Positions 1-64,000 are shown, counted from the stretch's first letter. The stretch: 64,000 nucleotides of DNA from Mobula hypostoma (GCF_963921235.1 NC_086097.1:143966001-144030000), one strand, 5' to 3'. The notes: generated by a model from the sequence alone, not told the origin. Numbers and translations: made by a program.

Positions 1-625
1 TCCTCCCCTGTCTCTGACACTGCCTTGCCAGCTCCTAGCACTTGGCTTTCTTACACTCAAGCACCTCCTCAATCTGGTCTTCCCAAAGTACTGGCAGTCC
101 TACCGTGACCACCTGCTTTGAGGTTTCTGATAGATTGACGATGTCAGGCCCCAGTGGTGATGATGTAATAAAGTCAGGGAACTCTAACTGCTTGCCAAGA
201 TTGACTTTCAGTTGCCAGTCAGATGTTGTGGCGAGAAAGCCTGCTGATGATCTGAGCTGAGGCTGGGGTTGACAAAGGCTATGGGCTCTCTGTGTTGGTG
301 GAGCTGCTTACAGTTGTTAATGGCCAAGGAGGCATTCTCTGCTACTACTTTCATCATCTGGTTATGAGGCCAGCGGTAGCGTTCTTCTCCCAAGGCTTTT
401 GAGGATGTGTTCCAGGGTCTGTCTGCCAGAACAGAGAGGACATGATGGCACCTCACACTTGCGCCAAGTAAAAAGGTTCGCTGGGCTAGGCAGGACATCA
501 GGGACAACAAACACAGCCTGGATCATGAACTCAATGCACTAAGGTTCTGCCTGCTAGATGTTGGACCAGATTTTTCCCTTTAGCGCACCTTTGCACCTTG
601 TGCAAGCTCCCAGCTGCCCTATTCC
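1..625 (-). mobile_element. Hero-clade non-LTR retrotransposon fragment (CCHC zinc knuckle + restriction-like endonuclease), degraded
   Basis: Minus-strand translation across frameshifts: DVLPSPANLFTW..CPLC..TLEHIL..KALGEERYRWPHNQ..DWQLKVNLGKQLEFP..PDIV..KQVV..WEDQIEE, typical of the Hero/NeSL RLE C-terminus. Confidence 0.75.
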
Positions 626-1120
626 TTTAACTAGAAGAGTAGAAAGCAGGTTCTACAAACGTGAAAGAGACACCCGGATGGTATGTTGCCTCTCAGGTCG
701 AGGGTCAGGGATGTCTCGGATGGGGTCCATGGCATTCGAGAGGGGAAGGGTGAGCAGCCAGAAGACATGGCACAGATTGGTACCAATGACTTCAGTAGGT
801 AAAGGGAGGAGGTCCTGAAGAGAGAGGGAGTTTGGCAGAAAGGTGAAGAGTAGGACCTCAGGGGTAGTGATCTCTGGATTGCTGACTGTGCCATGTGCCA
901 TTGAGGGTAAGGATATGATGAACGGGTGACTGAAGTACTGGTGTGGCAGCAGGGTTTCAATGTCGACGTCATTGGGACAGGTTACACCTGAACCCGAGGG
1001 GGACCAATATCCTTGTGGATGGGTTTCCCAGAGCTGTGGGGAAGGGCTTAAACTAATTTGGCAAGGGGTTGGGAACCTGGGTGATAGGGTTAAGGACGGG
1101 GCAGTAGCTATACTGTACAA
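626..1120 (+). mobile_element. CR1 LINE ORF1 (SGNH esterase-like) fragment
   Basis: RERDTRMVCCL..GTND..LHLNPRG-type motifs of CR1 ORF1, frameshifted. Confidence 0.65.
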
Positions 1121-1129
1121 CTAGATGCA

Positions 1130-2420
1130 GTGTGTTCAAAGTCCAAAATAAATTTATTCTCAAATTGCATATCTTTCACCATATATAACCCTGAGATTCA
1201 TTTCTTGTGGGCATACTCAGTAAATCTAAGAACCATAATAGAATCGATGAAAGACCGCACCCAGCAGGACAGACAAACAACCAATGTGCAAAAAGCAACA
1301 AACTGCACAAATACAAAAGAAAAATGACAGAAATAAATATAATAAATAAATAAATGATTAATAAATATCAAGAACATGAGACGACAAGTCCTTGAAAGTG
1401 GGTCCATAAGTTGTGGAAACAGTTCTGTGACGGGGCAAGTGAAGTGGAGTGAAGTTATCCCGAGTGGTTCAAGGGTCTGATGGTTGAGGGGTAATAACTG
1501 TTCATGAACCTGGTTGTGTGGGTCCTGAGGCTCCTGTACCTTCTTCCTGATGGCAGCAGCAAGAAGAGAGCATGACCTGGGTGATGGGGGACCTTGATGT
1601 TGCTTTCCTGCGACAGCACTCCATGTGGATGAGCTCAATGGTGGGAAAGGCTTAACCTGTGATGTTCTGGGCTGTATTCACTACTGCTTGTAGGATTTTC
1701 CATTCGATGGCATTGGTGTTTCCATACCAGGTTATGATGCAACCAGTCAGTATACTGTCTTCCATGCATCTATAGAGGTCTGTCAAAGTTTTAGATGCCA
1801 TGCCGAATCTTTGCAAATTTCTATGGAAATAGAGGTGCTTCCATAATTTCTTTGTAATTGCACTTACATACTGGGCCTAGGACAGCTCCTCTGAAATGAT
1901 AACACTGAGCAATTTAAAGTTGCTGATGTTCTCTATCTTTGACGCTGGATGAGAACTCTGGGCGCCCAGTTTCCTTCTCCTGAAGTCAATGACCTGCTTC
2001 TTGGTCTTGCTGACATTGAGGGTGAGGTTGTTATTGGCACCACTCAGCCAGGTTTTCAATCTCCCTCCTATTTGCTGATTCATCATCACCTCCTCTGATC
2101 CCACCAACGACAGTAAGCTGTCAGCAAACTTAAATAATGCATTGGAGCTGTGCTTAGCCTCGTAGTCATAAGTATAAAGTGAATAGACCAGGGGCTAAGC
2201 ACACAGCCTTGTGGTACGTCTGCGCTGATGGATATTGTCGAGGAGATGTTGTTGCCAATCCAAACTGACTGGGGTCTGCAAGTGAGGAACTCACAGGTCC
2301 AATTGTACAAGGAGGTATTGAGGCCAAGGACTTGAATCATTGATTATTTTTGAGGGGATGATAGTATTGAATGCCACGCTGTAGTCAATAAAGCACATCC
2401 CGATGTATGCACTGATGTAG
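1130..2420 (-). mobile_element. Rex1/Babar-like LINE, 3' part
   Basis: RT motifs VPQGCVLSP and NNLTLNVSKTK..IDFRR on the minus strand; (tttgaa)-type tail at ~1135. Confidence 0.75.
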
Positions 2421-2424
2421 AATT

Positions 2425-5040
2425 TGTACGAGATAATGTTTTAGAGCAGTTTGTGGTTGAGCCCACTGGGAGAGCAATAATTCTGGATTGGGTGTTAAGT
2501 AATGATCCAGATTTGATTAGGGAGCTAAATGTAAAGGAACTCTTAGAAGGCAGTGGTCATAATATGATCAAATTCACTCTGCAGTTTGAGAAGACAAAGC
2601 AAAAACTGGATTTATCAGTATGACAGTGGAGTAAAGGGAATTATAGAGGTATGAGAGAAGGGCTGGCCAAAGTTGATTGGAAGGATCACTAGCAGGGAAA
2701 ATGACAGAACAGTAATGGTTGGTGTTTCTGGAAGAAATTTGGAAGGCGCAGGATAGATCCATCCCAAAGATGAAGTATTGTTAAGGGAGGATGAGATAAC
2801 AAGGCTGACAAGGGAAGTCAAAGACAGCATAAAAGCGAAAGGGAGGGCATAAAACATAGCAAAAATTAGTGGGAAGGTACAGGAATGGGAAGCTTTAAAA
2901 ACCAAAAGCAGGCAACTAAATAAAAGCCTTAAAGGAAGAAAAAAGTTAGATATGAAGGTAAGCTAGCTAATAATAACAAAGAGGATATACCAAAGTTTTT
3001 TTCAGATAATCAGTAAAAGATAGATGAGAGTTGATATCAGACTGCTGGAAAATGATGCTGCAGAAGGCGTGATGGGGAACGAAGAAATGGCAGATGAACT
3101 GAATAAGCATTTTGCATTACTGTAGTCTTCACTGTGGAAGACACTAGCAGAATGCAGAAATGCAAGTGTCAGGGGGCAGAAGTGCACGAGTCAATTTGCT
3201 TGCGAAGCTGAGAAGTCTGAAGGAAGATCAGACTGTAAGACCATAAGATATATGAGTAGAATTATGCCATTTGACCCATCGAGTCTGCTCCGCTATTTCA
3301 TCATGGCTGATCCAATTTTCCTCTCAGCCCCAATCTCCTTCCTTCTCCCCTTATCCTTTCATACCCTGTCCAATCAAGAATCTATCAATCTCTACCTTAA
3401 ATATGCATAAAGACTTGACCTCCATAGCCACCTGTGGCAAAGAACTCTACAGAGTTACCACCATCAGGCTAAAGAAATTCCTTCTCATCTCTGTTCTAAA
3501 AGGACATCCCTCTATTCGGAGGCAGTGTCACCTGGAGAGGTGGACTACATGCCAGGGTTCTGAAAGAGGTGGCTAAAGAGATTGTGGAAGCATTACTAAT
3601 GATCTTTTAAAAATCACTAGGTCCTGGAATGGTTCAGGAAAACTGGAAAACTGCAAACGTCACACCACTGTTTCAGGAGGGAGGAAGGCACAAGAAAGAA
3701 AATTGTAGGCCAGTTAGCCTGACATCAGTGGTTGGACGGATGTTGGAGTCCATTGTTAAGGATGAAGTTTCAGAGTACTTGAAGGCACATGATAAGAAAG
3801 GGCAAAGTCAGCATGGTTTTCTAAAGGGGAAATCTTGCCTGATAAATCTGTTGGAATTCTTTAAGGAAATAACAGACAGGATAGACAAAAGAGAGTCAGT
3901 GGATGTTGTTTATTTGGATTTTCAGAAGCGTTTTGACAAGGTGCTGCACACGAGCCCATGGTATTACAGGAAAGATACTAGCATGCATAGAAAATTGGCT
4001 GACTGGCAGGAGGCAAAGAGTGGGAATAAAGGGAGCCTTTTCTCTTTGGCTGCCGGTGACTAGTGGTGTGCCACAGGGATCATTTGGGACCATTTCTTTT
4101 CACATTATTTGTCAATGATTTGGATGAAGGAATTGTGAGCAGGTAGTTTTGAGGAAGCAGGATGTCTGCTGAAGGACTTTGACAGAATGGTAAAATGGGC
4201 AAAGAAGTGGCAGATGAAATATAGTTAAGGGAAGTACATGGTCATGCACTTTGGCAGAAGGAATAAAGGCATGGACTATTTTCTAAGTAGGGAGAAAATT
4301 CAAAAGTTAGAGTTTCAAAGAGACTTGGGATTCCTCGTGCAGGATTTTCTAAAGGTTAATTTGCAAGTTGAGTCAATAGTAGGGAACACGAATGCAATGT
4401 TAGTATTCATTTCAAGAGGACTAGAATACAAAAGGATGTAATGTTGAGGATTTATAAGGCATTAGTCAAACAGCACATGGAGCATTGAGGGCAGCTATAG
4501 GCTCATTATCTAAGAAAAGATGTGCCGACATCGAAGAGGGTCCAGAAGATGTTGATGAGAATGATCCCAGGAATGAAAAGGTTAATGTTTGAGGAGAGTT
4601 TAATGGCTCTGGGCCTGTACTTGCTGGGGTTTAGAAGAATGAGGATCTCATTGAAACCTATCGAATAGTGAAAGGCGTAAATAGAGTGGATGTGGAGAAG
4701 ATGTTTCCTATAGTGTGAGAGTCTAGCACCAGAGGGCACAGGTCTCAGAATTGACAGGTCCACTTAGAACAGAGGTGAGGAGGAATTCCTTACTCCAGAT
4801 GGTGGTGAATCTGTGGAAATCTTTGCCACAGACAGATGTGCAGGCCAAGTCATTGGGAATTTTTAAGGTGGAGGTTGATAATTTCTTGATTAATCACGAC
4901 ATCAAATATTAAAGGGAGAAGACAGGAGAATGGAGTTGAGAGGGATAATAACTCAGCCATGATAGATTGGTGGAGCAAACTCAATGGGCCAAATAGCATA
5001 ATTCTGCTCCTATATCTTATAGTCTTTTGGTCTTGTGGTC
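2425..5040 (+). mobile_element. CR1 LINE ORF2 remnant, 5'-truncated, interrupted by an antisense CR1 3'-end fragment (~3230-3530)
   Basis: ANVTPLF..RPVSLTSVVG..QHGFLKGKSCL..YLDFQK..SGVPQGS; (tcttatgg)n-like tail at 5011-5040. Confidence 0.9.
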
Positions 5041-5204
5041 ACTCAAAGTCTGTTAACTGTGGGATTGAAGCTGTCCTTAAGCAACATGCACAAAATGCTG
5101 GCGAAACTCAGCAAGTCAGTCAGCATCCATGGAGAGGTGTACACAGTTGATGTTTTGGGCCAAGACCCTTTATTAGATGGTGTCCTTGAGCTGGTTGGTG
5201 ACAT

Positions 5205-5735
5205 ATCTTAATCAGGCTTTGGTACCTTCTGCCTGACAAGCGAGGGTGGAGTTTTTATGCTGGCTGCTTTACTGAGGCAGTGAGGAGTACAGACAGAGTA
5301 AACAGAAAGGGGGCTGGTTCCTGTGATGTACCGAGTTGTACCCACAACACTCTGCAGTTTCTTGCAATCACGTGTAGTGCAAGCTGTTATGCCTAACAAA
5401 ACGGTACTCTTTCTATGGTGCTTTAAAAAAAATGGCAAGAGTTAACGTGGACAGGCTGAATTTCTTTAGCCTCCTGAGTAAGTAGAGGCATAGGTGGGTT
5501 TTCCTGTCCATCACATTCAATGTCATTGGACCTGGACAACGTATTGGTGATGTTCACACCTAGGAACTTGTCCTAGAATAAGCCTCCACACTACCCCTCC
5601 TTTCTGAGGTAAATGATGAGCTCTTTCGTTTTGCTGACTTTCAGGCTAGGTTGTTGTCATGACACCATGTCACTAAGCTCTCTATCTCCTTCCTGTACTC
5701 TGACACATTGCTATTTGAGATGCAGCCCACCACAT
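5205..5735 (-). mobile_element. Rex/Babar-like LINE fragment
   Basis: CITA..RDCKKLQSVV..ITGT C-terminal motif on the minus strand. Confidence 0.55.
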
Positions 5736-6574
5736 TACTATAAATAACAGCTAATGCTGCTTACTTGCAAAGCACTGCTTTTTACTAATTCTAAATGCTC
5801 TACCAGAGTGCAATTTCATGTAGCAATTGCATTTATCCTGCAGATCACTGCACATCTTAAGCAACCTGACGCAATTGGGACCGAGTAGGTACCCGTCAGA
5901 GTTTGGCAGAAATCCTGCAAAGGAAGAAGCGAGTTAAAATGTTGGAGAAAGACATCTGATAAAATCTTACACCTTATCAACCTACAAAGCGCTGGAGAAA
6001 CTCTGCAGGTCAGGCAGCAGCTAAGGAAGGAAATACGTAGAGAGTTAGTGCTTTGGGTTGAATCTCTTCACCCAGACTGCCTGGATTGTTCTTTTCCCTC
6101 CAGAGATGCTTTTTGACTGGCTGAGATCCTCCAGTGCTTTGTATGTTGCTCCAGATCTCAGAATCGACAGTCACCTGTGCCACCTCATCTACCTATACTT
6201 CTCAGGAGACCCACTGTGATATCAGCACTTTTAGCAGGAGTGATATTTACATCTGAGACCTTTCCACAAGACAATCCCTACTCATATTTGCATTCTTCAA
6301 AAACCTCCCACACCTCCTCACACAAGGGTCTCCATTCTACTCATAGTGAGATCACTCCCACTCTTCAACAATTCCTTCTGACTTTCTCAACTGATATATG
6401 TCACATTTGGGACTTTACTGTTGACTACTGCATTGCAGAGGTCAAAAAGATCTCAATTATCATGGCAAAAAAATATTCAATTTTTCATTCAGAGTTGGCA
6501 TTCTAGGAGGGCATTCCAACTCTTACACATACCTTCCTGGCAACCTGTTAGAAGTGAGTGCATTAGAAATATCA

Positions 6575-6720
6575 CAAACATGGAAAAATCTGAAGATGCT
6601 GGAAATCCAAAATAACATTCACAATATGCTGGAGGAACTCAGCAAACCAGGTAGCATCTATGGATAAGAGTAATCAGCTGACATTTTGAACCGAGACCCT
6701 TCAGTAAAGAAGGGTCTTGA
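6575..6720 (-). repeat. Penelope-derived SINE-like repeat (degenerate hammerhead-bearing family)
   Basis: gatgctggaaatcc..gctggaggaactcagc..gagacccttca; same family as 15022, 27432, 33652, 41630, 55975 and 62265. Confidence 0.65.
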
Positions 6721-8284
6721 AAGATCAGCTGGCTGACAGGCTGGTGCAAGGGGCAGGGCTTCAGTTCTTGGATCACTGGGATCTCTTCAGGGGAACCTGT
6801 ACAAAAGTGAGGGGTTGCATCTGAACCCAAGGGGGTGGGGGTGGAAAGATTCTCGTCAGCAGATTTGTTAGAGCTGTTGGGGAGGATTTAAAGTAATTTG
6901 GCAGGCGAGTGAGAGCCGGAGAGAAGGGACTCAGGATAGGATGGATGGTAAAAAAGCAAAGATAGCATGCTGTCAAATTGTCAGGAAAGGCATGCAGATG
7001 ATAGGACAAAATTAGAGCCAGTAGGGTGAGAACCAGTGCATTAGGAATGCAGAACCAAAAAGGGTAGCAAATACAGTACTCAAAGTGTTATATCTCAATG
7101 CACAGAGTATAAGAAATAAGGTGAATGATCTGGTTGCACTATTACAGATTGTCAGGAATGATGTTGTGGCCATCATTGAATTGTGGCTGAAGGATGGTTG
7201 CATTTGGAAGCTGAATATCCAAGGTTCATGTTGTATCAGAGGATAGGAAGGCAGGCAGAGGAAGTGGTGTAGCTCTGCTGGTAAAGAATGGCATTAAATC
7301 AGTGGAAAGATGTGACATAGGATCGGAAGATGTTGAATCCTTGTGGGTTGACTTAAGAAATTACAAGGGTAAAAGGACCCTGATAGCAGATATATACAGG
7401 GCTCCCAACAGTAGCTGGGATGTGGACCACAGATTACAACAGGATATAGAAAAGGCGAGTCAAAAGGGAAATGTTATAATAGTCATGGGAGAATTTAAGA
7501 TGCAGGTCGATTAGGAAAATCAAGTTGGTAATGGAACTCAAGAGAGTGACTTTGTTGAATGTGTAAAAGATGTCCTTTTAGAACAGTTTGTCGTTGAGCC
7601 TACTGGGGGATCAGCTATACCAAATTGGGTGTTATGTAATGAACTGGAGGTGGTGATTAGGGAGCTAAAGGTAAAAGAATCCTTAGGAGTCAGTGATCAC
7701 AATATGATTGAATTCAACTTGAAACTTGATCGGGAGAAAGTAAAGTCTGATATAGCAGTCTTTCAATGGAGTAAAGGAAATTACGGTGGTATGAAAGAAG
7801 AGTTGCCCAAAGTAAAATGGAAGGAGATGCTGGCAAGGATGACAGCAGAGCAGCAATGGCATCAGTTTCTGGGAAATAAATTGAGGAAGGTGCAGGATAG
7901 ATGTATTCCAAAAACAAAGAAATACTCAAGTGGCAAAATAGTACAACTGTGGCTGACAAGGGAAGTCAAAGATATTGTAAATGCAAAAGAGAGGGCATAC
8001 AACAAAACAAAAATTAGTGAGCAGGAAGATAAAGGATTGAGAAGCTTTTAAAAACTACAGCAAGCAACTAAAAGAATCATTAGGAGGGAAAAGATGAAAC
8101 ATGAAAGCAAGCTAGCAACAATATCAAAATGGATAGTAAAAGATTTTTCAAGTATGTAAAAAATAAAAGAGAGATGAGAGTGGATATAGGACCACTAGAA
8201 AATGAGGACCAGAGAAATAATAGCAGGAGACAAGGAGTTGGCAGATGAACTAAATTAGTATTTTCTATCAGTCTTCACTGTGGG

Positions 8285-11200
8285 TGGAGTTAAGAAACTG
8301 CAAGGGTAAAAAAACATTATGGGAATCATATATATGCCTCCAAATAGTAGCCAAGGTGTGGGGTTGAGAATGAAAAGGGATCTGGATAAGGCATGTAATA
8401 AGGGTAATGCCACAATTGTAATGAATCTTCAAAATGCAAGAAGATTGGAAAAATCAGGTTGGCGTCGGATCGCAAGAGAGGGGATTTGTTGAATGCCTAC
8501 GAGATGGCTTTTTAAAGCAGCTTGTGATTGAGCCTACTCGGGGAAAGGCTATCTTAGGTTGTGTGTTGTCTTATGTTACGTACCCCGTAACTGGGTTGCC
8601 AAACCAGCAGAAATGGATCACCCAGTTGGAGTCTGGATTACTAGAAGTAAGGAAGTTTTATTAAAGAAACAAGCAACACAGTACTCTAATCAAAAGGATA
8701 ATAAATGCAACAGTTCAGCAATGATAAACACACATGTACACAGAATTAGGATAACAGGATCAATCAAGCTCTATTGTTGTCTAGGGGTAAATGACCAGTT
8801 TCAAAGTGACGCAAAGTTCAGTTCAATTTAGTTCAGTTCAGTTCACCGTAATCACTGCCGTGGGAGATGGACAGTGGGGGGAAGGAGAGAGAGAGCAAAA
8901 CGAATGAATATTCAAACGGCTTCCACACAGACCTTCGATATTCTTCGCAGTCAGCTTTCGGGCGAGCCCTTTGTGATGTCTTCTGAGGTCACCGACTGTG
9001 ACCCCCTCCGTTTCCAGATATGATTGTTTCTCTGCGGTGAACCTGGCACCCAGGCAAGGGCGGACACACACCAGGTTCCCGCCGATCGTGCCTTTCCACC
9101 TTGTGCGTCTATGGCTTGGTCACACATCCAGCCTTCCAAAACTTCCCACCGACTTGTGGGAGACGCACCACTTCCAGGGTCTCGCTACCTCGGGGTGTCA
9201 TGTGTGTCCTGCCTTAGCGAACCTGTCCCTTTTTATCCCCCTGCTGGGGTATCGCCTGTCCATCACTTCAAACAGTTCAGGGTTCAAAGGGGGAGCCGAT
9301 CTTGACAGCTCTCCTTCCCCTTCATTAACATCTCCAAATGCTGCTCCATTGTTTTCCTTATCTCTCTTTCTCCTGAAGACAGGTGGCAGACCAACTGCTG
9401 ATCCCACTGGTGCCAGCACAGGCCAGCTAACATCTTAATCTATGTGTATTCTCGTCACAGTAATAACTCAGATCTTATTATGGAGCTTAATGTAAAGGAG
9501 CCCTTAGGAGACAGTGATCATAATATGATTGAAGTCATACTGCAATTTGAGAGGGACAAGCATAAGTCACTTGTATCAGTATCGCAATGGAGTAAAGGGA
9601 TTTACAGAGGCATGAGAGGGGAGCTTAACCAGGTGGATTGGAGGAGGATGCTGGCGGGGATGACAGCAGAGCAGAGATGGCTGAAGTTTCTGGCAACAGT
9701 TCACAAGGCGCAGGATAGATATATCCCACAGAGGAAGAGGTTCTCAAATGGCAGGGGTAGGCAGCCGTAGCTGACAAAGGAAGTTAGGGGCTGCATAAAA
9801 GCCAAGAAAAGGACATGTAGGCAGCAAACGTGAATGGGAAGTTGGATGATTGTGAAGCTTTTAAAATTCAACAAAAGACAACTAAAAAAGGTATAAAAAG
9901 GGAAAAGATTAAATAGGGGGACAAACTAGCCAATAATATACAGCAGGATACGAGAAGTTTTTTTCAGTTTGTAAGGAGTAAAGGGAGGCGAGAGTTGATA
10001 TTGCACCACTGGAAAATGATGCTGGTGAGGTAGTAATGGGGGAAAAGAAATGGCAAATGAACTTAATGGGTACTTTGCATCAGTCTTCACTGTGGAAAAC
10101 ACTAGCAGTGTGCCAGGGGTCTGCAAGTATCAGGGAGCAGGAGTGAGCTATTACAAAGAGAAAAATTGCTAGGCAAACTCAAAGGTCTTAAGGTGGATAA
10201 GTCACCTGGACCAGATGGACTATATTCCAAAGGCTGAGAGAGGTTGCTGAAGAGATAACAGATGCATTGGTCATGATCTTTCTTTTTTTTTTAATTTTAT
10301 TTTTATTTGGATAAGGAGTCACTTGATTCTGGCATGGTCCCGGGGGACTGGAAGATTGCAAATGTCACTCCACACTTTAAGAAGGGAGGAAGACAAAAGA
10401 AGATAAATCATAGGTCAGTTGGCCTAACCTCAGTGGTTGGGAAAGTGTTGGAGTCTATTAAGGATGAAGTTTCAGGGTACTTGGAGACTAATGATAAAAT
10501 AAGTCAAAATCGGCATTGTTTCTGTAAAGGGAAAATTTGCCTGACAATTCTGGTAGAGTTCTTCAAGGAAGTAGTGTGGACAAAGGGGAGGCAGTGGATG
10601 TCATTTACTTGGATTTTCAGAAGGCATTAGATAAGGTGCCATACATGAGGCTGCTTAACAAGATAAAATCCAACGGCTGCCAGTGACTGGAGCTGTTCCT
10701 CGGGGTTAGTAATGGGATTGCTACTTTTCACATTGTTTGTCAATGATATGGATAGTGGAGATGATGGCTTTGTGGAAAGTTTTCAGATGATACAAAAATA
10801 TCGTCTAGTGGGTAAGTAGTGCTGAGGAAGCAATGTGATTGCAGCAGGACTTCGACAAATTTGAGGAATGGGCAAAAAAGTGGCAGATGGAATATAGTGT
10901 TGGGAAATGTATGATAATGCATTTTGGTAAAAGGTACAATAGTGCAGACCATTATCTAAACGGGCAGAAAATTCAAACATCAGAGGTACAGGGGGACTTA
11001 GGAGTCCTCATGCAAGACTCCCAGAAGGTTAATTTACAGGTTGACTCTGTGGTAAAGAAGGTAAATGCAATGTTGGCATTTATTTCAAGAGGAATAGAAT
11101 ATAAAAGCATGGAGATAATGCTGAAGCTTTATAAGACACTAGTCAGGTGGCACTTGGAGTATTGTTAACAGTTTCGGGCCCCATATCTCAGAAAGGATGT

Positions 11201-11715
11201 GTTGTCATTCGACAGACTCCAGAGGAGGTTCACAAGGATGATTCCAGTAATGAAGGGGTTAACAGCTGAGGACTATTTGGCAGCTTTGGGCTCACTGGAA
11301 TTTAGAAGAATGTGGTGGGGGGGGGGGATTTCATTGAAACCTATTGAATGTTGAAAAGACTAGATAAGGTGGATGTGGAGAGGATGTTTTCTCTGGTGGG
11401 GGTATCCAGAACTAGAGGGCAGAGCCTGAAAATTGAGAGGCAACCTTTTAGAACAGAGGTAGGGAGGAATTCTTTTAGCCAGAGAGTAGTGAATCTGTGG
11501 AATGTTCTGCCCATAGACTGTAGTGGAGGCCAAGTCAGTGGGTATATTTAAGGCGGAAGTTGGTAATTTCCTGATCGGTCAGAGCATCAAAGAATATGGC
11601 AAGAGGCAGGTGTATGGGGTTGTGGAATATAGAATCAGCCACAACAAAGGGCAGAGCAGACTCGATGGGCTGAATGGCCTGGTTCTGCTCCTATGTCTTA
11701 CAGTCTTGCGGTCTA
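8285..11715 (+). mobile_element. Second CR1 LINE nested in the first, itself carrying a solo LTR
   Basis: EN to RT motifs (SDHNMI, QDRYIP, ANVTP, KWQMEYSVGKC) and its own 3' tail at ~11691-11714. Confidence 0.85.
8574..9459 (-). mobile_element. Solo LTR (886 bp), CpG-rich
   Basis: TGTTACG...CGTCACA termini; interrupts the CR1 'VLC|NNSDLI' reading; AATAAA on the minus strand at ~8657; TSD imperfect (ctta/gtaa). Confidence 0.75.
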
Positions 11716-13659
11716 AGACACCAACAGTCTGCCAGATGTTGAAGGGTATGAGAGAAGAGAAATGAGTGCAGTTACTATTAAAAGGGAGAAGGTGCTCAAA
11801 AAGCTGAAAGACATAAGAGTACATAAGTCACCCAGACCAGATGAACTGCACACTAGGGTTCTGTAAGTGGTAGCAGTAGAGATTGTGGAAGCATTAGAAA
11901 TGAACTTTCAAAAATTATTGGACTCTGGCATGGTGCCAAAGGACTGGAAAATTGCAAATGCCACTTCAATATTTAATAAGGGAAGAAGGTAGCAGAAAGG
12001 AAATTATAGGCCAGTTAGCCTGACCTCAGTGGTTGGGAAGGTGTTGGAGTCAATTGTTAAGGATGAGGTGATGGAGTACAGGGTGACACGGGACAAGATA
12101 GGACAAAGTCAGCATGGTTTCCTTAAGGGAAAGTCTTCCCTGATGAACCTGTTGGAATTATTTGAGGAGATTGCAAGTAGGATAGATAAAGGGGATGCAG
12201 TGGATGTTGTATATTTGGACTTTCATAAGGCCTTTGACAAGGTGCCACACATGATGCTGCTTACCAAGGTAACAGCCCATGGTATTACAGGAAAGTTACT
12301 GGCATGTTTAGAGCATTGGCTGATTGATAACAGGCAGTGAGTGGGAATAAAAGGATCTTTTTTGGTTGGCTGCCAGTGACTAGTGATGTTCTGCAGGGAT
12401 CAGTGTTAGGAATGCTTCTTTTTATGCTGTATATCAATGATTTAGATGATGGAATAGATGGCTTAGTTGCCAAGTTTGCAGATGATACGAAGATTGGTTG
12501 AGGAGCAGGTACTGTTGAGGAAATAGGGAGGGTGCAGAAGGACTTAGACAGATTAGGAGAATGGGCAAGAAGTGGCAAATGAAATACAACGTTGGAAAAT
12601 GCATGGCCATGCACTTTTGTAATAAAAATAAATGTGAAGACTATTTTCTAAATGGGGAGAAAATCCAAAAATCTGCAATGAAAAGGAACTTAGGAGTCCT
12701 TAGGTAGAACATCCTAAAGGTTAACTTGCAGGTAGAGTTGGCCATGAGGAAGGCAAATAGAATGTTAGCATTCATTTCAAGAGGTCTAGAATACACGAGC
12801 AGGAATGTAATGCTGAGGCTTTATAAGTCACTGGTGAAGCCTCACCTTGCGTATTGTGAACAGTTTTGGGCTCCTCATCTAAGAAAAGATGTGCTGGCAT
12901 TGGAAAAGGTTCAGAGGAGGTTCACAAGGATGATTCTGGGAATGAAGGGGTTATCATAGGAGGAACATTTGATGGCTGTGGGTCTGTACTTGCTGGAATT
13001 TAGAGGGATGAGGGATAGTTACTAGTCCTTCATATGTTGAAAGGCCTGGACAGAAGATATGGAAAGGATGTTTCCCATGGTGTGGGAGTCTAGAACAAGA
13101 GGGCACAACCTCAGGATAGAGGGGTGTGCATTTAAAACAGAGATGAGGAGAAATTTCTTTAGTCAGAAAGTGATAAATTTGTTGAATTTGTTACCACAGG
13201 CAGCTATGGAGGCCAGGTCATTGGGTGTACTTAAGCCAGAGCGTGATAGGTTCTTGATCGGACATGGCATCAAAGGTTATGGGGAAAAGGCTGGGGAGTG
13301 GGGCTAAGGAGGGGAAAAAAGGATCAGCCATAATTGAATGGCTGAACAGACTCGATGGGCCAAATGGCCTATTTCTGCTCCTATATCTTATGGTCTTATG
13401 GTCTAACTCAGAAGTCATACTTGTTATGCAACACACGCAAAATGCTGCAGGAATTCAGCAGGCCTAGCAGCATCCACAAACTAATGGCCGACTGAGTTCC
13501 TCCAGCATTTTGGGTGAATTGCCTTTCACTGACAGTTTCTAGCAGGGAAGACTAGCATATCACTTGTCACTGAAATCAAACATTTGGGATTGTAGACAGC
13601 ATATTAACATAGATTGAGAACGAGTTAATAAAGGTAAATTGGAGAAAGGAATATATGGA

Positions 13660-13880
13660 GGGCACAATGGCACAATTAGTAAAGATGCTGCCTCACAGCA
13701 CCATTGACCTGAGTTGAATCCTAACCTTCAGTGGTGTCTATGAGGAGTCTGTATATGCTCCATGGTGAATGGGCTTCTCCTGGTTTCCTCACACATTCCA
13801 GAGATTGGGATTTGTAACTTACTTAGTCACTATAAATTGCTGCTAGTTTGTAGGTGAGTGGCAAAATCTGTGGAAGAAGG
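13660..13880 (+). repeat. tRNA-derived V-SINE (HE1-like); further copies at ~14800-15020(-), 16405-16630(-), 30230-30440(+), 51010-51205(-), 60330-60520(-)
   Basis: A/B-box-like head followed by the tgtgaggagt..ttctcc..ggtttcctc.cacattcca V-domain-like core. Confidence 0.6.
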
Positions 13881-15021
13881 TAGAAGGCTGGCTTTATTTG
13901 TAACATGTACATCAAATTAAATCAAATCAAACCAAATTAAGTTTAATTATCATTCAACCATACATAGAATGAGACAGTGTTCCTCTACGGCCAAGGTGCA
14001 AAATATGCACAACAACACACTCTAAGCAACAAGCAAGCATTCAAAATAGTGAGCAACATTTTAAACAGTGAGTAAAGGACCATATTCAGCCAAAAATAAC
14101 ATATAGTCCAAGACCCTCAGTGACATGTCCCACAATTGATGGTAGTTTCCCGGCATTGTGCAGACGTACACAATCCAGCCTTTCATTCCACTACTCGAAC
14201 ATGGGAGGGCAGCACCAATGGGCGAGGCCTGCCCCCCACCCCGAGCCGAGCGCAGACACCACACTGCACCACCTTCAGTGTTTCCTTACTTGGTCCGCAG
14301 CAGCAGGCAAGCCCGAGGCCTGAGGCCTAGTCCTCGCTACAACTGAAGCTGCGCAGCTCCCATGTTGTCTGTCCCTCCACCAGACAAGGGTAACAGGCCC
14401 GCAGCAACTTACATTATCACTGTCCAACAGAGTCTTGTGATCGCAAGTGAAATGCCCGAGACAACCTCTCACAGTTATGCCGCATGCCGCCTTTTCACAC
14501 CAACTCTGATGCCTACAACTTGCAGGCAACAGCACGGATTGGAGCCACATCAGTTCCTCTGAACCCATACTGGCTCCTCTGGTATCCCAGCCGGCTCCAT
14601 GGCCAATATCCCGGCCGGCCCCTTCAACACCTCCGCCACTGACACCAGTCCAGCTAATCCGATCAATGAACAGCTCGCTGATGGAGGAGCCCTGCAGTAC
14701 CCGAAGTTCTTGTAGAATACTTTCGATTGTAAAACACACACTTTAAAAAGGAAAAAAGAGAGGCCATGGCGATCCAATGCACGGCCATCTTACCAAAACA
14801 TTGAAACACACAGTTGCTTGCATCAAATCAGATCAGTGAGGATTGTGTAGGGGGGTGACCACAAGTGTCACTGAGCTGCCGGTGCCAACATTGCATGCCC
14901 ACAATTCACAAACCCTAACCGTACGTCTTGTTAACGCGGGAGGAAACTGCAGCATCTGGAAGAAACCCACGCAGTCACAGGAGAATGTACAAACTCCTTA
15001 CAGAGAGCGGCGGGAATCAAA

Positions 15022-15145
15022 CCCAGTCCTGATGAAGGGTCTCGGCCCAAAACCTCGACTGTTGATGCTACCTGGCCTGCTGAGCATCTTGTGTGTGTTG
15101 CTTTGGATTTCCTGCATCGGCAGATTTCCTTGTGTTTGTGATAGT
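15022..15145 (+). repeat. Penelope-derived repeat with mutated hammerhead core
   Basis: cagtc-CTGATGA-agggtctcggccc-AAAAC-ctc-gactg (GAAA mutated to AAAA). Confidence 0.7.
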
Positions 15146-17439
15146 CCCGCTCAGTGATCGCTGGTTCTGTGAAGTGTTAGTACAGCGGGAGATGGTGCTG
15201 TAAAGAGAGCCACAGTTGGCTCTATAGAGCACAGCGGTCACTGGCACTGTAAAGCAGCAACTGCTGGGAAGAAAAGGTTACAGGATCAATCACTCTGCGA
15301 ACAGGATCAGTCCATGAGCCAGCATATCCTCAAGGGGCAAAAAATGGCCCCCTTCTATGGAAATATGGTAGTTGAGAGTTGTAAATGGATGAATGGCAAT
15401 AATGCTTGGACCTTAGCTATTTTGTCAAATGTATCAATGGCTTGAGTAAGGGATGGAACGTAATGCACCCAAGTTTGACAGGTAAGTTAGGAGAGGAAAG
15501 TGAACAATGAGAAGAATGCAGGTAAGCTGCAAAGGGATACATGCAGTTTAGGGAACTGAACAAAGAAGAGACAGATGGAGTTCAGTATGAGGAAATGTAA
15601 AATTATCCAGTTTTACAAAAAGACACCCTTGGCACCAGAATGAAACTCGCTAATAAGAGTCAGGTACAGTAGGTGCTGCTTGCATAGTCACCATTGCTGG
15701 AACGGCACAATCTAACCCAGAATTGTATTTTCCATATCTATCCAGAAGAAATAAAAGTATCATTTATGAAATGAACCATTGTAAGATTATTGCAGAAAAG
15801 GATCCTTCATTACACCCTATCATTACCCTTGCACAGAACTGTCTTGCCAGGCTCTGAGCTAACTTGAATCAGGGTTATGGAGTATAAGTCATGGAGGCAG
15901 ACCATTCAGCCCCACTCATCCATGCTATCCAAGGTGCCTTTCTGAACTAGTCCCATTTGCCTGTATTTAATCTGTCTCTCTCTAAACTTTCCTATTTATG
16001 AACCTGTCACTATGTGAATTCGATGCTGTAATTGTATCCATGTCTGCCATTTCTTAGGCAGCTCACCTTATATATTGAAAACCTGCCCCTCAGGTCCCTT
16101 TCACATTTTTCCTTCTCACCCTAAACCTGCGCCCTTTAATTTTAAACTCTCCTTTCCAGGGAAAAAGACTGCGACCATCTACCGTTTCCATGCTCCTCAT
16201 GATTCTATAAAGCTCTGGAAGGTCACCCCTTAGCCTCCTTTCCTGTGGCGAAGACAGATCCAGCGTCCCCCCTCTCTCTTCTTAACTCAATCCCTCAAAT
16301 CCTGGAAGCATCCTTGTGAATATATTCTGCACTCTCTCCAGCTTAATCACTTCCTTCCTATTGGATCTTGACTGGAACGGCACACAATAATCCAAAGGCA
16401 GGAGGAACAGTACAGTAACAGGCCCTTCTGGCCCACTGAGTCCTCACCACTCAAAACACCCACCTGACCAATTAACTTCCTGATCCGAACACCTTTGGAA
16501 CGTGGGAGAACCGTGGAGTCCCCGGAGGAATCCCATGCCTTCACGGGGAGAACGTACGAACTCCTTACAGACAGTTGTGGAAGTGAACGCGGTCGCAGGC
16601 ACTGTAAAGCATTACACTAAATGCTATGCAACGTGCTATTGTGTGTACAAAATTATTTAAACAAAGAATTATTAAATTGTAGCTCATGACCCAAACCACA
16701 TTTTTCATCACTTTCAGCCACAGAGTATGTGGATTTTCATGCCAATACCATTCTGCAGATTAGAACCCCACATCACAGAGACAACCACACAGCACAGGAC
16801 TCTGCATATTGGTTACCTACATTTATGTACCTGTTGAATTTAAAAACATGAAAACAAGCTCCAGGTATGCTTGTTCAGTCTCTGCACATGGAGGGCAGAA
16901 AATCTGACTACTGATAATGGGAGTAGAAAAATTCTTTGGACCATGATAGGCTGTTGTCCAGTTCCACAAATCTGACATATCTTATACATCTGTACTTCCT
17001 ATGTCTGAACAGTTAGTAATCACAGGCCTGCATCTGGCATTCAACAGAAATCTCAAACATGGAAAACGTAAAATTGTGAAATCTATTTTGCCTCCACCTC
17101 TCAATACCTATCCTGATCATATTTCAGTTCTAAATATTGATAGTATTAGGCATGAATTAAGGATCATGAGAAGGACGATATCAATTGCAACATTTAAAAA
17201 TTTGCACAAATGCTTTCATAAAGCACCTTAAACACAGCACGGAAAATTTCCAAAAGGGGCTTTGTCAAAGTTCTAATCTAACGGAGTGGATGTGGAACAA
17301 AGAATCACGTATTGGGCAAGATTAAGATCAGGGTTAGACAAAGCTTTCAATAAGGTCGAAGTGAAAGAAAGGGATGTGGTGAAGCAGGCAGGTTTAGGGA
17401 AATTGAGAATCAGACCAAGAAGGATGTTTTAGTGTCATT

Positions 17440-18563
17440 CTTACATTACCGCTCGAGGGTTGGTCATGACTTCAACCTTTGGAAGGGTATCATAGGAAAG
17501 GGGCTTTGGCAACATCAACTCAAATGAAATACTACTTCTCACCGTATGTGCTGAGCACAATCCTATCATCACAAACACTATCCACCAGCAAAATACACTT
17601 ATGGCATCTTGGTGGCATGCCCAAATAACCAGGGGCATCTCAATGACCAAGCCAGGGTCTGCCGTGATATGAACATCACAAGGGCCGAAATTGGAACAGT
17701 TGACAGGTGGGCAGATCATCACCATGCCCATTAGACTCATGAAAAAGAGGAGGGTTTATAAGACACAGACCAGGCCAAGACTAAAACTTGACACTGCTTG
17801 ACACTGTCACCCAACAGGACCTTCAGGCCTTGTGTACATAAAACCTCTAATAGGAATATCCAGAGGATACTGAAGAGCACTGGGGTCTGCTTAAATTCAT
17901 CATCCTCGATACCCGCAAAAACAACTTACCTCCAAGAAACAGAAAGTCTTTTGTGCCTGGCAGAATGACATCAGCAGCACTGTCAAAAGAGAAGTTTCTC
18001 CATTGTCAAGGCAAATGTCCAGTGAGAGAGAGCTAAAACAAACTCTTGGGGTACTGAGAAAGCCCTGGAAATCCAGAGACAAGCAGACTCTGGAGACATG
18101 ACAGGCTTCTTCAGCGCAACCAAAGCAATCTATATTCCAAGTTACTGCAGATTTGATCCCCTGCACTCAAAGAACAAGATGAACTTGCCAAAGGAACAGA
18201 AGGATGTCAACAATCAATTGAGAAAGCACTTTCAGGAACTTCTTAACTGTGAAAGCGCAGCTTAACCAGACATTACTAACTAAATCCTCCAGAAACCGGT
18301 GAGAGAAGACATGGGAGAACCTCCCAAAATGAAAGAGATCCATGATACCATTAGGAGCCTGCAAAGCAACAAAGCCACTGGTCCTGACAGGGTCAAAGCA
18401 GAGATCACCAAGGAAGGTGGGTTTGCAATCCAACACCACATACATGCCCTACTCCTGAAAAGGAACAACTGCCATCAGAGCTCAGGGATGCTCGAATAGT
18501 GACCATATTCAAGAAGAGAGACAAAGCCAGTTACAGAGGCATCTCCCTCCTGTCAACAACAGG
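17440..18563 (+). mobile_element. RTE-clade LINE fragment
   Basis: NSNEILLLTVCAEH..ITNT; KATGPD..AEITKEGG; IVTIFKK..YRGISLLSTTG. Confidence 0.7.
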
Positions 18564-19068
18564 CACTTGGGTGATTTCACACATATATGATATTTCCTCA
18601 GATCCCCTTCTTACACAATAGGTCCAAAAGTTATTTTGGACACTCAGTTCCCAGCTACCCATGATTAATAGATCGGTTACTGATGTAGTAAGTGACTTGT
18701 CTCTATCCAGTCTGCAAGCTTCTTGAATTAAGCAATTTAGCAAGCATTGTCTGTTTTGAAACAAGCCAAATTAAATAACCCATTGTCCTACACTGCACCT
18801 TTTGAGCAGCAGTAAACCAGATGCAGTGACCAACAAGCTTCTTTCTACAGGCAATGCAACTGCTCCGTTTGAGAACTCAATTACAAATCTGCTCCATAAA
18901 CAGTGTTTTGTTTTATCGTTGAACTGATTACTGCTAGCCATTTACCTTTTAAAAAGCAAAGACAGGCTCCCATTTATGACCAGAAGCTAAACAAAGCATA
19001 TAGTTGGAAGTTTAACTTACACTGTTTGATCTTGACAAATGGCAGCTGCTGTGTTAGTGAGTCGAGCT
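18564..19068 (-). repeat. 3' LTR remnant (U3 part) of the foamy-like provirus
   Basis: Direct repeat of 27646-28479 (excluding the 27821-28132 insert), roughly 80% identical by eye; R/U5 lost where the RTE fragment abuts. Confidence 0.8.
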
Positions 19069-19929
19069 TGGCAAAAATATGGGGCCTCCAACACATCCTT
19101 CTTGCTAAGCAAAGATTTCTAACCCAGCTTCTTTCTACAACTATCAGCTTTGAGGTCAAGACTCCTCTTGGGACAGACTGTCACTCCTCGTACCGTTCCA
19201 GTAGGTTAGCAGTTTTAGTGAAGCTCTCTTTGATATGATGCTCAAAGAACTCATTAAGTCCTTTCCAACGTATGGGTATCTGTCTGATGTTCTCATTAGA
19301 GTGCTCCTCAATCTCAGATGCACACATTTCCTAAATCTCAAGAAAATGTTACCATTATAATATTCCATAAACACACGACAAGAATGCATCATACTGGGCC
19401 ATATTTAAGATCTTCTTCCACACAAACAGTTCTTGTAATTTCCTTGATGCAAAGCAGTCGTATGAGAGATGACCCATGATAAGTAAGGGAGTTAAAGGAG
19501 TCTTAGGAGTGGAGCCATTATACAAAAATCAAAAGCCAACTTCCATCTTTGCAGGCTTCAACAGTTCAACACAAGGAGCATTATAAAAACAATAATTACA
19601 ACGCTAGGAGAACTTTCCATCAGAAAACTTCAAAAAAAAATCTGTAATCCAATGTAAAGTTGTGTCAATCCACCCAGAAACTGAAATCACTGCTGCAGAA
19701 GGTAAATTTACAAGCCATTGTTTCAATTAGAGTATTCAGTCAGCCAGAAGCTTAGAATGAGTCTGCAAAAGAAACCAGTGAAAGAAGCTGCCTCATTCAT
19801 CTGATTGTGTCAGTTCTATTACTCTTATAATATAGAGAGAAATATTCTTTTAATTTTACTGTGTTTCTTCAAGTCATTGTAGACAAGTATCAAGTCCTTC
19901 TAGAATATTCTTTGTTGCATCCATCATAA

Positions 19930-20285
19930 GTTGAATTGAATTGAATTGAATCAACTTTATTACTTACATCCTTCATATACACGAGGAGTAAAAATCTCTA
20001 CATTACGTCTCCATCTAAATGTGCAATATGAAATTACGGTAATTTATAATAAATATTATGTACAACAGGTTAGTCAATATAACAGTTGTGTCAGCATGAA
20101 TCAAGTAGTCTGATGGCCTGGTGGAAGAAGCTGTCCCGGAGCCTGTTGGTCCTGGCTTTTATGCTGTGGTACCATTTCCCAGATGGTAGCAGCTGGAATA
20201 GATTGTGGTTGGGGTGACTCGGGTCCCCAATGATCTTTCAAGCGCTTTTTACACACCCTGTCTTTGTAAATGTTCTGAATAGTGG
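19930..20285 (-). mobile_element. Rex1/Babar-like LINE 3' end inserted in the provirus
   Basis: (ttgaa)n at 19931-19950 followed by gaagaagctgtcccggagcctgttggtcc-type 3' sequence. Confidence 0.7.
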
Positions 20286-20759
20286 GACATTCCTTAAAAC
20301 TGGACTTGCATTTCTGTCTTGAAGATACTCAACATCAAGTTACTCCAAGACTCATTTCTTCTATAAACCTTAAAAAAGGGTGATCTCTGATAGCAGTATG
20401 TCTGCATAACTTTAGTTATGAGAAATATCTGCATTTCTAGTGAACTTAGGTGCCATTACAAGAGTGAGCACTGCCAAGAGTTGGCTGTACAGGCACTTTT
20501 CCTCTAATATGTTTCAAAAATATCATGGAACTGTATTAGGGCAGAATCGTTCTTTTCTGCCTGTTGATAATATAATCATGCAATTGAATACACGGCACTA
20601 ACTAAATGCTTGCCTGTGTATTTAACATTGTTGATTTGGGAAGTAATGTTATCTGTGTAATCCAGAAACTTAGCGTTACCAGTTTGTCTCCAACAATAAA
20701 ATTTGTAATGGCTTGTTTCTCCATTTCCAACTTGTTGTTGAAGTCTCTGTGAGATGTAC

Positions 20760-21270
20760 AGTGGATTCTGGTTGACTGGTCCATCTGTTAATCAGCGTAT
20801 TGGCTATTTGCAGCAACTCTAAAAGAACAAAAACTAATTGATAAAATAGTTGGGATTCCCTTCATTTATTTTGGGACATTATGCTGCTTAATTGGGACGG
20901 GAGACCATTTCCAAACAGTTTCTGACTAACATCAGTTGCGTGTGTTTGTGTTCAAAAAGCAGTGATTTTTGTCACTGATAGTTGGCGAGAAATAAGCAGT
21001 AAGACAATTTAGAATTGTTTTGCTCACTGCAGTTTCAACTATTCAGGCTTGGAAATGCCAGAAATGATTTCACTACCTCAGCAGGTTAGGAACAATGAAG
21101 AACTTGAAAGTATCGACAATCATCTTGATTGCCACAATGAAAATGAAGATTTGGAGAATGTAATTGTCAAAAACATTGTATAAAGGTAATCCATTATCTG
21201 CACTGAGTGTCTGCACTAATTTTGTTCATTTACAGTCAAACAAAAGAACATCATAATGTGTTGGTTATCT
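20760..21270 (+). mobile_element. Tigger/pogo-like DNA transposon fragment
   Basis: TA + CAGTGGATTC terminus; acidic transposase C-terminal remnant EELESIDNHLDCHNENEDLE. Confidence 0.55.
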
Positions 21271-21464
21271 GTATATCCAACAATTTTAGTGAAACTTGTG
21301 CTGGAGATTTCTTAAAGTGTAAAGGGTGTTGCATTGAGACAGTTCAACTCTCACTCTTTTCAGATCTAAACATGTATTTTATTGTTTCAATACATCTTAC
21401 TCTCGCCCCGTTCCTGTCAGGGTTCCATGGTGGACCCAGGTACTGGTCTACATAAGGCTTCCAC

Positions 21465-23894
21465 TCATTCTAGGGGGATGAATTCTGCTAGGGCAGGTTT
21501 GATGTTATCTATGGAGAGAGTTTTACTTAGTCTTGTTTCCTCTTCTGATCTTGATTACGACAGTGAAAAGTATTGATAATCTAGGCAATGAGACAAGGAG
21601 GTTTTCAGGATGGAAACCAGGGTTGGAATTATTTTTATGGAAGTTCTTTCTTTGGACCAGTCCCCTTTTTGTGTTTTCCAAACTGTCTTGTTAGGTTCCT
21701 TCTTAAGTTTCTCTTAAATTCCCATAAACCCACTCAATTCCTTGAGAAGAGGGGTATAAGGTATAGGTGATGATTGGCCTGAGTTGGTCATCAGAGGTGC
21801 ATTCTTGTGTACTCCTATTTTTGCAATTGGCACTTTGTTTATGGACAGTTGCACTTCAGTGACACTAGTAGTCTACTTTGCCTCTGGAGTAGACCAATCC
21901 TTCCAGGCCTCCTTAATCACCTGATTCCTTCGCTCCACTCTGCCACTTGATTGTGGGTGGAATGGAGTGCTGTACTCCACTTGTCTGCCTGTCTTTCCAC
22001 ACATGGCTTGACAGACTTTACCACTGAAGGAAGACACTCTGAATGCATGTACGCAGGCAGGGGCGCCAGGAGTTTTGGAGTGCTGGAGTGCTGTGACAGT
22101 TGTGGTCTCACTACAAGAAATCATGGAAACTAACCATGTATATCCCGTGCAAAGATTAATTATCAAAAAATATACCTATTAGGTTTCCCATAAAGTGGGT
22201 GCCAGAAATGGGCCCATAATCATTTTGGCACGGCTGCATTGGTGCAGTTGGTATTGTTTCTTATAGCAGGTGGCCTTGTGACTGCTCCTATCACTCAACA
22301 TGTAAGGCCACCAGTATAATGTAGTTAATTTTGCATGAGTGGCTTCTCCGCCACCACGATTGTGTTTGAATCCTCGGTGGCCTTCTTGAACTGGTGCTTC
22401 CTGCTTGTGGGCAGGATGTATTTGCTTCTTTTTTTTATCTAGGCCAACATACCCAAATGTTGCCCTCACCTTCAGCTTCATATTTGTACCATGTTGGAAA
22501 TCCTTTTGCATTGAGTGCAGTAGTATTGAGAAGAATTCTTAAAACATCATCCAGGTTATTTTTTATTTGTTGCTTAGTTACCACCAAAACCCTGCCTCCC
22601 TTACCATAGTAAGATCCATCCCAACAGAGGCCTACAGTATGTCCCAGGAAGTGTAACACCTGCACTAATGGTTTAGTCAATAATTCATAAGCATTCTTCC
22701 ACGTCAACAAATGTGGAAGTACCTTACCTCTCTGTCTTCTCCATCTAGTAATTCATCAGACAGAAATATCTCTTTCTACTGCACTCCTAACAGAATAAGA
22801 ATCAGTACATAAAACCATAAGATATAGGAGGAAATTAGGCCATTCGGTCCATCGAGTCTGCTCTGCCATTTCATCATGGCTAATCAATTTTTCCTCTCAG
22901 CCCCAATCACCTGCCTTCCTCCAGTATCCCTTCGTGTCCTGACATATCAAGACCGGTTCTGTTGCATGTCCTTGTTTTGGGCTTTAACCTCTGAAAAATG
23001 AGCTGTATGATTCCCTAAAGGATGCTCTTGCACTCCTGTGGTTCAAATTCAGTTTCCGATAAAAGTTTTCCTTTTATAATCGGGAGCAGAGATTATAATT
23101 GAGTGGGTCCATCTTTCTGGATTTTCGTTACTGATCCATCACGGTAATATATCTGAGAATATTGCTCTAAAGGATGTCGTGCTATATTAGGTCATAGAGA
23201 AGATGGTTCTGCACCTTCCATAATGATTGTAAGTCATAGCTCTCAGGAATGCATTCCCACTTTATAGCGTCATCTTGTAAATTTATTTGCTTTTCCTCTA
23301 TTTAGATATGGTAACTCCCTGGTTATTTGTTTATAATTTGCTATCATTTTTCAAAGATGCAAACTCTATTTGTATAATAATTGGTTTATCCCTTCGCAGT
23401 GTCTTACTGTAATATGTGTATAGGTAGACACTATTCTAAGGCAGTGAATTTCTGTTCTGTCAGGGTGAAATCATGTGAGACATAGTGCATGGGGTTTGTG
23501 TTTCTTCTCCCTCATTATGGCAGTTCGCTACAGAGGTTTTTGAAGAACCAGAAATTTGCAGAACAGGAAATTTTATTGGGTCTCTTGTTTGGAGGTCTAT
23601 TGCTAGATGAACTGCATTCAGCAATTCCTCTAATGCCTCATACAGTAATTTTCTGTGGGAAAAACAAAAGGCTTTCTAGATACCTTTGTTTGTTTGTTTA
23701 ATCCCATATATCTGTATGGGAACATCATAAATCAGGCATTCTACCTCGTTTCCATGTATGCCTACAATATGAATTTTCACTGTCGGCTCCTTTAGATTAT
23801 CACCTTGACTAATATCGGAAATTAGCATTGTAACATCTGCACCTGTATCAAAATGGTAGGGTCAAATTTTGCCCAAAATATAAGCTTTTGGCAT
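21465..23894 (-). pseudogene. pol: Foamy-like pol (PR - RT connection - RNase H - IN); RT palm deleted
   Basis: PR YHFDTGADVT (DTGA 23838-23849); connection PMHYVSHDFTLTEQKFTALE; RNase H HPLEQYSQIYYRDGS and PLGNHTA (23001-23021); IN NLDDVL..KGFPTWYKY, EATHAKLTTLYWWPYM, TGYTWL, YSTPFHPQSSGRVERRN, SIDNIKP (21495-21515). Confidence 0.9.
22811..22952 (-). repeat. CR1 3'-tail fragment inserted in the RNase H region
   Basis: aaccataagatatagg..ggccattcgg tail, same family as 3235-3380. Confidence 0.75.
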
Positions 23895-24779
23895 ACGGAA
23901 AGGCGAGACTAGATGTGTCTATGTCCTATTTGTCAGATGGAGCATTTTGAGTAGAGTTGTTGTTGAAATTCTCCTCTGCCATTTTTATTACATTAATGTT
24001 GGCCTTCCCCTGCTTTACATTTTGATTTCTCTGAGCTGCAGGGGAGGGAGTGGACATTTAGGATGGGCCCTGTCCCCTTGTACGGTATATTAGAGGGTGA
24101 AGGATAAGACGGGCCATGATGTGTCTATCAGGAGTGTTTCTACTCTTCTCCATAATATCAGTGGGGCCTCAGAACGTTCCCTCTGTCCTGGAAGGAGTAT
24201 CTCATTCTAAAACTTCCTTCCGCAAAGAGAGGGGGATGGATCTATAGGTTGTGGCCTATACCTTGCGACTACCCATCCAGTTTATGGGGGAATATCTCTT
24301 CCGAAGGCAGGCGATCTTCAGGGAACTTGTTTGGTTTGTTGATTACATCTTCTCTGCTTAAGGTCTAATGTAGGAGGATGCTGTGAATGTGATCGACCCA
24401 AGGAATGAGGATGTTGTGATGACTTTGCTACTGTCCCTACTTCCCTGTATGGAAAAGATGAGAACCCTGTGCCAGCACCTCATTGCCCTTGTGTGGGAAC
24501 AAGTGGTAATCCTACTACCACCGAGTGGGATCACAAGATCACTTCAACAACCTGAAATCATTCATGTGTTGGGTGTTGATTAAGTGCTGTTCCACACATT
24601 GTGCAGACATTTTCACAAGGATAATGATGGAAGAAGACTGCATCAGTGAACAATGCTATCAAAGGCAACGTCCTCAAAGATGGGTTATGCAGCAACTCTT
24701 TGCACTCCTTTTATGTCTTCTTCTTATTTCCGATGTGGTTCTGCTACTTTTAGAGCTTGTCCTCTACACTCTAGCAGTG

Positions 24780-25522
24780 TGATTTCAGGCCGATCAGGTG
24801 ATCTTGTGCTTTGCTGTCCCGAGAGTGTTCCACGAGGCTGCAACCAAGAGTGCAGCATAGAGGCCAGGGAGTTAGGAGACAGGGCACAGGCCATGAACGA
24901 CTCCATCCCTCGCCGATCTTACTGATTAAAGTGCCGAGGAAGATTGAAATCCTCGAGGTGATGTGGATGGCGAGTGAGTGTTCAGCGCCATCTACCAGCT
25001 TCTGGCTTGCTGCTGCCAGAGAAGATGTCTGTCAGTGGGCGGTCTCTCACTCTTTCTCGCTTACTGCTCCTGAGGGAAAGTCCTTGCATTCGAGTGATCT
25101 CTCCCTCATTCGATGCTGTCGACGGAAAGTGCCTGAGCAAGGTTTAATCGACGTGGACTGTAGATTTGGACTCAAATTCAGGTTTATGATGTGTTCTAGT
25201 TTCTAGTTCTAGCTTTGGTCACTCTTTGTTTCTACTTTTGGGCAAATTTTGAATCAGGGCAGCCTGCAGATGATGATCACTGAGCTGAACTGTACTGAAA
25301 TATGCCTTGTGATTTTGTGTTTTATATTCTGTAGTTTTCACCATCTTTGTTACTATTTGCACAATTTGTTTTGCACGGTGGACAGGGAGATGGGTTTATT
25401 ATTCAATATTTTTTGAACAGTTGTTTCCATGGTTCTTCTTTGTTTTGTGACTGTCCATGGGGAAGACAAATTTCAGGGCTGTATACTGCATGCATACTTT
25501 GATAATAAATGTACTTTGAACA
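24780..25522 (+). mobile_element. Non-autonomous element with Rex-type 3' tail inserted in gag
   Basis: Ends aataaatgtactttgaa; splits the Gag CA-like reading. Confidence 0.55.
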
Positions 25523-25797
25523 TTATAGAATGAACTACAGTAGGTCCCAGTCTGTTCTTGCTAGTTGTTCTCTGATCTTATAAACTGCTATTAAGCCCTG
25601 GCTTTCAATTATTTTACTCAGTACAATATTAACTCCTCTACATACATCTCCACCGTTAATTTGTTTATAAATGCACACATCTATCTGATGTGGATTTTCA
25701 CACTCGTGTGGAGGTGGTGCCAAGGCTATGGGAAATAACCTGAATATGAAGAAGGAGAAAGCCCTTAACTCCAAGTAGAGTCATCGGGATGCTGTCA

Positions 25798-25962
25798 CGA
25801 TGGCATTTTTTTTTTAGCAGGCTTTCTTATTTTTACGAGGCCAAGTTGCTAGCACGAGGCTCGACCCAGCACGGATGGAAAGCGTGCAAGGGAGCCGGCT
25901 GGATTCGAACTCGGGAGCCTTCGCTCCGAAGTCAGGCGCTGATGCCACTACGCCACGACGCT
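25798..25962 (-). repeat. tRNA-derived SINE (second copy at ~57198-57400, +)
   Basis: Box A TGGCGTAGTGG and box B GAGTTCGAATCC on the minus strand; CpGs retained. Confidence 0.8.
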
Positions 25963-26879
25963 TAATATGAACTGCTGAATATGTTGGGGAGTACAACTGG
26001 CCTGAAAGCCTGCAACCCCCCCAGCTTTCTTAAGTAGCCAGTTCAGAATTTGTTCAGCTTCAGCTGGTGGTGTGGTACATACTGCCTGCAAGCTCTCAAT
26101 AGTCAAAGGTCTGAAACTTGATGGGAAGCTTGTACCAGGAAGCTACAGTGGTTCCTTGTACAGAAACTTGTCTCGGTATTCTTCTTTCACTGGCTATAGT
26201 TAATCTTTTAGTAATTCCAGTGCATGTTCCCAAACATCTGTTCTCCAGGCCTCATTAGTACCTCTAGGGCAGAGGACCCTAACTTGGGTTCCTCAGACCC
26301 CTTGCTTAATGCTATTGGTTATGGCATCAAAAAGGCCGAGAACCCCTGCTCCAGGGTTTACTGATGTGGCTGTTACCTCATATATGCCTGGAAGGAGTAC
26401 ATGATATCCCCGTGCATTGGGATTAAGATATGAGTCACCAGGTTCTATCACATAAGCATGTGGCCCCCATTTGGGTGCTTGGTTTCTATCCAAAAAAGGG
26501 CCAATTTATTATCTCCAGGCATGAATCATTGCCACATTGTTGGGATATGTTACAAATTGTGATGGTCTGAGTCTATCAGGTCATACAGCAGGGGTTGGTC
26601 TGTCTAATCTGCATCCTAATCTATGCTCTATCCCTTCATCATTCCAGTCTCTGACTTGAAGAATTTAAGGAGCAGTCAGGACATTATCCCATATTTCTGC
26701 TATATTATTAATACACTCATAATATTAACCAGCATTTGCCTGTGCAACTACTGGAAACCAGGAAGGCTACCATGTTGTAATACTATGTGGGGTGTCACAG
26801 CACTTGCTGAGCATGCTCAGAGTTTTACTTCTGCTAAATAATAATTCTTTCTAAAAATAATACTTGTGGTATAATGTGA

Positions 26880-26894
26880 CCACATTGGGCACCA
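26880..26894 (-). promoter_or_regulatory. Primer-binding site, tRNA-Lys1,2 type
   Basis: Minus strand TGGTGCCCAATGTGG equals TGGCGCCCAACGTGG with two CpG-type transitions; this is the foamy-virus primer. Confidence 0.85.
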
Positions 26895-26896
26895 AC

Positions 26897-28480
26897 TATG
26901 ATGGTGTTGGTTTTGTTGACCATGAACGTCTAAACTCAAATTAAGTTGTTAAGCCCTAAGGGAGATTATATTGTAACAATCTTCAAAGACTAGTTCACTT
27001 CCCTGTTTCTTCTCCATGGCATGTTTAGCTGCCAATAGTCATTATTTGAGTGGTGGGTCCCCTCTTCCTAACAAGGAGAAGATACTTCCAGCTAACAAAG
27101 TAGTTTAAAACACAGTTCATTTATTTTCAGTGATGCAGGTTTAAACCCAAACAACATTCTTAAAACACATTTAAAACTTACAGAGTATTTCCATCTTTTA
27201 AAACATTTCTAAATTACAAACCATTTCTAACACACAAAGTATTTCTAAAACACAAAGAATTTCTAAAACACAGGTTCAATTTTTATAAACTAAAAAGATA
27301 TATCAAATGATTTCTCCGTCACAGAAATTGACGTCAGCGGAATGGATTCTAGTGAACCCCATGTTTCTTTCATGCTTCTTAATGTTCTTTAACCATTCCT
27401 AATAACCCTGAACTACTCTCTACATTTATACGCAAACAACAGGAATTCTGCAGATGCTGGAAATTCAAGCAACACACATCAAAGTTGCTGGTGAACGCAG
27501 CAGGCCAGGCAGCATCTATAGGAAGAGGCGCAGTCGACGTTTCAGGCCGAGACGAAGGGTCTCGGCCTGAAACGTCGACTGCGCCTCTTCCTATAGATGC
27601 TGCCTGGCCTGCTGCGTTCACTCTACATTTATACAGTTTCTTTGTCACTTGGGTGACTTCACGCGTATATGATATTTCTTCAGATACCCTTTTTTACACA
27701 AAAGGTTTAAAAGATTTTTGGAGACGCAGTTCCCAGCTACCCACAATTAATGCTATAAAGCTAACTTCCTTGAGTACATAAAACTTCCTACTTATTAATG
27801 GATCAGTTGTTGATACGTATTGGGTGGCAGGGTGGAGATACATTTCTACCAAATGTGTAAGATGCTCCTTCCTTCCGCTAGCCTGCAGATCACCCTTGGG
27901 CAAGGGTAACACCTGCTTTGCCCCCTGATCAGGCTCACTTGAAGCCATGGGAGCAGGTGGTGGATGGTTGTGTGAGCAGCTGGTGCATATCACAAGTCCT
28001 GGTTATGCAAACCCTGAAGCCAAGCAGACAATCCATCCATCTTGTAAAGACACTGCCCAGAAGGTGGCAATGGAAAACCATTTCTGTAGAAAAATTTGCC
28101 AAGGGCAATAAGGGTCAATGAGGCCATGACTGCTAAGTGATTTGTGGTCTACAAGTTTCTTCAAATTAAGCAACTTAGCCAGCACTGTCTGTTTTGAAAC
28201 AAGTCACACCAAATAATCCATTGTCTTAAACTGCACTTCTTGAGGAGCGATAAACCAGGTGCCATGACCAACATTCTATTTTTTAAACAGACAATGCTTC
28301 TTATTTGCAAAGCTGCTCTATAGACAGTTCTTTGTTTCACCTTTAAACTGATTATTACTTTGCATTTACATTTTTAAGAGATGAAGACTGGCTCCCGTGT
28401 CAAAGCATATAGTTGGAAGTTTAACCTACAATGTTCGATCTTGACAAATGCCAGCTGCTGTGTTTAGAAAGCAGAGTTTG
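26897..28480 (-). repeat. 5' LTR (U3-R-U5) of the foamy-like provirus, containing two later insertions
   Basis: Abuts the PBS; on the minus strand: CRE TGACGTCA 27329-27336, TATAAAA 27281-27287, GTAAGT 27176-27181, AATAAA 27120-27125; U3 part repeats at 18564-19068. Confidence 0.8.
27432..27620. mobile_element. Young Penelope-derived insertion with perfect inverted duplication and 14-bp TSD
   Basis: TSD ctctacatttatac at 27418-27431 and 27621-27634; arms 27491-27553 and 27559-27621. Confidence 0.85.
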
Positions 28481-29243
28481 CCCCCTGACCCAGGAAGCAA
28501 ATATCTATCACACTCACACCGCTAACAACCTTAGCTTGATTCTTATGATAAGTTGCTACTTATGTGGAGTTTGTGTGTTGCCCATGTGACCATTGTAGAT
28601 ACCTCAGATGCTCCAGTTTGCTCCCCCATCCCAAAGCCATATAGCTTGGTAGATTAACGGTGGACTCTAAATTACAATTTGGGCATAGGTAAATCAAGGG
28701 GTGCTGATGAGTATCTGGGGGAAGTTACCATGAAAAGAACGGTGGAACGTGAATGATGGAATTGCTCTGACAGCTAACACAGGAACGGCGGACTGAATGG
28801 TCTTATACTGAGTTGTAAGGAAACACGTCAAGCTCTCTCCCCCAGAATGGTCAATAATAAGAAAACTGGAACATTGGAACTTTGCAGTAATCATTGATAA
28901 GGAGGGCAGAAGCTAAGTTGCCTTTGCAGATAAATGGAGATAAGATGCTGATCAGTTAAAATCTACTTCAAGGGGAGAATAAACACCAGGAGGTTAATGG
29001 CCCTTTGTGCTGCCTGTTCGTTAAAACTGAGGAGCACAGAAATTTCTTTCCCAAAGGTTAGTGAGTGTCTGCCTCAAGGATGACAGAGGTCAGATCATTA
29101 GATGTATTTAAAGTGGAGAATGGTAAATATATGAAACATTATGGAATTCTGCCACAGGAACGGAGGGCATGATTGCATTGAATGATGAGGCAAGACTGAG
29201 GGGGCTGGAAGCCTACATGTGCCCCTGTTTCCTTACATTCTTA

Positions 29244-29755
29244 CACTCAGTAGCCATTTTGTTAGGTACACCTGCTCGTTAACAGGATTATCTAATCAGT
29301 TAATCACGTGGCAGCATTTCCTATGCATAGTCAAGAGGTTCAGTTGCTGTTTAGCCCAAACATCAGAATGAAGAGGAAATGTGATCCAAGTTACTTTGAC
29401 CCTTGGTGCAAGACAGGATGGTTTGATTATCTCAGAAATTAATGATCTGTGATTTTCATGCCCAACAGTTTCTAGAATTTACTTAGAATGGTGTGAAAAA
29501 CAAACAAAAAACATCCAGTGAGCAGCAGTTCTGTGTGCAAACATGCTTTGCTTTGCTAATGAGAGGCCAGAGGAGGATGTCCAGACTGGTTCAAGCTGAC
29601 AGGGTGACAGTAACTCAAGTAACCGTGGATTACAAGAGTGATGTGCAGTACAGCATCTCTGAACACACAACACTTTGAACCTCGAAGTGGATGGCCTACA
29701 GACGGAGAAGACCACACCAGGTTCCACTCCTGTACTCAGTAAAGTACACTGAGGG
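29244..29755 (+). mobile_element. Tc1-derived non-autonomous DNA transposon
   Basis: TA-CACTCAGT..TTAGGTACAC left end and a degenerate right end + TA; transposase remnant KTSSEQQFC..RGQRRMSRLVQADR. Confidence 0.75.
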
Positions 29756-30567
29756 TATGTTCATTTGCCAGGTTCCATGTTTCATTTGTGAACATGTGAA
29801 TAATATTGCCATCCTGATCGCAATGAAACAACCTGTCACCGCTCACTGCTGAAGGTTAGGGACAAAGAATAGCAACCTCAGCAAGCTACCAAAGGGGCAG
29901 CCAAGCACATGCGAAATTACAAACAGATTTATCTGCGCTCTTAGGACAAGAGGAGGGAGGAGGCAAAATGAATATTAGCAGAAAAGAGGGAAGGATGAAG
30001 GTCAAGTGTTTCACCGCTCAAGGCAAGTTCCAATTCTAAGAGTGACAGTGGACTGCAACAAAGAATTTTACACCTGTTAACAATAAAATCTCAAATTTTA
30101 TTCAGGTAGATTGCCACGGATTTTGAAATTAACCTCCATACTTAACAAAAGTAGGGGGTTTCCAATCCAGTTGAGAAAAACTAGAAAATTTCTTAACTAA
30201 ACTTAACTCATGTGGGGCGGGGGAAGGTAGCATTGTAATGTAACAGCTACTCTACTACAGCTCCAGTGACCCAGGTTCAATTCTTACCACGGTCTGCAAG
30301 GAGTTTGTACTTCCCCTCTGACTGTGTGGGTTCTTCCCACATTCCGACGCCGTACGGGTTAGTAGGGTAATTGGTCACATGGGTGGAATTGGATAGCATG
30401 GCTCTTGGGCTGAAAGTCCTGTTACCGTGCTGTATCCGTAAAAAAAATACATCTTTACGAGGGAGGCTAGACTGAATCATCGAACTTCATAGCTGAACCA
30501 TAAATATATACACTCTACATTTCACCTCCACTGTTATTTGCACAGCAGCTCACAGGATTGCACAGGA

Positions 30568-32889
30568 ATAGAAACATAGAAACATAGAAAATAGGTGCAG
30601 GAGTAGGCCATTCGGCCCTTCGAGCCTGCACCGCCATTTATTATGATCATGGCTGATCATCCAACTCAGAAACCCACCCCAGCCTTCCCTCCATACCCCC
30701 TGACCCCTGTAGCCACAAGGACCATATCTAACTCCCTCTTAAATATAGCCAATGAACTGGCCTCAACTGTTTCCTGTGGCAGAGAATTCCACAGATTCAC
30801 CACTCTCTGTGTGAAGAAGTTTTTCCTAATCTCAGTCCTAAAAGGCTTCCCCTCTATCCTCAAACTGTGGCCCCTCGTTCTGGACTTCCCCAACATCGGG
30901 AACAATCTTCCTGCATCTAGCCTGTCCAATCCCTTTAGGATTTTATACGTTTCAATCAGATCCCCCCTCAATCTTCTAAATTCCAACGAGTACAAGCCCA
31001 GTTCATCCAGTCTTTCTTCATATGAAAGTCCTGCCATCCCAGGAATCAATCTGGTGAACCTTCTTTGTACTCCCTCTATGGCAGGGATGTCTTTCCTCAG
31101 ATTAGGGGACCAAAACTGCACACAATACTCCAGGTGTGGTCTCCCCAAGGCCTTGTACAACTGCAGTAGTACCTCCCTGCTCCTGTACTCGAATCCTCTC
31201 GCTATAAATGCCAGCATACCATTCGCCCTTTTCACCGCCTGCTGTACCTGCATGCCCACTTTCAATGATTGGTGTATAATGACACCCAGGTCTCGTTGCA
31301 CCTCCCCTTTTCCGAATTGGCCGCCATTCAGATAATAATCTGTTTTCCTATTTTTGCCACCAAAGTGGATTATTTCACATTTATCCACATTAAATTGCAT
31401 CTGCCATGAATTTGCCCACTCACTCAACCTATCCAAGTCACCCTGCATCCTCTTAGCATCCTCCTCACAGCTAACACTGCCACCCAGCTTCATGTCATCC
31501 GCAAACTTGGAGATGCTGCATTCAATTCCCTCATCCAAGTCATTAATATATATTGTAAACAACTGGGGTCCCAGCACTGAGCCTTGCGGTACCCCACTAG
31601 TCACCGCCTGCCATTCTGAAAAGGTCCCATTTATTCCCACTCTTTGCTTCCTGTCTGCTAACCAATTCTCCACCCACACCAATACCTTACCCCCAATACC
31701 GTGTGCTTTAAGTTTGCACACTAATCTCCTGTGTGGGACCTTGTCAAAAGCCTTTTGAAAATCCAAATATACCACATCCACTGGTTCTCCCCTATCCACT
31801 CTACTAGTTACATCCTCAAAAAATTCTATGAGATTCGTCAGACATGATTTTCCTTTCACAAATCCATGCTGACTTTGTCCGATGATTTCACCGCTTTCCA
31901 AATGTGCTGTTATCACATCCTTGATAACTGACTCCAGCAGTTTCCCCACCACCGACGTTAGGCTAACCGGTCTATAATTCCCCGGTTTCTCTCTCCCTCC
32001 TTTTTTAAAAAGTGGGGTTACATTAGCCACCCTCCAATCCTCAGGAATTAGTCCAGAATCTAACGAGTTTTGAAGAATTATCACCAATGCATCCACTATT
32101 TCTTGGGCTACTTCCTTAAGCACTCTAGGATGCAGACCATCTGGTCCTGGGGATTTATCTGCCTTCAATCCCTTCAATTTACCTAACACCACTTCCCTAC
32201 TAACATGTATTTCACTCAGTTCCTCCATCTCACTGGACCCTCTGTCCCCTACTATTTCTGGAAGGTTATTTATGTCCTCCTTAGTGAAGACAGAACCAAA
32301 GTAATTATTCAATTGGTCTGCCATGTCCTTGCTCCCCATAATCAATTCACCTGTTTCTGTCTGCAGGGGACCTACATTTATCTTTACCAGTCTTTTCCTT
32401 TTTACATATTATAAAAGCTTTTACAATCCGTTTTTATGTTCCCTGCCAGTTTTCTCTCATAATCTTTTTTCCCCTTCCTAATTAAGCCCTTTGTCCTCCT
32501 CTGCTGAACTCTGAATTTCTCTTCGGGTGAGCCACTTTCTCTGGCTAATTTGTATGCTTCTTCTTTGGAATTGATACTATCCCTAATTTTTCTTGTCAGC
32601 CACGGGTGCACTACCTTCCTTGATTTATTCTTTTGCCAAACTGGGATGAACAATTGTTGTAGTTCATCCATGCAACTCTTAAATGCTTGCCATTGCATAT
32701 CCACCGTCAATCCTTTAAGTGTCATTTGCCAGTCTATCTTAGCTAATTCACGTCTCATACCTTCAAAGTTACCCCTCTTTAAGTTCAGAACCTTTGTTTC
32801 TGAATTAACTATGTCACTCTCCATCTTCATGAAGAATTCCACCATATTATGGTCACTCTTACCCAAGGGGCCTCTCACGACAAGATCGC
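30568..32889 (-). mobile_element. Young 5'-truncated CR1 LINE
   Basis: (tttctatg)n tail at 30568-30590; near-intact ORF2 with one frame break near 32400. Confidence 0.95.
30666..32345 (-). CDS. CR1 ORF2 reverse transcriptase domain, 559 aa open frame (TE-derived, partial)
   Basis: KSPGPDG, NYRPVSLTS, QHGFVKGKSCLTNL, YLDFQKAFDKVPH, GVPQGSVLGP, KFADD. Confidence 0.85.
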   Translation of the reverse strand: MIMGSKDMADQLNNYFGSVFTKEDINNLPEIVGDRGSSEMEELSEIHVSREVVLGKLKGLKADKSPGPDGLHPRVLKEVAQEIVDALVIILQNSLDSGLIPEDWRVANVTPLFKKGGREKPGNYRPVSLTSVVGKLLESVIKDVITAHLESGEIIGQSQHGFVKGKSCLTNLIEFFEDVTSRVDRGEPVDVVYLDFQKAFDKVPHRRLVCKLKAHGIGGKVLVWVENWLADRKQRVGINGTFSEWQAVTSGVPQGSVLGPQLFTIYINDLDEGIECSISKFADDMKLGGSVSCEEDAKRMQGDLDRLSEWANSWQMQFNVDKCEIIHFGGKNRKTDYYLNGGQFGKGEVQRDLGVIIHQSLKVGMQVQQAVKRANGMLAFIARGFEYRSREVLLQLYKALGRPHLEYCVQFWSPNLRKDIPAIEGVQRRFTRLIPGMAGLSYEERLDELGLYSLEFRRLRGDLIETYKILKGLDRLDAGRLFPMLGKSRTRGHSLRIEGKPFRTEIRKNFFTQRVVNLWNSLPQETVEASSLAIFKRELDMVLVATGVRGYGGKAGVGF

Positions 32890-33651
32890 ATATAGGGATA
32901 CAACTGTCACAGGCCTTGTAACATTTCACATCTGTACCGTGCTTAAGGTATCTTTTGCAAGCTGATTATTTAAATTGGCTCATTCAAGTTGCTAATGGTA
33001 ATTTGCAAGGAGGCCTTCATTGTTCCCCAGGATATATTAAACTTAGTCACATTAAAAACAATTGAATTATATAACAGCTTGCATGGCCAGTATTTATTGT
33101 TCAGTATCGCCGGGCCTCAATCCTAGAACTCAATACCCAACGGCACAATGAGTGCATTGTCTTTGGACTCCAGTACTGTAGTACAAAGTGGTGGCTCACT
33201 ACCACCTTCTGAGGAGTAATCAGGGAAGGGCAAGAAATGATCACAGAAATCAATACTGGTAAAAGGTTACCATAATTGGGCAACTCCCCAGCAATTTTAT
33301 ACAATAAGTTGGCATTCCTGACAGCCGAGAGTCAACCAGCTTGGTGTGAAATCGAATCCATAACTAGGTTCAGATGGGCAGTATTTTTTTGTAAATGAGA
33401 ATCCAACAGCTTCGAAGTTACTTTTGCAGACAAAGGGTATTTGTATATTGTTTCCAAAAATCTCAATATCTATACTAGATTGTAAACTTAAGTTTCCTGG
33501 GTTAGCACTCCTATGAATTATTGGCCTAACATAATGACCACACTAATATAGCCCATTATCTCACCATCTATATTCTTTAAGATGATAGATATGCCATACA
33601 CAGATTTCTTGAATGTCTCTAGTTACAGAGAAAATGGCATTGTTTAAAGTG

Positions 33652-34140
33652 TTAACAGAAGAGATTCTGCAGACGCTGGAAATCCAGAGGATCAATCACA
33701 AAATCCTCCTGAGGAACTCAGCAGGTCAGGCAGCATCTATGGTGAGGAATGAAGAGTCAACATTTTGGGCTGTGACCCTTCAACACCTCTGGAAAGTAAG
33801 GGCATAGAAGCCAGAATAAGTAGAGGAGGGAAGGAGCAAAGCTGACAGTGATAGGTGACACCAGTTGACGAGGAAGATAGGTGGGTGGTGAAGGGGGAAC
33901 GAAGTGAGAAACTGGGAGGTGATGGGCGAAAGAGGTATAAGGGCTGAAGGAGGAGGAAGTTGATAGGAGAGGAAAAGGGAGCATAAGAGAAAGGGAAGGG
34001 GTACCAGAGGGAGGTGACGGACAGATGAGAAGGGGTAAGGATGGAACCAGGACTGGGAATGGAGAACGTGGAGGAAGATTGGGGCAGGGGGGGGAAGGAA
34101 TGGGAAGAAATTACCAGAGGTTAGAGAAATTAATGTTTAT
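33652..34140 (-). repeat. Penelope-derived repeat with purine-rich body
   Basis: gattctgcagacgctggaaatcc..gaggaactcagcaggtcaggcagcatctatg followed by a GA-rich tract. Confidence 0.6.
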
Positions 34141-34444
34141 GTATTCTTTTGATTTTGTGTTACCAGCAAATCTTTAGCAAACTTGGATCATTTCAGTAGA
34201 AGTTTTTCCAAATGAAATGGAGAGAATACAAATGAAATGGAGATGGGCAAGGGCTGAAAGAAATGTGGAGCCAAGTTTCTAACTAGCAGAGGAGGATTCA
34301 GGGGGTTAGATGGACTTTCCTATGTCCATATTCTCTAAGTGGAATTACTTTTGCCAACTGAACTCAGAAATGGGTGCAATTCCTTCAATTTCCTTCCCAA
34401 CTGCTGCTGCAGCTTTGGCAGATGGTTCATAAAAATTTAATTAA

Positions 34445-35547
34445 AGAGTCATAAACCACGACAGCACAGAAACAAGCCTTTCGACTGATCTAGTCCATGC
34501 CAAACTGTTTCCACCTACTCGGACCATAGCCGTCCAAACCCCTCTCATCCACTTACCTATCCGGAACTTCCCTTAAGTGGTGCAGTTGAAGCCACATTGA
34601 CCACTTCCACTGGAAGCTCATTCCACACTCACAACATCCTGTGAGTGAAGTAGTTTCCCCTCAGAGTTCACTTATATACTTCGCCTTTCACCCTAAACCC
34701 ATGACCTTTAATTCTAGTCTGACCCAACCTCAGGTGAAAAAACTGGCACACATTCACCCTAACAATCTCCCCTCATTCTCCTGTACTCCAAGGAATAAAA
34801 GTCCTAACCTATTGGGGGATAGAGTTCAAGAACTGCAAGGTAATGTTGCAGCTCTATAAACCTCTGACTAGACCACACTTGTAGTATTGTGTTGAGTTCT
34901 GGTCACATGATAGGATGTGGAAGCTTTGGAGAGAGTGCAGAGATTTATCAGGGTGCTGCCTAGATCAGAAACATGTCTTATGAGGAAAGGTTTAGTGAGC
35001 TAGGGTGTTTCTCTTTGGAGCAAAGGAGAATGTGAGTTGACTTGATAGAGATGTACAAGATGATAAGAGGCATAGATAGAGTGGACAGCCAACACCTTTG
35101 TCCCATGGCTGCAATGGCTATTACAAGAAGGCATAATTTTCATGTGATTGGAGGGAAGTATGTGGGGGGAGAGATGTCAAGGATAGGTTGATAACAGAAT
35201 GTTAACTGAATGGAACACACTGTCAAAAGTGGAGGTGGAAGCAGATACATTAGGGACATTTAGGAGACTCTTAGGCACATGGATGAAAGAAAAATGGAGA
35301 GTTATGTAGGAGGGAAGTGTTGAGTTGATTTTGGAGTAGGTTAAAACATTAGGACAACATAATGGGCCAAAGAGCCTATACAGTTTTATGTTCTCTCCAA
35401 ACTTTCCCAAATAATTTAAGTCCTAAAGTGCTGACAAATTTTCTTTCCAGTATTTTGATATTGCTACCTTTTCTGTAGATAGTGTCGGAACTGCACACAA
35501 TACTCCAATTTCTGTCTCACTAACATCTTATACAACTTCAACATAGG
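34445..35547. mobile_element. CR1 3' fragments in both orientations
   Basis: Minus tail 34445-34813; plus LYK.L.RPHL.YC..FWS to tail 34814-35390; minus piece 35462-35547. Confidence 0.7.
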
Positions 35548-36459
35548 ATACATGAAGATCCTCCGACAACACCATAACATTGGATCAGGAAAGATGCTAA
35601 GGAAATTTCCAAGATTTTCCTTTAAGCAAAAATTACATTCTATTGACTTAGATTTCATGTTAATTTGGGGTTAGACTAGGGATCACTCTAGACCAATATA
35701 TTACCCTGCATTGATAATGGAAGAAATCTTATCATTTCACCAGTATGCTTAAAAATTATTTGGCAGTGCAGTAAAGTTGCTGAGCTAACCATGAAATTAG
35801 CAGAAAGGTAAATACTTTTCTGTTGCTATTGGCATTAGTCAAGGGAAGGAGACTAATTACTGTCCCGGAGAATTCCCTGCTTTCTAGAAAAAATAAGTTT
35901 TATAAAGGAGCATTCTATCTATTGAGATAAATATCATCTTATTTCATTGCATGGAGAAAGTCTGGACCTTCCCAAGTGAAACAACTGCAGAAGGCTTATG
36001 TAATTGAAGAGCTAGGATACACTGAAGACACAACTCTAAAAATAAATGAGATTAGAAATGAGTAGAAGGAACCTCTTTGTGAACAGCTGAAAAAGATTGA
36101 GATAAGAAGAATGGATATTTAGTGTTGCTTTGGACACTTAATTGAAGGAAAATAATTTAAAAAAATAAAGAAAACAAATTGATTAAATAATTAAAGTGAA
36201 GGAAAATGTGGGGGGTACTGGTAGGAGATTAGAACAATGAAATTGGCTTAAAATGCCCTGGGAAAGGTTCAATGCTTTGGGAAGCAAAGGTCATTCCTTT
36301 GATGTAAACAACTGGTTTGCAAATACGGCAATAGTTTGATAATATAAATTTGGCACAGATTTCCACCAACTCCCCTTAGCCTCCATTAAGAAAATGACAC
36401 ATCTCTATTGATACACAGCATTGGCAAACAACAGACTGGTAAAAGTTAATTCCAGCAGA

Positions 36460-38886
36460 TCCCTTGAGACATTGGTACCTTTATTGTCATTCAGGAGTGC
36501 ATAGGTTTACTTTGAACTTCCAATTTTTATTTCAGAATCTCAGCATATGAATTTTTAATTCCAGCCAACCTGGAATCAGAAAATAAACAAACAAGATTGA
36601 CATATGCATTTTTTTGGTTTACAAGCTCCACCATCTTGAACACATATTCTAAATATAAATTTTCAGAAATGAAGCTATAGTTTAAGCAAAGAAGCAAGTT
36701 TTAAAACAAAAATACATGTCTTGGCAGTCAATCTGAGCAAACACATTCAAGGTGGAAGATCTCAAAATTCAAAATTTCATGCAACATTACTAACTCACAG
36801 TACAGAAGAAAATACGGAATTAAATAACATTGACAAATATAATCTATTCTCAAATTCTGACAAAAGATTTGAGAAAGTTGATTAAGTTAGTTTACATTGA
36901 CAACAATTTAAATAAAAAATTCCAATACAAATGCTCACATTCACAGTAGCATCATATTTACATAAGATATTCCAAAATTAATTAGCAGCATTGGCTTAAC
37001 TGACATCTCTTGGAAGGTGAAAGGGCTATAGAAGATTTCCTGTGATGTTATTAACTTTCAAAAGGTAGTTTTCCCTTTTATTTTTCATGCGTGAACACCT
37101 TAATTGCACTCCCTAAGATGTTCAGTTCCCATTCCCAAACCCTCCAGATAAGGGCTGTAAATCTCTGGTTGGAAGCAAGCATAGGGAAGATCCAGCTATC
37201 TTTAAACTAGAGGAGACTTTTCTATCTAACATGCATCCATCTTATTTAGCTACACTTGCATCACAAATGAAAAGGAAAGCAGACTGCTTCAGTGCTGATA
37301 CTGGGTTCTCTTGAACAAGAGCCAAAACATAAGTAGTGATTTAAGCTATGAAGACTTGGAGATACCTATTTTTCCATGGGATTTATGTGAACAGAATTGA
37401 TAGGCTCAGTTAAATACCAATGTATTATAGCAGCTAAATATCAGAAACCCTGGGCTTCTTATGAGTTATTCCACAGGAGTTCTGCTACCTTTGAATTTTT
37501 AAAAAAGTACCAGTAGTGTGGGCCAAAATACTAAGACCCACAAGCAACTTCTTTGTGTAAACAAGACAAGTAATATTAGTAGAATGTACCACTCAGTATT
37601 TCAGAAGCACGTCACTTAGATCTTTTAATAGGAGGAGGGATTTTTCACCATAATCAAAACAGGCAATTGGGTTATTTACAAGCTCCCAGTTTTTCATTTT
37701 GATGATATCTCCATCTCTCATCTTTCTCACCCAAAGTAGGATTCAGCATTTTGGGTTGCCAACATTTCAAGCATTAAAGGTTAAACCTCCTGACATTTTA
37801 CAGTGATGTGGAAGAAAATCCACTGGGGAATTTAAAATGCATTTTCTCTCCATCTAGTTACTGAAATAAAGTGGAGGCAGGAGGGAAATAAGGCTCTTTG
37901 GGTGGTTGGAAGTGGGATGTCATGTGGTTAAATGCCCTGGATTTTGGAGGTGATCATAACAGTAAGTGATTTCACTTTGTATACACTTGACAGGAAACTG
38001 TATTGCTCCTCCCAGGTTCGATAATAGACAGAAGTCTATCTGAGATTCCTTGCCTACAGCTTCACTGGTTATTTTCCACTAGATTCATTTCATTTGGAAA
38101 GTTTGGGAGTATGTATGTGGATCCATACAAGGATGGAGGAGAAAACAGGAAAAGTAGTCAAAATCCACAAAGGTTGAAGGCAATAAAGGATGAATAAGAT
38201 GTACATCCACCAGCCAATGACCTCATTAAGTACAGAGAAATTATACTAACTATAAAATAGCAGCTTTCCACTTCTAACAATTTCTAGAAAAATGTGATGT
38301 GCCAATTTTCTAAAAAATATAAATACTGAATGGAGCCGTTTAAAGAGAGACTGCCATTACCAAAATATAGTTCCCCCTCCCCAGCTTCTTAAATCTCTAG
38401 TGAATCCAGTTATGTGTGTGTTTTCTATATTGGGTGTCTTGTAATGCTATTCGATTAAGTAAAAAAAATTGCAATTAATGATATGCATTCGTATTTTTTT
38501 TCTTTTGGATAACTGATTTTATTTAGGAATACTGGGACGTGGCATGCCAAAAACCATCAGGGGCAGATCCACAGAATACCTAGACAAATATTTACATTAT
38601 GTCCCCATTTGAAAAGTTTGTAGAGCATTGCACAGATATCCATTTTAATTCCTTGTACTTCATCTCGTTTCTTAAGATATAAAAAGGAAAATGAAGATAA
38701 TTTTCCCTTTCACAGACAATGATAAAAGCAAAAAGGTCTAACATTTTCAATGTCAAACATCACGAGATCACAGAAGCTTCCTACACAAACCAGTAGGAGG
38801 GACACTCAAATTATTCAAAGATATCAGCAACTCTCTAATGAATTACCCACTGGCAGATCTCAGATTGAGGCTGTTTTCTCCATCAG
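36460..38886 (-). other. Long AU-rich 3' UTR of the CDK5 activator gene (end approximate)
   Basis: TE-free AT-rich sequence; AATAAA on the minus strand at ~36480-36485 and ~36527-36532. Confidence 0.55.
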
Positions 38887-39795
38887 TCACCGATCCAAAG
38901 TAACAGAATTCCTGCTAAAGTCATCTCGATTTCCTTCGTTTTTCAAATCCGCAAAGACCTGTGTGAAATAATGAGGATCAGCGTTGATCTGCAGCATTTT
39001 GGTACTCATGGAGTTAATAATACGAAGGCACCGGTCCCAAAAAGCATCCTTGGCACTCTCTACTAAAAAGGGTTTCAGTGGGTAGGAGATCTCGTTGCCC
39101 ATGTAGGAGTAGGAGAGATACAGGCAGGTCAAGAGGGTGGCTTGCAAGTCATGCTCGGTGGCCACCTGGTCCCCATCGATGACATCCCTACAAAGCAAGT
39201 AGACAAAGACCACATTGGCTGGTGTGACAAATGCCTGGTCCTGCCAACCTTGAAGCAATAAGGAGCGATCGACACTGCGCAACCAAAGAACAGGATCCGT
39301 CGAGGACAAGTGCTTCACCCTGTAGCACCGACGGCAGAGGAACTCTCCCAGACACTTCAGCAGCTCACTGGTGGATGCCTGGACGATAACACGTTTGGGC
39401 GATCCTGCTCCACTGTTATGAGAGGAGGCCTTCTTGATGGAGGAGAGTTGTTTGGTGCCCAAAGGGTCAGTGGGTACCTGGAGTTCATAGCTGGAAAGGT
39501 TGGCACAAGAAAGAGACTTTTTCACATTTTCACTGTTGAGGAGTACCACGTCATTCTGGTGGTGGTAATGGCTAGGGTTGGACTTCCTGGAGCTTTTCTT
39601 CTTGGTTGAGGCCACCAGGCGCTTCCAGGTCAAGGCGGGGATAAACATGGAGTGACGTTTTAAGTTTTTGTCCTTCTGACCATTGTTTTTGGCACTTTGA
39701 ATGGCGTGGTAGTGATTCAAAGACTTGGAATCGGTACCATCCTCAAATAAACTAGATCTCCTCGAGCTAGGAGACAGAGACAACACGGTGCCCAT
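38887..39795 (-). CDS. CDK5R1: Cyclin-dependent kinase 5 activator (p35/CDK5R1-like; exact paralog uncertain), 302 aa, single coding exon
   Basis: MGTVLSLSP myristoylation start, [73 protein letters not shown]-terminal LDR; Kozak aaaATGG. Confidence 0.95.
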
Positions 39796-39867
39796 TTTAC
39801 GTTGCTCGTTTTCAACCTACGCCTGTGAATTATAGATCCAACACTTCGAGTACTGGGGGGTCGGTGC

Positions 39868-40402
39868 CTTTAAGAGAAGGGGGAAAATGCCCGATTAATT
39901 CGTGCGAATTTCTGCATTCTCGATTTAATGCATTCTAACAAAAACGTCAAATTAACAGAATCATTGCAAATGCAAATCTCGGCGAATTTGCAAATTACAC
40001 TCCGCTGGAGAGCCAAGTAGCATTATCTGGTTAAAAAGATATCATAGCAATCAGCTATTCGGTGGCATTTGACGTTTAAACGAGGCAAAACAAATCCATT
40101 CGACAGCAGTTGAACGATTCCCGGATTAACATCAATTTGTGGCCCCGGCATCAGACCGCCCAGATGACGAAATTGGTCGAAAGGTCCAGCAGAAAATGCA
40201 CAGATGCAATGCAATTTGGTAGCCCCTCTTGATGGGAATTCCCCCCCCCCCAAATAAATCAGATTCTGGGTCCTGATACATTATAATTTTTTCCTAATTT
40301 AATAAATTAAAACGCAACTGTCCACTTCAAAATTATCCTACATACAATTATTTTCAGCAGGCAAAATTTTCCTTATGTATGGAGTAAATTCATGCATCTT
40401 AC
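39868..40402 (-). other. 5'-UTR intron of the CDK5 activator gene
   Basis: Donor CAG|GTAAGA at 40402; acceptor ttttcccccttctcttaaAG| at 39868, 72 nt upstream of the ATG. Confidence 0.7.
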
Positions 40403-40850
40403 CTGCGTCAGTTGAAATCTTTGTCCTCCTCTGCGGAAGGACTTATTATTAAAATGTTGGTGTTCAAAAGAGGCTGCAAAACGCGTTTTCGCTGTGCGTT
40501 GTGTATCAAGTTGACAGTCCACGGCGATTTCATCTAACGCTCCGTCTGGCTCCAGCTGTGTGTGCCGGAAACCAATTATTCAGAAGCCCTTTCAATTCCA
40601 CCCTTCATAATATCTACTTGCAAAAGAAACAGGCCATTCACCTTTTCAACCAGTTTATTCTTCATCCCCTCCGCCTCTATCTTTGTTGCTCCCACTAATT
40701 TTCTAAGGATTCTCGCTGCAGAAACGGCTCCCGACTCTTTCGCATCCCCTCCGCTCTGGCAGCTTCAGTGAAACCGGGCGGCTGAGACTGGGGTGGAGAT
40801 CTGCAGGCGGCACACGCCTCTCTTCCCCTCCCATTTCACGGACAGAGAAT
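40403..40850 (-). promoter_or_regulatory. Non-coding exon 1 and CpG-enriched promoter region
   Basis: Local CpG enrichment and GC-box-like gggcgg at ~40776; transcription start not determinable. Confidence 0.5.
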
Positions 40851-41629
40851 AAAATTCATTCTCTCGGGGGAAACCTGTCTTTTTTTTCGCCATCAGTGTG
40901 AATGGTAATTAGCAGATAATCTGTTTTAGTGATGTTGTTTGAAGGACAAATACCAGGTTAAAAGATAAGAGATCCTCTGATTTTTCCCCTCCTCCATTAT
41001 CACAGAATTGTTTATATTGGGGCACTGGTTTAACATTCCCCTAAAGGTGCCCGTCAACACTGCTTCATTACTGCATTAGCGTGTTGGCCCAGATTTTGCA
41101 CTCATCTCTCTGCAGAGGGACTGAAATCCAGAACCGGTGAAATGGATGCACTGAGGACAACATTGCACCGCGGGATTAAATAGTGAGGTTGAAATCAACT
41201 TCAATACTCGCGTTCTAAAGCACGTACAGGAACTTAAATTTCACAGGTTTTGTTAGCACACAATACATACTTAGGTTTATACATGCACATCCTTAACATG
41301 TTTAATCATTATCTGATGCCCGTACCACTGCTGTTTAACCCCAAATCATAGACCCATCTCCCTCTCCATACACACCTCTGTTCTGAATCTACTCGCCTAG
41401 TTCTGATGAAAGGTTAGCTCACTCCATTTAAAGCTTGTGCAGCATTTCTGGCAACTAGTGCCTTATTTTCTACAGTGCTTTGCTGATGGACACAATTACA
41501 CAGATCTCATATCTTTCCACCTCACTTCCTGTAGGGTCATATATTTAGTAGCTTCTTCGCCTCTTTTCCTTCTTGCATTTTTGTCACATCTAGCCTCATA
41601 TCCTTTCTGCTCAGAACCAAAATAGGGTT

Positions 41630-42012
41630 TCCCCCCTCGTACCCCATCTGTTACTCATTTTTATGCACACATTCTTTCTCTCACTCTCCTTTTTCTCCCT
41701 CTGTCCCTCTGAATATACCTCTTGCCCATCCTCTGGGTCACCCCCCCCCGTCTTTCTCCCTAGGCCTCCTGTCCCATGATCCTCTCGTATCCCTTTTGCC
41801 TATCACCTGTCCAGCTCTCGGCTCTATCCCTCCCCCTCCTGTCTTCTCCTATCATTTTGGATCTCCCCCTCCCCCTCCAACTTTCAAATCCCTTATTCAC
41901 TCTTCCTTCAGTTAGTCCTGACGAAGGGTCTCGGCCTGAAACGTCGACTGTACCTCTTCCTACAGATGCTGCTTGGCCTGTTGTGTTCACCAGCAACTTT
42001 GATGTGTGTTGC
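41630..42012 (+). repeat. Young Penelope-derived repeat
   Basis: CT-rich body followed by the hammerhead core and gatgctgcttggcctg..cagcaactttgatgtgtgttgc. Confidence 0.75.
41914..41949 (+). ncRNA. Minimal type I hammerhead ribozyme motif
   Basis: AGUC-CUGACGA-A-GGGU(CUCG)GCCU-GAAAC-GUC^-GACU; intact core, with palindromic ACGU as stem III. Confidence 0.7.
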
Positions 42013-43863
42013 TCCCATTCTTTAGGGACCTTTTGTATTACTCTGGTCCACTTCTCTGTTGGCCCCAATGCTTCCTCCCCTCTCTATGATATTAAATGAT
42101 CATATGTCACTATTGCCTCCATATTTCCTCCTTTTATACAGGCCCCAAGCGTTCTTTCCAAGTGAAACATTGAATTGCATGCACGTTTTAAATCTATTCA
42201 GTAATCGGCACTCATTGTTCTTCGTATGGTCATGTTTTGCAACACCAAAACATAAAAACTAATTGGAAGAGAAACAAGGGAGTCTGGAATGCGAATTTAA
42301 CTTCATTTGTACTCTGCATGTGGTGGCGTGATGATGTATATCATTTACATATTAACCCAAAATGTATGATGTAAACAACAAAGAATGCTTAATTAAACAG
42401 TATATTTACAATATTACAAAAATATTACTGAAATATTAAATACACAACAGTCCTCCCTGCTTAACTATAAACTCCAACTCAATACAGAATGCAACTCAAC
42501 TCAAATATGTAAGGTATTGCTCTGTAGTCATTAATATATACACACACACACACAGAAACACAGAATACTATACAAAACAACTACTATATACACATCTACA
42601 GCATAGTAAATATAGTCATAAAAAACTACAGCACAGAAACATACCATTTGGCCCAGCTAGTTCGTGCTGAACCATTTAAATAGCTTAGTCCCATTGACCT
42701 GCACCCAGACCATAGGCCTCCATACTCCTCCCAACATTGTACCTACCTAAACTTATCTTAGTCATTAAAATCAAAATCGCATCCACCACTTGTGTTCGCA
42801 ACTCCTTCCTTACTCTCACTACCATCTGAGTGAAGATGTTTCCCCTCATGTTCCCCTTAAACATTTCACCTTTCACCCTTAACCCATGACCTCTAGTTGT
42901 AGTCTGACCCAACATCAGTGAACAAAAGCCTTCATGAATTTACCCTATCTATGTCCTTTATAATTTTGTATGCCTCTATCAAACCTCCTCTCAATCTTCT
43001 ACGTTCCAGGGAATAAAAGTTTTACCTATTCAATCTTTCCTTATAACTCAGGTCCTCCAGTCCCATCAAAATCCTTGTAAATTTTCTCTACATACTTTCA
43101 ACCTTATTCACATCTTTCCCATAGGAAAGTGACCAAAACTGCAAACAATACTCTAAATTAGGCCTCACCAATGTCTTATACAAGTTCAACCTAACAACCC
43201 AAATTGTGCACTCAATACTTAGACCTATGAAGGCTAAAGTGCCAAAAGCTTTCTTTCTATCTACCTATGACGCCATTTTCAATGAATTATGAATTATTCC
43301 AAAATCCCTTTATTCTACCGCACTCCTTAATGCTCTACTGCTCACTGTGTACAACCTACCCTCACTGGTCCTCCCAAAGTGCAACAACTCACATCTATCT
43401 GCAGTAAATTCCATCTGCCATTTTTCCAGCTGGTCCAGATCCGAAGAGTCTTCCTCACTGTCTACTACGCTTCCAGCGTTGGTGTCATCCACAAATTTGC
43501 TGATCCAGTTAACCACATTATCATCCAGATCGCTGATATAGATGACAGACAACATATCCAGCACTAATCGTTCTGGCACTCCACTAGTCATAGGTCTCAG
43601 TCAGAGGGGCAACTACCACTGTCTGGCTTCTGCCACAAAGCCAATGTCTAATCCAATTTACTACCTTATCATGAATGCCAGGCGATTGAAACTTCTTAAC
43701 TAACCTCCCATGTGGGACCTTGTTGAATGCCTTAGTGAAGTCGATGTAGACAACATCCACTGCCTTGTCTTTATCCGTTTTCCTGGTAACTTCTTTGAAG
43801 AATCTGTAAGATTAGTTCGGCATTATCTACCACACACAAGGCGACAGTGACTATCCCTAATCC

Positions 43864-44472
43864 TGCATAAACTCTTTGCGGGCTCCCATTTGAATCCAGG
43901 AATCAATTTTAACCAATGTTTCAATGACAAACTCTGCCACCTTCATCAGCGATGATGCCTGCGCATGTCTAGTCCAGTGGTATATCTACTCAACTCCCAT
44001 CGTCTGTCCCTCCTGATTGGTTCGTCCTCAACCAATCAGGTTTCCGCTATCCCTCCATATTTAAAATCATATTCCGGCTCTTACTTGGAGCGAGACCTTT
44101 GTTTTTGTTGAAATTCTTATTTTCTGGACTTATTTCAATGGCTTCCCTCACCAGGTGGTCTCAAAAGCCGTTGGCGTTGCACAGTAATTCTGTAGGGTCA
44201 AAGTCATTTCCAAGGTGCAATGTTCTGCTGCCACTGATTTCTCCGGGTAGCCAAATGGATAGACCTCCTGTGCTCCTTGATGTGGGTTTCCACCATGTGT
44301 TCTGCCCGGACAATATACATACTCCATATTCACAGGGAATCCTGCAAACACCAGCCTATCTGAGTCCTGGGTCATCTTTGACCTGCATAAACTGCGATTT
44401 GAGCTTCCTTACCAGTTTGTGGATGATATTTATCCAGTATTTCTGCAGCTTCCTGGTGATCCTTCCAGAAAC
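43864..44472 (-). mobile_element. Penelope-like element 3' fragment (GIY-YIG endonuclease + pLTR with decayed hammerhead)
   Basis: VSGRITRKL..VKDDPGLR.AGVCRIPCE..GYPEKSVAAEHC..LVREAIEI; CTGATGA (43943-43949) and GAAAC (43918-43922) on the minus strand. Confidence 0.75.
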
Positions 44473-45254
44473 AACAATAGCCACTGGCCAGTCCTCTGGG
44501 ACCATGCTTGTGGCTAGAGAGGACACTAAGATACTGGTCAAGGGCCCAGCAATCTCATCCCTTGCCTCCTTCAATAACCTGGGGTAAACCCCATCAGCCC
44601 TGGTGACTTATCCACCTTAGTACTCATTATGAAGCCCAACACTTCCTCCTAGTTGTCTTCTAAACATCTTTATATATTGATATATCCAGAAAAAATCTCC
44701 TGGTCCTCCATATTTGTTTCCTTGGTAAATATTGAAGCAAAGTACGCATTAAGTACCTCACTCGCATTCTCCACATCCAAGTAAATGTCCACCACCACCC
44801 TCCCCCTTTATCATTGAGTGATCCTACCTTCTCCCTAGTTATCCTCTTGCTCTTGATGTATTTATAGAATGCCTTGGGATTCAACTTAATCCTACTTGCC
44901 AAGGACTTTTCATGCCCCCTCCTGGCTTTCCTAATTCCCTTTTTTAGTTCTTTTCTAGCTTCTTTATAATCCTCATGTGCACCATTTGATCCCAACTTCT
45001 GAAGCTTTACATACTTTTCCTTTTCCTTCTTGACTAAATTCATCACCTCTCTGGACGTCTAAGGTTCTCTTGTCTTTCCATCCCCATCCTTCCTTCTAAC
45101 AGCAACATAGCTTTCCTGTAATCAGTGCAATTGATCTTTAAACACCTCCACATGTCTGATGTGGACTTGCCAGAGAAAAGGTGTTCCCAATTAACACTTC
45201 TTATTTCCTGTCTAATGCCCACGTAATTTGCCCTACTCCAATTTAAAACTCTAC

Positions 45255-46466
45255 CACAAGGGCCAATAGACAATAGACAATAGACAATAGGTGCAGGAGT
45301 AGGCCATTCGGCCCTTCGAGCCAGCACCACCATTCACTGTGATCATGGCTGATCATCCACAATCAGTATCCATTTCCTGCCTTATCCCCATAACCTTTGA
45401 TTTTGCTATCTTTAAGAGCTCTATCCATCTCTTTCTTGAAAGCATCCAGAGACTTGGCCTCCACAGCCTTCTGGGGCAGAGCATTCCATATATCCACCAT
45501 TCTCTGGGTGAAAAAGGTTTTCCTCAACTCCGTTCTAAATGGCCTACCCCTAATTCTTAAACTGTGGCCTCTGGTTCTGGACCCACCCATCAGCAGGAAC
45601 ATCCTTCCTGCCTGCAGCGTGTCCAATCCCTTAATAATCTTGTATGTTTCAATAAGATCCCCTCTCAGCCTTCTAAATTCCAGAGTATACAAGCCCAGTC
45701 GCTCCAATCTTTCAACAGACGACAGTCCTGCCATCCCGGGAATTAACCTTGTGAACCTACACTGCACTCCCTCAATAGCAAGAATGTCCTTCCTCAAATT
45801 TGGAGACCAAAACTGCACACAGTACTCCAGGTGTGGTCTCACCAGGGCCCTGTACAGCTGCAGAAGGACCTGTTTGCTCTTGTACTCAATTCTCCTTGTT
45901 ATGAAGGCCAGCATGCTATTAGCTTTTTTCACTGCATGCTGTACTTGCATGCTTGCTTTCAGTAACTGATGTACAAGAACACCTAGATCTCATTGTGCTT
46001 CCCCTTTTCCTAACTTGACTCCATTTAGATAATAATCTGCCTTCCCATTCTTACCACCAAAGTGGATAACCTCACATTTATCCACATTAAACTGCATCTG
46101 CCATGCATCTGCCCACTCACCCAGCCTGTCCAAGTCACTCTGCATTCTCATAACATCCTCCTCACATTTCACACTGCCTCCCAGCTTTGTGTCATCGGCA
46201 AATTTGCTAATGTTACTTTTAATTCCCTCATCTAAATCATTAATATATATTGTAGACAGCTGCGGTCCCAGCACTGAACCCTGCGGTACCCTACTGGTCA
46301 CTGCCTGCCATTCCGAAAGGGACCCATTAATCGCCACTCTTTGTTTTCTGTCAGCCAGCCAATTTTCAATCCATGTCAGTACTCTGCCCCCAATACCATG
46401 TGCCCTAATTTTGCCCACTAATCTCCTATGTGGGACTTTATCAACGGCTTTCTGAAAGTCCATACC
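45255..46466 (-). mobile_element. Younger CR1 3' fragment nested in the older CR1
   Basis: (ctattgt)n tail at 45265-45290; ORFs 45363-45950 and 45990-46502 with VPQGSVLGP and KFADD. Confidence 0.9.
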
Positions 46467-49400
46467 TATCCTGAAAGTTAAGGAGCTGTGGCCACTGTTC
46501 ACCCACTGAAAGGTCAGTTACCTGGCCTGGGTAATTACCCAACACCAGGTCCAGTAGGGTCCCTTCTCTCACTGGACCATCCATATATTGATTTAAAAAC
46601 CCTTCCTGCATACCCATAATAAATTCTGCCCCATCTAAACCCCTTGCACCAAGAAGGTCCCAATTTATATTGGGAAGTTGAAATCCTTCATGCCAACAAC
46701 CCTATTATTTTTGTACATTTCCTTAATCTGATTACGTATCCATTCCTCAATGTCCCAGTGGCTATTGGGGACTCTGTAGTACAATCCCATCAGTGTGATT
46801 GCACCCTTCCTATTCCTGAATTCCACCCAAATGGACTCAGTGTCTGACCCATCCCCTGAATGCAGCTGTGATATTATCCCTGATTAGTAGTGCAATTCCA
46901 GCCGCTCTTTTACCTCCTCCTCTATCTTTCCTAAAGCTTTGAAAACTTGGTATATTAATCACCCATTCCTGCTCCTCTGTCAATCAAGTTTAAGTAATTG
47001 CTACAACATTGTATTTCCATGTACTGATCCATGCTCTAAGTTCATTACCATAATACTCCTAGCATTAAAATATACACACTTCAAACTGTCTGACCTATGA
47101 TACTCTGCTATTTCGATTTTGCCTTTCAATACTTCCCCTGACATCTACCTTCTGGTCCGATCCTTCCCTTACTGTTGTGGGCTTTGGTTCCGATCCCCCT
47201 TCAAAAGTAGTTTAAACTCTTCCAAGTAGCATCAAAAACCTCCCAGCCACGATATTGGTTCTGCTCCAGTTACTTTCACAATATCAGCAAAATGTAATTC
47301 AGCAGATTTGGTTGGAACAGTCAAACTCCTAAGCAAACTATACGCCTATAAATCCAATGCCCTCAGCAAAATTGGCACTCACTTCTCATTGGCTATTTTA
47401 TGTACTTCAAAATACTGTTCAATTTGTTCCTTATACACATTCCTGTTATCTCTTGTGCAATCGAATGTGTCTAGCTTTCCGATGTAGCGAGCCATTTCTT
47501 GTCTTATTTTTGATTTATGATTATTATCGCCCGGTAGTCACTATTTATGAACCCATGAATCTGCCCATTTTCTGCCTCTTTTTGAACTCAATGTCTCTGT
47601 CCCCTTGTGAAGAAAGCCACTGCGCATCAAAAAACAAGTGGTTGTCATTTAAATTGGGTTCATTTAAAATTTCCTTGTCACCGCTGTTATGTTTTATCAC
47701 TCCAAAACATAAAAACCAATTGGAAGAAAAACAAGTGACTCTGGAATGTGAGTTTAACTTCAGTTTTACTTTCAGCAAGGTGCTTACGTAACACATGGTG
47801 GAGTGATGATGTTTTCCATTTACATACTTTTACATATAACCCATAATACCTTATGTAAACAACAAAGAACACTTAATCAAATAATATATTTACAATATCA
47901 CTCAAATATTATTGAAATATTAAATACACAACCGTATGCTTTCTGCTAGTCTAAAAAGATCAGGTTTAAATCCTATGAGAAATATGCGGAGCACCATCAA
48001 TCGGTCTACAAGTGTAAAGCTGAGCTTCTTTGTTACTTCCATTCACCACCCCATTCCTAAGCGGAGCTGTCCATTTCCCAATACTCCAAAGAAGCTTAAT
48101 GCAAGTTCAAAGTACAGTAAATCATCCTTTGATCGAACATAGACTTCCAGAATCAGTGTCGCATTAAACAAACTTGGATACTGATTCTGCTATTTCAATT
48201 TTACATATAATTTATGAATAGCCTTTTATTTCCTTACCACATGCATTTCGGAAAAAGCTACAGAGGGTTGTAAAGTCAACCAGCTCCCTCATAGATACAA
48301 GCCTCACCACCATCGAGGTCATCCTCAAAGGCCGGTGCCTCAAGGAGGCAGCATCGATCACTAAGAACCCTCACCATCCAGGACATCGACTCTTTTCAAT
48401 GGTACCAAAAAGGAGGAGGTACAGGCTGAAGACACGTGCATTCTTCCCCTCCACCATCAGAATTCTGAGCTGTCCATGAACCCATGAATACTGTGTCACT
48501 TTTTCCTCTCCACACGGACCATACCCAAGGAGGTATCAGCTGAGCCACCCATAAAAAAATGAATGGGAAATCGCCTTGAGTTCTACATGCAATATTAATA
48601 CACATTATTAACATTTTGGCTAGCTGAGTTTTGTCAACATTCTCCAGTTTTACTTCAGATTTCCACCATCTGTTGTCTTCTTTCAGCAAAGTGGATTTTT
48701 TTTTTGTGTGTGATAGCACAAGGAGCTACTTTGCATTCATCTTCAGTAGAGAAGCAAATGCTACAAAGGTAGCAGTTTGGAGAAAGGTTAGCATAAACAG
48801 ATACAAAGAGGAGGCACTTAATGAATTATCAAGGAAGAAAAGTCACTAAATCCAAACAGGAGAAATCCTAGAACCTAATGGAATTAAGGGTGGAAATTAC
48901 AGAGGATCAGGCTACAGTTTTCCAGTTGACTTTGTATGTCACAGAATTATAGACTAAGGATTAGAAGCTTGTAAATTTCACACGCCTGCTTAAATAGAGA
49001 AGATGATTAAATATGGGACCAATAAACCAATCAGCCTAGCATTAATGGCAGGATGACATAGATGAAATTAACTGGTATTTGTGCAACAGTTCCTCAACAA
49101 TTTAAAATCAGTATGAATTGTTCTGATTCTGAACCAATTCTGATCAGAGTATGGAGAGGCTTGATCAGGGTAGCACTATTAGTGGGCATATAACATTTTA
49201 AAAAGCACTTTATTTGATAATGTACCACATTATCTTATTTGCATCTTGACAAAATTCATGGGATTAAATAGAGACAGCTTTTGCACAAAATTGACTTGGG
49301 ACAAAAAGCAGAGAGTTCTCCTGAATGGTTGCTTTTCAAATGAGTTTTCCAAAATGGTGGGATCAGCACCATTGCACTTTATATGGATGTTAATGAATTT

Positions 49401-52400
49401 GAGCCCACGTGATATACTTTTAAAGATTTTTCAGATGTTAGGGCAAGTCAAGAAGATAGTTAAAGACACATGTAGGATTTTTTATATAGAATACAACAGA
49501 AGGGAAGTAATGGTAAATATTTAAATGATTCATTTGGGATACATTATGCTTCTATGATTATTTGAATGTATGAGGACAAATTAATTGGCCAATTATTATT
49601 TTCAGTATCCTAGGTGTTATGATAAATACATAATAGGCAAAAGCAACATTATACTAGACATTATTTGGTATTGATTAAGGCACTCTTCGATTTTGAGAAA
49701 GGATCTTTAAAATTCATTTACTTTGCAGTACTTATTGACCATTGCTAATTGCTCTCAGAATGAAAGGTTTAATGCATCATTGCAGAGGCCAGTCAGAATC
49801 AACTACATTCCTATAGGTTTATAGAGCAGGTAAGAACAATGGTTTTCTTTCCCTGAAGAATATTTAGTGAGCAAGATGATTTTTTTCCTCCTGAATTTGG
49901 AGTGATGTTAATGGCCTATCCTCTCCTAGCAGACTTTTTCCAGTAATTAAGAACCGCTGAGGCTGGTAGTTTATATGTTGTACTCAGCAGTGTGGTCGTC
50001 CCATCTGTAGGAATTCTGTGAAATCCTGTGAATGTGGAAGAATTTGAACATCAGAATGATGTGGTTTGAAATGTAGAGACGTTCAAAACATGACTATATC
50101 GTTCTGCAGCTCAAGTACCTATACTATTTAATCTGATTGAGGGTGATCAATCTTTCTCTCAACACTGTCTGCTGGGTTTTGATCTATATCCTTTGATGAA
50201 TTTTGCCAACAAAACCCAAAACTTTCAGTAATAGAAGCGCTGATTGATCTGTGTACACAGTGTACGAGGGAGAAAATATTATACTTCCATCAGATTTTTC
50301 TATTTTACTTGTAAATGGCTTAGGTCCAATGACCATACATCACAGTCACCAGTTACTTGTACATTTTGTTTATTAGGATAGTTCTTATATTTACATTTAA
50401 TGTGTTTTTTAATGCTGTGTGTTTTTTGATGCTGCATCAGATCAGGAGTAAAAATCATTTTGTTCTTCGTTTCACTAGTGTACTGAAGGATCACAATAAA
50501 CAATCTTGAATCTTGAATCTTCAATCTTCAATCTTGAGAAACTTGTACAAAGTTAGAATGGCAGATATATATTATATTTAATGCAGTCTCTTCGTTTCAA
50601 GTTCATGTCCAGTGAACTAAATGGAACCAAATTTCATGGATAGACTGCAATGCATACTAACTACAACATTATGCATATTTTTTGCATATATTTGTATCTG
50701 CGCTTCACTCATCAGAAGAATGCATTTCTCTTTATTCACTCTGCGTAGTTTCTCAATAACCTTAAACATTCAGTCAGGTCACTTGTCCGTCTTCTAAGTT
50801 CCAGGGATGTATTCACTGGTGACCATTAGTTAAACCTTTAAGCCCTCACAGTCAGTTTGGTGTACCTGCACTGGGTAGTTTATTTATACTTTCTTACAAC
50901 GTAGGTGGAGAATATTTGGTCCATCAGTCTATGCAGTCCCATCAGTACTATTTCCCCACTTACTTCCTTGTAACCTATTCACTCCCGCGTGTTCATCATT
51001 TCTCTCCAGATTCTTCTGTCACCCACTTATGCCTGGGGAAAGCCATAGCAGTGAATTAACCAACCAGCACATCTTTGACATGTGGGTGAAACTGGAGACC
51101 CAAAGGGAGAACATGTGAACTCTGCATTGTCAACTCCAGGGTCAAGACTGGGCCCAGGCTCCAGGCTGTGTGGCAACAGCACAAACTGCTGCACTATTGT
51201 GCTGCTTATGAGAACCCCAGGAAGTAGGAGTGACCTTAAAACTTGGGACAAAACCTTTCCTTTTGTTCAGCCTAGTCTGACCGAGACACAGATAAAGTGG
51301 GAGCTTTGATTTGCATTTCCGATACGTTATTGACCATCATTTTGCCTCCACAGATGCTGCTTGATCATCCTGAGCTTTGACTCCAAGCCCACGCTGAGTT
51401 ACCTGGAACAGGGACAGGACAATTACAGTTGGTCATGCTGCTTCAAGCTGATGGACCAACCAAAGCTTCTTATTGGCATCCAGGACCCACTCTTCCTTCC
51501 ATATGAAATGCCATTTTCCGGGAATAGATTTTATCCCCCCAGTATTTGATTTATGTCTCACTTTAAACCCACAGTGGTGAAATTAAGGCTCTCCAAGCTG
51601 ACTAACAATCAAGTTGCTAAAACCAACCAAATCATAATGAGATGAAGAAGAGGTGTGGTTATAGAGTGGCAATGGGCAGAGTGTTGTGATCAGGGAACTG
51701 GGGTTTGAGACTCCTGGTCCCATTAGCTTCACAATAGTAGATTACACTGCCCTGTCTTTGTATATTGTACACAGGACATAATGAGGTGGTCCATAAGGTC
51801 AGTGAGGATGTTGTTATTGAAGGTCAATGGTTCAACTGACGGTAAAGTGAGAACACAGTGCAAGCAGATTAGGGGTGGTGAGGAGGGTTTAATCAATGAC
51901 AATTAAACTATTTTACTTGCTGAAATGCCATTTCCCGTCCTTAAAGTTCATGTTTCTAAACCATTCTTCATTAATCATTGAATGAGTAATGAATTCTAAA
52001 CATAGCTCCAGTCATCAGCAGACAAAATAGTTATTTATGGTTGTGAGTTCTGTTTATTCCTTTTGTTTCGTCCATTCATTATGGTTATAAAGACAATTTC
52101 TGTTGGTCAACTGGGAAAACAAGTCAAAAACAAATATCTGCCTTCAAAATTACACAAGAAAGTAAAAAATTTCTATTCTCCAACTCAAGGGAGCAGAGTT
52201 ACTTAGTAATTAAACAGAGATAAAGAGTCACAGCTACAGATACAGTGAGACAAAAGTAGATATTTTAAAAAAGAGAAGGGGACACAAATAGAAAGAGATA
52301 GACACTGAGCCACAAAGCGGGAGTGCTATTTCTATAGAAACAATGGGATTTGTTTAATCATGCACTGCAATCCCACATCCATTTTATAGTGTTATCAAGT

Positions 52401-53251
52401 TTAGCTCCAGTGATTCAATACATAGTTAAGAATGCTGAGGAGGGGAGAGATAAAGACAAAAAGAATGGGAGATTGAGATAGTGAGGAAAGATGTGAGGTG
52501 GAGAGATGATGTAAAGGTACAGATAAAGCAATACACAGCACCTGCAAAAAAAAGACATACAGAATAATACAGAACATTGAAACAGTAAGGAGGTTGGGGG
52601 GGGGGTGGGGTGCAGAGAGAGAGAGAGAGAGTGTTACAAATATCAGGTGCAGAGAGAAACAGACACAAGGTTTTTGAGGTTAAGAAAGAACACCATGGTG
52701 GAAACTGAGACAGAGATGTGGGATGGAACTGTACAGAGATACAGACAATGCAAATGAGCTGCAGATTGAGCTACAAGAAGAATATAGCAGCTGTGACTGT
52801 GCATCAAGACCAACAAAGTTACAGTAATTCATATACTTTTGTCTGATCCTTTTGCTCTGGTGCAGTTAATTTCCCAGTGGCATCTGCTTTTGACCTGTTG
52901 TGATGGTAGGCAAAATGGATGCAAGTCATTCCTCTGGCAGGAGTTGAAATGTTTCATGTCCAGCCCCTTAAGACACTTTATCACAGTAGATCTGATACTA
53001 GATGATAGATAGATAGATAGATGGACAGACAACACAATTACCCCTGCCCCCTCATCATCCAAGCCTTCTCACAACTACAATCCGGCTAGGGATACAGGAG
53101 CTGTAAGACTCACACCACCAGGTTCAGGAGCAGTTATTCCCTACAACCATCAGGCTCCTGAACCAGAGTGAATAACTTCACTCACCTCAGAGCTGAACTG
53201 ATCCCGCAATCTCCACTTTCAAGGACTCTACAACCCAGTATTGCTTACTTA

Positions 53252-54422
53252 TGGTGGCATGCAAAAGTTTGGGCACCCCTGTCAAAATTTCTGTTACTGT
53301 GAATAACTAAGTGAGTAAAAGATGAACTGATTTCCAAATGGCATAAAGTTAAAGTTGACACATTTCTTTAATACTTTAAGCAAGAAAACTTTTTTATTGC
53401 CCTCTTTTACAGTTTCAAAATAACAAAAAAGGAAAAGGGCCCAAAGCAAAAGTTTGGGCACCCTGCATGGCAGTACTTAGTAACGCCCCCTTTGGCAAGT
53501 ATCACAGCTTCTAAATGCTTTTTGTAGCCAGTTAAGAGACCTTCTTCTAGTTCTGTGAGATTCTTGGGCTGTCTTGCATGCACTGCTCTTTTGAGGTCTA
53601 ATCACAGATTCTCGATGATGTTTAGGTCAGGGGACTGTGAGGGCCATGGCAAAACCCTCAGCTTGCGCCTCCTGAGGTAGTCCATTGTGGATTTTGAGGT
53701 GTGTTTAAGGTCATTATCCTGTTGTAGAAGCAATCCACTTTTCATCTTCGGCTTTTTTACAGATGGTGTGATGTTTGCTTCCAAAATTTGCCGGTATTTA
53801 ATTGAATTAATTCTTCCCTCTACCAGTAAATGTTCCCCGTGCCACTGGCTGCAACACAAGCCCAAAGCATGATCGATCCACCCCCATAACAGTTGGAGAG
53901 GGGTTCTTTTCATGAAATTCTGCACCCTTTTTCCTCCAAACATACCTTTGCTCATTGCAGCCAAGAAGTTTGATTTTAACTTCATCAGTCCACAGGACTT
54001 GTTTCCAAAATACATCAGGCTTGTTTAGATGTTCCTTTGAACCCTTTGAATAGAACTTTTTGGCCGCAATGAACAAAGGTACCACCTTTTGCAAGGAAGG
54101 ATGGGCGAAAATCCCCCAAACAAGAATTGAAAGACTCTTAGCTGGCTACAAAAAGCATTTCCGACCTGTGATATTTGCCAAAGGGGGCGTTACTAAGTAC
54201 TGACCATGCAGGGTGCCCAAATTTTTGCTTTGGGCCCTTTTCCTTCTTTGTTATTTTGAAACTGTAAAAGATGGAAATAAAAAAGTTTTCTTGCTTTAAG
54301 TATTAAAGAAATGTGTCATCTTTAACTTTATGTCTTTTGGAAATCAGTTCATTTTTTACTCACTTAGCTATTCACAGTAACAGAAATTTTGACCGGGGTG
54401 CCCAAACTTTTGCATGCCACTG
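53252..54422. mobile_element. Tc1 (IR/DR type) DNA transposon derivative, DD34E transposase fragment
   Basis: TA flanks; ~285-bp inverted ends with repeated caaaagtttgggcaccc; WTDE, QQDND..SPDLNIIENL (D34E). Confidence 0.9.
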
Positions 54423-54665
54423 TACTTAAAAAAATTAATTATTTGTATTATTTGTCCTCTTTTGTTGTTTGTCAGTATTTGTTCAGTATAGTTTTTCACA
54501 AGTTCTACAGTATTTCTTAATTTTCCTGTTAATGCCCACAAAAATACGATTTTTAAGGTAGTATACAGTGACATATGGGTACTTTGATAATAAATTTGAA
54601 CTTCGAACTTTGAGATTTGATACTAAGCATTCTACCATATAGGGATGGGTGTTTATGGTAGCTAA

Positions 54666-55210
54666 AGGCTGATTTATACTTGAGTGTCAAATCGACGCCG
54701 TAGGTACGGCATAGCCATGAACCCTATGCAGTGCATACTCGGATCCCTACGCCATAGCCTGACACACACCTCTCCCAAAATGTAACTACGTTTGCGGCAA
54801 CGCAGACCGCAACAACTGTGATTGGTCTGCTTGGTAGCATCTTATTTCCTCCTACGCTGCTGTAGCTTCCCATTGGGCGACTGAAGGGCAGGGGTGGAGC
54901 TCTGGCTGCAATGCTTTCCATAAAGCTTTACAGACCTCCGAGATTATGGAGGACACATTTCGCTTTTACTAAAAAAGACGCTCGCTTTAAACTTGTTTAC
55001 CCCGAAAAAGACTACCATGACCATGAAGCCTTGCATGGGCAGGTGTGTGCGCATGCGTGACGTGTGAATACATGACGTGCACATGCGTGTACATGCCCGA
55101 ATTGCAGAGTGATGCAGACACACCAACGCACAAGTATAAATGCTCACAGCGGCATAGCCCACTTGCGTAGGCTACGGCACAAGCTAGTACGCATGAGTAT
55201 AAATCAGCCT
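54666..55210. mobile_element. Harbinger/PIF-like MITE
   Basis: TIR aggctgatttatact/agtataaatcagcct; TAA TSD at 54663-54665 and 55211-55213; CpG-rich. Confidence 0.75.
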
Positions 55211-55974
55211 TAAGCTGAGTGCTTCCTTCCTTCAGAATTTTCTGCAATGGAGTCACAAGAAGGACTCCATTGACCCTTAAATTTTCTCTTTGCCCTGTGC
55301 TAAACTGTGATGAGTCATTGAGTACATGAAACATCTTCAGCCCTGAATTCCAACTCTCTTTACTTTACATGAATATACAATTCCCTGTACATGATTTTTG
55401 AGCATGAAAAGATCAGTAGCACCCAAGAACTGCTCTGGCATTGAATAAATTCAGGGCTTCTCTGATTAAACCACAAAAGTACATTCCTACCTGTACATGG
55501 TAACTTTGCAGCCCTTTTTGTGTCAAGTATCTGTCTACCACTACCTTAAAGTATAACCAAAGGTTCTGCTTCCTCTCTATTCCTTGAGAAAGAGACTTCT
55601 AAGCATTCTTCACCCAATAAAAGTAAACATTTTGCCTCATCTGTGTCTTAAACAGGTGACTTCTTAATTTTAAGTAGTGACCTCAAGCACAAAGGTGAAA
55701 CATACTCTTAACCTCTCAATCCTATCGAGAACTCTCGGGAGCTCATTTGGTATATTCAAGACAGCTGTCATTCTTAGAACCCCAGAAGTTATAAGGCAAA
55801 TCTGTCCAACCTTTTTTCATAAGACAGCCCATTCTCTCCAGGTTTTTGTCTGGCAAACTACTTACAGCACATGAACAATCTTCCTTAAATAAGAATATCA
55901 GTACTGTACATTCAGGTAGATAGGGTCATAGAGAAAGCTTCTAGCACATCAGCCTCCATTAAGTCTAGGCACCC

Positions 55975-56180
55975 ACTCATCCACCTTCCCCCCTGTCCCG
56001 GTCTCACCTATCACCTGCCAGCTTGTACTCCTTTCCCAGCCCCTCTTTCTTAATCTCACCTTTGCCCCCTTCATTTTCAGTCTTGTTGAAGGGTCACGGC
56101 CCAAAATGATGACTCTTTCTTCCCCTCCATATATGCTGCCTGACTTGTTGAGTTCTTCCAGCATTTTGTGTGTGTTCCAT
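55975..56180 (+). repeat. Penelope-derived repeat, decayed hammerhead
   Basis: cagtcttgttgaagggtcacggcccaaaatgatgact..ttccagcattttgtgtgtgtt. Confidence 0.6.
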
Positions 56181-58654
56181 TTCAGTACGAGGGTAGGGAT
56201 GTAGGGTTGTTACACTGAAGTTATACAAGTCATTGCTGATGCCAAATTTAGAGTATTGCGTGGATTTCTGGTCACCCACCTGCAGGAAAGATATCAAAAT
56301 GATTTAGGTGTAGAGAGGGTGATTGCATGCAGGGTTTTATTCCCTCAGATCGGGTGAGACTAGAACTCGAGATTGTTGTTTTAGGGTGAAAGGTGAAATA
56401 TTTAACGGGGTTCTGAGGGGAAACTTCTTCACTCAGAGGCTGGTGCAAGTTTGGAATGAGCTGTCAAAGGAAGTGGTGAATGTGGATACAATTGCAACAT
56501 TTAAAAGAAGTTTGGATAGGTGAATGGATGGGAGGGTTTGGCGGGGGGGATATGGTCTGGGTGCAGGTGCAGAAGATCAGGTTGGCATATACTAGGTGGG
56601 CTGAAAGCCCTTTTTCTGTGTTCCAGTACTCTGTGACTCCACGACTCTACATATTCCTTGTGATCTCACCAGTGCCCTAAATTACTGAGTCATATCTTTC
56701 ACCCTTTCTGACTCAATTCCTCTAGCAATAAATAATAATATTCTGTTAGTCTTTCTAATTACTTGTTGTCTCTGTGTGTAAAGCTTATACAAACCTTTTG
56801 CAGCAGAAGCATCAGATCTCTCTGCATTTCTGAGCTCTGCGATCTCTCATCAATGCACCTCCTTTCTATTTTTCCTGCCAAATTGCCAATCTCAGATTTT
56901 CCCATGTTTTACTCCATTTGCCAGATACTTATCTACTCACTAAGCCTGTTCACATCTTTTTGTAACAAAAACTGAAAATCTCAGGAAGTCGGGTAGCGTC
57001 TGACAAAAGCCTGCAGATTCCTTAAGTCGCTTCATAATTTACTTTCCAATCTACCTTTGTGACATCAACAAAATGCTGCAACCTTACCTTCGACGTTCCT
57101 TCCAAGTCATTTGTACACATTGTAAAAATTCAAGGCTACAGCACCAGCTGCTGTGGCACATCACCCTTCATGTCTGGGCAACTAGAAGAAAGCCAGCTGG
57201 TGGCGTAGTGGCATCAGCATCGGACTTCGAGGTGAATGGTCCTGGGTTTGAATCCAGCTGGCTCCTTGCAAGCTTTCCATCTGTGCTGGGGTTGAGCATC
57301 AAGCTATCAACTCGGCCTCACAAACAAAACAGACAAAATGCTGAAGAAATGGCAAGGTTGCCCCCTGAAGCACAAAGTATGGAAAGGAATAATAACAACC
57401 GGAAAAAAGACTATTTTTGTGCATACTTTATTTCTGTTAGACAGTCCATGTCAACCTGAGCTTTAATTTTCTGCAGTGATCTCTGACACCACAACTTACC
57501 TAAATATAGTGCATTTACCCCAAGTTCCCCTTTATCCACGAGATCTTATTCCATTTCAGTGCCCTTCCCACTAATCCCCAAATTGCCAATAGACTCACAT
57601 ACTGTAAGGAGAATGATAATTCTAACTTCAATGAGGTGCTTACTGGTGGAATCAGAACCAAGAAAAAAAACTGTCTTATCATTAAGCATTTCTTTCTATG
57701 AAATGAAGATATCCCTGTGTAAGGGGCAATATGGATTGTGATCAACCTAGCTGTTATTAGACATGACTACCTTAAAATATTTGATATGCTTCTAATGTCT
57801 AAGAATTCAAATAATAGAAAAACATCTTTAAACAATGGGAGAGGCAAACTTCATGCAAGTATATTAAGCAGTTCATTAATAATTTCTCACTGCCCCGAAT
57901 TAGTTTTTAATAGTTTTTCACTGCCCCGGACCTCAGGAAGAGAAGATGAGGGGAATGATTACACTTTCTTTCTGTTTCTAGGTTAGACAGTTCTCACGTG
58001 ATAGTAAGACCATTAAAATTAGACTGCGGGCACAGCTGAACCTCCCCATTGCCTCATTCTGTCACAATAACAAGGCCAGGGCTGCTCCATTCAGTACGAG
58101 TAAGTCTTATTTTATAAAAGGGAAGATGTTAGAAAAACCTGCTGCCTTTGCAAATCCCCGAAGGATTCTTCACAGAACATATTCCATTTTAACACAACCT
58201 GTGATTAATTTTATATCAAGTACAGAGTGTAATGGCAAAATCTTGTGTTTGGATTAGCAAGCAGAATGCAGTCAGCTTTGCTTCATTAGGAACATTCTAG
58301 TTTCTAAGTCAGCAGGTGAATCTCCCTCCAGGAACTTGAGCACCAATTGTACACGGCACTGGGTAGTGCTGCACTGCTGAACTTTTGAATCATGTGTTAA
58401 ACTGGGTCTTCTCTGCTCTCCTTTGATGGATTACATTGGCACCATTGGAAGCAACAATAATCGAGGCACCTGCAACAGATTATGTCACATATATTTCATA
58501 TCTGCACACATAGTGCACATACAGTACACACAATAACACATACACAGACACAGCCATGCAAGCTCACATGCAGAGACACACAAACACACATAGACACACA
58601 CATGTGCAGTTAGTTACCCACGCAAAGCACACATTGCACAAATGTACATAACCA

Positions 58655-59534
58655 TTCCATAAGAATGTAAGACGCATGAGCAGTCTTGGGCTATTTGCCC
58701 CATCGCATCTACTACACCAATCCATCATGATGGATTTCTTACCCCTCTCAACCCCATTCTCCTGCTTTCTCCCTGTAACCTTTGACATCCTTACTAAATC
58801 AAGAGCCGATCAGCCTCCACTTTAAATATACCCGATGACTTGACCTCCACAGTCACTTGTAGCAATGAATTCCACAGACTCACCACCCTCTGGCTGAAGA
58901 AATTCCTCCTCATCTCCGTTCTAAAGGAACATCCTTGAATTTTGAGGCTGTGCCTTCTGGTCCTTGACTCTCCCCCAGTAGGAGACATCCTTTCCATATC
59001 CACTCTCTCTAGGCCATTCAGTATTTGATAGGTTTTAATGGAAGTTATTTATTTGTTCATTATTTACTTACTGAGAGATACAGGATGAAATAGACCCTCC
59101 CAGCACTTTGAGCCACACCACCCAGCACCTGATCGATTTAACCCTAGCCTAATCATGGGACAGTTTACATTGACCTGTTAGCCTTCTAACTGGCATGTCT
59201 TCTAAACTCTGGTGAGTACAGATCTAGAGCCATTGAATGGTCTTCATGTGTAACCCTTTCATTCTGGACCCTCTCCAGTGCCAGCACATGTCTCTTGGAT
59301 AAGGGGCCCAAAACTGTTAACAATACTCCAAGTGTGGTCTGACCAATGCCCTATAACACTCCAGCATTACATTGTTGCCTTTGCATTCTCATCCTCTTGA
59401 AATGAATTCTGACATTGCATTTGCCTTTCTTACCACCGACTTCACCTGCAAGTTAACCTTTTGGGAATCCTGCACCATTACTCCTTCTGCCAAAGTGCAT
59501 GACCATACACTTCGTCACACTGTATTCCACCTGC
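58655..59534 (-). mobile_element. CR1 3' fragment (with internal SINE)
   Basis: cataagaatgtaag tail; FRTEMRRNFFSQRVV motif. Confidence 0.8.
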
Positions 59535-59721
59535 TGTAATGTTGTATGTTCTGTAGGCGTTGAAACTAGTTAATTGTTCATTGTAATATTTGTGTTTCAG
59601 AAGTAGAAAACATTGTGTTGGGAGAGGTGAAGCAGATTATCTCCTGAACATCTGCTGTTTTAAATAAAGACTTCTATATCTCCCAGTTACAGCACATGGC
59701 TCAGTTTAGTCAGTCACAACA
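59535..59721 (+). mobile_element. Possible short LTR
   Basis: TGTAATG...CACAACA termini, AATAAA inside, followed by TGG. Confidence 0.35.
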
Positions 59722-60524
59722 TGGAGCCCTAGTTAGAGCCAATCTTAAAGGTTGTTCTGTTGTGGGCCTAGAACCAGTGGAAGGTTAGATTTACCACAGA
59801 GTCAGCGAACTCTAAAGATATCAGAATGGTATCAAATCAGATTACCATGAACGAGCCAAGTATTCTATTGGGTCAAGTACTTTAGTAAGGGTTACTCGAA
59901 CTGAGGTTATTAAGATGATGTAAATGTTTCTTAGGGGAGCTGTGGAAACTATTGTCTTGAAACCAGTCCGCATTTCTAACTTCATTTCCTTAAAATCCAA
60001 AAATATATCGATCTGTGTCTCGGATATACTTGACAAATAAGCCTTCCAGGTAGAGAATTCCAAAGATTCACGATCCTGTTACTGAAGTGATTTGTTCTTC
60101 TCTCTATATGGAATGGATGACCCCATATTTTATGGCAATGATCTCTGGTTATAGAAAGCCAACCGAGGAAAATATTCTCGCTGAATCTTGTTGGCATAGT
60201 TATGTTGGCAGTTAATCTTTTCTAGTACGCTCACATTGTCAATCTTATGTTATTTGTTACTTACTCTCTGACTTCGTTGTAAGCAGCCCAGTTCTTACTG
60301 TATTATTTATTGAATTACAGCATGAGAAGGAATTGGCCCTTCTGCCACTCCGCCAGGCAAACCCCCGATTTAATCCTAACCTAATCATGAGACAATTTAC
60401 AATGATTAATCAACCTACCAACTGGTACATCGGGAGGACACCCATGTGATCACAGGCAGAACGTACAAACTCCTCATAGGCATCGGCGGGAATTGAACCC
60501 TGGGTTGCCTGTACTGTGAAACGT

Positions 60525-61635
60525 TGTACATGAGGCTGCTAAACAAGATAAGAGCCCATGGTATTACAGGAAAGTTACTAGCATGGATAGGCTGACTGGC
60601 AGGATGCAAAAGTGGGGGAAAAAAGGGAGCCTATTTCGGCCAGTAACTAGCGGCGTTCCACAGGGGTTAGTATTGGGATAGCTTCTTTTCATGTTGTATG
60701 TCAATAATTTGGATGATGGAATTGATGGACTTGTAACCAAGATCACAGATGATATGAAGATAGGTGGAGGCACCGGTAGTGCTATGGAAGCAGGGGGTTT
60801 GCAGATGGACTTCAACAGATAAGGAGAATGAGCAAAGGAGTGTCAGATGGAATACAGTGTAGGGAAGTGTGTGGTCCTGCACTTTGGTAGAAGGAATAAT
60901 ACTGTAGCCTATTTTCTACTAAACAGGGAGGAGATTCAAAAATCAGAGGTGCAGAGGGACTTAGGAGTTCTTGTGAAGGATTCCCTAAAGGTTAACTTGC
61001 AGGTTGAGTTGGTGGTAAGGAAGGCAAATGCAATGTTAGCATTGATTTTGAAAGGACTGGAATATAAGAGCAAGGATGTGATGTTGAGGCTTTATAAGGC
61101 ATTGGTCAGACCAGCTTGAACTATTGTGAGCAGTTTTGGGCCCCTTACTGAAGACAAGGTGTGCTGGCATTGGAGAGGGTCCAGTGGTGGTTCACAGGAA
61201 TGATTCTGGAAGTGAAATGGTTAACATATGAGGAGTCTTTGATGGCTTTGGGAGAAGAATGAGGGAGGATCTCATGAAAACCCATCAAATATTAAAAAGT
61301 CTAGATAGGGTGGATGTGGAAAGGATGTTTCCTATAGGACCAGAGAGCACAGCCTCAGAATAGAGGGATGTCCATTTAAAATAGAGATGATGAGGAATCT
61401 CTTTATCCAGAGGATGATGAATCTGTGTAATTCATTGCCACGGACGGCTGTGGAGGACGAGTTATTGAGAATATTTAAAGCAAAGTTTGATATGTTCTTG
61501 ATTAGTCAGGGCGTCAAAGGTTACTGGGAGAAGAATGGAGAACGGGGTTGAGAGGGATAATAAATCAGCCGTGATGGAATAGTGGAGCAAACTCAATGGG
61601 CCGAATGGCCTCGCTCTGCTCCCATGTCTTAAGTG
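60525..61635 (+). mobile_element. CR1 3' fragment
   Basis: SGVPQG..QMEYSVGKC..LYKALVRP; tail at ~61620. Confidence 0.85.
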
Positions 61636-63284
61636 ACCGATGCAGAATGGCCTCATTCCACCCAGTTTCTATGAAATGATGTTGCCTTCAGTTACATCTC
61701 AGCTACATCTTCATAAGGACAGCCGGATGGATTTTCTGCTTTTAGAAAGATATTCTTCCAATTCACACTCATCTTCCAGCGTGCCATATTTAAGTGTATA
61801 AACAAGTCTGCTTGTGGAATTGCGGGCTTGTGTTTCTACAAGTGAATGCGCTCGTTTGTCAGTACCACATTTTTTGTCAAAAGAACTACTCAAAGAGCTG
61901 GAAATCTATCTTCACAACTTCTACTGTCGAAAGAGAAGAGATCCTCATGGATCCATGCTGCAAAGGCCTGTTTAAAGGTACAGCTTAAGGTTTACTCAAA
62001 GATCATTCACGTAAAATATAATAATGGTTCTCCAGGATTAAGGTTTCTGTACACTGTAAATGCCTGTTCTGATCTGAGCCACTACTGCTCTCTGCTGGCT
62101 AATAGTTTACTGTCAGTTTGGCTGACTGCTGACGTGAATAAAACACATTCCTTTGCACTTCCTACATTTAAAGCAGCAGCCATTTTCTGAACCATAAGAG
62201 TCCACAGGAAGCAGTAATCTGATATAATAGAAAACCAGAATGCAATTTGTTTAGCAGCAGATAAACACCAAACTGCTGGGAGGTGAGGCGATAGTCAACA
62301 TTTCAGGCCAAGGCCCTTTGCTCCTACAGGTACTGCTGGAGCTTGTTTTTTTCTTGCTCCAGATTCCAGCGTCTGCGGTCTCTTGTCATTCTGCAATGTT
62401 GCTTTGCTGGTTGAGACCAGACTGGCACTTGGGAAATTCATTCCAATTGTTCAGAGACATACCATTCATCTCTCAGTGCAATTTTACAGCATTATCTATT
62501 TCTGCCTTGATTCACTTAATATCCTCAAATCTATTAATTTCAACTCTGAATAATCTTGGTGACTGAGTCTCCCCAGCCCTCCATGGGAGAGAATTCTAAA
62601 GGCTCTTCATCCCCTGCATGAATTTTATTCTTTTAATTTCTGTTCTAAGCAGCCCTCTGTTCTGAAACTGTGACTCTTCATTCTAGGCTCCTCAGCTGGG
62701 GGAATCATCCCCCAGCACTGACTTCGTTGCATCTTCTAATAACTGAGATCACCACTCGATCTCTATTCATAAAAGGCAGGTCTACTTCAATGGCAAGACC
62801 AGTCCCAAGAACCGGTGTGGTGAGTCCTCACAGCACTCCCTCTGTTGGCATGTACGTCCTTTTCAAGGTAAGTTTCAAGATTGTTCAATATCTCTTCCAG
62901 TGTGAAGGAGGACAGAATAATCGTTACCCTAGATCTGATGCAACACAAAACAAAACCACAATAAGATAAAGAACACAATAATTGAAAAAAAAATCACAAT
63001 AAATGTTGTGGTGCTCCGGGGCCGCGTCCCTAGCTCGCCCCAGCATTCCCAGTGGCCAGTGTCACTTATTGTTCTTGTTTTAAAATGTGTTCGTGGGATT
63101 ATGGTGGAATGTTCAAGTTCATTTATTGTTACACTTTACGCACAGATTATACAGTTATTCGCTTGTGTGTTTGTGGGTCACCCTAACTGCAACTGGGGTG
63201 TGTAATAATCACCTCCCCCATCTGTATGTGACTGAGTGGGTTCTCTCCCCAGGCCATAGTGCCCGCAATGTTATTGTGCTGGTT

Positions 63285-63396
63285 TTATGTACATATGAGT
63301 GAGCATTTGGTCCACAATGACAGACGAGATAAGTGGAGATAAACAAGCTTATCTCGTCTGTCATTGTGGACCAAATGCTCACTCATATATACATAA
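63285..63396. repeat. Near-perfect inverted repeat (49-bp arms, 14-nt loop)
   Basis: 63293-63333 is the exact reverse complement of 63348-63388; extends 8 bp further with one mismatch. Confidence 0.95.
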
Positions 63397-64000
63397 GATA
63401 GCATGTATACAGAGATTGCATGTATGTGCAGAAAGTGACGCTAGGCACAGGAGTGCTTGTACATAAAGTGACTCTGACAGGAAACGATGAAGAGGTGGTG
63501 GAGGGGCTGTGAAGGGGTGGGTTAACGGAAGGAGGTGGCGATCAGCCTTACTGCTTGCGGAAAGTAACTGTTTTTAAGGCTGGTGGTCCTGGCAAGGTCT
63601 GTTCCCTGATGGGAGTGGGACAGTCTATGGGCAGGCTTGGTGGGATCCTTCAAGACGTTAATGACCTTGAGAACTTCAAGTTCATTAAACACACAGAAGT
63701 GGTGAATAAAGCCCACCATTTCACAAAAATACCCATCACCTTCCCCAGCAGACACCTGTTTACTATTTCAGAAATAATTTCAGACCTCAGAATCCAAAGA
63801 ACTGGAGTGACAAATTATCCTAAATATAATAATTAATTCTTAAAATGGCAATGCATTGACCCAAGAAATGTAAGGAGACAAGAGTGTTTCAGACGCAGGC
63901 AATCAAATATGAATTTGTTACATTATCTCTCAGTTGGAAGACTGTGACGCAGAGGAGGTTTTATCATGATGGAGAGTGGGGACTAGCAACTTCTGTGAGA

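Follow-up and report, generated by a model that had tools for sequence, protein, structure and literature searches.

Foamy viruses are set apart from other retroviruses chiefly by the way in which they express Pol. Foamy-like endogenous retroviruses (ERVs) of cartilaginous fish have been published from sharks, and no ray element was found in the literature searched. CmiFLERV of the elephant shark is represented by pol only in the account given in PMC5512871. The small-spotted catshark carries a multi-copy spuma-class ERV, ERV-Spuma.0-Sca, for which the main description (PMC10699275) gives 293 elements, an LTR of 866 nt, a gag of 2259 nt, an env of 1326 nt that ends 38 nt before the LTR, and an oldest date of ~36 My, and reports that no Gag domain was found. 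The annotation puts both its gag and its pol in frame 3, so this element may share the one-frame layout described below for the ray. The same study screened two named batoids, and the spuma elements in its main description come only from the catshark. In AciFLERV and its teleost kin, as summarized in PMC5512871 and PMC5210030, a tRNA-Lys primer-binding site (PBS) lies 2 bases past the LTR, the target-site duplication (TSD) is 4 nt, a Cys-His box is lacking and one member has a p3-like site. AciFLERV is 17 kb long, its Gag is described there as not strongly resembling any known protein, and pol starts on the last base of gag and is thus in another frame. NviFLERV-1 (newt) and CoeEFV (coelacanth) have recognisable foamy Gag and Pol, ~1-kb LTRs and a putative accessory region; pol overlaps gag by ~124 nt in NviFLERV, and the Env of CoeEFV strongly matches the foamy Env family. 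XtERV-S (Xenopus class III) and MLV lie outside the foamy clade and have simple genomes with a class I env, and their gag and pol are in one frame across a stop, with Pol made by translational suppression, according to the passages on them in PMC8278194.

The window analysed here is a 64,000-nt stretch of the Mobula hypostoma genome (GCF_963921235.1 NC_086097.1:143966001-144030000). A decayed provirus occupies positions 18564-28512 on the minus strand, the strand of all viral features below, and comprises LTRs, a PBS, gag, pro-pol, and env and post-env remnants, with at least seven host-repeat insertions inside it. The provirus encodes nothing functional today, and as a single locus it is unremarkable, a dead, deleted copy among hundreds. 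The original prediction had read a minus-strand LTR-PBS-gag-pol-LTR layout from short peptides, and this reading holds, because every quoted peptide was located and all lie on that strand. They are PPAEAEQILNWL (26070-26035) and VLSKIIESQGLIAVY (25624-25580) in Gag, HPLEQYSQIYYRDGS (23176-23132) and PLGNHTA (23021-23001) in RNase H, and NLDDVL (22557-22540), KGFPTWYKY (22506-22480), EATHAK (22346-22329), LYWWP (22319-22305), TGYTWL (22148-22131), YSTPFHPQSSGRVERRN (21974-21924) and SIDNIKP (21515-21495) in integrase. The predicted cartilaginous-fish host was also correct, the organism being a ray, and a globin comparison likewise points to a ray.

The 5' LTR (26897-28512) starts with TGTGAT and is ~1.1 kb long without its two insertions; solo LTRs of the family measure ~1.05-1.13 kb. 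One insertion is a SINE-like palindromic element (27432-27621) with 31 matches in the window and the loci, and the other is a host repeat (27816-28144) of very high contig depth, which is found neither in the 3' LTR nor in sibling copies. The 3' LTR (18564-19095) is cut at 18564 by LINE-like sequence, so the TSD is unreadable at this locus. The LTRs pair over 28147-28464 with 18710-19055 (74%) and over 27646-27751 with 18564-18669 (85%), giving a K2P distance of 0.227 over 402 sites, and the 5' LTR (28512-26897) extends beyond the paired part. It ends 2 bases before the PBS (26877-26894), which is of tRNA-Lys type with CpG decay and has the spacing and motif given for AciFLERV in PMC5512871. 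Among solo-LTR candidates, a 4-nt TSD agrees at 4/4 bases in 4 of 10 and at 3/4 bases in 3 more. A Lys PBS and a 4-nt TSD are not unique to the foamy-virus clade, as the relevant section of PMC5210030 indicates.

The gag gene (23929-26770, 5' end approximate) is broken by stops, frameshifts and two insertions, a SINE-like element (25751-25962) and a host repeat of high depth missing from siblings (24634-25518). Pfam searches with whole six-frame translations gave no match, and short pieces were needed. The central (capsid) domain at 25520-25780 then matched the spumavirus-type family PF20672 (Gag_FV_central) at E 9e-4 and 19.3 bits against a cut-off of 30; this domain was matched in 6 of 11 siblings, two of them above the curated cut-off, and a PDB sequence search with the capsid piece gave no match. 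In the Gag tail, the position of a motif resembling the Y-x-x-R chromatin-binding motif (defined in PMC6669660) lies at 24188-24202 and is decayed in the window copy. Y..R is preserved in 4 of 13 copies, and six more have Q or W, which are CpG-decay products of the Arg codon. No Cys-His box was found in three frames of six copies, which is weak evidence in copies so decayed. With a central domain, the Y-x-x-R motif and no Cys-His box, the Gag of the family is of the spumavirus type.

Only the N-terminal half of the protease remains (23690-23925), with D-T-G-A at 23849. It aligns weakly to FFV Pol aa 19-65 (score 56, versus 34-42 for shuffles), and the A9 protease family (Spuma_A9PTase) had no Pfam match in the window or in the sibling copy L012. 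At a deletion junction (23678-23690), common to L011, ~1 kb comprising the rest of the protease and the whole RT polymerase domain has been lost. The RT connection (tether) domain follows (23180-23675), with 23633-23434 aligning to FFV aa 433-497 at a score of 76 versus 30-46 for shuffles, and then RNase H (22600-23176), interrupted by a LINE 3'-tail insertion at 22812-22945. Integrase (21468-22600) retains its N-terminal extension, zinc-binding, core and C-terminal domains with several stops and frameshifts, and its frame matches PFV integrase at E 6.6e-17 (next-best molecule, 4.7e-5), a likeness beyond chance. Among 1.84 billion representatives, the best two matches were an unnamed Gag-Pol, P0001 (3e-17), and FFV Pol, P0002 (2.6e-13), with the tail starting from 1e-8; the decayed integrase had no match in two word-index protein searches. 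The integrase likeness on which the original prediction had drawn is not specific by itself, because a class I ERV of the same genome also best-matches PFV integrase (E 2e-27). No convincing central purine tract was found. A family-wide lack of RT was considered and rejected, since RT-bearing copies exist; these siblings have a YVDD-type motif, and the family RT, compared in decayed copies, is ~39% identical to foamy RT.

The env remnants (19487-21470) have lost ~1.1 kb of the surface part, contain insertions at 20771-21355 and 19935-20288, and are collinear with siblings. Hydrophobic stretches were judged by eye at the N-terminal and C-terminal ends of the region, the latter near 19680-19560. 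Because neither Pfam nor PDB, including a PDB sequence search with an env piece, gave a match, env is assigned by position and hydrophobicity only. A genome-wide search with the foamy Env family gave no match, but neither did its control, so that this negative is uninformative. The post-env region, ~1.5 kb in L012, is represented in the window by its 3' part (19096-19452), which includes a purine tract (19107-19096); GGGTG at the border of this tract with the 3' LTR is exact in 1 of 13 junctions, most of which are purine-rich. The region has no Pfam match and occupies the place of the foamy virus accessory genes. The env-like gene and the post-env space point to an enveloped, probably complex virus. 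Both remnants (21470-19096) are absent from the original prediction.

A Pol phylogeny had been proposed with the original prediction; the window copy could enter the integrase tree, whereas the siblings L021, L022 and L026 were used for RT because the window copy has none. For the RT of L026, foamy PR-RT structures scored 127-133 bits and the next-best match 37. In trees with FFV as the sole named foamy reference and named ERV-L, ERV-S, SnRV and fish foamy-like ERV left out, the family, FFV and P0001 group with a support of 100/99 in RT; in integrase, the family is supported at 100/99 and its grouping with FFV and P0001 at 99/97. The second RT tree is a quick version. The AU test rejects grouping of the family with class I (p 0.002) and with the in-genome class III control L031/L032 (p 0.0027), which is classed only by best matches, and the family RT is not closest to MLV-type or Ty3-type RT. 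P0001, a 1687-aa Gag-Pol from a 10,956-nt Logan contig, joins the family and FFV in both trees; a sister relation between P0001 and the family has 86/67 in RT and is reversed at 80/62 in integrase (AU p 0.108). Unlike the ray family, P0001 is one uninterrupted ORF, and Gag_FV_central had no match in it at E 0.001. These placements put the family in the foamy-virus clade and separate it from gypsy, class I and the in-genome class III control. RT, integrase and Gag thus uphold the predicted endogenous foamy-clade element, and the tree placement with Gypsy, class I ERVs or the class III control that would have spoken against it was not seen.

The family shares with mammalian foamy viruses (FFV Pol P0002 and PFV structures) the PR-RT-connection-RNase H-IN order with the N-terminal extension, the YVDD-type RT motif, the Gag central domain, Y-x-x-R, no Cys-His box found, a Lys PBS, a 4-nt TSD, a long LTR and a post-env space for accessory genes. 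It differs from them in that gag and pro share a frame, with a stop between them and no separate pol start, that Spuma_A9PTase and Foamy_virus_ENV gave no match, and that the germline copies number in the hundreds. A single TAG stop (23926-23928) separates gag from the protease, and the two genes share one frame across the family. The original prediction had missed this junction. The border stop is present in 23 of 32 copies (8/13 and 15/19), compared with 1 of 416 neighbouring codons. The spacing from the stop to the catalytic Asp is 75 nt, in frame, in 6 of 13 and 9 of 15 measured copies, and no in-frame Met intervenes in 19/19 copies. In the copy L015, the Gag-tail motif is followed by an open frame that continues through the border codon. 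RNA structure 3' of the stop was significant in 2 of 13 copies only (z below -2.5) and is not consistent. As in XtERV-S and MLV, this gene layout suggests that the enzymes were made by stop-codon readthrough, unlike those of modern foamy viruses: Gag would be translated from genomic RNA, and Gag-Pol by occasional readthrough of the UAG. Judged from the DNA layout, the family departs from the Spumaretrovirinae pattern, in which Pol comes from spliced RNA, with its own start and in another frame. Because the junction has a readthrough layout and not that of a spliced, separately initiated Pol, the element is a foamy-like ERV and not a strict spumavirus, and the label of spumavirus proper given by the original prediction is not supported.

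A search of the genome for copies, also proposed earlier, put the internal copies at roughly 200-400 and the LTR candidates in the thousands. The supposed rarity of such elements does not hold for this high-copy family, and foamy-like ERVs were already published from the elephant shark and the catshark. An IMG/VR search returned no locus. The LTR divergence of the family is 0.23-0.25, and the insertion is common to at least three other organisms. The copy tree is star-like, with 1 of 20 inner branches supported, and there is no sign of selection among copies, with no third-position excess (0.147/0.134/0.131); the sequences show the copies as products of one star-like burst, with neutral decay since. 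Deletion breakpoints are shared in 11 and 11 of 40 scored loci, and two separate deletions recur together in 10 of 20 fetched copies. One class keeps gag without the RT catalytic core, another has lost most of gag and keeps RT, and the class of the window has no RT at all; in 3' pol these classes do not form clades, with 2 near-fixed differences across 1899 columns. Every multi-copy class seen keeps the PBS, the leader and 3' pol, the retention of 3' pol being partly circular because the copies were found with a pol query. The foamy packaging signals CAS I and II lie in these retained parts.

By LTR or copy divergence, NviFLERV-1 and CoeEFV are far younger than the ray family, and its LTR divergence is 6-7 times that of ERV-Spuma.0-Sca on the same rate, using the values in the PMC10699275 description. 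Compared by description, the ray family is set apart from ERV-Spuma.0-Sca by its LTR of ~1.1 kb, its spumavirus Gag domain and the ~1.5 kb after env, and from CmiFLERV by its LTRs, PBS, gag, env-like and post-env regions. A look-up of element-end short motifs in the catshark supplement, weakened by line breaks, found none. The lineage is probably undescribed, as had been suggested.

We consider it highly probable that the locus is a dead provirus of a foamy-clade retrovirus, a foamy-like ERV. An enveloped, probably complex virus would have entered the germline of an ancestral ray within one short burst, and defective genomes that borrowed proteins in trans for their copying may account for much of the copy number. 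Alternatively, propagation in trans played no part in the deletion classes, and each deletion recurred independently by template switching at microhomologies while full-length RNA was copied. The short microhomologies at the junctions, the classes that are not clades and the 10 of 40 scored loci that run from the gag tail into RT agree with such recurrence, but finding both deletions together in half of the fetched copies would be rare under repeated independent errors, and we regard this route as unlikely. It concerns only how the family was amplified and leaves the other claims untouched. A separate suggestion derived the gag-deleted class from spliced pol RNA by retrocopying; it was rejected because the junction of this class has short microhomology without GT-AG ends.

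The gag/pro junction bears on whether the virus was a true spumavirus in expression, with the TAG ending gag and Pol made either from a non-AUG start or from a spliced RNA in which an upstream start was joined to an acceptor lying at the stop or beyond it. Mammalian foamy viruses use a spliced pol mRNA (PMC3705302, in its outline of foamy expression), the Gag, PBS and TSD are foamy-like, and the border TAG ends in AG with G next, a possible splice acceptor. However, pol overlaps gag with its own start in the mammalian and newt elements as their sources describe them, the Met-free interval leaves 25 codons that amount to a full protease N-terminus, and the gag-deleted class is not a spliced retrocopy, which makes this scheme quite improbable. 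Nor is the readthrough layout likely to be the ordinary one of a non-foamy class III element (ERV-S, ERV-L or snakehead-retrovirus type). XtERV-S has that layout in the PMC8278194 account, Foamy_virus_ENV and Spuma_A9PTase gave no match, and a non-foamy class III RT can best-match foamy RT (L032, 188 versus 164 bits for MLV); yet the margin is 95 bits for the family and 25 for L032, the AU test rejects joining the control, and the Gag central domain above cut-off, Y-x-x-R, Lys PBS and 4-nt TSD all argue for a foamy-clade origin, so that a class III identity is very improbable. It is still harder to credit that Gag-Pol began as a single ORF and that the stop arose in it by chance, as a nonsense mutation that became fixed in the master template. 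No such stop interrupts P0001, which is one of the two nearest relatives that are intact, and many templates had other defects, but the stop lies exactly at the gag/pro border, ~22 codons past a p3-like V-N-V site and 25 before the Asp; every gag-bearing deletion class has it, and so do copies that retain RT.

Under the preferred readthrough reading, we tentatively propose a wider picture, which may well need revision: the family would be the first described ray member of the foamy clade and, by LTR divergence, would rank with the oldest recorded foamy-clade integrations, plausibly of Mesozoic age, combining a spumavirus Gag with MLV-style readthrough; readthrough would be ancestral, spliced Pol would have arisen later on the bony-vertebrate side, and reciprocally deleted genomes would have spread through the germline by sharing proteins. 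Orthologous insertions across related organisms can calibrate the age of the family and the slow neutral rate of its hosts. The gag/pol junction can be compared across shark, ray, teleost, coelacanth and amphibian elements, and with a foamy-clade element that has a spumavirus Gag and a readthrough-type junction in the earliest-branching jawed vertebrates, the order of events in the evolution of Pol expression becomes testable.

All 11 peptides quoted in the original prediction of an endogenous spumavirus provirus were found on the minus strand, and self-comparison of the window recovered the predicted LTR pair with identities of 74% and 85%. Based on comparison with 20 sibling loci of the same genome (of 40 scored), the minus-strand provirus has its 5′ LTR at 28512–26897, its primer-binding site (PBS) at 26894–26877, and a 3′ LTR that starts at 19095 and is truncated at 18564. 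The provirus contains at least seven host-repeat insertions. The start of the 5′ LTR and its upstream flank (28342–29400) are covered at a depth of 11.9 by a contig of a run guessed to be RNA, which may represent DNA or intronic RNA. In the leader 3′ of the PBS (approximately 26775–26715), the window copy and 10 siblings keep an ATG in good context with a frame of only about 18 codons. This frame differs from the long gag frame, which lacks an ATG for about 80 codons. Within gag, a segment of about 80 nt (26345–26268) is missing from most siblings, and no repeat of it was seen in the other loci compared.

The frameshift-aware alignment to foamy Pol that had been proposed was performed with feline foamy virus (FFV) Pol. 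On the minus strand, the protease (FFV Pol residues 19–65) aligned at 23855–23703, and the next aligned block was the connection domain (from residue 433), which begins at 23633. In this alignment, the RT polymerase domain never scored above shuffled sequences in the window, and therefore about 1 kb between the protease and the connection domain has been deleted from this copy. The same deletion is present in the sibling locus L011. Env-like remnants after the integrase are collinear with those of the siblings, minus about 1.1 kb. A further 1.2 kb of post-env sequence is absent from the window and present in the sibling L012, with pieces in five more copies in the same orientation. The env and post-env region matched none of the Pfam families and PDB chains searched, and the env-like and post-env identities are putative assignments by position only.

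The integrase frame of the window matches prototype foamy virus (PFV) integrase (E 6.6e-17). A search of 1.84 billion representatives returned 170 proteins at E 0.001, and two at 1e-10, namely P0001, an unnamed Gag-Pol, and P0002, FFV Pol. The match invoked in the original prediction is thus real, but it is not diagnostic by itself because the integrase of L036, a class I-type ERV of the same genome, also matches PFV integrase. P0001, from a Logan contig of 10,956 nt, is a foamy-clade protein of 1687 aa. Its Gag-Pol is uninterrupted and carries the motif YNLRPR, and this single-ORF organization is unusual within the foamy clade.

Because the RT catalytic core is kept in only three of the 20 loci (L021, L022, and L026), the RT placement uses siblings. 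The L026 RT matched foamy PR-RT structures with 126–133 bits, compared with 37 for the next molecule. We take the matched PDB entries, partly from their entry codes, to be foamy viruses and the next ones to be caulimovirus, HIV, and Ty3. In the same-genome controls L035 and L036, MLV RT was the best RT match. In L032, which served as the in-genome class III control, foamy RT was best with a margin of just 25 bits over MLV. The rows of the trees are without a named fish foamy-like ERV, ERV-L, ERV-S or SnRV, and FFV or P0001 served as the alignment anchor for the decayed rows, which such anchors can attract. The expected placement with foamy viruses was obtained in the RT tree (25 rows), where the family groups with FFV and P0001 (100/99), equally so under both anchors. 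In the integrase tree, the window copy falls within the family (100/99) and the family joins FFV and P0001 (99/97). In AU tests on a 15-row RT subset, the class III control was rejected as a partner of the family (p 0.0027), as was class I (p 0.002), and FFV and P0001 were not separated as candidates for the sister of the family (p 0.108). The Pfam family Gag_FV_central was matched by the window (E 9e-4) and by six of 11 siblings, two over the cut-off.

The border between gag and pol is marked by a codon at 23928–23926 that is TAG in six, TAA in two, and sense in five of 13 copies, a set in which the window and L012 are non-independent at this codon. Of 20 further loci, 19 were scorable (TAG 11, TAA 4, other 4). 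As background, the 416 in-frame codons next to this position contain one stop. From the border stop, the distance downstream to the catalytic Asp is 75 nt in 6/13 and 9/15 measured copies, the others having small indels or no anchor, and no in-frame Met occurs between the two in any of 19 copies. Because L015, another sibling, is open from the Y-x-x-R motif of the Gag tail through the border, the border frame is the gag frame. About 22 codons 5′ of the stop, V-N-V resembles the foamy p3 cleavage motif described in PMC5210030.

Mammalian foamy Pol has its own start on a spliced RNA (PMC3705302). In the newt element pol overlaps gag, and in the cichlid element it begins on the last base of gag, whereas the ray family stays in the same frame across one stop. 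Since the latter is the arrangement of gamma- and epsilonretroviruses and XtERV-S (PMC8278194), readthrough of the border stop would be the likeliest mechanism for Pol in the ray family. A table for the catshark element ERV-Spuma.0-Sca also places gag and pol in one frame (PMC10699275), and the trait may thus be wider among sharks and rays.

Among 40 scored loci, a set biased to long matches, 11 end at one common point just 3′ of the protease Asp (class 1) and 11 begin at one common point just 5′ of it (class 2). The rest share the window's break (3), continue into RT (10), or differ (5). Class 1 has also lost the catalytic core of RT, as seen in 10 of the 20 sibling loci. In class 2, the 5′ end of gag is fused to the protease at a short microhomology, and because this junction is shared and in frame in three of three copies compared, the class represents one ancestral event. 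The classes are separated by two of 1899 columns. The simplest reading is trans copying, in which defective genomes would have been copied with proteins supplied in trans. HERV-H is a parallel for such copying. The packaging signals of foamy viruses map to the 5′ leader and to the 3′ part of pol (PMC3705302), and both regions are retained by the deletion classes in this sample, which was itself found through pol.

The proposed genome copy search (3.48 Gb, 200 contigs) gave hundreds of first-look candidates per probe (RT, 216; gag tail/protease, 216; integrase, 288; env end, 397; LTR, 7543), which are not copy numbers; the 40 scored per probe all matched. The LTR ends carry an 8-nt inverted repeat. 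Ten solo-LTR candidates showed exact 4-nt target duplications in four cases, three of four nucleotides in three, and two of four in one, and two were not scorable as aligned. In a DNA tree, 23 copies form a star, with a median end branch of 0.15, one of 20 inner branches supported, and pairwise K2P distances of 0.23–0.35. Differences are spread evenly over codon positions (0.147, 0.134, and 0.131), as expected for neutral decay after a single burst. L012 lies on the same contig and strand, about 510 kb away from the window copy. Its identity to the window is 96–100% at 24324–23925 and 90–95% at 22684–22300, against a background of about 79%, and these tracts are due to ectopic gene conversion between neighbouring proviruses at two different times.

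Divergence between LTRs is 0.227 in the window (402 sites) and 0.252 in L026 (949 sites); published values are 0.033 and 0.024 for the elephant shark element and 4.4% for the newt element. Published substitution rates spread tenfold, and CpG decay inflates all three resulting dates: 0.5e-9 (PMC10699275) gives about 230–250 My for the family, the mammalian 2.2e-9 yields 52–57 My, and at 2.2e-10 (PMC4422223) the family would be >500 My old, an impossible age for a ray lineage. The locus is also covered by contigs of at least three other organisms, based on four of the 24 runs listed. Those of organisms B and C span the 5′ junction (about 98% and 92% identity), and that of organism D spans the junction at 18564, with internal pieces at about 90%. 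The age of the insertion is therefore two to three times that of the deepest split among these organisms.

Other elements were observed in this genome. L031, L032, and L037 represent a different ERV family, younger and class III-like, with copies about 90% alike, whose foamy RT match is slightly above the MLV RT match. L035, L036, L038, and others are class I ERVs with MLV-like RT and open pol frames of 800–1400 codons, and this genome therefore also contains young retroviral invasions. An open LINE ORF2 fragment of 580 codons (30666–32408, minus strand), CR1-like by eye, lies immediately upstream of the provirus, and the window is dense in related LINE copies. Elsewhere (G000:C36:102.3–103.2 Mb), 22 clustered globin exon matches form an unusually large haemoglobin array. 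In a check of the host, one globin exon of this genome scored 87 bits against PDB 1cg5, 61 against 1gcv, and no more than 55 against the remaining single chains, with higher ranks only for engineered chains of double length, in which two copies add up. Because 1cg5 is a stingray haemoglobin and 1gcv that of a houndshark, this result identifies the host as a ray.

The predicted provirus is thus a real foamy-like ERV, with foamy-like priming, integration, and Gag. We use this term rather than Spumaretrovirinae because its gag/pol layout departs from the mode of Pol expression of that group. Neither a ray foamy-like ERV nor any mention of readthrough for a foamy-clade member was found in the accessible parts of a mainly open-access literature with few subscription papers (including PMC5512871, PMC10699275, PMC5210030, PMC6001957, PMC3386198, PMC8227577, PMC6669660, and bioRxiv 2020.12.18.423569 and 2021.11.23.469661). 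The family may be present without a name in large surveys of ERVs, in repeat libraries, or in closed supplements of preprints. As predicted, the family most likely represents an undescribed ray lineage of foamy-like ERVs. The provirus locus itself is dead and one among many copies, and the significance lies in the age of the family and its readthrough-type junction rather than in this single locus.
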